A stretch of DNA of 64,000 bases. It comes from Eremomyces bilateralis CBS 781.70 (lineage: Eukaryota). The notes under the pieces were generated by a model. It had not been told where the DNA came from and did not search any database. It was given only the letters and a program-made list of their open reading frames with translations. The stretch lies in NCBI GenBank assembly GCA_010015585.1, contig ML975166.1; one strand, 5' to 3'. Both the position numbers and the translations under genes were made by a program. This document shows positions 1 through 64,000 of this stretch, in pieces; position 1 is the first letter of the stretch, and each line of letters begins with the position of its first letter.

Positions 1-1059
1 ATTCTCGATAAGGCTTCGAAGATGACCAGTATCGAATTCTCCGTTTGGCGGTAAATACTTCATAAAGTGTCTACTCATTGTCTGAATGGTGGAGTTACTG
101 CAACTCAGATAAGGATGGCAGATACCAGCCATGTCCTATAGATTTTAGAACTCTTTAGAACGTGTTTAAAATATATTCAAAATATATTTACATACCGGTG
201 TCACCAATTGACGAAAAACTAGGCTGCACGTATCGTTCTGTTCCTCACACGCCACACCAGTACGGAAACGATGTTGCGCCCCGATAAGAAGACTATCTCT
301 AACTATCAGTTTAGTACTAGTTATATTCGGAATATGTTTCAAACCTGTTTGAATTTCGTTTCCTTTCATCAGGTTCTGTTCGATCAATCTGATTTCTTTT
401 TTGTTGAATCAAGGTCCAGTCATTTTCGGAAAGTGAAATATGCGAATATGATTTAAAGAAATTATAAACAAATTCACAGTGCTTTATTGCTGTGCAGCCA
501 AGTTTGATCTTTTTCCCGCGTATATTTCCTAGATAGGTGCATGTCATGGACTTTGGGGGATGTATTTTTTTGAAGGAATATTGGATCTAGATAGATTAGA
601 AGTATATTCAAAGCGTTTAAAATAGGATAGGAATATCTTACATCAATGTTAGTTGGATTTTTTTGACCTTCAACATTGATGCAATATGTGTACCCATGTG
701 GATCCGTTTTAGGGTAGTCTGGTAGGACAACACAATGCTCTAGATAGAGCGTCGATAGAGGGTGATATACTGCTTTAGATAGAATAGTGATCTGATCGAG
801 TGATACCTACGATCGATATAGTTGATTAGCTTCAGAACATGTTCTAAATATATTACGCAGGAAGATACTTACTTCACCATCCTCAATTGCAATATGTGAT
901 TCTTCATAGAAATCATCATCAAACATAAGCTGGAGATCTTCTTGGTCGACTTCATTACTCTCATCATCAGAATTCTCTTCAGATAGAAGGATTGGAGATT
1001 GAGCTACAGCATGGTTATTAATATACATATTTCAAACATGTTTGAAACATCTTACGCAT
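1..1059 (-). CDS. Intact AT-rich five-intron gene running off the left edge; Cys-containing protein, probably transposon-encoded (putative DNA transposase, N-terminal part)
   Basis: Exons 1059-1056, 1003-873, 806-642, 586-345, 292-196, 135-1 join in frame through five GT..AG introns of 52-66 nt. Product: MPQSPILLSEENSDDES...LPDYPKTDPHGYTYCINV...IQYSFKK...CTYLG...KKIKLGCTAIKHCEF...CEEQNDTC...CHPYLSCSN. Much lower GC than flanking host genes. The transposase call is inference; no catalytic domain lies in the window. Confidence 0.7.
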
Positions 1060-1617
1060 TTTCCATATAGTTAGAGGGAGTGTGGGGTTGAATTGAGATG
1101 TGTGTATCCAGAAAGGTGAGCCGACCAACGTCGATCATAGACATAGGTCAACTGACCTCACGTGATTAACCTAACCCGATTAGGATGGTGAGCCGAACCT
1201 TTTTCAGGGTCAGCCGAGCTGTCACCACAGCCCAAGTGCCCAGCCGCTGCCCAGTCACATGACTAGCTTCGGCTGAGTGGAGCATTTGTTGCCAAGCACG
1301 GCTACATTGGTTCTGCGCCACAATTGCCCGCGGTTTGATTGGACCGGATGTCCCTGTGTAAGGCGGAAGGGCGGAAAAGCGGCGCAAAACGCAGCAGGCC
1401 AGGAGGTAGGAGCCAGGATCCTGGAAGGAAGGAACGGAACTGCGTCAATTACGATGCATCATTTTGCAGCAACTCCAGTCTTCCCTAAACCCGTCATCTT
1501 GTTTCTCAATTCTTTCTCTTCACTTTTCTCCCATCACCCGCCTTCAATGGCCCCCCATCCATCTCCTTAATATCATCGACTCGGTTCTCTATCTCCTATT
1601 CGTTCTTCCACCTCGAG

Positions 1618-4600
1618 ATGTTGCGCCAGGCAGCCCAACTCTGTTCGCGCCGCTTGTCGGCTAAGACGAACTCCTGTCGAAAGACAAACTTCTCATCCTT
1701 ACACCCATCTTCCGCCACCTCACTTGGTTCCACACGTCGTCCGCTTGCCTTAATATCGCGGAGTCAGAAAAGAAATTATGCCGTGGAAAGCGAGGATACC
1801 GATAAGGGCGTGGTATGCAGCTGACCCGAACATGCCGGTGTCGAGCCTTGCTAACCTCCATAGGACCCCAACGACTCCTTCCTTCAGGGTAATACCGCGA
1901 ACTATGTCGACGAGATGTACATGCAATGGAAGCAGGACCCGTCCAGCGTCCACGTGTCATGGCAGGTCTACTTCCGGAACATGGAAGACGGCGACATGCC
2001 CATGTCTCAAGCTTTTCAGCCACCCCCGACCATCATCCCCACCGGTGGTGTCCTAACACCTGGCCTAGGCATGGCTCCCGGCCATGGTTCGGACGTGATG
2101 AACCATTTGAAAGTTCAGCTGCTTGTGAGGGCGTACCAGGCGCGAGGACACCACAAGGCCAAGATCGATCCGCTCGGTATTCGGGGCGAGGCGAAACAGT
2201 TTGGATACACGCGTCCAAGGGAACTGGAGATGTCACACTACCAGTTTTCCGAGAAGGACCTCGACCAGGAGTTCGAATTGGGTCCCGGTATCCTTCCGCG
2301 GTTCAAGACGGAGACACGCCAGAAAATGACCCTCCAGGAGATCATCAACGCCTGCGAGCGCATGTATTGCGGGAGCTACGGCGTGGAATACATCCACATC
2401 CCCGACCGCGAGCAGTGTGACTGGTTGCGGCAACGCATCGAAGTTCCGACACCGTATAAATATTCCGTAGACGAAAAGCGTCGCATCCTCGATCGCTTGA
2501 TCTGGGGGACGAGCTTTGAGTCGTTCTTGGCGACCAAATACCCCAACGACAAGCGCTTTGGATTGGAAGGTGCCGAGTCCCTGATCCCAGGGATGAAGGC
2601 ACTGATCGACCGCAGCGTCGACTACGGCGTCAAGGATATCGTCATCGGCATGCCGCATCGTGGCCGTCTCAACGTTCTGAGCAATGTCGTCCGAAAACCG
2701 AACGAATCCATCTTCAGCGAGTTTGCCGGTACCGCCGATCCCTCGGACGAGGGTTCGGGAGACGTCAAATACCATCTCGGGATGAACTTCGAACGCCCGA
2801 CTCCGTCTGGACGACGCGTTCAGCTCTCCCTGGTAGCCAACCCATCGCATCTGGAAGCCGAAGACCCCGTCGTCCTCGGAAAGACACGCGCGATCCTCCA
2901 CTACAACAAGGATGAGGAAGAAGCACGCTCGGCAATGGGTGTGCTGCTCCACGGAGACGCGGCATTTGCCGGGCAAGGCGTCGTCTACGAAACCATGGGC
3001 TTCCACGCCCTTCCCTCGTACCATACCGGCGGCACCATCCACATCATCGTCAACAATCAGATCGGTTTCACGACCGACCCTCGATTTGCTCGTTCCACGG
3101 CGTACTGCTCTGACCTCGCAAAGGCCATCGACGCCCCCGTGTTCCACGTGAATGCGGACGACGTCGAGGCCCTGAACTTCGTGTGCCAACTCGCGGCCGA
3201 CTGGCGAGCCGAGTTCAAGAAGGACGTCGTCATCGACATGGTCTGCTACCGGAAGCAAGGGCACAACGAGACCGACCAGCCCTTCTTCACGCAGCCGCTC
3301 ATGTACAAGCGCATCAGCGAACAAAAGCCGACGTTGGACTTGTACACGGAGAAGCTGATCGCGGATCGGACCTTCACTCAAATTGATATCGACGAGCACA
3401 AGAAATGGGTATGGGGTATGCTCGATGAGAGCTTCAAGCGGAGCAAGGACTACCTGCCGTCCGCGAAGGAATGGTTGACGTCGGCGTGGAATGGCTTCAA
3501 GTCGCCCAAGGAGCTGGCCACCGAAGTCCTACCCCATCTGCCGACCGCTGTCGACCACGATACGCTCAACCGCATTGCGGAGAACATTGCCGGCGCGCCC
3601 ACTGATTTCACCGTCCATAAGAACCTCAAGCGAATCCTGAACGGCCGGACCAAAACGGTGGTGGATGGCCAGAACATCGACATGGCCACGGCGGAGGCAT
3701 TGGCGTTCGGCACCCTGTGCTTGGAAGGGCATCACGTTCGTGTGTCGGGCCAGGACGTCGAGCGTGGGACGTTCTCGCAGCGCCACGCTGTCTTGCACGA
3801 CCAGGAAACCGAAGATACCTACACCCCATTGCAGCACCTCGCCAGCAATCAAGGCACCTTCGTCATCACCAATTCATCGCTCAGCGAGTTCGGCGTGTAA
3901 GTTTTCTTTTCCCCACTATTTCGCATCGACTGACCGTCTCCAGGCTCGGATTCGAGTACGGCTACTCGCTCTCGTCGCCCAACGCCCTCGTCATGTGGGA
4001 GGCGCAGTTTGGCGATTTCGCCAATAACGCTCAATGCATCATCGATCAGTTCATCGCCTCCGGAGAGGTCAAATGGCTCCAGAGAACGGGATTGGTTATG
4101 AGCTTACCCCACGGATATGATGGACAGGGTCCCGAGCACTCCTCTGGGCGCATGGAGCGATACCTGCAACTTTGCAACGAGGACCCTCGCATCTTCCCGG
4201 CCCCCGACAAGCTGGACCGTCAACATCAAGACTGCAACATGCAGATCGCCTATTGCACGAAGCCATCTAATCTCTTCCATCTGTTGCGTAGGCAGATGAA
4301 CCGCCAATTCCGCAAGCGTAAGTGGTTGCCCTACCTCTTGATTCCGTCCGACTAACCAAGTTAGCCTTGATTCTGTTCTTCTCCAAATCCCTCCTCCGAC
4401 ACCCCCTGGCTCGTTCCTCCATTGAAGAGTTCACCGGCGACTCCCACTTCCAGTGGGTCATTCCCGACCCTGCCCACGAAACCGGCGCGATCGAGTCGCA
4501 CGATAAAATTTCCCGGGTCATCATGTGCACGGGCCAGGTGTACGCCGCCCTCACCAAGTATCGCGACTCCGAAGGCTTGAAGGACGTAGCCATCACCCGT

Positions 4601-4906
4601 GTCGAACAGCTTCATCCGTTCCCCTGGGCACAGTTGCGGGATAACTTGGATTCGTACAAGAACGCCCAGACCATCGTGTGGTGCCAAGAAGAGCCGCTCA
4701 ACGCGGGCGGCTGGAGCTTTGCCCAGCCCCGACTCGAGACGCTGCTGAACGAGACCCAACACCACAATCGCCGCCACGCCATGTACGCCGGACGACACCC
4801 CAGCGCCAGCGTGGCCACCGGATTGAAATCGGTCCACCAGAAGGAGGAGAGGGAGCTGCTGGAGATGGCGTTCACCGTCACGCAAGATAAGCTGAAAGGG
4901 GAGTAG
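1618..4906 (+). CDS. KGD1: 2-oxoglutarate dehydrogenase E1 component, mitochondrial
   Basis: Arg/Ser-rich presequence [34 protein letters not shown], ThDP-binding [48 protein letters not shown]. Introns at about 1813-1863, 3897-3943, 4318-4363. Confidence 0.98.
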
Positions 4907-6728
4907 AGTATTCCTCGCCGTGGGTTTGGCCATGGTCTTGTCATTATAGATGTCATGCGATTTACTCGGCGTCCCCTGCACTTGATAAAGGTTCTTCAAA
5001 ATGTATTTTAAGTTCTTTTTGACAACGAGCGTAATTTTTCCCGTCCACCTCGCGAATCTCGTTGACACCGCAAAGCAATCTGTCTCAAGCAATCATGATG
5101 ACCCCTTTCCCATGAGAACGGACCGGCTGGTCGAGCCATTCGTGGCTCACGGCTGTTCTCCCCTATTTCGCACCAGCCGTTTGTAATCAATCAAACTGAC
5201 GAGATGGCGTCTTGCTCGCCCTTCGACCGTGTCACTGCCTCGATGTTAGATGTTCGTCCCGCCTGTCGTCTTGAACTGGTTCCCTGATCTAGCATCGACG
5301 ATTCTGTAATCATTGCATTCCAGTTTACGACCGTCAACACCATCCCTATTGTACCGCAGTAGATCATCGGACACACTCACAGGCGCCTCCGACACTGGAC
5401 AGCGTCTTGAGCCAATGAAGTCATACATTTAGGGGACGATTCCAGGTATCAGCTGACGCTTTGGAATAAGCCGAAACGGTGTGATTTCAGCCCTATGGTT
5501 TTGCGTTCCCAGCACCAGTATCATCATCCCTTGTCAGGCGGATTATGCCGGCCTCTCGCTGGCGACATAGTTCGAGGCTTTCTGGTCACTTTCAATGCTC
5601 TTGGTCATTCCCTGTGGGTTTCATCGGCTGGAGTCACCGAGATTGTCGTTCAAGCACAATCACAACGCCGGGGCAGCAGCGGTTTCATGTCGTTGTCCAA
5701 CGAGTTTCAACGGGTCGACTATGATGCTGATACAGGAACGGTTAGCATCCAAGCCACCGTGCTGAATGGTCAACCTAATGAAAGCAGCTTTGAGTGTCTC
5801 CATCAATGACGCATTCAAGATTACTATAATGCCTGGAAGTTCCTTGAATGTCATCTTCGGACTATGCTCCGTCGTCCCAGCATTATTCCTTCGGCTCTTG
5901 GCGGAATCGGCCGTTTTAGGAACCTCCAGCAACGCTCGGCATGGGTAGCACGCCTTTAGTGTCAAGTCCGACATGTTCTGAAATCCATCATCATTCATCG
6001 TTATCATCTTCGCTTGAATGGGTAAATGCCTCGTGGTTAGCGTAAAGCATGTGGATCCCAGCACGTTAGGCTGGACGACCAGGACTCGTATATTCATAAT
6101 ACCTGGATGGAGACAGGCGGTCATATGACACTGAAACAGGATTTCTGCTTGGGATCAGCAAATGTTAGTACGACGGTTTTGCAGCAGGAATATTGAAAAA
6201 AAACTTCTCCTGAGCAGATATAATTTCCTTTTTTTTGCCCCATCAAGTCTTGCTTCCCCTACGGGCGCTGGTCTACGCCTTTGTTCCAAACCCGACTCGA
6301 CCATCGCAGGCGGACTCTCAGCGGAGTGGTATTTCCAGCTTTCGGTGCTCTGACAGTCGCAGCGCACCGACTCCCTCCAATCGTCGCCCCAGGCGAAGCC
6401 CATCCGCCAATCCTGTGGATTAGAATTGGCGCAATGGCACCATGTTCCGATCACGGTGTCTTGACTGAGGACTGATGCAAACGTACCTAGTTAAGAGATA
6501 CATATGTGAACCGCCTCGTCGCTGAGCTGGCGCCCCCTCCCAAGCCCCCGAAGAGTCCACTCCGATTCCATTGCCGTGGTGTCCGCCTGGATAGGTCCGA
6601 CCTTCGCACAGAATTTTCCTCATTTGTAAGATACTAGCACCTTTTTTAAGGTTCCACACGCGACATGGGTCCCGATATGCGCACCCGAACCCGGAATCCA
6701 CCACCGAAGAAAACATATCACTGGCAAC

Positions 6729-9251
6729 ATGTCCTCGCAGCAACGCGCGATCCTTCCCAAGCCGCCGGGCGACTCGTCCGGATACGCACAAACCCTTCCA
6801 CCGGGCGCCGGTAACCCTTCCAGTAAGAAACGGTCGATCATCGGCGTCGCGTGTGCCGCATGCCAAACCCGACGTACCAAGGTATGTGGCGATCATGAAT
6901 TAACCGTCCCCTGTCCAGTCATCCCCTGGTTGTCCGACATCTCGACTCTCTGACTATTCTATGTACTCACAACAGTGCGACGGTGCCCGTCCGGTCTGCT
7001 ATTCGTGCGGGCTCAAATGGACGCCCTGCCATTACGAAGTCCCATCAGGTCTGACTCGGTCGGCGGCACGAAACGAGCGGATCGAGAAGCTCGAAGCCGA
7101 CAATGCGACGATGGTCGAGATCCTGTGGTTCTTGCAAACGAAATCGGCCGAGGCGGCGAATGACTTTCTCCAATTTATCAGGACAGGATCGGTCGATGTC
7201 CATTCCATGCGACAGTGGCTTAAAGATCGGATCGGGGACGGAGATGGACTCGGTTCACCCCCGATCCACCTGTCAGCTGCCTCCATCAACTCCCTAGATG
7301 ATGGGTCACACATGGAATCTTCGGAAGCGCCAAGCGAATCGGCGTCGAGGGCATCGATGAAGGCGGTGGACGCGGAAGCGAGCGGTGCGGCATCCAAGAC
7401 TCAGGAAGCACAAGGCTTGAATCTACGCTAGAGCAGCCAAAATATAACCATCGTGTCGATGACGGAGGCGATCACGGCCTTCTCTGAATGCACAGGCACC
7501 CTGTACTATGCGTTCACTCAGGAGCAGGTCGACGACCTCCTTCACTCCGCATTTGGGCAGATGACACAGCCCGAGACCGCGTTCCTCGACGTGTTCAAGG
7601 AGAACGCCGACCTGCAAGACCGGGCGCGCATTGCCGAACTGTGTGGAATGGCGGCCGTTGGGATCTATTACGAACGGCGGTCGGATCAGGATAGCGGACC
7701 GCCGGCAGCTCTCGCGGAGTACTTTTATGTGATCTCCAAGCTCATGCTAGACAGCTCCATCGCGGCGCATCCGCTGCGGGCGATGAAGGTCTGTTCTTTG
7801 TTGGCGATGTACAACATCGTCGTGAAGGCCTCCGTGGCCCTGGAATATGTCGGTATCGTCACCTCAAGCTCCTCATCGAACATGTTCGTCGACTAATATC
7901 TATCAGAACTGGGACTCGCGCTGGGAAACCGCCACGGCATGGATAAGCCCGAGTGTCCGCCAACATTGAGCGCGGAAGAGTTCCTAGACTACAAGCGCAC
8001 CTGGAGGACCCTCGTGCTGTTTTCAGGGTAAACGTCCGATTCCGCGTGGTAACGCGTGCTGCTGACCCCAATCTTATAGCTGGCTTGGGGCGACCCTCGG
8101 GTACATTTCGGCGCATGCAAACGGTGCGTTGAAACTGTGGGAAGGGGAGAAGGACATTGGCGAGGACGGGATCGTCCAACTGGAGATGGTCAAGATCACC
8201 ATCATCAAGGCGAAAATCGTCCAAACGATGCCCGACGAAAGCACCGCCAACAATGCGAACGATGCGACCATCGATTGGCTTCGCCAAGAGCTTCGAACCC
8301 TCTATGACGGATTGCCGGAACGGATGGCCATCCGTAACCTTCAGGAGCAACGGCATGACCAACGGTTGCGACGGGCCATCTTTTACGTCCATCTCTTCTA
8401 TCTCTCGGCCATGGAGCTCCTGCATCGCCGTGCCATGGCAAGCTCCTTGGCCTTTGATCAGTCGGTCGACCTTTCGTTTATAGCGCCGTCATCCTACGTG
8501 AATGCTGCTGTTCGCGAAGGACTGATGGCGGCCAAAATGGCAACGAGAATCCTCGCGTTGATGAAAGAGGATGACGCCATGGTGCAGATTTGTTGGTTAT
8601 GCATGTACGTATTCTCGTATGGCCCAGGCCAACCTGCTTACGGAAGATAGTTATACCGCATATACGGCTGGGATCATCATCTTATACACCGCGGTCCGGA
8701 AAGTGCTGAATGGGTTCCCATCAGCCTCCTGGTCCGCCGACATGACCCTTGCGACGACATGTATCAACACGCTCGATTACTGCGGAGAGGTCGATGACGT
8801 AGCCACGCGGTTTCGGGAGACGTTGCAGACCTATCTCAGCACATTGCAAAACGCGGTAGATGGGGAAGTGAACGAGAACCTCGGCAGGGACATCGAGGAA
8901 GAGTCGTCGGTTGAGTACCTTTTCGGCATCAAACACGGCTCCTCCGACCTCCAGAAAGCATCCCGGGACCTCCTCAGTTTGCTTCAACGGCCCTTCCGAA
9001 AGTCTCTCGAGCTGATGCCGCAAGGTGTTGCCGGTCCCCAGCTGAACAGCACGCTTATCAACTGGATGGAGGCCGCGCTGGGCGCGTCTGGAGAATGGGT
9101 CTGGGAGTTGCAGAATTGCGGGATCGAGGTCGGATATGGCATGGGGAATGACAACCATCTAGAAGAAATCATTTCCGCACTAGATTCGGGTTATTTCGTT
9201 GGAACTGCTACCGATGCAGGATGGAAGATGTGGACGCCCCATATGGCATGA
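6729..9251 (+). CDS. Zn(II)2Cys6 fungal transcription factor, interrupted by one in-frame TAG at 7429-7431
   Basis: CAACQTRRTK|CDGARPVCYSCGLKWTPC binuclear cluster split by an intron (about 6882-6975), coiled coil, then a fungal TF-like body. Further introns at about 7853-7906, 8028-8079, 8605-8650. Frame is unchanged across the TAG. Confidence 0.88.
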
Positions 9252-9713
9252 AGCATTATGAGCAACGCGAACCATCAAGTCGCCAATGATAGACAAGTTG
9301 ATAGTACCTTAACCCCAGTATAATAACTTGCTGGCATTTGCAGGTACTCTATAGCGACATGACGCGCTGTTGATTCCACCAGAGGAGTCTTGTCCTGGAG
9401 CGACTTGTAAGGAGCAACTTGTAACTTGTACTTGTACGGGCCCAACGGGGTAATACAAAATCGGAAGTTTGTTTGCGGCGGGATGAACCACTACCAACAG
9501 CAACGTAGATTTCATTTGACGCCTAAGGCCTTAAGGCACCAAATTTCATTGGTATCTATACGATTTTTGGTTGTATCAAGCTCCGATTTATAGGAAATTG
9601 ATCATCACCAACTTCCCGTGTTGGTTTGCCCATACTCCATTGTACAGTTAATCCAACTGACTGTAGATAGCCCTCACATATCCGACGTCCAGGACTATAC
9701 GATACTGGTCACA

Positions 9714-10217
9714 ATGCCCGATCATCGGCATTACATGCAGCTAGCCCTTGCAGAGGCCCGTAAGTCCCCTCCAAAGCCGACCAACTTCTGCGTGGGCGCC
9801 GTCCTGGTGGACTCCATCCGGGACGAGGTCCTGTCCACGGGCTACACCCTCGAGCTGGAAGGCAATACGCACGCGGAGCAATGCGCGCTTCAAAAGTTCG
9901 CGCAGAAATATCACCGCCCGGTGGCGGAGATCGGGCAATTCCTCCCGCCCGGCACGGTTCTGTACACGACGATGGAGCCATGCGCGCTCCGCTTGAGCGG
10001 GAACCTCCCCTGCGTAGATCGCATTCTACAAACCCGAGATGGTGGTGCGGAAGGGGTCCGAACGGTGTACACGGGCGTCCACGAACCGGAGAAGTTCGTC
10101 GGGGAGAATCGAGGGCGGAGCCAGCTCGAGGAGCACGGCGTCGAATGCGTCCACATCTCGGGACTCGAGGATGAGATCCTGCAAGTCGCCCAGGCCGGAC
10201 ACGAAAGAGAAGCATAA
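9714..10217 (+). CDS. Cytidine-deaminase-fold protein, most like the riboflavin-pathway DRAP (Rib2-type) deaminase
   Basis: Zn motifs HAEQC and TMEPCALRLSGNLPC; TNFCVGAVLV and STGYTLELEGNTHAE are typical of fungal Rib2-like deaminase domains; ACAATG start context. Confidence 0.85.
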   Translation: MPDHRHYMQLALAEARKSPPKPTNFCVGAVLVDSIRDEVLSTGYTLELEGNTHAEQCALQKFAQKYHRPVAEIGQFLPPGTVLYTTMEPCALRLSGNLPCVDRILQTRDGGAEGVRTVYTGVHEPEKFVGENRGRSQLEEHGVECVHISGLEDEILQVAQAGHEREA

Positions 10218-13200
10218 CTTCTACCCGTTGGGTTCTGGGATTGGAGTGCAGCTGATCGAATGGTGGCACGGATTTGGCTATCACCGCAACTCCCTCACAT
10301 CGTGTCACCCCGCAAGCTTATCACGATGGATTTGAAATCAACGACATACTGAAGGGTACCAAGGCGCCCACGACGATCTCATCGGTCATCAGCACCCATC
10401 TCAGGAGGACAGGAGAAGACACCAATAGTCGAAGTTGAGCGGAATGGACCTTCCTGGTGCTGCTCCATCTAACATTGGTCGATCACTCTTCTCCATGAAC
10501 AGAGGGGATCTGCTCGACAGCTGTGCCGCATATTTCCCAAACTGAATGCCGCAGCGGCAAGCTGTTAGCCAACAGTTTCCGCGGTCGTTCGACTTCCTCG
10601 AAGAGATGACGAAGCCTGGGTTGTAGCTGGAATGGGAACTTATACTCAACAGAATTCTACCTTTGAAGCGATTCAGACGCAGCGGCACGATGCCGAGTGC
10701 ATTGCTGGTCCGCCATCATTCATCAACTCATCCCAAGTTCCCAATGATGCTCCTCATGCGAAGATCCATCCTATTAATACACACTTGTCACTTACCCATT
10801 TGCTGGGCGCCAGTCACTACTCAACAACCCACTGTGACGGCGGCCGCGGCTGCTCCCGCACCCCAACCACCTTCTCCGCCTGAACTATTCTGCCCAACCA
10901 CAACTATTCAAACAACGCTCCGTAAAGGAGTCGAAATGAGAGGCTGAATAACGAATGAGCCTCCGATGCTGCGGTCGCTTAACCCATCGCCCCAACCTAG
11001 AAAGATCAACGTTCAACGGTCCTCCGCCAAGTTCCGTAAACGGACTTACGGGAAGTGGAACCCCCGAGAGCCGTCTAAAGTCAATCACCCATGCATTCAT
11101 GAGTCAAAAAGTGCGCAAGGAAACCAAGAACCACCAATGGCAGCATCGAACATGACTCTCATATCCAACCACTGTTCGGGAAACGTTCCCAGAAGTCCCA
11201 ACGCACCGGTAACGAGGGGAGCTAGCGGAAGTCAGACATGCTCGACCCCCAAAAGGGTTCCAGCCATATGTAGCTTCCAGGGCTCAAGCCTCCAGGGCCA
11301 CATCACCGTCCTCATCAAACTGGATCGACTTTGGCGCTGGAAATTCGATAAGGGATGAGACATATGGGCGCGGTATTATCGTGGCCTTAACTCTGAACCA
11401 ACGAAACGTGGCCCCCGTAGATTCATATACGATTCAATACGTGCGCCCTAGGCGCGGTTTGATCCAGGAGAATCGCATGCCGCATCGACTATCGAACCCG
11501 CAGACACGTTGGGAACTTGGGACTTGGAACGGACGCCGGAGGTTGCGCGGGCTCGCCCAGCTCGGGGAAAGGGAAAAGTATCCTACTGGTTACCGTTGCG
11601 ATGGTAGATACCTCAACTAAAGTCTCGTCGACATTTTGCTGCAGATACCGGTAAGAATTATGGAGGAGCGTCTACATGAGGGCGCGAACGAAGCGGGAAC
11701 ATTCGGATAGATTGGTTGAGGCTGGAGGTGGAGGAACCTGAGTCGGGGCGGTCAACGTCCTCTCGCAAAAAAGTTCGAGTTATGCATCGTTGCATTCAGC
11801 GTCTCTAAATCGCGCTTCGAAACATTGGTAAGCGACACACTATCAAATAAGAATCAATCTATCATCCTCGCGGCACACGCGGCTCTGGTGAAACTCAGAT
11901 GCTTTGATAACTGATGGCCCTTTTAAGGTTTATCAGCCGATGACTCGGTCCGCCAGGGTACCCATCAGTACATCCGTGCCAGCTTATTCAAAGTTATGCG
12001 GTCGGTACCTCTTTGTACCTTGATTCCATGGTCACCCAGGCTCACCTTCCCGGCTCTACCCTGCACGAATCTCACATCATGCGATGTCCCTGTCCTAACT
12101 CCTAACCCCTTCGCCCAATCCCCAGCCGGACACATCCTGTTTCGGCCCCGGCGAGAGTGTTAATATCCGACATGCCAATTTCCGATCCACTGATGATCGA
12201 ATATCCCACTTCCGATGGATGCGTTCGAACTTCGATGCTTGCGCACTAGCTACGCTGGTCTCCATATGATCTGTGATTTCATCGCGTGGGGGTCTCGCAT
12301 GCCCTCGCGAAGGGGTGTCCTGGTTGTAACTATCGTCAATAGACCGGACGTGGGGTGGCGAGCTGATGAACGGGCGATGTCAGGCGATCGTGGGCAACGC
12401 AGGTCGACTCCCTGGACATCGTGGCGGTTAGAAGTTAAGCGAGTTTGTGGGGACGAATGTTCGAGAAGTATGCCTCGCATGGCGGAGATGGGACTTTCTG
12501 AACGGGATCCAGCATGACCTGGGGAACTCAACGGATATTGGGGCTCCGTTGCAATCAGCGGCGTGTATGCGGAAATATCAGACATGCGTGATCAACGGGT
12601 AACGACTCAAACGAGCGACGAAAAGTCAAATCTGTGGGTTTTCGGGGGTTACACAATGCTCGAAGCAGAATTTCACGCGACACCGCACGCCGTGATCCTG
12701 TTTGCTCCCGGTCGCGCGTGGTCGCACCGAACACCAACAGGGAACCCACCATCCGCGCCGATAGTACGGTGCGGACGGGTCACGCAAGCACCGCGCGGAG
12801 GGGATGGGTAACGGTCTGGAGCGACGCCAGGGCGCCGTGGAACCGGATCGGTGCGACGTGTCGGGGGCGGATGTTTTGCGTGGCGGTGTCGCACGACGTC
12901 GGAGACATGTCGTTCGTGGAGGACGGGGTGGAGAAGGGCAGGCTGTTGGGCGGTGGTGGAACGCAGGATGCGCCATGCGGGCAGAGAGCGGATGGAGGGG
13001 AGGGAAGTCGGTAATTCGAGCTGTGCGGTGAGGATTTCGATGCGTGGAGTCAGTAGATTGAGGCAAAAACAAGATCAATCGAGCAGGCTATGGCAACAGA
13101 TGTGAGAGTTGTATTGGATGATGTGTAGCTAAGTACGTAGGTGAGTGACAGAGTGAGCTGTGGGGGTGCGTCGATTTGGTTGCAACAAACAAAAGAGACA

Positions 13201-13351
13201 GAGAAAGATCGAAATGCGATGCCGGGGGTACGACGCAGGATGTGGTAGTTTTGGGTGTGGAAATAATCAAAACGGAGCGAGGTCGTAAATCATCGTGATT
13301 CCATCATTCAACGTATCCGTCTCGTCAAGGCAAGATGGGGTATCTCAATCG

Positions 13352-14456
13352 CTAGCTCGACTTCGGTCCGGCCGCCGGATCGCTTATCGATATTGCAGCC
13401 AGTTTCCTCTGGACCGATTCGATGACGGCCGGGTCGGGTTCCTTAGGAACCTTCTTTGGACTGAGGTGGACGTTAGCAATTCGCCCGCTCATACACATAT
13501 CATAAACCCGGGAATGGAAGGGAAACGTACGGCTTTCGTATGCACTTGTCACACCGATCATGGTTGCACTTCTCGCACTTCTTCGACCGCTCGACAAAGG
13601 TGGTGGCGCACGCCTCGCATGTCCACCGTACGCGCTGTCTCGGCTTCTTATGCACCCGTTTCACGGCCGGCAACAACTCCACCTCCTCCTCCTCGCCCGG
13701 CACGAAGAATTTCGCCCGACTCTTAGGGCACAGGGGGCAGCGCGCGTGCTCGCAGCGCTCACACGTATTAAGGGATGGGCGGAAGTCCGTCTCGCACTGA
13801 TGGCAGGTGTACTTCATCAGATTGATCTGGCGCACGAAGTGGCGGCTCCCACGGGTGATGATGACGGGATCCTTGTGCTTGGGCGGCGCGGACGGCTTTT
13901 TCTCGGCGGCGCCGTCCTTAGGCTTCTTCGACGGATGGCGGGGGCATTTCTTGCACCGCTTGTGCTCGCACTTGGAGCACACCTTGTCGCCGGCGAAGAC
14001 GGTGTTGCAGCGATGGCAGTTGCGGCGGACGCGCATGCGGATGGGCTTCTCGACGCGCTTGACGCTGGTGGGCGCGGATGGCGGCGGTTGCCATTCGTTC
14101 TCGCTCAGGGTGAGGCCGTATTTCTCGAACAATTTTCGGGTGCGCTCCTGCTGCAGGGTCGCTCGGTCGATGGCGGACACTACTACGGGTGTCGGTTCGG
14201 TGGGTTTCGCGGCACTGGGAGTCGCGTTAGAGCAACAATCGCTGATGGTTCCAGAGCGATGCGAAACGTACCTTGAGGCCTCGGTAGGCTTTGTGGCTGT
14301 GGCTGCAGGCGTGGCATCCTTCGCTGCAGAAGTCGCCGATTTGGATGTGCCAGGAGTCGACTCTGCCTTGAAGATGCCCTTGACCTTCTTCGTGAGTTTG
14401 ATTATACTGGCCCTCCTGCCCTTCTTCTCCTCGGCCGTTGCGACTGGGGCGCTCAT
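13352..14456 (-). CDS. Hypothetical protein with three Cys/His zinc-ribbon modules
   Basis: Three CxxC-x8-9-CxxC-x-H-x-RCxxC modules; in-frame intron about 14215-14271; last intron about 13462-13531 leading to exon PKKVPKEPDPAVIESVQRKLAAISI. Confidence 0.85.
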
Positions 14457-17400
14457 GGTGATAATCGGTCCGATTCGGTTCGGAGAGGGTATTCGGGTCC
14501 CAAGCGACGAGAAATTTCGTCGAGTCCAATTACTGACTTCAAATTCTCCGGAATATTACGCTCTATGTAGCATCGGGTCGGACTGATGATGGTGGGCGGA
14601 AGGAAGGGAGGAATTCGGTGTGGTGTAAGACGGAAGGAGGGTTCAGAGCTGAGCGAAATGGGGTTCACTAAAACTCGACACCAGGCCCGGCGACCGACAA
14701 ATTGGTACCTGGGTGGACCACGGCAATTCGAAAGGGGATCAACGATGCAGCGGCCGAAACACAGCAGCGGCGACGGCGAGTGGTAATAATAAAAGAAAAT
14801 AAAGGTCCACGTCTCTCGTGGTGGGAAGTCGAGGGTCGAACGATGGGAAGGGGAGGAGAAGGCGAGAAAGGACGGAAAGAGAAGAACAAGAAAAGGGAAG
14901 CAATCGTGTCTCACAGCACAGGAAAGAAAGCATGGGAACGACGGCACACGGGCGCACGATGGATGGCATGACCCACGCGAAGGGAAAGCTGGGACGCTGG
15001 GTGAGAGGCCTGAACGCTGAAGGGTGGCAGATAATCAAAACGCCGACGCTACTGTTCATTGATGGGGGGGGTCTTGGGCGGGATTTGGGGGGTTTGGGGG
15101 GGTTTAGGGGAGGGTTCACGGCGTTTGGGCGACAGTGCAACAAGACCACAGGACCACAGCAGCAGCTTTGGATACACTACTTACTAAGGTGTACAGCACC
15201 AGCTAGTCATGGATGAGGCCCAGCTGGCAGGGAGGCGCGCCAAACCCACGGGGCGTAAAGGAGGGTACGAAGTACAAGACGAACGTCGAAGGGGCATGAG
15301 AAACGCCAGGGGAATCGGTACATGAGCATGTGCCGTATGGAATTCTTGCTGATTATTGATGAGAAGAGTGATGTACTGGGTCAAGCGCCTATCGGTTAGA
15401 GACCAGACCGGTGGTGGTTGGGCAATGCCGTACAATACTGTAGAGTGAGGGTACAATAAGTAGGGTACTTAGAAGCCGCGGGCCTCCCACAATCGGGAAT
15501 TAGTCTGGCGAACATGTCTTAGTGAAGGCGGCTAGTGCAGTTCCGGCAACAAGTCCACCGCGTTCATCCTGTAGAAACGCTGGGAATCACTGGGATATGC
15601 GGGAGGATGGGCGGTGGACGGCAGTGCAGATTATTGGGTGGGTATTGGGCGGAGGAATTGCGGGGAGGGGGGAGGGATGCGGAACGCCCCTCGGGGATGG
15701 GGGCACCTGGGGCCACTGGGGGCACTCGGGCGGGTTTAGCCTCGCTGCAAACGTCCCCTAACGGGCCCAATGCACCCAATACCCCCCAAGTCCCGGCACC
15801 TTGGGCGAGGAATTGTTCTGCGTCTGCACCATGCTGCACGCTATTTCGTTGCCCTGGGCATGGGGGATCCCTGGCCTCGCTTGCGTTGACTCCGTTCTCT
15901 CCGAGGTCATCGCAAACTTGATGATCGCTAAACTAAGTTAAGTCACTCGCTTTCCCTTGTGCCCCAATCCCCATCCTTGATCCTTCCTTTGTCTGACGTC
16001 TCGTCTTCTGAAGGCCTTGGCGATTGGCCGTCATGTTTGGGACGTTAGATCTTGAGGCTTGAATGCTGTCGCTCCGAGGAATGAAATTATAAAGGAGCGA
16101 CGTAGACCTCTTGCTGCCTGTGTGCTTCGCATCGAACCGCGAAGGAAGATGTACCGACCCCGTCGTTAGTCAGTCCGGGATCTACGGGGCTGACTTTGAG
16201 GCCGTCATGACTCTTGAGTCTTGTACTTCAGTCCAATGGCTATTCTGCTGCCCCTGTTCCGTTCAGTGGCTGCACAGTTCGCCGCCTTCTCTTGACACTT
16301 TTATCAAGGCTGCTTAGGGTGTCAATCGTCTCTCCGAAAGTCTTCGCCTTACTCACTGCAACGGTCGACTCGGAATCTAGAACATGAGCTGATATTCGAA
16401 GATAAACTCAACCGAGATATGAACAGGTCGAAGAATCGGACTACGGTGGCTCGACAATCGACTGGAGGTCGGCTGTTCCATTAAGTGCCAACGAATAACG
16501 ATCCATGGGCGATTGGCATTCGAACTGCCTGAAAGGACGGGCAGGCATTTGGTATGTGCACCATCCTGAGCCAGGGTAAGCGGTTCTACTACTTTAGTCA
16601 TGTCCTTCGGCACAGATATCGCTTTAGCCGTTAGCTGCAATTTACCGAAATAACCCCACAGGAGCAGCTCTGTTACTGATATCGGATCTGAGACTCACCA
16701 CCACGGATGGTCGATTCATATGGCAATGTGAACTTCCCGCGAAGTCATGTCGTGGGAAGAAGCGGATCGCGAGCCGGCGTGGCCGAAGAGGGCGGAACCT
16801 TTCGAGGGGACATGGTCCGGTTCCTTATCATTATCATTATCATTAGTCACGTCAGACTTTATTCTTTAATTAATATATTAAAGTCTGGACTCTGGACGAT
16901 AGAGGTTGCAGTTCCGGAGGGCTAGCGAAGCTCCCAGTCATGGAATCATGGTACTGGAAATGGCTCTAGCCTCCGTCTCCAAGGCACCATTTGGTTCTGG
17001 GACCGATCCGTCAGTCGATAGTCCCAGACTCCAGCGGTGATGTTTCAGGACCAAGCGCCTTTTACATTGAAATATGCTGCCACTTTCACGCTCCAAAATT
17101 GCAAGCGACGTGAAAGCAAGCTTCAACGGTATATCTTGTTTTTGCATTGTTCCTGGTGGGCATCGCGATTTGTACGACCGCCATTGTGCGGGCCCGATTT
17201 CAACCTCGCTGCTCCAAGTCCAACCCCACAACCCGAGGAGTCGGAATGGGAAGAAACAGCGCGGTAACTGGTAAGATCGTTGATTGGAGTCGCATCGAAG
17301 GATGGAGCCAGCGGACACGTCACCCGGAGCATCGCGTCGAAGTGTGAACCGCATCCTGCAGACGCATATCTGTGTGCACTTATTGCTTGCTCGGTACAGT

Positions 17401-18677
17401 GGTGCGACGCAACCGACGAAGCCCTCCCCAAGGAACCTCCTCCTCCCCTGCATCAATCAATCATATATTTCACCATACCAGTTGCAGTTTGGTGGGTGCT
17501 TTCGCCACAGTGATACTTGACGTTCGTCCCACCCGCGAAATCACTCAAACATCCCCGTCAGCAGAAACCTGAAGGGCATATGCGAGAAGGTTAGAAGACA
17601 TCTGAACACCGCAATGCGATCGCTTACCTGCCTCGACCAATGGCCACCGCGAAGCTAATGTAATGCGGTGATGCATGAGTTGCATCAGAAAATGCAGAGT
17701 TACAGACCGAATTTTCACCCACCAGCAATACTGGTAAGCGTGTTCACGGCTTGCGCAATTTCCCTCGGCCCTAAACCTTCCGCGCGAACTGTTCCGTCTT
17801 GTTGGATTCCGATCGACGCTCGACTGAACGTAGTAGGGTGCTGGAACTCTAGGCGACCCGACCCCTGCTCGGTGAGCGGTGGTCGAGTTTCTCATCGAAA
17901 AAAGCGTCCAGATACATCCCCTCGTAGCACACGCTGAGGGCATCGACCCTGTGCATTCAGCAACGACGTCTAGCTTCAGTGCTAGCTGCTGAGATTTTGA
18001 AAGAATCAGCAACCGTACAGGGGGGAATCGGCATCTTCCATCCCAAGACTTCGCCCAGCATTCAGGATGCGGGGAAATCCGCTCTGCAGTTCCATGATCC
18101 ATAAGAAAGTGCCCAGCGTTCGTATTCGACGACCGAGCCGTGTTTTAGCCACAAGCCACGCCAGTCTCCAGCCCGTGACGGGGAACAAACTCCTGCTAAA
18201 TGCAATGCTGATAGTCTTGAACTAAAGTGTCAGATATATTATTAGTAGTTATTGCAACACTCTACCAACAGGTGCAAAGACGGAAGGTGCAAGCTCAGCG
18301 CTCGACGGTGCCTGTGATATTCCTCAAGGACTTCATTACCGGCCCACGGAGAGAGCATTCAAATCTACCTCGAAGGTCGTCCAAGATCGACGATGGACGT
18401 TCAGTGTCTAGCGTCTAGTGTCCACCAGCATCAGCAACTAACAGCCCCATCAAATGATATCCACAGTTCTGAGCCCAGCTTGGCCCTCTTTGGCGATCTA
18501 ATCTTCCCCACGCAGTCGAGGTCGATTCCCTAAACCTACGAGTCTTCAATGATTCAATCAAAATCCGCTCGGAACCTAGACATGTCGACTCAACGCTTGG
18601 AAAGTACATTCAACCACACCGTATCCACCGTCTCCGCCATCCGAGGCGGAGCCCGGAGATGTACTTACATGTGCGGT

Positions 18678-18922
18678 AGCGAGATGCCTGATACTTTGGC
18701 CGACTCGAGAAAACAACCGATATCAGGTATTTCGGTGACCTTAAGAAATCTACGATATCGGATATCTCTGTCGACCTCGAGAAAACCTCTGATATCAGGT
18801 ATTTATATCGACCTCGAGAAAACACCCGATATTAGGTATCTCGGTCAATCCCAGGTCAACCCGTGAAGTGTGCTTCCTCACCTGTAATACTCAGCGAGGT
18901 CCCCGATATCAGGTACCTCGGT
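18678..18922. repeat. Degenerate 36-37 bp tandem array with flanking inverted copy; MITE-like relic
   Basis: Four units resembling GACCTCGAGAAAACACCCGATATCAGGTATTTCGGTC at 18701-18847, a further partial copy at 18903-18922 and an inverted partial copy at about 18678-18699. Confidence 0.7.
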
Positions 18923-19554
18923 GCCAGTCTGGAGTTGTCAGAGTTCGTCGGAGCCTCGCTCCCATGGAGTTGCTTCTGCAGCATGTAGATCGAGTAGTAA
19001 CTGGTACGGGTGTAGATAATAGGCAGACCGGCCGCATTCACAAATCAGGACGGTAGGTTTTAAGCGTGGTGTAAAGGGGTTGGACATGATGATAGTTGAT
19101 TGTATCAGATTGGTTGAGGCTTAATAAGTAGGTAGCATTTTAAAAAGGGACGAGGTAAGATGGAATTGGTCAACAGTATTGAGGTTGATATTGGTACATG
19201 AGGCACTGTTCTGGCGTGGAAATGCAGGCCGTTGGATGTAGAACAAATCAGGAAGACGGAATAAAAGCTACCGGAGAATCTCTAACTGTTAAATCATCGC
19301 TTCCTCCTAGGCAATGTATTCGACTAGGTATCTTTTCCTAAGCTGGGAAAGACTTTTTGTTGTTAATAAATGGATGTCCAGTTGATAATACAACACACTG
19401 GATCTGTATGGATTAGATACTGCTCGTGATTGGTGGATTGGCCAGGATTGTCCCTGACGCGATTCACGTCCACTGCCACTTTGCAACTGGCACATAGCAA
19501 CCGACTTTCATTCTCCTGCGACACCAACAGCCATCTTTCAAACGCTGCTAGAAA

Positions 19555-21383
19555 ATGACGTCTGATGACGAGGATGAAGAGCTTAGACGAGCAATTGCCT
19601 TGTCTCTGCAGGATGTTCATGGTTCACCGCTCCCATCCGACAATATGGCCAGTCGGGATGTCAACAAATCGAACGTGAACAATAACACAGCAAATGGCAA
19701 AAAAGAGTCCGCTGCAATGATTCAGTATGGAGCCTCACAAGCTAGGTATATCGACACAGTTCAACAAGCAACAATCAAGTCGTTTCCACGGAATTTACAT
19801 GTCACTACACTCTCCAACTAACACGTATCAATTCTATGAACCGAGACTCACAGCTTGATAGTGCACCCCACAAGAGACGGCACTCTTCGTCTACAATCTC
19901 CATTGAATCAGACGATGCAGGAAGCAAGAAGCAAAAGCTAGACCTTGAAGATAGGAAATCATCTCCGGCACGCCCAGACGCACCACCACCCTTCCCGAAT
20001 GTCCGTGGTCTCCTCCGCAAAACCTGGGTGTTCGGACAACCACGAGACAACGACATAAAGATCGAGGAAGTGTTGAGACCTTCCGACCTACGGCTGGCAG
20101 TTCTGAGTGCATTTCAATGGGACATGGAATGGATCTTGAACAAAGTGAAGCCCACGACTAAGCTGGTCTTCGTCATGGAAGCCAAAGAAGAGGAGGTTCG
20201 GAAGCAATGGAGAACAGACGCAGACCACTACAAAAACTTGGTGCTCTGCTTCCCTCCTATGCCGGGTCAAGTCAATCGGATGCACAGCAAGCTCATGCTG
20301 CTCTCTTTCGAGAACTGGATACGCGTCGTCATCCCAACAGCGAATCTCGTCCCGTATGATTGGGGAGAGTCGGCCAACCCGAACAATCGAGTCTCCGGCG
20401 TCATGGAGAACTCCCTCTTCCTCATCGACCTGCCACGGCGTTCGGACGGGAAGTTGACCGCTCGGAAAGACCTAACCGATTTTGGTCGAGAACTGCTCTC
20501 GTTCTGCGAAAGCTCCACGTTCCCGCCCTACGTCATCGACGGCCTTTTGAAATTCGATTATACCAACACCAAGCACATCCAATTCGTCCACTCGGTTGGC
20601 GGATCTCACATCGTAGGACCAGCGGAGACGGGCTTGTTCGGACTCAGCCGCAGCGTTCGCAATCTTGGCATGGAGGTGGAGCGACGAAAAGCACTGTTCG
20701 TCCAGCCTTCCACAGCGAAAGGCTCTGAAGTTCACGTCGACTACGCCACGGCTTCGCTCGGTGCGCTGAATTATCCCTTCATATCCACTTTCTACGATGC
20801 CTTACTCGGTCGCGAAGTCAAACAGCCAACGAAAGGCGCGACCAGCAACCCCATCCAACTCCTAAAACGCGTCTTCCGGATATTCTTTCCTACGTACGAC
20901 ACTGTAGCAACCAGTACGAAAGGCACCGACTCCGGTGGGACGATCTTCCTGATGTCGAAATGGTGGAATGCCGACACCTTTCCGAAAGAACTTATGAGGG
21001 ATCATGTTTCTCGCCGGGCGGGCATCCTAAGTCACAGTAAGATGATTCTGGTGCGCCATGTCTCGGTCGCCAGTCAGGGAGACGCTTCGAGCAGCAGAGG
21101 AGCCGGTTCGATCGACCCTGCCTATCTTTACGTCGGATCTCACAACCTGTCGGAGAGTGCCTGGGGCAAATTGGTTACAGATCGCGCCACGAAGAAACTG
21201 AAGATCAATTGCGCAAACTGGGAGTGCGGCGTCATATTCCGGATCGCCTCACCGGAACAGAAGGGCGAAGAATTGGATTTTGCTCTGTGCGAGGGTGGCT
21301 CATTGGATAGCATACCTTGGGAACTGCCAGGAAGACCATATGAGAATCATCGACCCTGGTTCTGTATGGAAGATTTCCCTTGA
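19555..21383 (+). CDS. TDP1: Tyrosyl-DNA phosphodiesterase (PLD superfamily) with N-terminal ubiquitin-interacting motif
   Basis: UIM DEDEELRRAIALSL; two HxK motifs (MHSKLMLL..PTANL and SHSKMIL..GSHNLSESAWG..NWECGV). One intron is needed between about 19675 and 19861; exact boundaries are ambiguous. Confidence 0.9.
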
Positions 21384-21687
21384 ACCGACGCGACCGGAAT
21401 GCTAAAGTCTATGACCCCCTGGACGCCTGGGTACGGTTATGCTCGTCTTAAAAGCGTCCGAGCATTATAATCAGGCCACATGTCTATTTCCTTTTGAGAA
21501 AAAAAGAGCATTATCACTTCGCATGTGCGAATTCTGGTTTAGATAGAACCCCAGCCGCCAGTTGGACATACATTGTCGATTTTCTTGTCTACTATTGTGT
21601 GTTCCATGCATCGTCCACGCCGTCTTCCTCGAAGAACCCGAGGACAAAGCAAAACGAAGTCATGCCAACTTACCTCAACCCCATCGC

Positions 21688-21939
21688 CTAGCCACCAGGG
21701 ACGGTGGTCTTATCGTTCTGGCAGCATCGGCAGAAGTTCTCTCCTCGTCCATTCAACGTCCGGCAGTGTCTGCAAATCCAGGGGGCAGGGCCGTAGGGAT
21801 AGTTCCGCGGGCATTTCCTGCACCTCTTGTGCCTACACCAGCACTCCCCCTTCGACCAAAGCATCGCCATCTTGCAACGACAGCAGCTCCATGTCATGGA
21901 TGAGAGACTTTCCTCCGGTGTGGAAGTGTTTCGACCCAT
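21688..21939 (-). CDS. 83-aa Cys-rich protein with a zinc-ribbon module and a RanBP2-type zinc finger
   Basis: AAAATGG start context; WSCCRC..CWCRHKRCRKCP followed by WICRHCRTLNGRGENFCRCC, which matches W-x-C-x2-C-x3-N-x6-C-x2-C. Confidence 0.7.
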   Translation of the reverse strand: MGRNTSTPEESLSSMTWSCCRCKMAMLWSKGECWCRHKRCRKCPRNYPYGPAPWICRHCRTLNGRGENFCRCCQNDKTTVPGG

Positions 21940-22529
21940 TTTGGAAGAGGGACCCGGTGTAAGTTTTTCTTCGAGAGTCAACTGTCTAGTATAATTACTC
22001 GTGAAGAAGGTTGTTCTTTGGAAAGCTGAAGGAAGCAGACGACTTAGGCACCGAGTAACGAGGTTTTATCTCCCGGTGGTATTTGACATTGTTGTTTTCC
22101 GGCAGGCATTGATGAGGACATGGCCATTGTGTGCAAAGTCATTGTGTGTAAACTATAATTGCGTGGCTTCAGAGATTCGGTGTTGGCTGGGGACTTTTTT
22201 GTCCGCTCTGACAAATCAGTGTCTACAGCATAGAATAAGAAACGGCATCAACCAGTGTATTTTGACGTTTGCCGCCCTTATTTATTAGACAGATCAAACA
22301 AAGGAGAAATCCAGATGAGACTGCCTCGAAATCTCTTGCACTGGACTGTACCGTCTTGGTGTACCTTATTTACACTGAGGGTCACTGTGACCAGCTTGTT
22401 GGCCCGGATCATCATTGATTGACGATCATGATTTCCAACGCTTATTTACATAATTGATTTAGGACTATGCCAGAATATCGAATACCAAGGAAGAAGTCAG
22501 TAGCCCAATGCTTCATTGCTGGCTAATAA

Positions 22530-23265
22530 ATGTCAGAGTCGAGGATTCCGCGAGGCTGTTAGAACTCGTCTACACCAATGACCCAGTTCTAGTCCAGTCC
22601 CATATGACCAATGAGGACCGTGGCGATCGCTTGCTGCCATAGTAGGAGCTTGAAAATATTCTTTACACTTAAAGCGGCATCGAACCTGGTGAAAGAGCGG
22701 ATAAATGTACTCTGAAGACAGGCTGACATCCCAAAACCTAACCCTCCCTGAGTTTCCACCGGGCGGTTTTCGTACCGTTTCCGCACTTGCGGGGCGTGAG
22801 CTTTTTGCTCCTTACTTTTTTCATAGTCCATTGCGCGGTGGGAGGTCGGGGAAGGCATCGTTGCTGATAATAAGAACTACAATTCCGGCTTTGTGGAATT
22901 GCCGCATCGCGTAGTTCATATAGTCCGGGTCTGGAAATTTGGTAGCATACTCGTATATTCCCGCCTGCTTAGCGGCATCGAAGAAAGGATCCAAGCCAAA
23001 ACGCCGTCCGCTGTGAATTCGCCTAACTGTCCCTCCAGAAGTGCCCAGTTAACGTAGAACGAAGCGCCATTGAAACCCATCGACTTTGATTTTCTAAAAG
23101 ATATCCAGGCAGAGACTTGGTACTGGGAGGCTGTCGCATACCAAATAAGCATCCCGTCGGAGAATGCATCAGGGGGATGATATACCGGTAGGGATGAAAC
23201 TCGCTGCTGTAAAACAAGACTCGCTATCCTTGAGTGAACAATAAAGGTCGATCCCAGGTCACCTG
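22530..23265 (-). pseudogene. GH35 beta-galactosidase (LacA-like) pseudogene with large deletions
   Basis: Fragments [82 protein letters not shown] and TVLIGHMGLD*NWVIGVDEF*QPRGILD; stops, frameshifts and a relic intron. Confidence 0.85.
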
Positions 23266-24609
23266 CTACCTACGGTAGTTATATTGTGTCAACTACCTGG
23301 GTTATCACCCTGCCGCTCTCCCAATGTGTTGCCTCCCAGGAACCCTGGAAACCAGGTTGGACTAAGACGGATACTCGAGTAATGTTCCGCCCATAGTCGT
23401 AGCTAGTGCGAAAGCGAGCGAGGCGGTTTTGGTATGCAATATGTACTTGAGGGATTTCCATCTTTCAGTCTCGTCTTCCGTGCTCTTACGATTATACTTC
23501 TCCTCATGTCCAGCATCTTGCCACAATAACTGGGAGCTTTACTGCCTGCCGTCTGAATACCTATACATCCTATTCTTCGAGGGGTTTGCACCGACAACGG
23601 ATGTCATCTGTACCTCTGAATTTCCAAATGGATGTCCAGAAATGGAAGATTCATATCAGTTCGAACTTCGATAGACCGATTGCCTATAGAAGGCCGCACT
23701 TCAAGTAAGGCACAATGCTTGCATTCCGACTTCTTAGAACCATGAAACCAATCCACTCGGTTCTACAGAGCGCGAAAAAGCCCTATACTTTAATGGGCAT
23801 GGAGTGCAGGTCGTGATGGTTCAGAGTTGCAGAGAGCACAATTGGGATGGTACCGGTAGACAGCGATGAATGAGGTTATGACATGAATATATCACTCAGC
23901 ACCAGGTTTGCATAACAGGTCATGGGCAGTGAACTCGTGACGTTCACCATCACTTCATCTCCTTTCTTCAATTTCCTTATTACCGTAACTATCAGATTTT
24001 CTCAAGCCAATCACCTTGACGCTAGCAAGATTACTACTATGAAATATGGTTCGCTTGCAGATCATCTCGCTCGCTCCCTCGTTCCCGCTTTCAAGTCGTG
24101 AACTAGGGTTCAAAAAGGGATGATATTAATCACAATGTATTGCAGCTGGAGATTTTTGCCGTCAGCCAAGGAGCTGGGTTCGTTTTATCTGAAGGCGCAA
24201 CACCAGGGCAGCGCATGGGCGAGCAATATATTTATCCGCATCTACGTCGATTCTCCTCATCGGTCTCGCTTAGTTCGTGCATATCGACCCCCCAAAGGGG
24301 TAATTCTTCCTCATACCCTGAAACAGTTTTCCAGGCCAAGATAAACATGTCACTCCAGCATTGCTTCCAGTCACGTATGGAGGTGGAGAGCTTCAATCTG
24401 CTACGCTCCTTGGGCAATTTCCACATACAAATGGGAAGACAATCTGACGATGAACATGACCAGTCAGCCGATCGCAGGTTTGGATGCCCGCGACCCGTCA
24501 TATGTATATATATTCAGCTCTGTTTCGAATTGTTGAACCCAGTTCGAGACCCCCAAAGTCAGAGACTCTTCCAAAGATCGGGAATATCAGGCGAAGTCTC
24601 GTTCTCACC

Positions 24610-25844
24610 ATGCAGTTTTCACTTGCCGTTCTTGCGGCTCTGGTGCCGGCCATCTGGGCTCAATGCCCAAGTGTCGAATTCATCTACGGTGCGTCTGGTC
24701 GAATACTGACGGTCTCGTCTCATCTAATTTCACGTTAGCGCGAGCAACGACCGAACCTCCGCAGAACTATGGAAACGACTTTGACGGAGCCGCTGCTCAG
24801 ACCTGGTCCAGGGGATATGGAGCGGCCGGTTACTCTCTGTTCACCAACATAACTGCCTTGATTCCTGACGCCGCTGGACATCCGGTCCATTATCCTGTAC
24901 GTACCGCCTGTTTCTAACAACCAGAAGTTCTTGCTGAGGGGTCTGTAGGCAAGCATGGGAGATTCTATGCCTATTGGCGTGCAAGATTACCTATCACACC
25001 TTGGGGAAACCGCCCAGCGTTGCCCTGACACCAAGTTCGCCCTGGGAGGACACTCCCAAGGAGGTATGGTCACTGTCCAAGTGATTCCTCAAATCCCGGC
25101 GAACATCCTTTCTCGTGTCATCTCAGTGACAATGTTCGGTTCTCCGGCTTGCCCAACGCAGGTATCTGGTCGGTGCATGTCATACTGCCATAGTGGTGAC
25201 TTTGTAAGTGCCCTTGCTAGATATACGAGCGGTTTACTGATATATCCTAGGTATGTGATAGCGCCGGAGGCGGAGGTCTTGGTGGGCTACTAGGTGGCCT
25301 CGGAGGCTCCAGCGGTGGGTCGGGCGGGCTGGGTGGATTGGGAGGATCTAGCGGCGGACTCGGCGGACTTGGGGGACTCGGGGGTTCCAGTGGAGGCCTT
25401 GGTGGACTGAGTGGACTTGGGGGCTCCAGCGGTGGATTTGGAGGCCTGGGAGGTTCTAGTGGAGGTCTCGGTGGACTCAGAGGACTTGGGGGTTCCAGCG
25501 GAGGGCTGGGTGGATTGGGTGGACTTGGGGGCTCTAGCGGTGGGTTGGGCGGACTTGGCGGGCTCGGGGGTTCCAGCGGGAGATCAGGTGGACTCTCGGG
25601 CCTCTCGGGTGGCCTAGGCGGAATAGGAGGCGGTCTTCGAGGCCTGGGAGGGAGCACTCTAGGAGCGGAGAGAAGGGATCTTGTCGAACGCGCCCCCCAA
25701 TGCACTGGCGCTGCGGTGGAGAACCTCCGTCCATCACAGGGCAGCCAGAACGCTCATCTTGCATACAGCGCTGATGGATACTACATTGAAGCCGCTGCTT
25801 GCTTCGTCCTCAGCCAGTATGAGAAGAGCAAAGGTGCCGCTTGA
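24610..25844 (+). CDS. Secreted cutinase/CE5-family protein with a long Gly-rich insertion
   Basis: Signal peptide MQFSLAVLAALVPAIWA; FIYARATTEP, RCPDTKFALGGHSQGG, VTMFGSP, YCHSGDFVC and AHLAY motifs. Introns 24689-24738, 24897-24948, 25204-25250. Confidence 0.9.
25265..25660 (+). repeat. Coding tandem repeat (about 39 bp unit, LGGSSGGLGGLGG) inside the cutinase
   Basis: About eight LGGSSG-containing units with synonymous codon variation and no frame break. Confidence 0.9.
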
Positions 25845-26100
25845 CCGACGGCCGAGTAAATCAGACGGGTTCAATTTCGCGAAACATCGAATTGTTCCAC
25901 AACGAATATGCACACGGCCATATGATCTATACTAGGACCTATTCTTGTCTATCTAATGACCCATTTGACAGCTCGCAGGAAAATTCCTCTCCGTCCACCC
26001 CTTGTACGCAACCAGGGTTTCATATTCGAATGAGGGGAACCTGGACGTTACACGTGTTTGTTATTAATGGCATGTGGACAAGGAGAGGAGATTTTATACT

Positions 26101-26552
26101 TACTATGGTTACAGGCAAAAGTATTGTTAGCGCGGCGCTAAGCAGTGGTATTCAACCTAAACCGTTTTTGTTCTTTTTTCATTACAAATTAGATATAGAT
26201 TTCATTATCGTGTATAGCCTCCATTTGCGCCTATCACATCCTGGCATCTCTGGCCCATCGATTCGACAACTCGTACAGGAATTCCTCTGGTATAGCCTCC
26301 CAAGCATCGTTAATTCCCCCCCGAAGCTGGTCATAAGATAATCAGACATCCCCAATTCCCCATAGTGGTCCTGGATCTAGTCCTTCATCTAATTCCATAC
26401 TGTCTCAATAGGATTCAGGTCCGGAGAATGAGCAGGCTAATAGATGGTGAAATCTATATCTAATTAGTAATGGAAGAATGAACAAAACCGGTTTAGGTTA
26501 GACACCCCTGATTAGCGCCGCGCTAACAATACTTTTGCCTGTAACCATAGTA
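26101..26552 (-). mobile_element. Non-autonomous Tc1/mariner (IS630-like) deletion derivative with RIP-type mutations
   Basis: About 107-bp terminal inverted repeats (26103-26209 and 26443-26550, starting CTATGGTTACAGGCAAAAGTATTGTTAGCGCGGCGCTAA), TA at both flanks; internal minus-strand transposase tail *PAHSPDLNPIETVWN*MKD*IQ..DAWEAIPEEFL..ESMGQRCQDVIGANGGYTR. Confidence 0.95.
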
Positions 26553-26908
26553 GAGCCAGTTACTAATACAATAAGCCGTCTTACTCTTGAATAGGTACCA
26601 AATACCTCGCTGCAGGGAAATGGTCGCGGATTTGTGCTTCGCGTGCATAATTCGATTCCGGATCGATATCAATTTCCTCGCTGCTCGGTATGGCACGGAA
26701 CGAATCGCCCTGCCACCCGGTGACATATTAACTAATCCCCAAGAGAGGTTGATCGGGATACATGTTTCATCACACGACAGGTTGAATGGTATAGTACGGG
26801 TAACTCTGATGACGGAATGTATGCTTGCAATCGTATAAAATGGAAGCGCGGTCCATACGATGTAGTTTGATTCGGCCACCCGAATCGTGATATTTCGTAT
26901 CCTTTCCG

Positions 26909-28588
26909 ATGGCCTTCCAATTCATTTGGAGTCTTTTCTCTCGCATTTTCACAATTTCCTTGCTTCTGTTGATTTGTGTAAGTACCAAGTCTTCCTCTAT
27001 CCAAGCAGTCCCCGGCTAAGTGGCGGTGTAGGCCGTCGTGTACCAGCTTTCAATCTATATCTACAATGTCTTCTTCCATCCGCTTCGCAGGTATCCAGGT
27101 CCACGCCTCTGCGCTGCAAGCTTCATCCCGACCATCGAGAAGATGGTTGACGGCGAAGCGCAAAAATGGATAACTAATTTGCACTCTCAATACGGTGAGG
27201 TCGTTCGAGTTGCCCCGAACGAACTAAGCTACTCCAGCGCACAGTCATGGAAGGACATTTATGGCCATCGACGTGCCGGGGAGCCAGTATTGACGAAACC
27301 CGACCGTTTCTACGAGTTTCCGGACTCGGTTCCTAGTATCGTGAACGCTGGCGCGGCGGATCACAGCCGTTTCCGTCGAGTCTTCTCCCACGCATTCTCC
27401 GACAAAGCCCTAAAGCTGCAAGAACCATTATTCTTGGCATACGTTGACAAGCTCGTCAAGGTCATGTATACCGCGGCGCAGAAGGATTCCAAGCATGTCT
27501 TCGATATGGTCCGGATGTACAACTACACGACTTTTGACGTTATGGGCGACCTTACCTTCGGCGAGTCGCTAGACATGCTTGATATGGAAGGATATCATCC
27601 GTGGGTAGCAGCGGTATTTAGTAACTTCAAGTTTGGAGTCTATCTCCACAGCATCCGCTACTATTCCATCATCGAGAAGGCATTATTTGGTATGGTGATG
27701 AGCCTGCTGCCGCCATCACTGAACGAGAAAAGGAAACTGCACCACGAGTTCTCTCGTGCGAGGGTGGATCGTCGCCTGGAGAAGAAAGATGCTCGGCCGG
27801 ATATCTGGGGACTCGTTCTCCAGAGAGACGGGGAGTCGGGGCTGACTCGCCAGGAGATGTATGAACACGGAAATTTGTTTATGATTGGTAACTCTCTTTC
27901 CATTCCATTGATGAAAGCGCCTTCTGACAACTCAAAGCGGGCACAGAGACCACTGCAACCGCCTTGAGCGGGCTCACCTGGTACCTGCTCAAGAACCCCG
28001 ACAAGCTGAAGATGTTGACGGAAGAGATTCGCGGCGCTTTTCCTTCGGAAGATGACATTACCATCGAAAGGTTACAGGCGCTGAAGTATCTCCAAGGTTG
28101 CGTTGAAGAGGGTCTTAGGATGTATCCTCCGATTTCCAATGGTCTGCCCCGAGTTGTGCCTCCAGAAGGCGTCACGATCGATGGAAAAACTGTGCCTCCT
28201 GGAACTAATGTCTACGCCACCCATATTTCAGTGTACCGAAACCCTAACAACTTCCGGGACCCCTACTCTTTCATCCCTGAAAGATGGTTTTCTGACAAGT
28301 ATTCGGAAGACAAGAAACATGCGTTCCAACCTTTCTCTTATGGGCCCAGAAACTGCCTTGGGAAGAAGTAAGTGCCCCGAGCCAGAGATCGGGGCAGATG
28401 AATCTCGCTGACTGATGCCCATTAGTATGGCTTATCATGAAATACGGATAATCCTAGCGAAGGTGCTCTGGAACTTCGACCTCACGTTATGTCCCGAGAG
28501 TGAGAACTGGGGAGATCAGAAGACTTATCTTATGTGGGATAAGCCGCAATTACTGGTGAACGCTACACCAGCAGCACGCAAGGCATGA
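26909..28588 (+). CDS. Cytochrome P450 monooxygenase, CYP65/Tri11-like
   Basis: N-terminal membrane anchor, FFHPLRRYPGP, AGTETTAT (across an intron), EGLR, PERW and heme motif FSYGPRNCLG; three introns (about 26978-27031, 27888-27937, 28368-28425). Confidence 0.95.
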
Positions 28589-28657
28589 GATATGAATGGA
28601 TGTTTTATTCTCGTATTGTCCCTATCTGTCTTATTTATCAGGAGACAGGTACCTTAT

Positions 28658-29488
28658 CTATATACATGTCCAACCGTTATCGCAGTTGACGAGAGAGCCG
28701 TTGATAGTCCCTACGCCATCAGTGCACAAGAGAGCCACAGTCTTTGCGACCTCTTCAATCGGATTCCATCGGAGGCCAGCTGCCATTGACGAACTCGCAA
28801 GACGTAACCCTTCTGGATGATACTTGCTGACGTCATGCGCATCACTGCCCATATTCGTTTTCATAGGACCGGGCATGATTGCTAGACACCTTATCCCCTC
28901 TGGGCCATAGAAAGCTGCCGTGTTCTTCGTCAAACCCACCAGCCCGTGTTTCGACGCAGTGTAGGCGCAACCTAACCCAGTCAGCAGTGCGACTCAGCAA
29001 GATCATCGGATGTATATACCAGCACGATATCCGAACTCGCCTGCGGATGAGATGATGTTCAACAGCACACCCCCTTTCGGCTCTTGCTTCAGCATCTGCC
29101 GCACCGAGTGCTGCGACGTGATGAATGGCGCAGTAAGGTTCACCAGAAGGTTTCGGTCCCACAAAGCCCGCGGACAGTCGCCCACGGGAGCCATTTGATC
29201 GTTGATGGCCGCACAATTGATTAGAATATCGAGCCGCCCAAGCTTCTGCACGGTCTCTTCAATCGTCTTCTCCACGGCTGACTCATCCGTGCTGTCACAT
29301 TGGACTGCAAGAAGACGCTCTCGATGCTCAGCTGGAACTGTAGCTGGGCATTCCTCCAACCGCTTGGGGTCGATGTCCGTTGCAACAACGTTGGCACCCT
29401 CGGAAAGGAACCTTTGTACAATGGCCAGACCTAAACCTCCAGCTCCTCCCGTAACGATAGCAGTTTTTCCAGCTAGAAATTTAGACAT
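28658..29488 (-). CDS. Short-chain dehydrogenase/reductase
   Basis: TGGAGGLG cofactor motif, NCAAI, catalytic YTASK after one intron (about 28972-29019), PGPMKT. Confidence 0.93.
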
Positions 29489-29966
29489 GGGTTTGAAGCA
29501 TGGAAAGACTTTGGCTAATAGACTTTGGTAAAACGAGAATGCCTAGGTCGCTCCGATCAAGGTTTCCACGGAACATACATATATACATGTACCAGAATTG
29601 CCTGGGCATGCGTGCCCCGCTCCTTGTCCTCGCATTGGATACACGGGCAAGGATGAACGGACCGAACCCTGCCGCAATTATGCTGCGGGAACCGGGGTGG
29701 CTGATTTGCATAAGTGAACTTCACTTCAAACAGCGCAAGAAACTGACATTCCGTCGGAACAACTGATGCCGTGCATTGTACGTAAAGAATGACAACCGAA
29801 CATGTGCTGCTAGCCATGGTTGAACCCGACATAGGCTCAAATCGATCGTAACTGTGACTCCACATAATACAAAACTTGCACACAGCTACCTAGAGGCTCC
29901 TAGCTTGCGATCATGCCCCGAATCCCAAGGATTGCCTCTTCTGCTTCGCGGTCGGGCCAACATCCA

Positions 29967-31222
29967 CTAGACAAGCTCCACCATATTGAATGCCACGGGA
30001 CTGCACTGGTCTGCCCACCAACGATCGTAGAGGTTGGAGAAGTCCCCACTGATGCACCGATAAAACTCAGTGCTACCACCTAGAGCCAGGGTGCCATCAT
30101 TGCAGACGCTGAAACCCCCTGTAAAGATCGAGCCATCCTGTGGCGGGTCGTCGAATTGGAACTGGTAATTGGATGCGATGTATCCGGTTCGGCCGAACTC
30201 GTCTTTCAGAACCCCATTTTCAAGAGTCATTTTCAATGAGTCGGCGGAAGCGCCAGCTCGGAATTGAGGCCGTGGTGTCAGTTGGCGACGGGAGAGTAGG
30301 TTCGGAGAACGAGGAGCTTGGATTTGGCCGTCGCCAATCTGACCGACTAGTCCTCCACCTGCAGCCTGGACTTGACCGTCGCCAATCTGACTGACTGCTC
30401 CTCCACCTGGGGCTTGGATTTGGCCGTCGCCAATCTGGCCGGCTAGTCCTCCACCTGGAGCTTGGATCTGACCGTCGTCAATCTGGCCGACGAGTTTTTC
30501 ACCTGGAGCCTGGATTTGTCCATCGGCTATCTGACTAGCGATTCCTCCGCCTGGAGCTTGGATTTGGCCGTCGCCAATCTGGCCGGCTAGTCCTCCACCT
30601 GGAGCTTGGATCTGACCGTCGTCAATCTGGCCGACGAGTTTTTCACCTGGAGCCTGGATTTGTCCATCGGCTATCTGACTAGCGATTCCTCCGCCTGGAG
30701 CTTGGATTTGACCGTCGGGAACCTGGCCGACGACCCCTCCACCTGGAACTTGGATCTGGCCGTCGAGAATCTGGCCGACGACTCCTCCACCCGGAGCCTG
30801 GATTTGTCCATCGCCAATCTGAGAAACGACGCCTCCACCAGGAGCCTGGGGCTGCCCATCAGGTATCTGCGAAACGGCTCCACCTCCACCCGAAGGCGTT
30901 TGCGGCTGGCCGTCGTCGATCTAATAGATTGTTAGGAGAACTGTAAATAGATCGGTTTCATCATAGACGGTCGAACCTGCGACACCAGTTCTCCATCTCG
31001 TTTCAACCTTCCCCGTGGACCGGCCGTATTGACATCCGTCACGAGCATGCCGAACGTGCCGGGGTAGTTGGGTATGCATCCTGGGGGCGGAGGTATGTCG
31101 GGTGCTCTGAGTTCGGTTACGCCTTGGGGAGCAGTTGGCATTGCGTTTCCGGTCTGCTGCATCGACGCCGTAAGGGCAATGATTGTAACGGCGCGACGCG
31201 TCAGGGAATGTTGATGCGGCAT
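29967..31222 (-). CDS. PIR/Cis3-type covalently linked cell wall protein
   Basis: Exons 31222-30977 and 30920-29967; LKR dibasic site; 13 Q[I/V]xDGQ[I/P/V]Q repeats with a 48-bp period; C-terminal GRTGYIASNYQFQFDDPPQ..FYRCISG..QCSPV domain. Confidence 0.93.
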
Positions 31223-31641
31223 GATCGGAAGTTCGACTTGATGTTGAAGATAACGATGGTTTTTGATAGAATGGAAGGAAGCTACGTGGACGATGATAGA
31301 TCGTGTGATGACTCGAGTGATGCAAAGTTCGATGGAGAAGAGCAGATGAGAACGGTACGAACGTTGTTTATATCGAACAGACATTGAGAAATAGCAACCA
31401 CGGTCGCCGGACCTACCTCATTGCTGCTTTCCTGTGGCGGATAGGAGATCAGCACCTGCTTCACGGCTGAGTGCCGAGCCGCTGCATTCGATGGGGTCAT
31501 TTCTGCCCGGTTGAAACTGCCAAAAACCCATCTTGGTGATGTTTGGATACGATTCGATCCACACCGGTTCTTCAAGCTGTAAGTGCTGGTAAAGGCAGCG
31601 GTTAATGTGACATTGAGTGTCAGATATTGGGGAGGAGGGAT

Positions 31642-31661
31642 AGAGAGAGAGAGAGAGAGAG
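31642..31661. repeat. (AG)n microsatellite
   Basis: About ten AG units in the intergenic region between the PIR gene and OST4. Confidence 0.85.
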
Positions 31662-32140
31662 CGAGATATTCATACGCCCGTCAGGCCTCTCTGTGGGAGG
31701 AGGGATAGACTGCGGTTGAGGTTTCCTGACTGTATCCAATCGAACCCATGGTCACGTGATATTCAAACCCCGGACCCACTCTAGTGAGCTATGTCATGTG
31801 ACTGTGGCTGGTACAAATACTCTAGCCACACTGCTCGTCCAGGGACCCCTGCCCTTCCGGGGAGCGATATCTTGATAGTTTCATGTGCAGTTAAGGCCAG
31901 CTTGAGGTTGTCATTCCGTCCATATGCCGCAATAATTATTCAATCCATAAACTACAACGCAAATTGAGTTCGAGTCGATCATTATCACTCCCAATCTCTC
32001 CTTACCGGCCACCGACCCTTTCGCTACTCTCCACTGTCCTGCTCAACAATCGCCGGAACCCTTGTGGCAGCTCTCCTCATCCTCCATCTATCCAACACCG
32101 CGACCAACCCACTCCAACCCATCCTCCCATCCGCCCCACG

Positions 32141-32314
32141 ATGATCTCCGACTCGCAGCTCTACAGCCTGGCGCTGTTCCTCGGCGGCGCCTCCGTGCTG
32201 CTCATCGTCCTCTACCACTACCTCGAAATCAACGCGGAGAACACCGATGACCTCTCCGAAGAGCGGAAGGCCGACGCGGTGCCGGTGAAGGCGGCGGGCA
32301 AGGTTAAGAGCTAA
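32141..32314 (+). CDS. OST4: Oligosaccharyltransferase small subunit Ost4
   Basis: MISDSQLYSLALFLGGASVLLIVLYHYLEIN matches the Ost4 single-TM signature MISD..L...A..LG.....LIV.YH. Confidence 0.92.
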   Translation: MISDSQLYSLALFLGGASVLLIVLYHYLEINAENTDDLSEERKADAVPVKAAGKVKS

Positions 32315-32707
32315 TTTAATCGGTCGCGGATTTGGATTACGCGGTTATCACGATGGGGTTGAGGCGCTAGCTGTGCGTGAAGGCCGACGTCTGAGGGTAG
32401 AAGGCTTTTGCCACGGAAGAGGGGAAGGGGGATAGGTGGTGTTATTTTAGAGAGGAGGATGAAGAGGACAGATCATATTCGATGGGAACTAGGCATGTAC
32501 TCCTAGTCGCGAACTAACAGGGACCTGGATTGCATTGCGTGGCGTCACGGAAGCTTGATTCGGCGTTGGAAACTACATGTGCTACAAGCCTGAGAGGATC
32601 GCATCCGTTAGCAGACCAATGCTTCCTCGAAACGGAGCGAAAAGTTAAAGCAAATGATATTGGCTTATTGACCCGTACCCGGCTGCTTAAATGTATCAAA
32701 TCATATC

Positions 32708-34759
32708 CTACAAATTCGGTCGCAACTGCGCTTTCCCGTCCGTCGTGAAGGCTTTGAAATATTCCTCCAGCGCCTCTCCCGTCCCCGACCCTTCCACAAG
32801 CTTCACCACACAGCCCACGTACCCGTCCGGCCGAACGACGACCACGCCCCCGTCATCCCCAAAGCCCATCTTGGCGTGCGCCGCACCCACTGCGCCGTCC
32901 GCTAAACTCTCGGGCACGCGAATGTCGGGGACATCGTCCGCGTAGATGTGGTCCCTGTAGCTGGCGAAGAGATTCCCGGCCCCCAGAAGAGTCGACCTGC
33001 GCTCGGCGATGCGCGGCCGCGGCAGCGAGAAGATGGTGCAGATGGAGAAGAACGCCGAGTGGACGTTGTGTGGTTCGTGGTGGGAGACCCGGTGGCTAGG
33101 CAGGAAGGAGAAGCGCTGGTAGAAGGACTTCGGGTGGGCGAGGTATTGCGCGAGGGACTGGAGGGCGCGGACGGAGGAGCTGGGGGCATTGCTGGAGTCG
33201 CGGTAGGGTTTGCCGCCGAAGATATAGATCCGGTACGACCCGTTGAGCGGGATCTCCTGCTCGAGGTGCACCTCGTTGGCATCGGCCACGCGAGTCACTG
33301 TCGATGGGATCAGAATGCGGCCAGTTCGCAGGGTGGTCGCCTCAGGGTGGCGGAGGAAAAGGTGGGATTTGGCTGAGTGGCTCGGACACCAGTTGAAGAC
33401 ATTGGAGCCATACGCAACACCGTATCCGCTAGTAAACTCGCAGCCGGCTTTGAATGTCTTGACGAAGTCGTTCTCCTCCAGCTCGCTGGCCTGGTGGGCC
33501 GAGCCGATTTCGCCCGCGGTGGGAGGTCGTGTTGAGAATAGCTTGGCGTATTTGGCATCGAATGAAAGCAGGTTCTGCGCTACGGATTTCCTTTCGGGCT
33601 CGTAGGTGGAAAGGATGGACCGGGGGGAGAAGTCGGATTCGACGTGGTGGATCTTCCAGGCGAGGTTCGCCGCGTCCAGAAATGCGGTGTTCATCCCTTG
33701 ACCGGCTTTTGGCTAGAGGGTGTTAGGAGCTGCTTATATGACCACCGATTGGAAAACTTACGCTATGCGTGTGGCAGCAGTCACCACCGAGGAAGACACG
33801 TTCGTCAAGTGTATACTTTGATGCGATGCCTTGTCCAATAGGGTACACCGAGTACCACTCGACGCTATCCCACTCGAGGTAGTAGGGTTTCAAGATCTGT
33901 TTCGCTTTTTCTTGCACCTCTTTCTCCGTCGCCGTTTTCCGAGGGTTGAAGTCCGGATCTGTTGAGGAGGCAATCTGAATGTACAGCCGGACCATGTTGT
34001 CCTCCCTTGGAATGACCATGATCGAACCGGCATCTGAGTGGATCGTACATTTCATCTGTTTTCGATGTCAGAATTCTGGAAACGCAACTAGAACCGCTAG
34101 CATACCTTGATGTCGGGGAAGTTAGTCCGCACCACACCATCCATGACGCCCCATACATTGGAGATGGGGTCCCCAAAGTCCATCTTCACGCCAAGCCGCT
34201 CTCGAATGAAGCTCCGAGCCCCTTCTCCGCTGAAAAGATACTTCGCACGAACCGTCTCCTTGCCCTTCTGCTCTCCATCGACATGCTGGATTGTTACGGA
34301 CACCGGATAAGTCGGGTCGTGCCCATCGTTCTCGAAATCGGTGATTGTCCACGGTCTCTGGACCGATGTTCCATTCGTTTCCATGTCCCCGATGAACGCT
34401 TGCTCGATGTGTCCTTGATGCAACAGCGTTGTGAACGGGTATCTCGCGTCAATGAACTTCGGGCAACTTGCCCAAGTCCCTGTTCGATGGATCCCCTGGT
34501 TGCCTGCGGCCGGGTCCCAAAACGCAACCTCGTACACCTTCGCCGGATGATGGGCCATTATGGCTCGTTTTAAGCCCATATTCCGTAAAAGGTCAAGGGA
34601 TCGCGGTTGAATGCCATCGGCACGTCCGGTGGCTGTTGGTTCCGGCCTGTTGTCGATATGCTTGATCTTGTAACCCCACCTCGCAAGGCATGTACTTAGC
34701 ATCAGGCCAACCGGACCTGCGCCAACGATGACAATGTCATATTTATCCGCGGAAGCCAT
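32708..34759 (-). CDS. FAD-dependent phenol 2-monooxygenase family protein
   Basis: [44 protein letters not shown] and C-terminal [10 protein letters not shown]; two introns (about 34038-34105 and 33713-33760). Confidence 0.93.
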
Positions 34760-36393
34760 AGCAGAACGAGAGCCTCAAGGCGCACTTCTATGCTCTGGAT
34801 ACCCAAAATCTTAGGTGTTAAATAAAGAGAAAGTCGACAATCTCCGAAAAAATGTACAGCGAAGAGAAATGACAAATATATAAGATGAATAGCCGCTAGA
34901 AAGAAACTTGGAGACCATATGAAAGTCCCAGTGAAGCTCTTAACTCTTCATGGGCTCACCTGGCGGCGCGAACGATCAATATAAAGCGCCGATCGCCATA
35001 CGGCGTATGTTGAGGTCGAGTGCCGTAACATTTGCCAATGTAATTAACTCGAAGCTAAATGGCCGGATCCCGCATGCGCAGGGCGGGGGGTTAGCTCGTA
35101 ACCGCGCACCGAAAGATGGATGTTGTAAACCGGATGATGACATCGGTATCTGAACGTGTCGCATATCGATGCCGAATCCTCTGCCCGAGTCTGGAAGGAA
35201 GGCATCCAGGCATTCAGGCAGCCACAAGGAGTCAGATCCCGAGTTTCGAGCGAGACCACCGGGTCTACGGGGTCATCATCAATTCATCCATCATCTAGTT
35301 TCCACAAGTTGGTGGAATACTCCTTCGTTCACGGTTCGTAGTTCATAAGTTCGCACGCAGACCGCCGTCCATCCACCGTTCGCCTCCATGATCCACTACC
35401 CCGTGGGGCAACCACGAGTCCATCTCGAATTCTCCATGTTCACACGTCGCAGTAAGCCAGCAACAACCCGGACCGAAGTTGGAAACTCTCTAGTCGCCAT
35501 GATCGGGATTGTCGGACATATACCGGACATACTTGGAGAACTCGGTGCGCGAACGGTTATGTGGAGGATGTCGCTCTCTTCGATTCCCTGCGCAAATCAT
35601 CGTGTCTGCACTCTGAAGTCTGAAGCAGTGTTCCTCATCACTTGGTCATCCCCACACATCCTCCCTGGATGTTATGAAGATCGGGCCATCTGGGTGTGTC
35701 TTCAGCCTTCAAGTTTCTATGGATGGCATCGAGATGGATCATGTACGGGTAGATCCTCCTGTCATTAGGCCAGGCTGGAAGGGATAAGGTCTGCGGTAGG
35801 TAATGGTAATGAAGGCGGGACCCGCCATTTCGCATTGAGATGAGATGAGACGCTGGAATTTAATTTGCATCTTTAAGTCAGATTGTCTATGGATGTACAC
35901 CACAAATAATTACCAGTATTATTCCGCAAGTTCCTTAAAGCACTGTACCCTCAAGGTCCGCAGAGCCAGGCTTTTCACTCAGGGTCCTTTAGGCTCCTCA
36001 GACGGTCTTTCTTGAGCTCATAGCAGAGCCACCAATATTCGTCATGATCATATTACTAACTAATGCATGGAAGTTGAATTCCTAGTACGTGAACACTTCG
36101 GCTCTATCACCAACTCACGATAAGTATCAACCTGAACACCTTCAATGGAGATCGGAAATCCAGCCTGTGATTGGCCCATTTCCACCGGAGTTAGACCGAA
36201 TTGTCCAAGCTGGGGTCCAGCCGGAGCTGTCTCTAGAATTAGTAAAGTCGAATTTAGTCATGATTCTGTGAAGTCCATGATGACGCCAGGAATTCCTAAG
36301 CATCCAACTTCCTCAACAGACGTATACCAGGCGGAGCTGGGTTAGATATTGCTTCACCATGAGTTTCCAGCCGATGTTATGCCTGTAAATTCC

Positions 36394-37467
36394 ATGGTGT
36401 CCAATGCACCCCAGGCGACGGTCCCTAGGACGACCCCCCGCCAGTCCAAATGTACGACTCACCTACCCATCCTCTAGACATAGACCCTGAGATATCCGAT
36501 GCTAACTACATCCACAGCAGCATTCCATTTCACCGCCGGCGCCGTCTCAGGCGTCTCCAGCGCCGTCCTCCTCCAACCCTTCGACCTCCTCAAAACCCGC
36601 CTCCAACAATCCTCCCACGCCCACCATTCCCTCCGCACTCTCCTCACCTCCATCTTCACCCCGCCGCCGTCCGCCACCCACCCCCACCCCTCCCCCCTCC
36701 GCCAACTCTGGCGCGGCACCGCCCCTTCCGTCCTCCGCACTGGCGTCGGAAGCGCCCTCTACTTCGGCTCTCTAAACCTCCTCCGCCGCGAATGCGCCCA
36801 CCGCAACATCGGCACAGTCGCCGCCCCCTCCTCCTCCTCCGCCCTCCCGAAGCTCACCCCGTCCACGAACCTCCTCACCGGCGCGATCGCCCGCGCCGGC
36901 GCCGGCTTCGTGCTCTCCCCCTTGACCATCCTGAAGGTGCGCTTTGAGTCGTCGCTGTATGGGTATACGTCGCTGGCGGGTGGGGTGAAGGAGATCTTGG
37001 GGAGGGATGGGGTGAGAGGGTTCTTTGCGGGCGCGGGGGCCACGGCGTTGCGGGATGCCCCGTATGCGGGATTATATGTTGCGTTCTACGAGGCGTCGAA
37101 GGCGTCGATGTCGCGGGTCCTCGTGAGGCCATCCATTGCGGTGAGACCGGAGACGGGGGACGCGAAGGTGTCGGGAGGGGTGGCGGCGGGGGTGAACTTC
37201 GGGAGCGGGCTGCTGGCGGCGGTGGCAGCGACGGGGCTGACGAATCCGGTAGATGTGCTGAAGACGCGGGTGCAGGTGGATCCGGCGCGGTATCAGAATA
37301 TGGTGCGGTGCACGGGGATATTGTTGCGGGAGGAAGGGTGGAGAAGCTTTTTTGATGGGCTGGGGTTGCGGATGGCGAGGAAGGCGTTGAGTAGTGCGTT
37401 GGCGTGGACGTTGTATGAGGAGTTGGTTAGGAGGGCGGAATTACATTTGGAAGACGGGTTGGCGTAG
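36394..37467 (+). CDS. HEM25: Mitochondrial glycine carrier (SLC25A38 family)
   Basis: Carrier repeats PFDLLKTRLQ, PLTILKVRFE and PVDVLKTRVQ; RTGVGSALYF, RDAPYAGLY and RKALSSALAWTLYE signatures; intron 36452-36517. Confidence 0.9.
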
Positions 37468-37933
37468 TAGACGATGGTTGGAAATCTCCTACTTGGCATG
37501 ACATCTACACGGCGTTCCGGTAGAGGTCGAAACTCAAGACGTGGCGTTCCTGTTTAATCTCGACTATCTGGGGGACGAAATCTTGGGAAGACGGATGAAT
37601 GGTGGGGAAACACTACTTTCCTCAACATGAGGCAACAATTTGAGTTGACCTGTATGATACTTGTAGATTAATACATACAGATTAGACTCAACACACGAAT
37701 CATAAAGTGTTAAACGAGAGTGGAGAATCGAAGACAAGGAATCCCAATGCGAAGGAAGAGAGACCCAAAAACGACTGCGGAAGGCGATGAACCCAAAGCA
37801 TCCAAATAGCAGGGAGTTGGGTCGACCGATCGACCCGCCACGCTGTATGACTGGCATTATAACTCATATCGCCGTTATCGCCCCTTTGCCAGATGCGGCC
37901 GTAGCTATCATTCCATATATCATTTTACCTCGT

Positions 37934-39430
37934 TTACCACATCCCTCCGAGGACGTGGACCCGTTTGGGGCTGGATTCACGTACCCGGCTGCGAGAGCGA
38001 GAGCGAGAGGTGCCCCGACGCCTCACAAACGCATACTCAGGCTTCTTACTGCGATCGGACGTCTCGATGAGGAGCTTGGTATTGCCACCGCGGAGGCGAC
38101 GAGTATGCTCGAAAAGGATGTCGGTCTCTTCGCTATCGAGCTCCTGCTTCAGAATGATGAAGTCGGAGTCGGTCTGTGGTCGGTGATGTCAGCAAACCAG
38201 TGCAGAGGCAACGGATGGGGGGGGATGACGTACGTCGTATTCCCACGGGATCTGATAGTACTTCAAGGTGTCGATGCTCAGATCCTTTCTTTTCACTTTG
38301 ATGAACGTCGGCTTCTCCTTCGTGATCAGCGCGGTCGAGGAGGTGATCGTCGTCGTGTGGTTATGGTTGTGGGCGTGGTTGTGTAGGCCATACCTGGGCG
38401 CCTTCGGCCCCTGCCCGAGCTGGAGTTTCTCGGCCTTCGACGGATCCACCATGGCCTCGATCTGGTTCTCCTGGAAGCCGAATTTTGCCAGCCGTTTATG
38501 CATCTCCTCAGTGAGCTTCGCTTCGGCCTCCTTTTCCTCGCGCTTCTTCTCCTCCTCTTTTGCCTTGAGCTTCGCCAGCAGCCGCTCCTCTTCTTCCTTT
38601 TCCTTCCGTTTGGCCTCTTCCTCCTCAAGCTTCAGCTTCAGCCGCCATTCGTCCTTTTCTTTTTGTCGACGGCGCTGCTCCTCCTCGTACTCTCGAACCG
38701 CTCGCGTTGCCCCCTCTTCCCGCTCGCGTTTCTCGTCCGCCTCTTGCTGTCGGAATTTGGCCATCGCCGCTTTGCGGTCTTCTTTCTCCTGAGCTTCTTT
38801 TGCCTTGTACCTCGCGACCGCCGCTTTCCGGTCCTCCTCCTCTTGAGCTTCTTGGGCCTTGTACTTGGCGATCGCCGCCTTCCTCTCCTCTTCCTCCTCC
38901 AAGTCTTTCGCCTGGGATTCTAGTAGAATCTGCTTCCGCCGGTTCGCCTTTTCTACCGCCTCGAGGTCTTTGGTCTTCTTGGCTAGCTCTAGCTCTCGAT
39001 CCATCTGCGCTCGGGCCTCTGACCGACGATACTCCCATTCCCTCCATGCGTTTGCGTTGGCAGCCTGTGCTGAGCTGGCCTGGTTGACCACGTTCACCGT
39101 GTCCGATTCTCTCCCGCGGCTTCGACCGCGCAACTCGCGGCGAATGTCGGCCAGCTCGTCGGCGACGGCATCGTCACGGACCGGTATGCGGCCACGGTAT
39201 CCGTAATTCGGGGAGGGCGCCCGCTCGTGGTGATAGTCTTCTTGGGCCGTGATGTTGTGAATTTGAATGTTTGGGGCGGGAGGCGCGCCCTGTGAGCGGG
39301 ATCGGTGGTGCGACGCCATGCCATGGTGGGCAGCGGGGTTGAGATAGTTATAGGTAGGCCGGGGAGGAACGTGGCCGTAGCCGCGGCCGGCGGTGGTATA
39401 GCGCCAGTATTCGTCCTCTTCGTATGACAT
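37934..39430 (-). CDS. Hypothetical fungal protein with a long Glu/Lys/Arg coiled coil and small C-terminal domain
   Basis: 413-aa ORF plus exon after an intron (about 38175-38234): PTFIKVKRKDLSIDTLKYYQIPWEYD|TDSDFIILKQELDSEETDILFEHTRRLR..RSRSRSR..GGMW*. Confidence 0.85.
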
Positions 39431-41653
39431 CGTGGCGGATAGAGCCGTTAGTCCGCCGAAGTTAGACGAAGATGTCGGGTATCACTATGCTCTTGCGTAT
39501 GGGTGAAGGGCGGCAGATCCGAGAATGTTGTGCGTAGCCTAGGATGTGAAGCGGTTGATCCAAAAATGAAGATTCACAAGAGAAGAGGATAATAAGCCAA
39601 CAACGTAGTATCGCGGTCTGGTGACCGAAAACCCCGGGAACGGATGAAGACGATTCCAGCTGAGTTGCAGAGGATGACCCTAGAGGATCGGGGCGCACAA
39701 AGACGACGAGGAGGGGTTGGAGACGGAAAATTCTGGACCAGTGGGGACACCAGTCTTGTGGACGAATTCCAGGCTTTCAAGGTGACAAAGGGCAGTGGTG
39801 CAGCTGAGGCGGATGGCGGTGTTCGTGCAATGGAAACGTGCAAACTGCAAGGAGACCAGTCGCCACAGATCAGTCAGTCCGATTAGCGGAGCGTTGGGGC
39901 GTGATCACGATAGAGCGGGGTGACTTAGTTATCGGCTGACAAGGGAAGATAGGGCTGTGATCTGCAACGGAGGGACTCCCAAACCAAAAATGAACAGTAC
40001 TGGTACAGCGAAGCAGCGAACAGACTGTAAGGTAAGGTAAGGTCAGGTAGGGATGGGAGATCAGCCTTATAAAGCAGAAGACGATGAAGCTCTGACGGTC
40101 GGTCAGGGTCAGTAGATTGCTTGAATGGGGGGCAGATGTGTGCGAAACGGCGAAAAGAGGTGCAGATTTAGCTTCACCAAGTGTGCTGCCGATATGTACC
40201 TCGCTTTGCGATTAACAAGGGACACGCCTGTCCGCCGTTGCACTTGTACGGGGTACGGATCGTGAATATTTCCAGTCGGGTTCGTCACCCAGGGCTGGAC
40301 TAAATCAAAAAACAGATCCAGCGACCCATCCAAGTCCCAGCCTCGTGGCATGGGTACTCGGGGTTGCCGCCAACGAATCCTATTAATCACTAAGCCCTGT
40401 AGAGCCTCGAGGAATATTCAAGATGTTGACGAATTCAGGCGGCTGGAGGACGCTATCCCTAAGCATTGTTGGTGGCATGGGGGCCAAAACTCACCTTTCC
40501 CCGTCACTGCACCATCCATCCCCAGTTCTGTTGGATCTTATGAGGCCCTTGCCCCTCACTCCGAGGGTGTTCCAGCCTTCCTAGCGTTAGCGAGTGCCTC
40601 GCACACACAGCTGGAGGGTTTGAGTGCTTGATAGACTCTCCTGCGTAACTCTCTCCGACGTTGACAGCTGCGGCCAGATCTGAGCGGGACGTTCCGACTT
40701 CCCGTCTTCCCCTCTCTCTGAATATGGTTGACAGACTGGACTGTACCGTAATTCGTAACTATCTAAGCAAATCAGGCTGGTTGAAAACCTTTGGTTCTAC
40801 GCATCAGGCTAGACAGAATTGGTGTCCGGTGTGTCCCCCCGCCATCCCGCTTTTTTCTAAACCCGCTTCCCTCCATGCACACTCTGCTTGCGCCGCCCAA
40901 GTCCAGAAACCATTTTTGGGCAGCTAAAGAGGGAAGAAACCACCTGATTTCCATAAGCAAGGTCGATGGACGACATCTTGAAACTGTAGTTACTTCAGCA
41001 GCATATCGGGCTATCTGTTACTTGCGACAGTGTGCTTCTAATCAAACCCAATCTGACATAAACCGAATGTTAGGGTGGGAAACGCTCGTTCGGGGGCACT
41101 GTGCTGTGGGTACTGGGTACATGATATTGGAGAAAGGAAACCAAGAATATCGGGTCATCAACCCTGATCCACCTCTCCGAGTCTCTTAAATCCGGACAAC
41201 TGGACTCGTTTCCCTTTTGTATTAAGTAATCAATGTAGCAGGTGTTTAGGGGATTGACTGCACGACGCATGGGTTGGATAGGTACATATCATTCTTAGAA
41301 ATACAATGTTGATATGAATGGGTAAAATCCTTGTTCTTCCTTGCGAATATTGCAAGACATCGAGGCGCGGTGCAGAATGTGCACATTTTTAATGGCTTAG
41401 CCCGTCTGATATCTGTCCACATTCGGTCCATAGGATACACAACGGCTGGCGATCGCATCGTGCGGTACCTATATCTCGAGGACGAGCGGCCGCCAGTGAT
41501 CGCAGTACTTCTGCCCAACGCCATCTCATACTCCCGATCGCCACACTGACCGCACCTAGAGAGGCACGAGGCCCCAGGCGCGACCCTCACCCCCTCCCCC
41601 CACACGCGCTGCAGATTTCCGACGTCCTGAAGGTCCGACGAGGCGGACGCTCA

Positions 41654-42232
41654 TCATCCTCTGGACCGACCGAGCAGCTGCTCCAAGTTGTCGATGCTGT
41701 TCTTGTACGTCGTTTCGAGGTAGTGCAGCTTCTTTTCCAGGTTCGTCATGTCGGACTTGAGCCCTTCGGTTTCGGATTGGAGACGCTTCTTGACCGCGGG
41801 TGCGGGGGTCTCGATGAACCTGTTGGGGCGGTCAGGATGGAGACTTGGAGACAAGAGAACACGCGGCTGAGGGAAATTGAGGTCGTCGCTGAAGTCATTA
41901 CGCAAGCGGCGACGCTTGACACATGATCGGATTGACGAGGCGCTCCATATGATCGAAATCAAAAAAGCACCTACATCTTTCCCACCCCCTCATAGACTTT
42001 CGTCTCGACTGGCAGTGATTCCACCTCTTTGGCAGTGAGTTGGAGCATCCGACTCTCGCGTGACTTCGCCGCCATCTGCGACTTCACGATGGAAATCTGC
42101 TGCTGCGAGAACGAGGCCTTCTGCTCGATCTCAATCAAGATCTGTAAGGTCGTGTTAGTCTTCTATATTCCCGTAGTGTCGGCAGTCGATGGAGGAACTC
42201 ACCTTTTGCAGTGCCTCATTGGGAATCGACAT
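41654..42232 (-). CDS. PFD1: Prefoldin subunit 1
   Basis: MSIPNEALQK|ILIEIEQKA..TKVYEGVGKM|FIETP..LEKKLHYLETTYKNS; two introns. Confidence 0.92.
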
Positions 42233-42988
42233 GGTGGTTGATATGACCCCAGTTCAGGTCTCGATATTCTCAATATCCTCACAGCAAGATGACGCGGTCC
42301 TGGGATGATTCTCTGTCCCTGTGCCTCGTTCACATGCAAAAGCGGCGAAGAACCGTATGAAATTTGTTTCAGAGCCCGTACTTCTGGTGCATGCGTCCGT
42401 ACTACTGGATGGGCTTGTGCAATGGAGGAAGGTAGGGAACAAATTGCTGGGCTCAGATTCGCCGAACACAGGGATTGGGGCTTTATTTTCGGCCCATGGA
42501 GCTTCTCCAGGAGCTGCCAGCAGGTGCCTGTCACCGTGTCACGGCTTACTCACGGGGGTGGGTTGTCCGATCTTCCACCGATCTTCCTGGGCTGGTATGA
42601 CGATTAACCACCACCACCCTCCATCTGGGTTGCTACTCCCACGGTTCGTCACGAAGCCTGATTCAACCTGAAATGCAACTACCGAATTCTGGCCAGCATG
42701 TTCTCTCCTTCAGCCCATTGCTCTTCTCTCAGCTTCAAGATGTTTCGTAACTTGGTCAACTGTCTGCATCTCCATCTGTCATTGCTTATCCCTCCATAGT
42801 CATTAGAAATCCAATACTATTTCATGCGCATTTAAACCGCCGGTCCCCGCTGTCGCGCTCTAGTCTAATCCTCCTCCCGCCGCCATCCGGAGGGTTGCTG
42901 AGCTTTTTGTTTATTTACAACCGCCTCGCCTGCTGCGATCGGTCTGGCGACAGTATCTCTTCCAAGGACCAAAGCCAAACCATCTGAG

Positions 42989-44163
42989 ATGGTGTCCTGG
43001 CTCCCGTCCGTACCGTACCCTCCAGCCCGGGATGGCTTTTGGTCGCCAGTGACGTCGACCTTGAATTGGTGTGAGGAGGTGGGATACCCAACATCTCCTA
43101 GACATATTTGTATAGAAGGCCAGACATTGACAGACGTAGGATTATTATGCGACCATATACGCGGCCGAGATCGTCAATACATTCACGAACTTCCTGTTCA
43201 TAGTCTTGGGTATCCATGGCGTTGTCAACTGCCTCCAGAACAAGCATGACAAGGTATTCCTCGTTACCTTTGGCGGCTATCTCGTCGTAGGAATCGGAAG
43301 TTTCTTCTTCCACTCGACCCTCACATGTACGTATATCGCTCGCATTGTTCCTGTCAAGTTCGGCGACTGATGCGCATATGTTCTAGATCCAATGCAGCTC
43401 GTCGACGAGCTTTCCATGATCTACACCACCTGCATCGTGTGCTTCGCAACCTTCGCTTTTGGCAGGTCCACGCGGAATTCGATTCTCTTGGGGACCTTCC
43501 TCCTTGGCCTCGCGCTCTTTATCACGGGATACTACCATTACCTGCAAGACCCGACCTTCCACCAGAACGCCTATGCATTCCTCACAGCCGTCGTCGTCTT
43601 TCGGAGCATGTACGTGATGGAACATGAGCTTCGCCCCACACGCAGGAACCGGAACAAATTGCTAGGGAAGCCCGAGGTGGGCGGAAAGCCGAACGGCGAG
43701 CGCACCAAAATGGACGCCGCGGAGCACGCGCGGATCGACAAGCGGGATTTAGAGATCTTGAACACGATGTGGAGCATCGTCGCGGTTGGGCTGAGCGTGT
43801 TCCTGGGAGGGTTTCTCATTTGGAACTTGGACAACTGGTATTGCCCCAGCCTGCGCTCGTGGAGACGGGAGATCGGGTTGCCGTGGGGGATCGTCTTGGA
43901 GGGACACGGATGGTGGTAAGTACTAGGACCGAACCTGGCATGTGGATGCGGACTCACCATACCACAGGCATCTCATGACGGGAACGGGAGCGTACTTCTA
44001 CATTGTCTGGTGCACCTGGCTGCGACATTGCTTGAGCGGGAGGCAGGACGAGTACGATTTGGTGTGGCCAAGCCTCTTCACGTCGATCCCTACTTGTGTT
44101 CTGAAACGGCCGGCTGGGAAAGAGAATGGGTTCGCGAATGGATATTGCAAAAAGTCTCAATAG
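42989..44163 (+). CDS. Alkaline (phyto)ceramidase, Ypc1/Ydc1 family
   Basis: GFWSPVTSTLNWCEE|DYY..AEIVNTFTN, GIGSFFFHSTL, MQLVDELSMIY, WNLDN and LEGHGWW|HLMTG; three introns. Confidence 0.95.
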
Positions 44164-44824
44164 ACGGGGTTGGAGGTTCTCATGCTTGATGGCTTGGCCT
44201 CCTACATCGCGATCGGCATGTCCGGTGTGCCTGGCGTTTTCCTCATTTCTTCGCATACGATACCTATCTTACTTATCTTAATATCCGCCGAATAGACTAC
44301 CATACCTTCCTTAGCATTGCGTCCTGGTATCAAGCAGGGTTTGAGTGTGTTACACGTTAAATAATGTGATTTTGTACAAGTAAACACTGATTAATGGTCT
44401 CGTGACTTGAGGCCCCTCAACTCCCACAGCCGAAGCGGGATTAGCTCGACGCTACAAGGAGTTAGAAGAGGGGCAACAGCTTGCAGTCAGCAGTGAGTGG
44501 TGCAGTGTGCACAGATGATAAACAACAGCACAACTGGTGGTGAATCAAGCGGCAGTCGCACACCGCTTCAGAGTTCAGGCCTCAGGCTCAGGGACATCAC
44601 AACCCACCGCCCACCAAACCGGGAAAGGGCCAACCACGACCCTTCCTTCCAATCTTTCTTCCCACCAACACTCTCTCCGTCTCTCACACCTCACCTCTCC
44701 CCAATCTTTATCCTTCCACTACTCTCTCTCCATACCATCCGATCCGGTACCTCGATACTCCAGCTGCTTCTTTTGACCATCGCTGTCTCTTGTCCCATCG
44801 TTCATCGTCCGTCCATCCCTCAAA

Positions 44825-46574
44825 ATGCGCGAAATCGTAAGTTGTCCCTCTCCCCTGGATCCTTGTTGTCACGCGTTCCATGGTCTCCTTAACCGGCCCT
44901 GGAGCCACACAACGACCCCTTCGCAACTATAATCGAGATCCTTTACTGATACAAGCTCTTGCCTCGCAATAGGTTCATCTCCAAACCGGCCAATGTGTAA
45001 GTTTCATCGCGCTCGCGTGGGTTCTCATGCTAACAGCTGTAGGGTAACCAAATCGGTGCTGCCTTCTGGTGGGTCCCAATATGTACACAAACCCTCGCTA
45101 GCGACCAACGATGCTGATACTGTTTGTTTTTGAAGGCAAAACATCTCCGGCGAGCATGGCCTTGACGGCTCGGGCGTGTAAGTGCCAATTTGAGCTGGAT
45201 GCAAGTTTCTTTCTCGACCTAATCAGCCTGCAGCTTCAATGGCACCTCGGATCTCCAGTTGGAGCGCATGAATGTGTACTTCAATGAGGTAGGTTGATCT
45301 CGATCCGACAGTTGAATTCGAACTAACTGCCCGTCGCCAGGCTTCCGGCAACAAGTACGTCCCTCGTGCCGTCCTCGTCGATCTCGAGCCCGGTACCATG
45401 GACGCCGTCCGCGCTGGACCGTTCGGCCACCTCTTCCGTCCCGATAACTTCGTCTTTGGCCAGTCCGGAGCCGGCAACAATTGGGCCAAGGGTCATTACA
45501 CCGAGGGTGCCGAGCTTGTCGATCAGGTCCTCGATGTTGTGCGTCGTGAGGCCGAGGGCTGCGACTGCCTTCAGGGCTTCCAGATCACCCACTCCCTTGG
45601 TGGTGGTACCGGTGCCGGTATGGGGACCTTGTTGATCTCCAAGATCCGTGAGGAGTTCCCGGATCGCATGATGGCTACTTTCTCCGTCATGCCGTCTCCC
45701 AAGGTCTCCGATACCGTCGTTGAGCCTTACAACGCTACCCTTTCCGTTCACCAGTTGGTGGAGAACTCCGATGAGACCTTCTGCATTGACAACGAGGTTA
45801 GTCATATGAGCTTCGGGTTCGGGAATCTTGCTAATATGGTGCCAGGCTCTGTACGATATCTGCATGAGGACTCTCAAGCTGAACAACCCCTCTTACGGCG
45901 ATCTGAACCATCTCGTTTCCGCCGTCATGTCCGGTGTCACCACCTGCCTTCGATTCCCCGGCCAGTTGAACTCCGATCTCCGAAAGCTCGCTGTGAACAT
46001 GGTTCCCTTCCCTCGTCTCCATTTCTTCATGGTTGGCTTCGCTCCTCTCACCAGCCGTGGCTCGCACTCCTTCCGTGCCGTGACCGTCCCGGAGCTCACC
46101 CAGCAGATGTTCGACCCCAAGAACATGATGGCTGCTTCGGACTTCCGCAACGGCCGCTACCTCACCTGCTCTGCCATCTTCCGTGGTAAGGTCTCCATGA
46201 AGGAGGTCGAGGACCAGATGCGCAACGTCCAGATCCGGAACTCCTCCTACTTCGTCGAGTGGATCCCGAACAACGTCCAGACCGCGCTCTGCTCCATCCC
46301 GCCGCGTGGCCTCAAGATGTCGTCCACCTTTGTTGGTAACTCCACCTCCATCCAGGAACTCTTCAAGCGTGTCGGCGATCAGTTCAGCGCTATGTTCCGT
46401 CGCAAGGCTTTCTTGCATTGGTACACTGGTGAGGGCATGGACGAGATGGAATTCACCGAGGCTGAGTCCAACATGAACGACCTGGTTTCCGAATACCAGC
46501 AATACCAGGAGGCCAGCATCAGCGAGGGCGAGGAGGAGTATGATGAGGAGGCCCCCCTTGAGCCGGAGGAGTAA
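44825..46574 (+). CDS. TUB2: Beta-tubulin
   Basis: [28 protein letters not shown], acidic tail; six introns. Confidence 0.99.
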
Positions 46575-46876
46575 TTGACCTTCATACCGGAATTACTCAT
46601 CATTGATGCCATCGGTGGATGGGTGTGATTGGAACTATGCTCAGACAACGATGTGTATGAGAAGATGGTCAAGGGTTCGAAACTACTAATGTTGCAATTC
46701 ACTTTGATGTTTCTTGCGTGGTATGACCGATAGCGAGTAGCGAAAACCAAAATACCAGTATTCAATACACGATGCTTTTCGCCTATGTTCTTCACGTGCA
46801 CGTCGAGAGGTTCCCGGAGGCGATGGAGTCGATGCACAGAGCGCCGCACTAGACTTATCCCATAGATGACCAATAT

Positions 46877-48063
46877 CTACCTATCTCTCCACCCACTCGT
46901 CCATATTCCGATCTCCGGACTCGGCCCCACCGCACCCGGCACCGTCCTCGGCAGATCATCCGGGTTTTTTAACTGATAACTATAAAAATCACTCGCCTTA
47001 AACACCTTCTCCGGCCGCGCGCTCACCTCCCGCTTTCCGCGACAATCCTTGAACCGCACCTGATTACTCCGGATGGCCGCGGTCGCGTCCGCATGGAGCG
47101 GATCGTTCACGTCCTCGTAGTACGAGGCCTCAACGAGGAGCTGGGTGGCGCCGCGGGCGTAGGTGCCGTAGGCGGTCAGGTTGCGGAAGTAGTTATTGTA
47201 CATATGGCAGTGCTGGAGGTTATCGGCACTGGGGTTGCGCTGGTTGGTGCTGTGGAAGAAGTTGTCGTGGATCTGTTGTGCGATGGTCAGTCGGGGTTTT
47301 ATTCATTTTTGGTAGCGGAGGGGAGGAAAGGATCACGTACGGTCATTTTCGAGAGGACGTTGTCGGTCCAGCCGATCCCGAAGGCTTTGTTGTGCTCGGA
47401 GAACTGGGTGAAGGAGACGGTCACGTAGTTGGTGTCCTTGCGGAGATCGAGGAGGCCGTCCCACATTTGGGTGAACTGCGCGGATGAGTAACGATCACGA
47501 TGCTAGGTCAACGGACTGACTTTGCAATGGTCGATCCAAATATTCGTCCCGCCGTCGACCTGGACGCCATCGAAGCTATGCCCAGGTTAGGCCACGCTGA
47601 TCTATCCCTAACGTCCCAGAAACACTGACTCGTTCTGCTTCCCATCGTAGTCCGCCGGATTGTACGTCCCCGAAATCTCCAGATTCCGAATGATAATGTT
47701 CCTCTCATTCTTCACAGTCAAACCCCCGCCGGTAATCTTTCCCGCCCGTCCCACGCCGATGATGGTCTTATGGCTCTTGATGGGGATCTCATACCCAAAC
47801 GGTTCGGACACCAGCGTCCGGTCCACGCGGATCACGTACGGTCCGTCCAGCCCGGCGTAGGCCTTGAGGTCAGCGTGTGTCGTCACGGTCACGATGGGCC
47901 CGCCCTTGCCACCGGTGGTGCCGCCGTTGAGCGACGCGAATCCCGGGGCGCTTTCTTCGCATTTGGCGCAGTACGCGGGGTCGGTCGGGCCTGCGAGGGA
48001 GAGGTGAGAGAAAAGGATGCTCGAGGCAGCAAACTTGAGTAAGGCTGAGGCCACGGCTCGCAT
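46877..48063 (-). CDS. Secreted pectate lyase (PL1)
   Basis: Signal peptide, GFASLNGGTTGGKGG, NIIIRNLEI, NIWIDH, WDGLLDL, NQRNPS and CHMYNNY; three introns. Confidence 0.93.
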
Positions 48064-49144
48064 CTTGAAAGCACTTAGGGAAACAGATGATGACTTCAAC
48101 TCAAAATCCAATTTCAATAATGCTAAAATGCTAAAATGCTACTGGGCATCCTGGCGTCCTGGTGGCATGTCTCTGATATATTAGCACTCTGGGGAACCTC
48201 ACCTCCAACCCCGCCAGGTGCATCACGTTCATCTCGTAATTTGGCTTTATCACTATAATGCCCTATCCATGTCATATCATTATTGAGATATATTATGATC
48301 AGATTGCGCCGCGAGATTCAAACTGTCATTACCATAAATGCGTGATGATGTCCGGGTTCGCTCAAGGCTCCATTTAGGTACAACAGCGACAGGTCGGGCA
48401 GCTGCATTGAGAACGAAGTGGATTGAGTAAAGTCGCAAACGGATGAATAACAAGACTCAGATTCGCGTATAATATAGAAAATATCTTGATCAGCATATTC
48501 GCCACCGCAAGAGTGAAAAACGAACTCCATCCAGCCGCTACCGGACGTTGCGCAAACTCGGGAGTTTAGATAGAATGGACGACTCTTAAGAATAAGTGAA
48601 AGGCCCTATATCAGGTGCAAAAACCTAAAATGAATTGAGATAATACTATGGTAACACTACAGAAGCCTGAATCGACTTTGACTCCGGACCTCTGGACACG
48701 ACCTACCAAGGGAAAGGCTATCGAGAGATAAGAATGTAGAAAACGCATCTCAATCAAGATTTGATCCCGAGTTAATGACTACAATTCTCTCCAAAATGTA
48801 GAGCGAACCTTCATTGTCCTATAAGGATATCGATATTAGATGCAGTGATTGGGAGAAAGGCGTGAATGGGAAATAGTGGTCAAGTGGTGATGTACGATAT
48901 CTGGCTGACTAATCCCTATTCACCTCCACGGCTCCACCTCCCACCAAACTCAAACCCCACTACATGTATTCGCAAGTCCGCTGCAGGTATTATTCGGTTT
49001 ACTCCCCAATGACGACTTTCAACCTTTGATACCAATTCATCGGTCATCTTCCAAGTGCGAATACGCACTAGATCTGCTTGCAATTTAGCATCCTCTACTT
49101 TATATCCGTTTCTACAACCCATATCCTCCCTCCGTTCCGCCAAG

Positions 49145-50464
49145 ATGCCTCCAAAGAACCAGAATCTGAAGCCCAAGTCCGAGAGGGTCACGGTGGACAA
49201 GGTACGGCCAAAAGTTGAGACTTTCAGAGAAGATCATGAGCTAATACAGTGGGCAGACCTTTGGCATGAAAAATGTGCGTCGATAAGCCCCTCCCCCATC
49301 CCCCATTTCGTGGCCTTATTGCCACTTCAGGCCGCGCCCACCACGTCTCTGCATGCGACAATCCTGACCGGACATTGCCTCCAATAGAAAAAGGGTGGTG
49401 CCGCCCAGAAAGCCATCAAGCAAATCCAATCCCAATCATCTAGTGCGAAGACCCCGGACCAGAAACGAAAAGAGGCCGAGAAAGCACAACGTGAGAAGGA
49501 TAAGCTCGCCGCCGAGAAAGCGCGCAAGGAAGCCGCTGAACTGTTCAAGCCGGTGCAGACGCAGAAGGTTCCGTTTGGAGTGGACCCGAAAACCGTCTTG
49601 TGCCAGTTCCACAAGAAGGGAGTGTGCGAGAAGGGTATGTGGCCAGCACTTGCACATGAGGAGGAAAATCACTGACAACGGCATAGGGAAGCGATGCAAA
49701 TTCTCGCACGACCTTGCTATCGAGCGGAAGACGGAGAAGCGGTCACTCTATACCACACGGGAGGAGGAGGAAGCAGAAGAGGAGACGAAAAAGGATGACA
49801 TGACAAATTGGGATGAGGCGAAGCTACGGAGCGTCATCTCATCGAAGCATGGCAATCCTCAGACGACAACAGACAAAGTGTGTAAGCACTTCATCGAGGC
49901 CGTCGAGAACCAGAAGTACGGCTGGTTCTGGGTGTGCCCGAACGGCGGGGACAAGTGCATGTACAGACACAGTTTGCCACCTGGGTAAGTTGATGGGTTC
50001 CCCTCTCGAAATGGCCGCTGACAACCCCTTGCAGATTCGTCCTCAAAACCCGCGAACAGCGGCTGGCAGAGAAAGCCTTGATGGATAAATCACCCCTCGC
50101 CACGCTCACGCTCGAAGACTTCCTAGAATCCGAACGACACAAGCTCACTGGCACGCTGACGCCGGTGACCCCTGAGTCGTTCGCGAAGTGGAAGAAAGAC
50201 CGGCTGGACAAGAAGGCGGCCGTCGAGGAGGCGAAGAAGATGAAGGACGCGACCGGCCGCATGCTCTTCGAGCGGGGCGATTGGCAGGCGAGCGATGACG
50301 AGGACGATGAGGAGCAGGATCCGGGCGCGTGGAATCTCGAGGCGCTGCGAAAGGAGACGGAGGCGCTACGGCAGAAGAAGGAGGAGGAGAGGCTCGGGCT
50401 GGGTGGTGCGCCAGGTGGGTCGGGGGGTACGGATGGCGACGGTGGGGGCGCGGCGGAACCATGA
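49145..50464 (+). CDS. TMA46: Translation machinery-associated CCCH zinc finger protein (DFRP1)
   Basis: [81 protein letters not shown]; four introns. Confidence 0.95.
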
Positions 50465-50789
50465 GCGGCAACTTGATATCACGATTAGATGGAGACGTCT
50501 TGGTGTTTTTGAGGCTTTCCCGCCCGATCCCCGTGGCCCATTCCCTGGCATTCTGAGTTCTGACATCGTAAACGATTTTCAGCGGCATGGTTTGAGATGA
50601 TAGCCATATACGTGGCGTTCATAGGTATGATACAAGTCTCAAATCGAGCAGAGCAACCCGTGTTACTCACGAGAGCCCCCTTTCCTAATTTGACCCCTTC
50701 GTGCCTCGCTCCCGAAAAGTGTATTCAGAACCCCGGGGAACCCCGAAGTTATTCGCTAGTGATAAAGCATGCTGTCGCTTGGCTGCCCT

Positions 50790-53700
50790 TCAATCTGAAT
50801 CGACCTCCTCCTCGAACCCCGCATCATCAATAAACCCCGCCCTCCGCTTCTCGTTCGCGAGCGTCGCGCCGCCTTTGTCAATGCCCGGCCCGATCAGCTC
50901 CTTCTTCCGTTCCAGCACCTGCACCGATTCCGAGGCCTTCTCCTCGGGCGTCTTCTTCCCAGGACCATGCAGTGGTGGCCTCCTGGGAGGTCTAGGCCTC
51001 GGTACTGGGCGGTGAGAAATCGGTGTTTCTCCAAAGTTGTCGGAAAGAGAAATGCGAGGAGTGACCTGTCTCCCCCGAGAATCTCTCAGATATACGTCCG
51101 ATAACTCGGTGTCATAGTCTACGTGTTCGTCATCGTAAGGCATCTATCCGTCGAAACCGCTCGCTCCTCGATCGATCGCACTATTTTACTCACCTGAGAC
51201 CCCGCTGACAGGGCCGTCGCCATGCGTCCATGACAGTGGAATCAGGTGTGAGTCGTCGATATGTTGCCAGAATAGCGGAAATGTCGAAAGCTCGGGGTAC
51301 TTCCCGCAGCCTTGCCACGCGCACGCGAATTTGCGGCTGGCCTCGTCCGGCTTGCCATGCATCTTCAGGACATGCTTTTTCAACGTCTCCAAGTTATGGA
51401 GACTGGCGCCGCATCCTTTCCACCGGCACGCAAACTCCAGCCGCCCGGGGCTTCGCAGGCGTTTTGCGGCTGCGGGGGACTCATGTTGACCTAGACGGGC
51501 GTTAACCATCAGAATCCCACCCGTGCCAATTCGTGCAAGATGCGGACTGTGTACGGCACCGGAGTTTGTTGCAGCTTGAGATGGCGGGCCGGAGTGGTGT
51601 TGGCCTTGAACGGCTTTGGAGTGGATACTCTTCCTCCACCCAACTGGTCGACCTTTCTTTTTGACAGGGTTGCCGTCCGCATCAACTTGGTGGGAGCGAA
51701 ATGCAGCGTAGCCCATACCGCCAGCTGGACCGGGGGAATTATTGATGGCTTGAGGCTTCGGTTTCGGATTCGGTTGCGACAAATGCGCACTGGGCCTGGC
51801 GCTGTCGGAATAATTGACGAAGTGAGATCCAGGTGCTTGTCTGCGTCCTGCAGGTGGAGGTCGTCCCCTCCGCGGTTTGATGCCCACGTGATGTGGCCGA
51901 GCTGACTCTGCAGAACCAACAGTTGTGACGCTCTGCTCACGCGGAACCAAGACATTCATGTTCACGGTTTCCTCGCCCTCGTCATCTGCATCAGATATCA
52001 CCGAATCGGCATTATCTTGTTGAAGATCATCCGGCTCCCCGGGGTCAATAATGTTCCAGTGGAGCGTACTCAAATCGGAGTTGCCGTCGATTTGTCGCAT
52101 ATTCTGCCGCAAGGGTTCCAAGTGATAGTTGAGAGCTCGTAGGTCCGGCCACTTGCCGGTAGCAATAAGCACATCCCGCGCAATGGTCTTCACATTATAG
52201 TGTGACCGACGAATAGCGTCCTGTCGCTGAATTGGATCCGCTAGCTTCACATCGTCACTGATATGAGGTCGATACGTGTTGGACGCCAGAGTCGGCGCAT
52301 TCATCACCATATGCATCTGCCCATTTTGATCCGCTTGACTCTGAATCTGAGGGTCGATGTTTGAAGCACCATTCACTACTTGGCCTTGGTTCGGACGTGG
52401 GTATGGAGGCTGGGTTGCGTATTGAACGGTATACGGGGCCAGTTTCATCATCTTCAACGGCGGTAGGTCGTCTTCATCACTGCTCATCATCGATAGATCC
52501 GCGATCTCGGAGAAGTTGCGTTTTCGTGCAGCTTCTTCCTTGGTTGCCGGTGGTTTGACTGGGTGTTTCTCGTCTAACCGAATGGGTTTGGGTAGCGTAG
52601 TAACCTTTGTCCTCGGCTTCGAGGAGGCAGGGGAGTCTACGCTACTTGCGATACCAGGACTTGGCTCCGGCCGGTTGACGAAGTATGGACTCTGAATAAC
52701 ACCCTGGCTTGGTTCGCCATAAGCGGGTCCACCTTGCCCTGGATGCGGGAATGAGCTGATATCCTGAGCTGATGGAAGCCACGGTGTCGCCTGCGTGTGC
52801 GGTTGAAGCGGAATCGGCGGCGGAATAGTAGGACTAGCTACGCCGTGGGGAGCAGCTGTCTTCTGTGGGGCTGCAGCATTGACATCCGGGGCTGCAGAGA
52901 GCAATGTCCTAGCAAAGGTGCCTCTTTCTAGGCGCAGCCCCATGCGTTCCAGTCGATCGCACAACCCGATATAAGATGGATTATCGTCTAGCATTGCGTG
53001 TACCAGTTCCTTTGTGACGGGATTTCCGGCATTGGTAGGGATGCCATTTAGGTACTGCGCCGCGGCCTCCGAGATCTTTCCCTTCTTTTCAATTGGCCAG
53101 ACTGTCGTCCCCGGAGGTCTGGTAGACTTTTGGCCGGGTATAGGTGTGGATGTCGGGATCGTCGGGCAGGGAAGGGCGGGTGCAGGGGTGGGCCTTGCCT
53201 GAGCTGGCAAAGGTTTAGCACGGTTCGCCGCACCGAAACCACCCAGCGGCTTCGACGATTGTTTAGGCGCGGTGGATGACGCGGCCGGAGAGAGATCCGT
53301 CTTCGTCTCTGATAACATCTGGGCCAACAGAGACGGATTCTTCTCTTTCATCCGCGCCACGAGCGCCATGAACTGTGCCGCGTCGTCCTCTTCCACCGGT
53401 TTCTTCTTCTGCGTCTTCTTTTTCTTTGGCTCTGCGGTCTTGATGCGCCATGCTTCTTCCGCTTTGCGCTCGGCTTCCTTACGTGCACGTTCCGCTCCCT
53501 CTGCCTGTTTCTTCTCTTCGGCTTCTTGCGCTAACCGCTTCTCTTCATCTTCTTGCGCAGCACGCGTCGCCTCCTCCTCGGCTGCCTGTAACCGTGCCGC
53601 TTCGAGTCGACGCTGATGTTCGGCCCGGGGGTCGTAGACCTGTGTGGGGTCCACCGTAATGGCTTGTGGCTCAACCGGAGCAAACAACGAGGGGTGCATG

Positions 53701-54419
53701 CTTGATGCAGGTTGAGTGACAGCGGGCAACGTCCTGCTAATCAGCCATTGGTCACCGTAGCCGCGACTGACATTCTGAAGGTTCCTTGACGCTTGTAACT
53801 GGGCAGGACTTGTAGACCTCTGGATTGGATCTTGTACTCGTTGCGGTTGCTGAAGGTTCGAAATCGCGTGTTGACTTTGCTCGTGTTGTTGTCGATCATG
53901 CACAGAGGGCGACTGGCGTTGGTGACTTGTTACTCGTCCCGAAGAGACGGAGTTAACCGATGGCGGTCGTGCTTGACCGGCGTATGCATTTTGAGCAACC
54001 GAATAGTCTTGCGTTGTAGAATACTGCATTTGGGGCTGACGAGTCGTGTTCGCACTGCTTCCATAAGATGTAGTATTCCCCAAGGGATCAGTTGTGCAGA
54101 TATTGGTGGCGTAGCCGGAGTTGTTCAAGGACAAATTGTATTGAGGGAGGCCAGAAGTGCGGATGCTGGTGGTTCTGGTCTGGTCTGAATTACTGATTCT
54201 CGGCGCGCCCACTGAGGTTCCGTACGCGGTGTGGTTTCCATCTGCCCTATACCAAGGGTTCGAACCATATGAGTTACCGCTAGCCGTCGCAGTGTGCTGG
54301 TATTGCGAGGAGGCGGTCGAGGTTGGATACGAATGTCCTTGCGATTGTTGGTAGGTATTGTATACCGCTTGGCCCGTTTGGTGCGTGTTATGGCCGAAGT
54401 AATTCGGATATTGTGACAT
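50790..54419 (-). CDS. Large nuclear protein with AT-hook-like motifs and C-terminal C2H2 zinc fingers
   Basis: ORF over 1070 aa; PRRGRPP and KKKGRPVGWRK; CRWKGC..LKKHVLKMH and CAWQGC..FWQHIDDSH; one 3' intron (about 51145-51192). Confidence 0.88.
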
Positions 54420-54687
54420 GACAAAAAGTACTCGACGCTCCACCGTCGCACCTTCCGTTCGCGACTAGTTGCTAGTATGTTGGTCATTTCGAAGCCTACT
54501 AGATGCGATCATGGTGAATGCAATGCGCAAGGGAACATGAAATATGACATTAGCGGTGCAATCGACCAAAGCGTTGAAGAAATGGCAACCAGCGGTGACA
54601 CGACGCGAAGAATTGGAGTTCACTACTGTGCTGTGACTTCTGATGGTGGCAGATATCAAATCACGACAGGAACGCGACAGGCCAATG

Positions 54688-54714
54688 CACGTGATCGACA
54701 GGACAAGCCACGTG
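54688..54714. promoter_or_regulatory. Two CACGTG E-boxes (Cbf1-type bHLH sites) in the divergent promoter upstream of RPL26
   Basis: CACGTGAT at 54688 and 54709, 21 bp apart, interleaved with CGACAGG repeats. Cbf1 sites are known in fungal ribosomal-protein promoters; function here is inferred. Confidence 0.55.
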
Positions 54715-54931
54715 ATTGGAGAGTTTTATGTCCGGTGGCCTTTTTGTCTCAATGTCAGAAACTCAGAATGTCTCGAGCGTAGATTGCGCACGGACCACCC
54801 ATCGGCTCTGGGAAAATCCGCTTCACAACGTCGGTTACTAAGCGTCTTGGCACGCACTTCCACTTCCACACTACATTTTTGTATCCTCACGATCATCACT
54901 TTGTAAGGCGACTCCGACCAACACCATCGCC

Positions 54932-55500
54932 ATGACGAAACAACTCACCTCAGGTTCGTAGCTTTCTCTAGACAATGCCGACCATCGTCAGCTAATTCTT
55001 TACATCAGGGATCGCCTCCTCGCGGAGGAAGTCGCGCAAGGCGCATTTCAGCGCTCCGTCCAGCGTTCGACGAGTGATCATGAGCGCTCCTCTTTCCAAG
55101 GAATTGAGGGATAAATACAACGTACGATCACTGAACCGCTTCCGCCTTTTCTTGCTGCCCAACTCGCTATTCTGGGCACGCGCTACCAAGCGGTGACACT
55201 TGAAACTAACAATGCTTTTGCCAGGTGCGATCCATGCCCGTCCGAAAAGACGACGAAGTCATCATCACCCGAGGCGCCAACAAGGGCCGCACCGGCAAGG
55301 TCACCTCCGTCTACCGTCTTCGATATGTCCTCCACATCGCTTCCGTCGTCCGAGAGAAGTCGAATGGCCAGTCGGTCCCGATCGGAATTGCCGCTTCCAA
55401 GGTCTCCATCACCTCCTTGAAGCTGGACAAGGACCGGGAATCCATTCTCGAGAGGGCAGCAAAGGGCCGTGAGACGGGGAAGAAGGATGCGTCGGCATGA
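54932..55500 (+). CDS. RPL26: 60S ribosomal protein L26 (uL24)
   Basis: [45 protein letters not shown]; introns about 54954-55008 and 55122-55224. Confidence 0.97.
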
Positions 55501-56640
55501 GCGATTCAAAATGGGCATATGGTTTCCTACGGGGCATTAGCGGCGTGACTGGTTCAATTACCAAATCCTGTGAATGGACCGATCGTGTTCTTGCGATCTT
55601 ATGATGGCAGCATCGGCATCGAGTTGCTCAAAATCGAACATTCAATCGAATTCATAGACACGTTCACAACTTGGTGTGATGTCCAAATATCTCGACCAGG
55701 TGATGAGACTGCCAATGGACGCGGTCACCAGAATGCTATCCTAGCAATTTGTCCAGACCTCCCCGCTGAATAATCTACTACTCGGCAACCGCCTCCGTCC
55801 ATGTGGCATTCCATGGTTGCTCGCAGTTATACTCTTAGCGTAGATCGAAGGTAAGGTTGCACACGCCCCCTCGACGGCAGACCTCTCTGTACTCTGGAGT
55901 CCAGCTTCTTTGAGGTTTGACGATGAGCAACATGATCTGGAATCGAAGCAGGATGGGGTTGCTCCTCTGATCAATGGCAACTGAACAGTGTCTTCACACG
56001 GCTATGCTAGCCTTTAAATTCAGTATGTCATCGAGGTCGGCCAGAACAGTTGGTTTGAGGTCAATCCAAAGCCTCTGGCGAGTGGCGCTGTTCCCCATCA
56101 CGGTTAGCTCCCTGGAATCGCATTCCCCAACCTATTGGATTAACCAGTCCATCACCCTTAAGATCACCGCTGGATTGGTTAACATCTTTAGATCCAGCAG
56201 CCACACTGTCGCAAAATGTGCGTTCAGCCGGTCTGCCTCGATCGTTGCGCTTACAACATTAACTCATACTATGAACAACATTGTTTCAAGCAGGAGTTCC
56301 CTTACGTGCGAGTCGATTCGATCCGTCCCACGTCGATTGGAATGGAGAAGCCGAAACACCCTCGAAACAATGCCGTCGAATAATCATTTGCGGCCACAGC
56401 CATCTTACATCTGTAAGGCGATTCACATTTTAGAGCATTGAATTTCAGACTGGTTCAGTGGGTGTAGTATATCCCACTGGCCTCCTAACTTATGAGTGGT
56501 CACATTAAAAGGCCAGGAGCCTAGGATGGCTATGATTATCCCATTTCTTAAAGTGTGACTCAACGACGACAGCTCTCTCCGTCTACTATCCTCATTTCAG
56601 TCAACACCGTTCTAATTTCTTTAGGAGAAATCAAAACCCA

Positions 56641-58588
56641 ATGGCGACGGGTTTAAGCCTGATAAGTGATAACAGTCCCATATGATATTTTTCATATGAT
56701 ATTGGACAAATGCTGCAGTCCAACACTACCTTCCGACAGCAAGGTTAACTGGCTATTTGAAATTGACTGCAGCAGGTACACCAAAGGATGGGAGAAGCCA
56801 GTATTCGACCTGTCTAACAAAGAAGGAATTGAGAATTTCAATAACTTCCGTTTGGTGTCCGGAGAGTATAGAAGAGCTTCGGAATCCAGGTTTTTCAAAA
56901 AGGTGTTTCTGCGCGACAGAGGGAGCCTCAATCTAGTAGATCAAGCGGTATCGACGCGCTTGACCAACTTCAGTGACTCGCTATGCTCCATCGTTCAGGA
57001 ACTCCATATAGGCCCTTTCGATGGTGATCTTCCGGACTACTTGGAACCTGAGGTTCTCATGCAAATACTTGGCAACTTGAAAGATTTGCGTTGTTTTGGG
57101 TATGGTTCTTTCGATCTCACCGAACGATTCTAAGAGCATGCTGACGACGGTGAAGTTGGTATACATCATCGATGGTTCCTGTGTCAGTCCTGCGCATGCT
57201 GGAGAAGCACCATCCGGCAGCGGGCAGCCCGTCTTAGCGTCAGGAATCGAGCACGCAAAGGGCGAAAGCTTGACCGGCAACTACTGGGCTCGTCCAGCCT
57301 CCACACCCTATCGTTGAATTTGCTTGCTGATCGTCTCTCGGGAGACAGAGAAGTGTTCTCTGAATTCGGACCATTCAAAAAGCTTGTTGTTGGTAGCAGA
57401 TCACTACGAGTGCTCCGAATTGATATCGAGCAAGGCATCCCCGCTCCTGGGACAGGCTCATACGAACAGATACAACTCCCCTTAAGCAACTCCGACATAT
57501 TACTACCCCTCGAAGAGTTGAGGCTGCCACCGCTTAATTACCGAATCAACCCAACTTATTGCAACGCCCTAGTCCAAGGTTTGAATGGAGTGCGTCTTGA
57601 TCTCAACGAGTACTCTCCACCACGTCTCCTACAAAGGTTAACCGGACGAATTCCCAACTTGACATCGATACGGCTCGGCTTTGACTGCGTGCCACAGGCG
57701 TGGGGAAATTGCAGCAGGGATCAAGGCCCTGAGATGGTTAAGAAGTTCTTTCTCTCAATCCGCCGGCTTGAAGAGATGGTGATATGGAACAACGACTCCG
57801 TGATCTGGAAAGCCATTGAGAAAGACGTTCTAGAGGTCCATAAAGAAAGCTCCCGGCGCATCAAAACTTCGGATACGGGACTTAGGCACAGTTGGGGAAA
57901 GGAGCATTTCGATATACTGTCGAATTGCCGGTCTCGATTAGAAATCCTAGATGTTAAGCTAGGAATGGAAGAGAGTATGAGCGCAGGGCGGGTGGGGTGG
58001 TTCTGGGTGAGAATTTCATTTACTTTGATGTTGTCGAAATGTCTGGCTGACGGCCATGCTTAGCCAGAAACAGCTCTCACAGTCGCAACTGATTTACCGG
58101 TCCAGATTCTTCAAGTCGGCATAACATTCAGCAAGGACAGCATCCTTGGGCGAGGAAGTTCTGCCACGACTGTCATATCGCGACCCGACGATCCTAGCCA
58201 GTATCTTCCACCTGCCAACTTTGAGAGCACATATCGGATCGACCGCGGTAATGCAGTGTATATGCAAGCGCTGCGTAAATTGGGAACCCAGACTGTTAAC
58301 GAATTCATGAGGCGCTCGAATGATCACCCAATCCGACGTGTATGCATTATCGCCGAGTGTATAGATATGATACAGATCAGTAAATGGATCAAGATGGAGA
58401 AGACTCTAGTGGTTGGAGAATAGAAGAGCACGGGGCCGGAAAAAATGTACTTGTGGAGGATATACTCTATATCCCAGGGTATTAGCCCACATGTGGTACA
58501 CTGCAAGGAGCGACTCGCCCGGAAACAAGGTGAATTGGAAGGATGGGCAGAGGAGATGCTCAGATTACAGGAACAACGTAATAATTAG
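56641..58588 (+). pseudogene. F-box-like/leucine-rich hypothetical gene disrupted by two 7-nt insertions
   Basis: Removing 7 nt at about 56666 and 57222 restores one frame: MATGLSLITVPYDIFHMILD..HPAARLSVRN..LRVLRIDI..LEELRL. Introns 57100-57155 and 58007-58063. In-frame TAG at 58421-58423 is either the true stop or a third lesion. Confidence 0.7.
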
Positions 58589-58664
58589 CAAAAGGATGGC
58601 AGTTCCTAACGCATCATACCAGTGATAAGATCAACCTGTGGAGTAAATTGAGCCGTATATCGTC

Positions 58665-58699
58665 CAGAACCGCAGCACAGAACCGCAGCACAGAACCGC
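58665..58699. repeat. 13-bp tandem repeat CAGAACCGCAGCA, about 2.7 copies
   Basis: Direct reading of the sequence. Confidence 0.8.
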
Positions 58700-59669
58700 G
58701 CGTCTTCCACTAATTGGCCATTAAAGTAGGGAAAAGAGTATGATATCTCTGCATCCTGCATCCAAGTAGCCAACCGCTATCGATGTCTCCTGCTCTGCGT
58801 AGTTTACCCAAGTCCCGGGATCTGGTCAACCGAATTCCATCGAAGGATATTGGTTCAGTTGACCGCGATAGAGAATACACCCTGGCTGCATATGCTGCAC
58901 GAGAATATCTCTCCACTAGCGTTGAAACACTCGACTCTTCATCGGCTGCACATTACTTGCTGGCCAGGACGGATCCCGATGTCGCCTTTCCGGGTCGAGT
59001 CACGACTCGAGTCCTGCAGCTGCTGTACCAGGCTGGTATGATAAAGAGATTTGTTGACATGTAAGGATAGAATTTGTCGAGGTAAAATCGGAATCTCTCA
59101 GAAGAAATTGGGCAAAATATGGGAAAGCGCAAGTCCCCAATCCACCCGAAAGACCTTAGAGTAGACCCTCAGTTGAGTCAGTATATTTACAACACTGGTG
59201 CTTGTATGCTGCATAAATCTAGCGCTCTGCAGCATAGCCGGGTTTCTGCATTCGGTGTCGATTCATCTGTGCAGGATCAAAACGTGGCTAACTGGTCAGC
59301 AACAAAGTAAGTAACTCCGTTCGGTTCCTGCTAAGTCGGAGTGGAGTTGCGAAATCGCCCCTCCACTTGACACAATCAGCCTGAGATGGAGGAACTGCCG
59401 CAGTGACGTGGGGCTCGCAACTGGTAAGAATCCGGCATTATTTGCAGCAACCTACACATTTCTTTTTCCAATTTTGCTACCTCGAATCACGCCCGGTTGC
59501 TGATCGTGACCATTTGCTAGCTTAAGTGAACTAGGTCCTCTGTGGGAGTGACTCGGGCGAGGTGAGGCAGTTTGCGTCAGACGGTGTTTTCAACTGCACT
59601 TCGGTACCAGACAAAGCGAACCACCATAATTGCGGTTAGTGGATTGAAGTGGTAGTAAGAGCTGCAGAT

Positions 59670-61036
59670 ATGGCCAAACCAAAAGTGTTGCTCTTGGGCG
59701 AAATCCAACAGTATGTGGAGCATTTCACGATATCCCATCTCTGGTCTGCTTAGGACACCAAGCACCCAACCCAGCGAATAATGGATGGGAGATAATTGGT
59801 ATCGAAAGATACCTACCGCCTTAGGGAATGATATATTTCCTCTACAGTGAGGTGCGGATTTAATGAGATACCTAACTGACTTCATATTCTCCTATTGCAC
59901 AGCGCAGGCGCAGTCTGGGAGAAATCGGTCGCGTCGATCGCGGACGTTCTGGAACCGAACTCGACGAACCGAGCCGAGTTCCTCGAGGAGTGCAAAAGCG
60001 GACGATTCGATGGTGTCGTGGCCGCCTATCGAACCTTCGACAGCGTCGCGGTCACTGGGATGATCGACCAGGAGCTGGTTGCGGTGTTACCGAAGAGCTT
60101 AAAGTTCCTCAGTCACAATGGTGAGTGACGTTAGAATATATTGGGCAGAGCTATTCCACAGCTAACGACAAAAAAGGGGCGGGATACGATCAGGTGGATG
60201 TCCACGCTTGCTCTGAGCGGGACCCTCCAATATTGGTCTCTAATACCCCCACCGCCGTCAATGATGCCACCGCCGACGTAAACATGTTCTTGATCATCGG
60301 GGCACTGCGTGGTTTCAATACCTCGATGCTTGCTCTTCGCGATGGCAAATGGAGGGGCTCCCCGCTTCCACCCCTCGGTCAAGATCCGCAAGGAAAGGTG
60401 CTAGGAATCCTCGGCATGGGTGGCATCGGACGGAACCTGAAGAAGAAAGCCGAAGCGTTTGAGATGAAAGTCATCTATCACAATCGCCGGAAGTTGGACG
60501 CGGAGCTGTGTGGAGGTGCTGAGTACGTGAGTTTTGACGAGCTGCTGGCCAAGAGCGATGTGTTGAGCTTGAATTTGCCGTTGAATGTGAGTGTACCCCC
60601 GAGGAGCAATAGGAAGCGAACTGTGCTAACCTCCCCGTAGAAACACACCCGCCATATCATCTCTGACGCCGAATTCGCCAAAATGAAGCAAGGAGTGGTC
60701 ATCGTGAACACCGCGCGAGGAGCAGTGATCGATGAAGCCGCTCTAGTGCGTGCGCTCGATTCTGGTCGGGTACGGAGCTGCGGATTAGATGTCTACGAAG
60801 AGGAGCCGAAAATCCACCCGGGTCTTGTGGCCAATCCAAATGTGATGCTTGTGCCGCATATGGGAACTTGGACTGTCGAAGTAAGGAAGACCTCGGAGAG
60901 TATTCTGCAAGTACCATGCTAACACCACTGCTAGACCCAGACTGCAATGGAGGAATGGAACATCGGCAACGTCCAAGCTGCGATTGAGAAGGGGAAATTG
61001 AACAGCATCGTCCCTGAACAGGAAGGGATGGCATAA
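59670..61036 (+). CDS. D-isomer-specific 2-hydroxyacid dehydrogenase (glyoxylate reductase-like)
   Basis: MAKPKVLLLGEI, SHN|GAGYDQ, GILGMGGIG, VNTARG, GLDVYEEEP and PHMGT; four introns. Confidence 0.95.
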
Positions 61037-63793
61037 TTCAGAGAGCCGACGCGAGATGACAATGACGGGAATAGAGAACAAAATCCATTGACTTTCTTAC
61101 AGCGTTCCTAGGACCGGTTGAGCAGGGAAAGGCGTAGGGGTGAAAATCAATATGCTTATTGGATCGAGATAGAATACGATAGAATCTTCCTCTACAAAGC
61201 CGAGATATCAAATCGATACCTCGAGCGCGTGCTACAGTCCATTTTGAATTGCTTCGCTAAGCGCAGTCATACTTCGCCCAGGAGTCATTTCTTCTATGGA
61301 TGATACCTAGCTGAATTCGCAGGCACTGTCAAGGCAGGGCCATGCCTCCATGAATAACGAGACGGTGTTGTTGACCGTATTTGATGGAGCGAATGGACGA
61401 GGGAATTAAGAGAAAAGGAGAGGTTGGATCAGATATTGTTCCCGTACTCCGTACATTTCGCAGTTTGCACCAATTGTCGGTGCTCCAGGCGTCGAGCCCC
61501 TAGCCCCCTGCTTCCAAGATCCCAGCGATCTACGAACTGACCAGTATTGAATATTATTGCTATTTGCTATGTACTTACCCATGATTTATGAACCCATATC
61601 TTAAAGTGTGAGCCGTGAGGATTTTTAGTGCCAACTGCCAAGTGCCCCACTTCCAGAAGAAGAAAGGCTGGTTCCGGTTCTCGTTTTCGCATCATCAACA
61701 CTCCACTGAACCGACAGTGGCTGTCAGCGCCAAACATTAGCGTCCGCACGTGAGCGGGAGAAACCGCGGTCAACTGTCAAGGGGATGAAACGAAGGAGGG
61801 CTGCGAGAAATCAACGTCGAACATCTAAGCCCCTCATTAATTGCGAATTCAATGATGATTCTATGATTCAATGCTATGGTTCCATGATATACGCTGCATA
61901 GTGTATTACATGTCGAACCATACCATGTAGATGAACACCCTCCTCCCAATCTACCTGGATTACATTTACACTTCGCGAGAGCCCTAGAGACTCCTAAGCC
62001 CTAATAAATTAATAAGTCAATGTAAGGGGATAGGAACAGGAGAACAGACACAAATTGGGGGTTTCTGTAATACCCCTGGCCAAGGTAACCGAAGATGTGG
62101 GATCGATTGACTTGCTAAATATTTGACAAGGCTGGAAGGCTGGGGGGCTGGGAGACTGGGACAACGACGTTTGTTGTCGAATAGCCGTCGTTGTCCAACC
62201 GCCGTGTCATAATACACGCCACGGTCACCACTTGTTGCCAGCGTGCAGATCTGCACTCTTACTGCTGACTGGCACCGGAAGCACAAGCACAACAGCCCGA
62301 AGCTGTTGTACGAATGATTTGTGTGATCCCAGCCTCCGAGGACCATAGGGAATTTGGGAAACCATCACCGACCGTTGAACCTGCTCAGCCTCCCGAGGAG
62401 ATTGAGAAAGTTATGTCGTCTTGGCGGAGCAGTGGATTGGCGCCGTGAAGCGGTTCTGCCAAGCGAAGATAGTCAACAAGACTCAGGAATATTCGATGGC
62501 AATCCAATATGTCTTTGATTTGGCCGATCCTTGACACCATGGGAATGTGATGCGATGTGATTGCAATGTGCTTACTGCTTGGATGAGTTTAGTACTTTGG
62601 AACTATTGGAAGAAATGGATGGCAACGGCCAACGACTAACGAGGAGCACAGTAGCATGAACCTGTGGGCTGAGCTGATAGCTGGGGAAGCTATCGACTTG
62701 GAGTGGAGGATCGACACTCTCATTTCGGAATCTCCTTGCTTAGAGTTTAGCCTTGTAGTGTTCTCTTTCATCGCAGGAGGACGTTTCAATTTTCAACCAG
62801 TAATGCGGCACAGTCCCAACTCCCAAACGACAGATGGTGGCACAGCCGTACTCCGTATCCCGTCAGCGTTCAGAGCTCAGAGGATGGACATTGGACAGGT
62901 ATTATCTCGCTCAAAAGTCAAAAGAGTCCAAACAGCCCCCATTGGCAATCTCCATACCTAATCACACTGAAACCTCAAAAAGGCTTGGTAAAGCTTGTTC
63001 AACGGGGCAGAAGATGTTTTGTTCGGTTCCATCTAATCCACAGTGTGGCTGCGAAACAGCCTTTCAGGGTGTATCCTCCCTCCAGCCGGCTACCAGGGCG
63101 TTCCATTCGTTCGTCTTGATTCATTCCTTTAATTGTTACTGGTCCCGTCATCCTGTTCCATGCACGCTGCCAGTCACAACCCAGGATGGCATAAGGTTGT
63201 TTCTGAGTTGAGTGAGTTCTAAAATGAAAGAGCTTGGACTTCGGATGAGGACATCTGCAAGGGGCCGGGGGGCCTGAGAAACACATCTCCCGTCGTTTAT
63301 ATCGGTTTGTTCCCGTCATGATCGTCCCGGATTTTCCTACGCCTTAGCCTTCGACCTCACATTCTGTACTTCAAGTCACCTTGTGTACCTCCAGCCTCTC
63401 GTTTCCTGTGGATTCTTCTTCGCAGTCGCAATCCCAGCTCGTCGTCATCCTTTCCTCGCAGAAAGGTTTCGTTGCCACAACACATTCCTCTTGAAAGCCA
63501 ATTGCACCAGAAACTGTGTATTTGGTGGTTAACGAGAGGCATATTTGTGACGGTCAAGGATTTTATTAGCTCTTTCCGTGGAATAACCCTACATCGTTTA
63601 GGTACACCGCTTGCTGAGATTGACGACTACGCTATTCTCATCCTCCTTCATTAATCGGGCTTGTCTAATCGACGGTGAATAGATTGTGGAGTGAGGTCGT
63701 TTGCATCTCGAGCAGCCGTTGACTTGCCCCCGAATCAAATACTTCTGGAAACCACAGCCAATACAACTCCTTCACGACTAGCTACCATCCACC

Positions 63794-64000
63794 ATGATTT
63801 TCTCCAAGCTCACCGTCGCCTCAGCCATGGCCGCCGTGGCCTTCGGCCAAACTACCGGAAAACTTGGGGACGCCGCCGAGACCACCGACAACCCGCTCGG
63901 CGCCGTCTACGTAGCGAGCTTCTCCCCGAAAGGCTCATCCAAGGTCAGCGGCTCCATCGTCGCGTCCTCGGGACCCGATGGCGAAGGCGTGCACTTCTCC
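63794..64000 (+). CDS. 5' part of a secreted Cu/Zn-fold superoxide dismutase (SOD5-like), truncated by window end
   Basis: ACCATG start, signal peptide MIFSKLTVASAMAAVAFG, then TTGKLGDAAETTDNPLGAVYVA..VSGSIVASSGPDGEGVHFS as in fungal extracellular SODs; metal ligands lie beyond the window. Confidence 0.75.
   Translation, partial: MIFSKLTVASAMAAVAFGQTTGKLGDAAETTDNPLGAVYVASFSPKGSSKVSGSIVASSGPDGEGVHFS

Follow-up and report, generated by a model that had tools for sequence, protein, structure and literature searches.

Among single-chain alpha/beta hydrolases cutinases are regarded as the smallest, and they serve as workhorses of polyester degradation; the canonical fungal enzymes have an N-terminal pro-peptide. 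In proinsulin with its C-peptide, the yeast K1 and K28 killer toxins and aspergilloglutamic peptidase cuts at basic sites take out an internal spacer and the two chains that result stay associated, but their folds are unrelated to that of cutinase and the analogy is one of processing only. The serine carboxypeptidases are cut at a point between Ser and Asp, and Kex2 is not known to be the protease responsible. The two-chain serine carboxypeptidases and SCPL acyltransferases, including wheat CPD-WII and cathepsin A, are described in the sections of PMC9541279 covered here as Ser-Asp-His hydrolases with large and small subunits that lose an excision peptide and need disulfides; by analogy, of the alpha/beta hydrolases this group comes mechanistically closest to the protein reported here, although its enzymes are much larger and belong to a separate family, and our protein is predicted to be cut between Asp and His to give a chain of 50 residues. 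Also comparable are the Kex2-processed pro-domain (K2PP) and repeat proteins, for which the parts of PMC8528282 covered give KR, RR and LxxR as Kex2 motifs and include Glu, Thr and Arg among the accepted P2 residues. The shared feature is a disordered segment with KR, RR or LxxR after it, but in the K2PP proteins as presented there it forms an N-terminal pro-domain or a repeat precursor, whereas here it is internal and lies between two catalytic residues.

The window (the whole stretch of DNA analysed, 64,000 nucleotides of contig ML975166.1 of Eremomyces bilateralis CBS 781.70) contains a cutinase-family (CE5) gene that belongs with a clade of relatives carrying a long loop. These resemble the described fungal cutinases of CE5/PF01083 (F. 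solani 1cus/1cex, T. reesei 4psc and A. fumigatiaffinis 8jct) in Pfam match, motifs and the fold of a homologue model (Z ∼21), and differ in having GHSQG rather than GYSQG, an Asp-His spacing of 49–170 rather than 12–21 residues, four extra cysteines, and internal basic sites, with none between the signal peptide and the first Cys in the 26 members examined. The reading we prefer, at a probability of roughly 55%, is that of a secreted pro-esterase from which Kex2 would produce two chains, one with Ser and Asp that ends in a free glycine-rich tail and one of 50 residues with the His, the cleavage, the disulfide pairing and the activity all being predictions.

Gene structure and splicing

The gene lies on the forward strand and has four exons encoding 361 residues, with three GT..AG introns of 50, 52 and 47 nt. 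Exon 1 (24610–24688) contains the start codon, Cys19 and a hydrophobic leader judged by inspection, without a predictor, to be a probable signal peptide (residues 1–17, 24610–24660); a similar leader is present, also by inspection, in 26 clade members, and on the strength of this 17-residue leader the protein is presumably secreted. Exon 2 (24739–24896) encodes the ARATTEP strand motif and the sole N-glycosylation sequon, N63. Exon 3 (24949–25203), which gives the Pfam and PDB cutinase alignments, carries Cys104, Ser115, Cys147, Cys155, Cys159 and Asp163, and exon 4 (25251–25844) carries Cys166, a Gly/Leu/Ser polymer, the basic sites, the His-bearing segment and the stop codon. The GDFVC motif at the catalytic Asp is formed only by splicing, because the 47-nt intron 3 (25204–25250; GTAAGT..CTGAT..CTAG) parts GDF from VC; an intron in the paralogue L002 matches its position. 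The public E. bilateralis model ('alpha/beta-hydrolase, partial') matches the first 165 residues and ends at residue 169, and it therefore lacks both the repeat and the His.

Splicing could be followed in contigs of a single sequencing run, X1, the one run listed by the search, which is not on record as RNA and is taken to be RNA by guess; its depth is 5–10, and some of its contigs include intron sequence. The joints of introns 1 and 2 are seen directly. At intron 3 one contig ends at 25210 with one differing letter and has a 9-letter loose end that equals 25258–25266, marking the joint between exons 3 and 4, and a second contig spans 25251–25711 without gaps or differences. In this one probable RNA run, all three introns are thus spliced and the repeat is retained as exon. 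The earlier note had considered, as a case that would refute its observation, that the repeat might be removed from a donor GTATGT at 25251. Because exons 3 and 4 are joined in X1 and 25251–25711 is contiguous, this GTATGT, which directly follows the acceptor, encodes Val-Cys joined to exon 3 and was rejected as a donor. The X1 contigs do not cover 25712–25812, a gap that counts neither for nor against the model, and the His codon therefore falls outside their coverage.

Skipping of the repeat to either of the AGs at 25739 and 25748 was also considered and rejected. That the repeat is spliced out by such a route, or that the gene is not expressed in this form, is in our view very improbable indeed. 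It would accommodate the partial public model that ends at residue 169, the fact that both AGs are in frame, and the uncovered His codon; against this stand the exon 3/4 junction and the contiguous 25251–25711 in X1, the lack of a branch consensus at the two AGs, the loss of two conserved cysteines (Cys166 and Cys315) that their use would entail, and the long loop in all 45 clade members. We note that six full-length members (P0018, P0021, P0023, P0032, P0038 and P0039; 244–281 aa) come from contigs of 931–1068 bases without an intron break; these contigs are probably transcripts, so that the loop would be kept in the mRNA of relatives too.

The neighbouring genes are a Tdp1 gene (19746–21383) and a cytochrome P450 gene (from 27032) on the forward strand, and short-chain dehydrogenase exons (28658–29542), a PIR-repeat wall protein gene (29967–30920) and a phenol-hydroxylase-like gene (32708–33712) on the reverse strand; between 19746 and 33712 there is no evidence of a functional link of the cutinase gene to any of them. 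Upstream of Tdp1, Tandem Repeats Finder reports a 37-nt repeat of 3.9 copies with 72% matches (18704–18846). A small repeat with inverted ends may lie downstream of the cutinase gene: the segments 26130–26170 and 26505–26550, about 400 bases apart, are reverse complements by eye, and X1 depth reaches ∼1000 at 26092–26155.

The cutinase core and its long-loop relatives

The 361-residue spliced model contains the complete set of catalytic residues that the earlier note had reported. The nucleophile Ser115 (codon 25054) lies in GHSQG, aligned to GYSQG of 4psc, 8jct and 5ajh; Asp163 (codon 25198) lies in a C-x-x-G-D-x-x-C motif (Cys159/Asp163/Cys166) placed by profile alignment to PDB chains; and His333 (codon 25755) lies in AHLAY ahead of the last helix, comparable to AHLSY in 8jct. 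The Asp-His spacing is 170 residues as originally given, versus 13 in the solved cutinase 8jct, in agreement with the figure that the earlier note gave for Fusarium solani cutinase. Exon 3 alone matches Pfam Cutinase (PF01083) at 57.7 bits (cut-off 25.9), and four homologues score 73–84 bits with matches that stop at profile position 148–151 of 173, such that the Pfam match ends ahead of the His in the clade. The 50-residue His segment, searched alone against the PDB, returned no cutinase and one chance match, and exons 2–4 gave no Pfam match to the serine carboxypeptidase family up to E = 1. By profile, motifs and the modelled fold of a homologue the protein is assigned to CE5, but it lacks the short-flap feature of canonical cutinases. 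The motif GHSQG refers to PHA depolymerases in the portion of PMC9878459 covered.

The fold was modelled on P0019, chosen as the best-scoring full-length relative (42% over 360 columns) with a loop that is also Gly-rich. An AlphaFold2 model from a 57-sequence alignment has a mean pLDDT of 86, with the core at 94–99 and the loop blocks at 46–49; confidence resumes just past the LKTR site of P0019, with residues 221–269 at 94–98. Residues 19–269 align onto residues 27–213 of F. solani cutinase with Z of 20.5–21.1 and rmsd of 2.0–2.5 over 161–170 residues among the first 40 matches listed, and Foldseek gives E 6e-10 against cutinases. Since the alignment runs through residue 269, the post-loop segment completes the cutinase fold of the model, and on this homologue the protein is predicted to have a complete cutinase fold in which only the loop is disordered. 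In the protein atlas P0019 falls in generic cutinase clusters only (0.91–0.92). P0019 and P0260–P0262, all of the cutinase family, carry the source label 'condensin complex subunit Cut3', a misannotation.

The earlier note had proposed a search for CE5 homologues with inserts at the same position, and three word-based searches and one full HMM search recovered such a clade. Of the 245 records 46 carry the Asp motif together with that of the terminal helix, and with P0027 set aside 45 clade members remain; the other records are fragments, intron read-throughs, short-loop relatives or pattern failures. Named relatives come from Eremomyces, Trichodelitschia, Venturia, Tothia, Microthyrium and Aulographum, and from the Onygenales Helicocarpus, Emmonsiellopsis and PD strains, with unnamed metagenome proteins in addition; the clade is present in Venturia species and also in non-pathogens. 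The Asp-His spacing has a median of 71 residues among the 45, the window protein having the longest loop, and the 12–21 range of the short-loop class comes from 32 relatives. A tree of core segments, midpoint-rooted and built on rows retrieved with the clade's own profile, parts 31 long-loop from 29 short-loop rows by one branch with 100/100 support. GHSQG is present in 35/45, most of the others being N-terminal fragments, and GYSQG in 0/45. The position of the loop is constant across the clade but its sequence is not, with PKG-rich, Ala/Gly-rich (AGG), Met-rich and acidic versions that share no common sequence. The architecture described earlier is real and unusual for CE5. The weight placed on its Gly/Leu/Ser sequence is not supported, the loops of relatives being of unrelated make-up.

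The only close paralogue in the genome is P0017 (L002:1165–2117, forward strand; G000:C24 near 211.4 kb), which has an Asp-His spacing of 70, an acidic spacer flanked by NTRR and LEAR, and an extra Cys pair, and is the cleanest case for excision. P0027 (Microthyrium by source name) has an Asp-His spacing of 328 with Pro-rich, repeat-like blocks between four KR/RR sites, resembling a Kex2 repeat precursor placed inside an enzyme; it has no equivalent of Cys315, and no Cys before the His. Five proteins are probable pseudoenzymes: P0031, P0050 and P0054 lack the His, and P0125 and P0133 have GHGEG in place of the nucleophile motif. With 3/45 lacking the His and two having lost the Ser, part of the clade may be non-catalytic, and together with the precursor-like P0027 these proteins would suit a reading in which a secreted, non- or poorly catalytic scaffold carries a surface-active tail or released peptides. 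We consider this quite improbable for the window protein, which has Ser, Asp and His, in a clade where the His is kept in 42/45 and GHSQG as widely as noted above.

Polymer, basic sites and cysteines

The Gly/Leu/Ser polymer occupies residues 170–302 (25266–25664, forward strand), 133 residues and 10.3 kDa, with a unit close to (GGL)3-GGSS. It consists of 77 Gly, 28 Leu, 22 Ser, 3 Arg and 3 other residues, and holds eight GGSS units and 24 GG[LFI] triplets; Tandem Repeats Finder describes a degenerate 39-nt unit with 70–76% matches. Among eight aligned ten-codon units, pairwise codon comparisons are identical in 92 cases, synonymous in 164 and non-synonymous in 24, and the excess of synonymous differences argues that the amino-acid pattern is maintained, as first suggested. 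Translation of the repeat in the remaining two forward frames was ruled out by four and five stops.

The regular period, this codon pattern, and the likeness of GGL/GGI stretches in P0019 and in the tail of another cutinase, L007, are what would be expected if the polymer were a functional module of the intact chain, whether a wax or polyester anchor, a self-assembly module, a polyproline-II bundle or a lid. We nevertheless regard this reading as improbable (surface binding by a freed tail is counted under the preferred reading and not here), given that the polymer sequence varies across the clade, that two cleavage motifs directly follow the polymer, and that exon 4 folded alone shows no structure (pLDDT 45, pTM 0.19; a single-sequence prediction and so weak). 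That same model lends no support to a polyproline-II bundle but, being from a single sequence, neither supports nor excludes one, and the passages covered of bioRxiv 10.1101/2023.11.25.568672 hold no applicable sequence rule for Gly-rich bundles of this kind. Exon 4 has no usable match in the protein atlas. In the best explanation, as we see it, the loop position accepts nearly any sequence of low complexity, and the polymer is what this particular lineage has placed there.

Two short-loop cutinases of the same genome carry low-complexity tails. L007 (L007:1108–1812, reverse strand; G000:C8) has GYSQG, an Asp-His spacing of 13 and a free C-terminal tail of 69 residues (38 Gly, 12 Ser, 8 Leu and 6 Thr) in which GGST repeats are followed by GGL-type repeats, much like the polymer of the long-loop protein. 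L008 (G000:C2 near 163.4 kb, forward strand) ends in AAGGD/TAGGD repeats.

Two features had escaped the earlier note: the polymer is directly followed by tandem Kex2-type sites, and the protein has four additional conserved cysteines. Together they suggest a cleaved internal pro-segment. By the motif rule of PMC8528282, the sites AERR and DLVER (25665–25691, forward strand) comprise RR305–306 (25671–25676) and LVER308–311 (25680–25691), the latter ending three residues before Cys315; these are the only KR, RR or LxxR matches in the protein. Across the clade KR/RR occurs in 28/45 loops, against a mean of 12.6 and a maximum of 22 in 1000 shuffles, and in 17/45 it ends 2–12 residues ahead of the conserved Cys (shuffle mean 3.0, maximum 10). 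With LxxR included, 31/45 loops have a site and 12 have at least two (mean 3.6, maximum 10); both the 2–12 window and the extended motif were picked after inspection of the data, and the members are mutually related. In 24 representatives below 70% identity the corresponding values are 13/24 for any KR/RR, a weaker result (shuffle mean 6.7, maximum 14), and 8/24 near the Cys (mean 1.6, maximum 6). The density of KR/RR per 100 aa is 1.33 in loops, 0.15 in cores and 0.24 in the tails of seven short-loop relatives. Several members have two sites flanking the loop, as P0017 does.

We have weighed these patterns against a rival reading, that of a single-chain esterase with a tolerated disordered loop, in which extra disulfides fix the His segment, the flap is permissive, the loop drifts and any nicks at basic residues are incidental. 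The length and make-up of the loop are patternless across the clade, the fold is complete in the uncut homologue model, and KR, RR and LxxR are all missing from 14/45 loops, those of P0023 and P0032 lacking any Arg, so that the clade as a whole cannot depend on cutting by Kex2. Drift of this kind does not account well, however, for sites that are enriched and near conserved cysteines beyond the shuffles, nor for the choice of basic pairs, with KK scarce (2 versus 16.9 expected) and KR and RR at double expectation. Moreover, the motifs stay while neighbouring residues change: five Onygenales near-copies keep RR and LKxR with Thr, Met or Ala at x (P2) and a Gly stretch of variable length. On balance we judge the tolerated loop somewhat unlikely.

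The protein has eight cysteines instead of the usual four. The usual two pairs have equivalents in Cys19/104 and Cys159/166, and the extra residues are Cys147, Cys155, Cys315 and Cys348. All four extra cysteines are kept in 49/50 scored clade members, and co-loss is therefore uninformative on which of them pair; their bonds could lie inside each chain instead of linking the two. A further Cys pair, of which one residue is close to the YPA motif and the other opens the loop, is present in nine members and absent from 14 with no discordant case (n=23), and in 5/9 members that have it RR occurs within 13 residues after the loop Cys.

Proposed processing and its implications

In the reading that we prefer, a long disordered internal pro-segment replaces the short Asp-His flap loop in the precursor. 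Since the long loop ends in Kex2-type signals, the enzyme probably starts out as a single chain that is then cut in two. The spliced mRNA retains the repeat, as seen in the one run, and after entry into the ER the full cutinase, with its eight cysteines, would fold around the loop as modelled on the homologue. Kex2 in the Golgi would then cleave after RR306 and LVER311. There is no site ahead of the polymer in this protein, so cleavage would leave the polymer as a free C-terminal tail, a form with a precedent in the similar 69-residue tail of L007; in that state it may serve as a flexible tail that binds surfaces. The predicted products are a Ser/Asp chain of 289 residues (26.9 kDa), ending in the 133-residue Gly/Leu/Ser tail, and a chain of 50 residues (5.2 kDa; 25692–25841, forward strand) that contains Cys315 (25701), His333 (25755) and Cys348 (25800), the last within the terminal helix, and whose equivalent is ordered in the homologue model. 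The two chains would be held together by packing and probably by disulfides from Cys315 and Cys348, and from its family membership the triad is expected to hydrolyse esters such as cutin, waxes or lipids. The autoinhibitory role of the loop suggested in the earlier note is compatible with a cleaved pro-segment.

A more far-reaching version, which we put forward tentatively and think doubtful as a whole, is that these proteins form an undescribed clade of cutinase zymogens whose pro-peptide lies within the flap of the active site. Its excision by Kex2 in the Golgi would activate the enzyme and leave the triad divided between two chains joined by disulfides, as those of insulin are. The slot would then be used to deliver tails particular to each lineage, or peptides that are released; in the present protein this would be a surface anchor of 133 residues, (GGL)n-GGSS. 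A literature search, mainly of open-access papers and at the level of titles and the openings of abstracts, found no description of the clade or of two-chain cutting in the cutinase family.

Annotation overlooks the second half of the proteins of this clade, in that the Pfam match ends ahead of the His, the public model ends at residue 169, and one homologue is mislabelled as a condensin subunit. With 35–150 extra residues between Asp and His, and a probable tolerance of cutting there, the clade may offer a natural split esterase and a permissive graft site for binding modules. If the processing that we propose is true, Kex2 pro-segments would reach from the N-termini of proteins into an active site.
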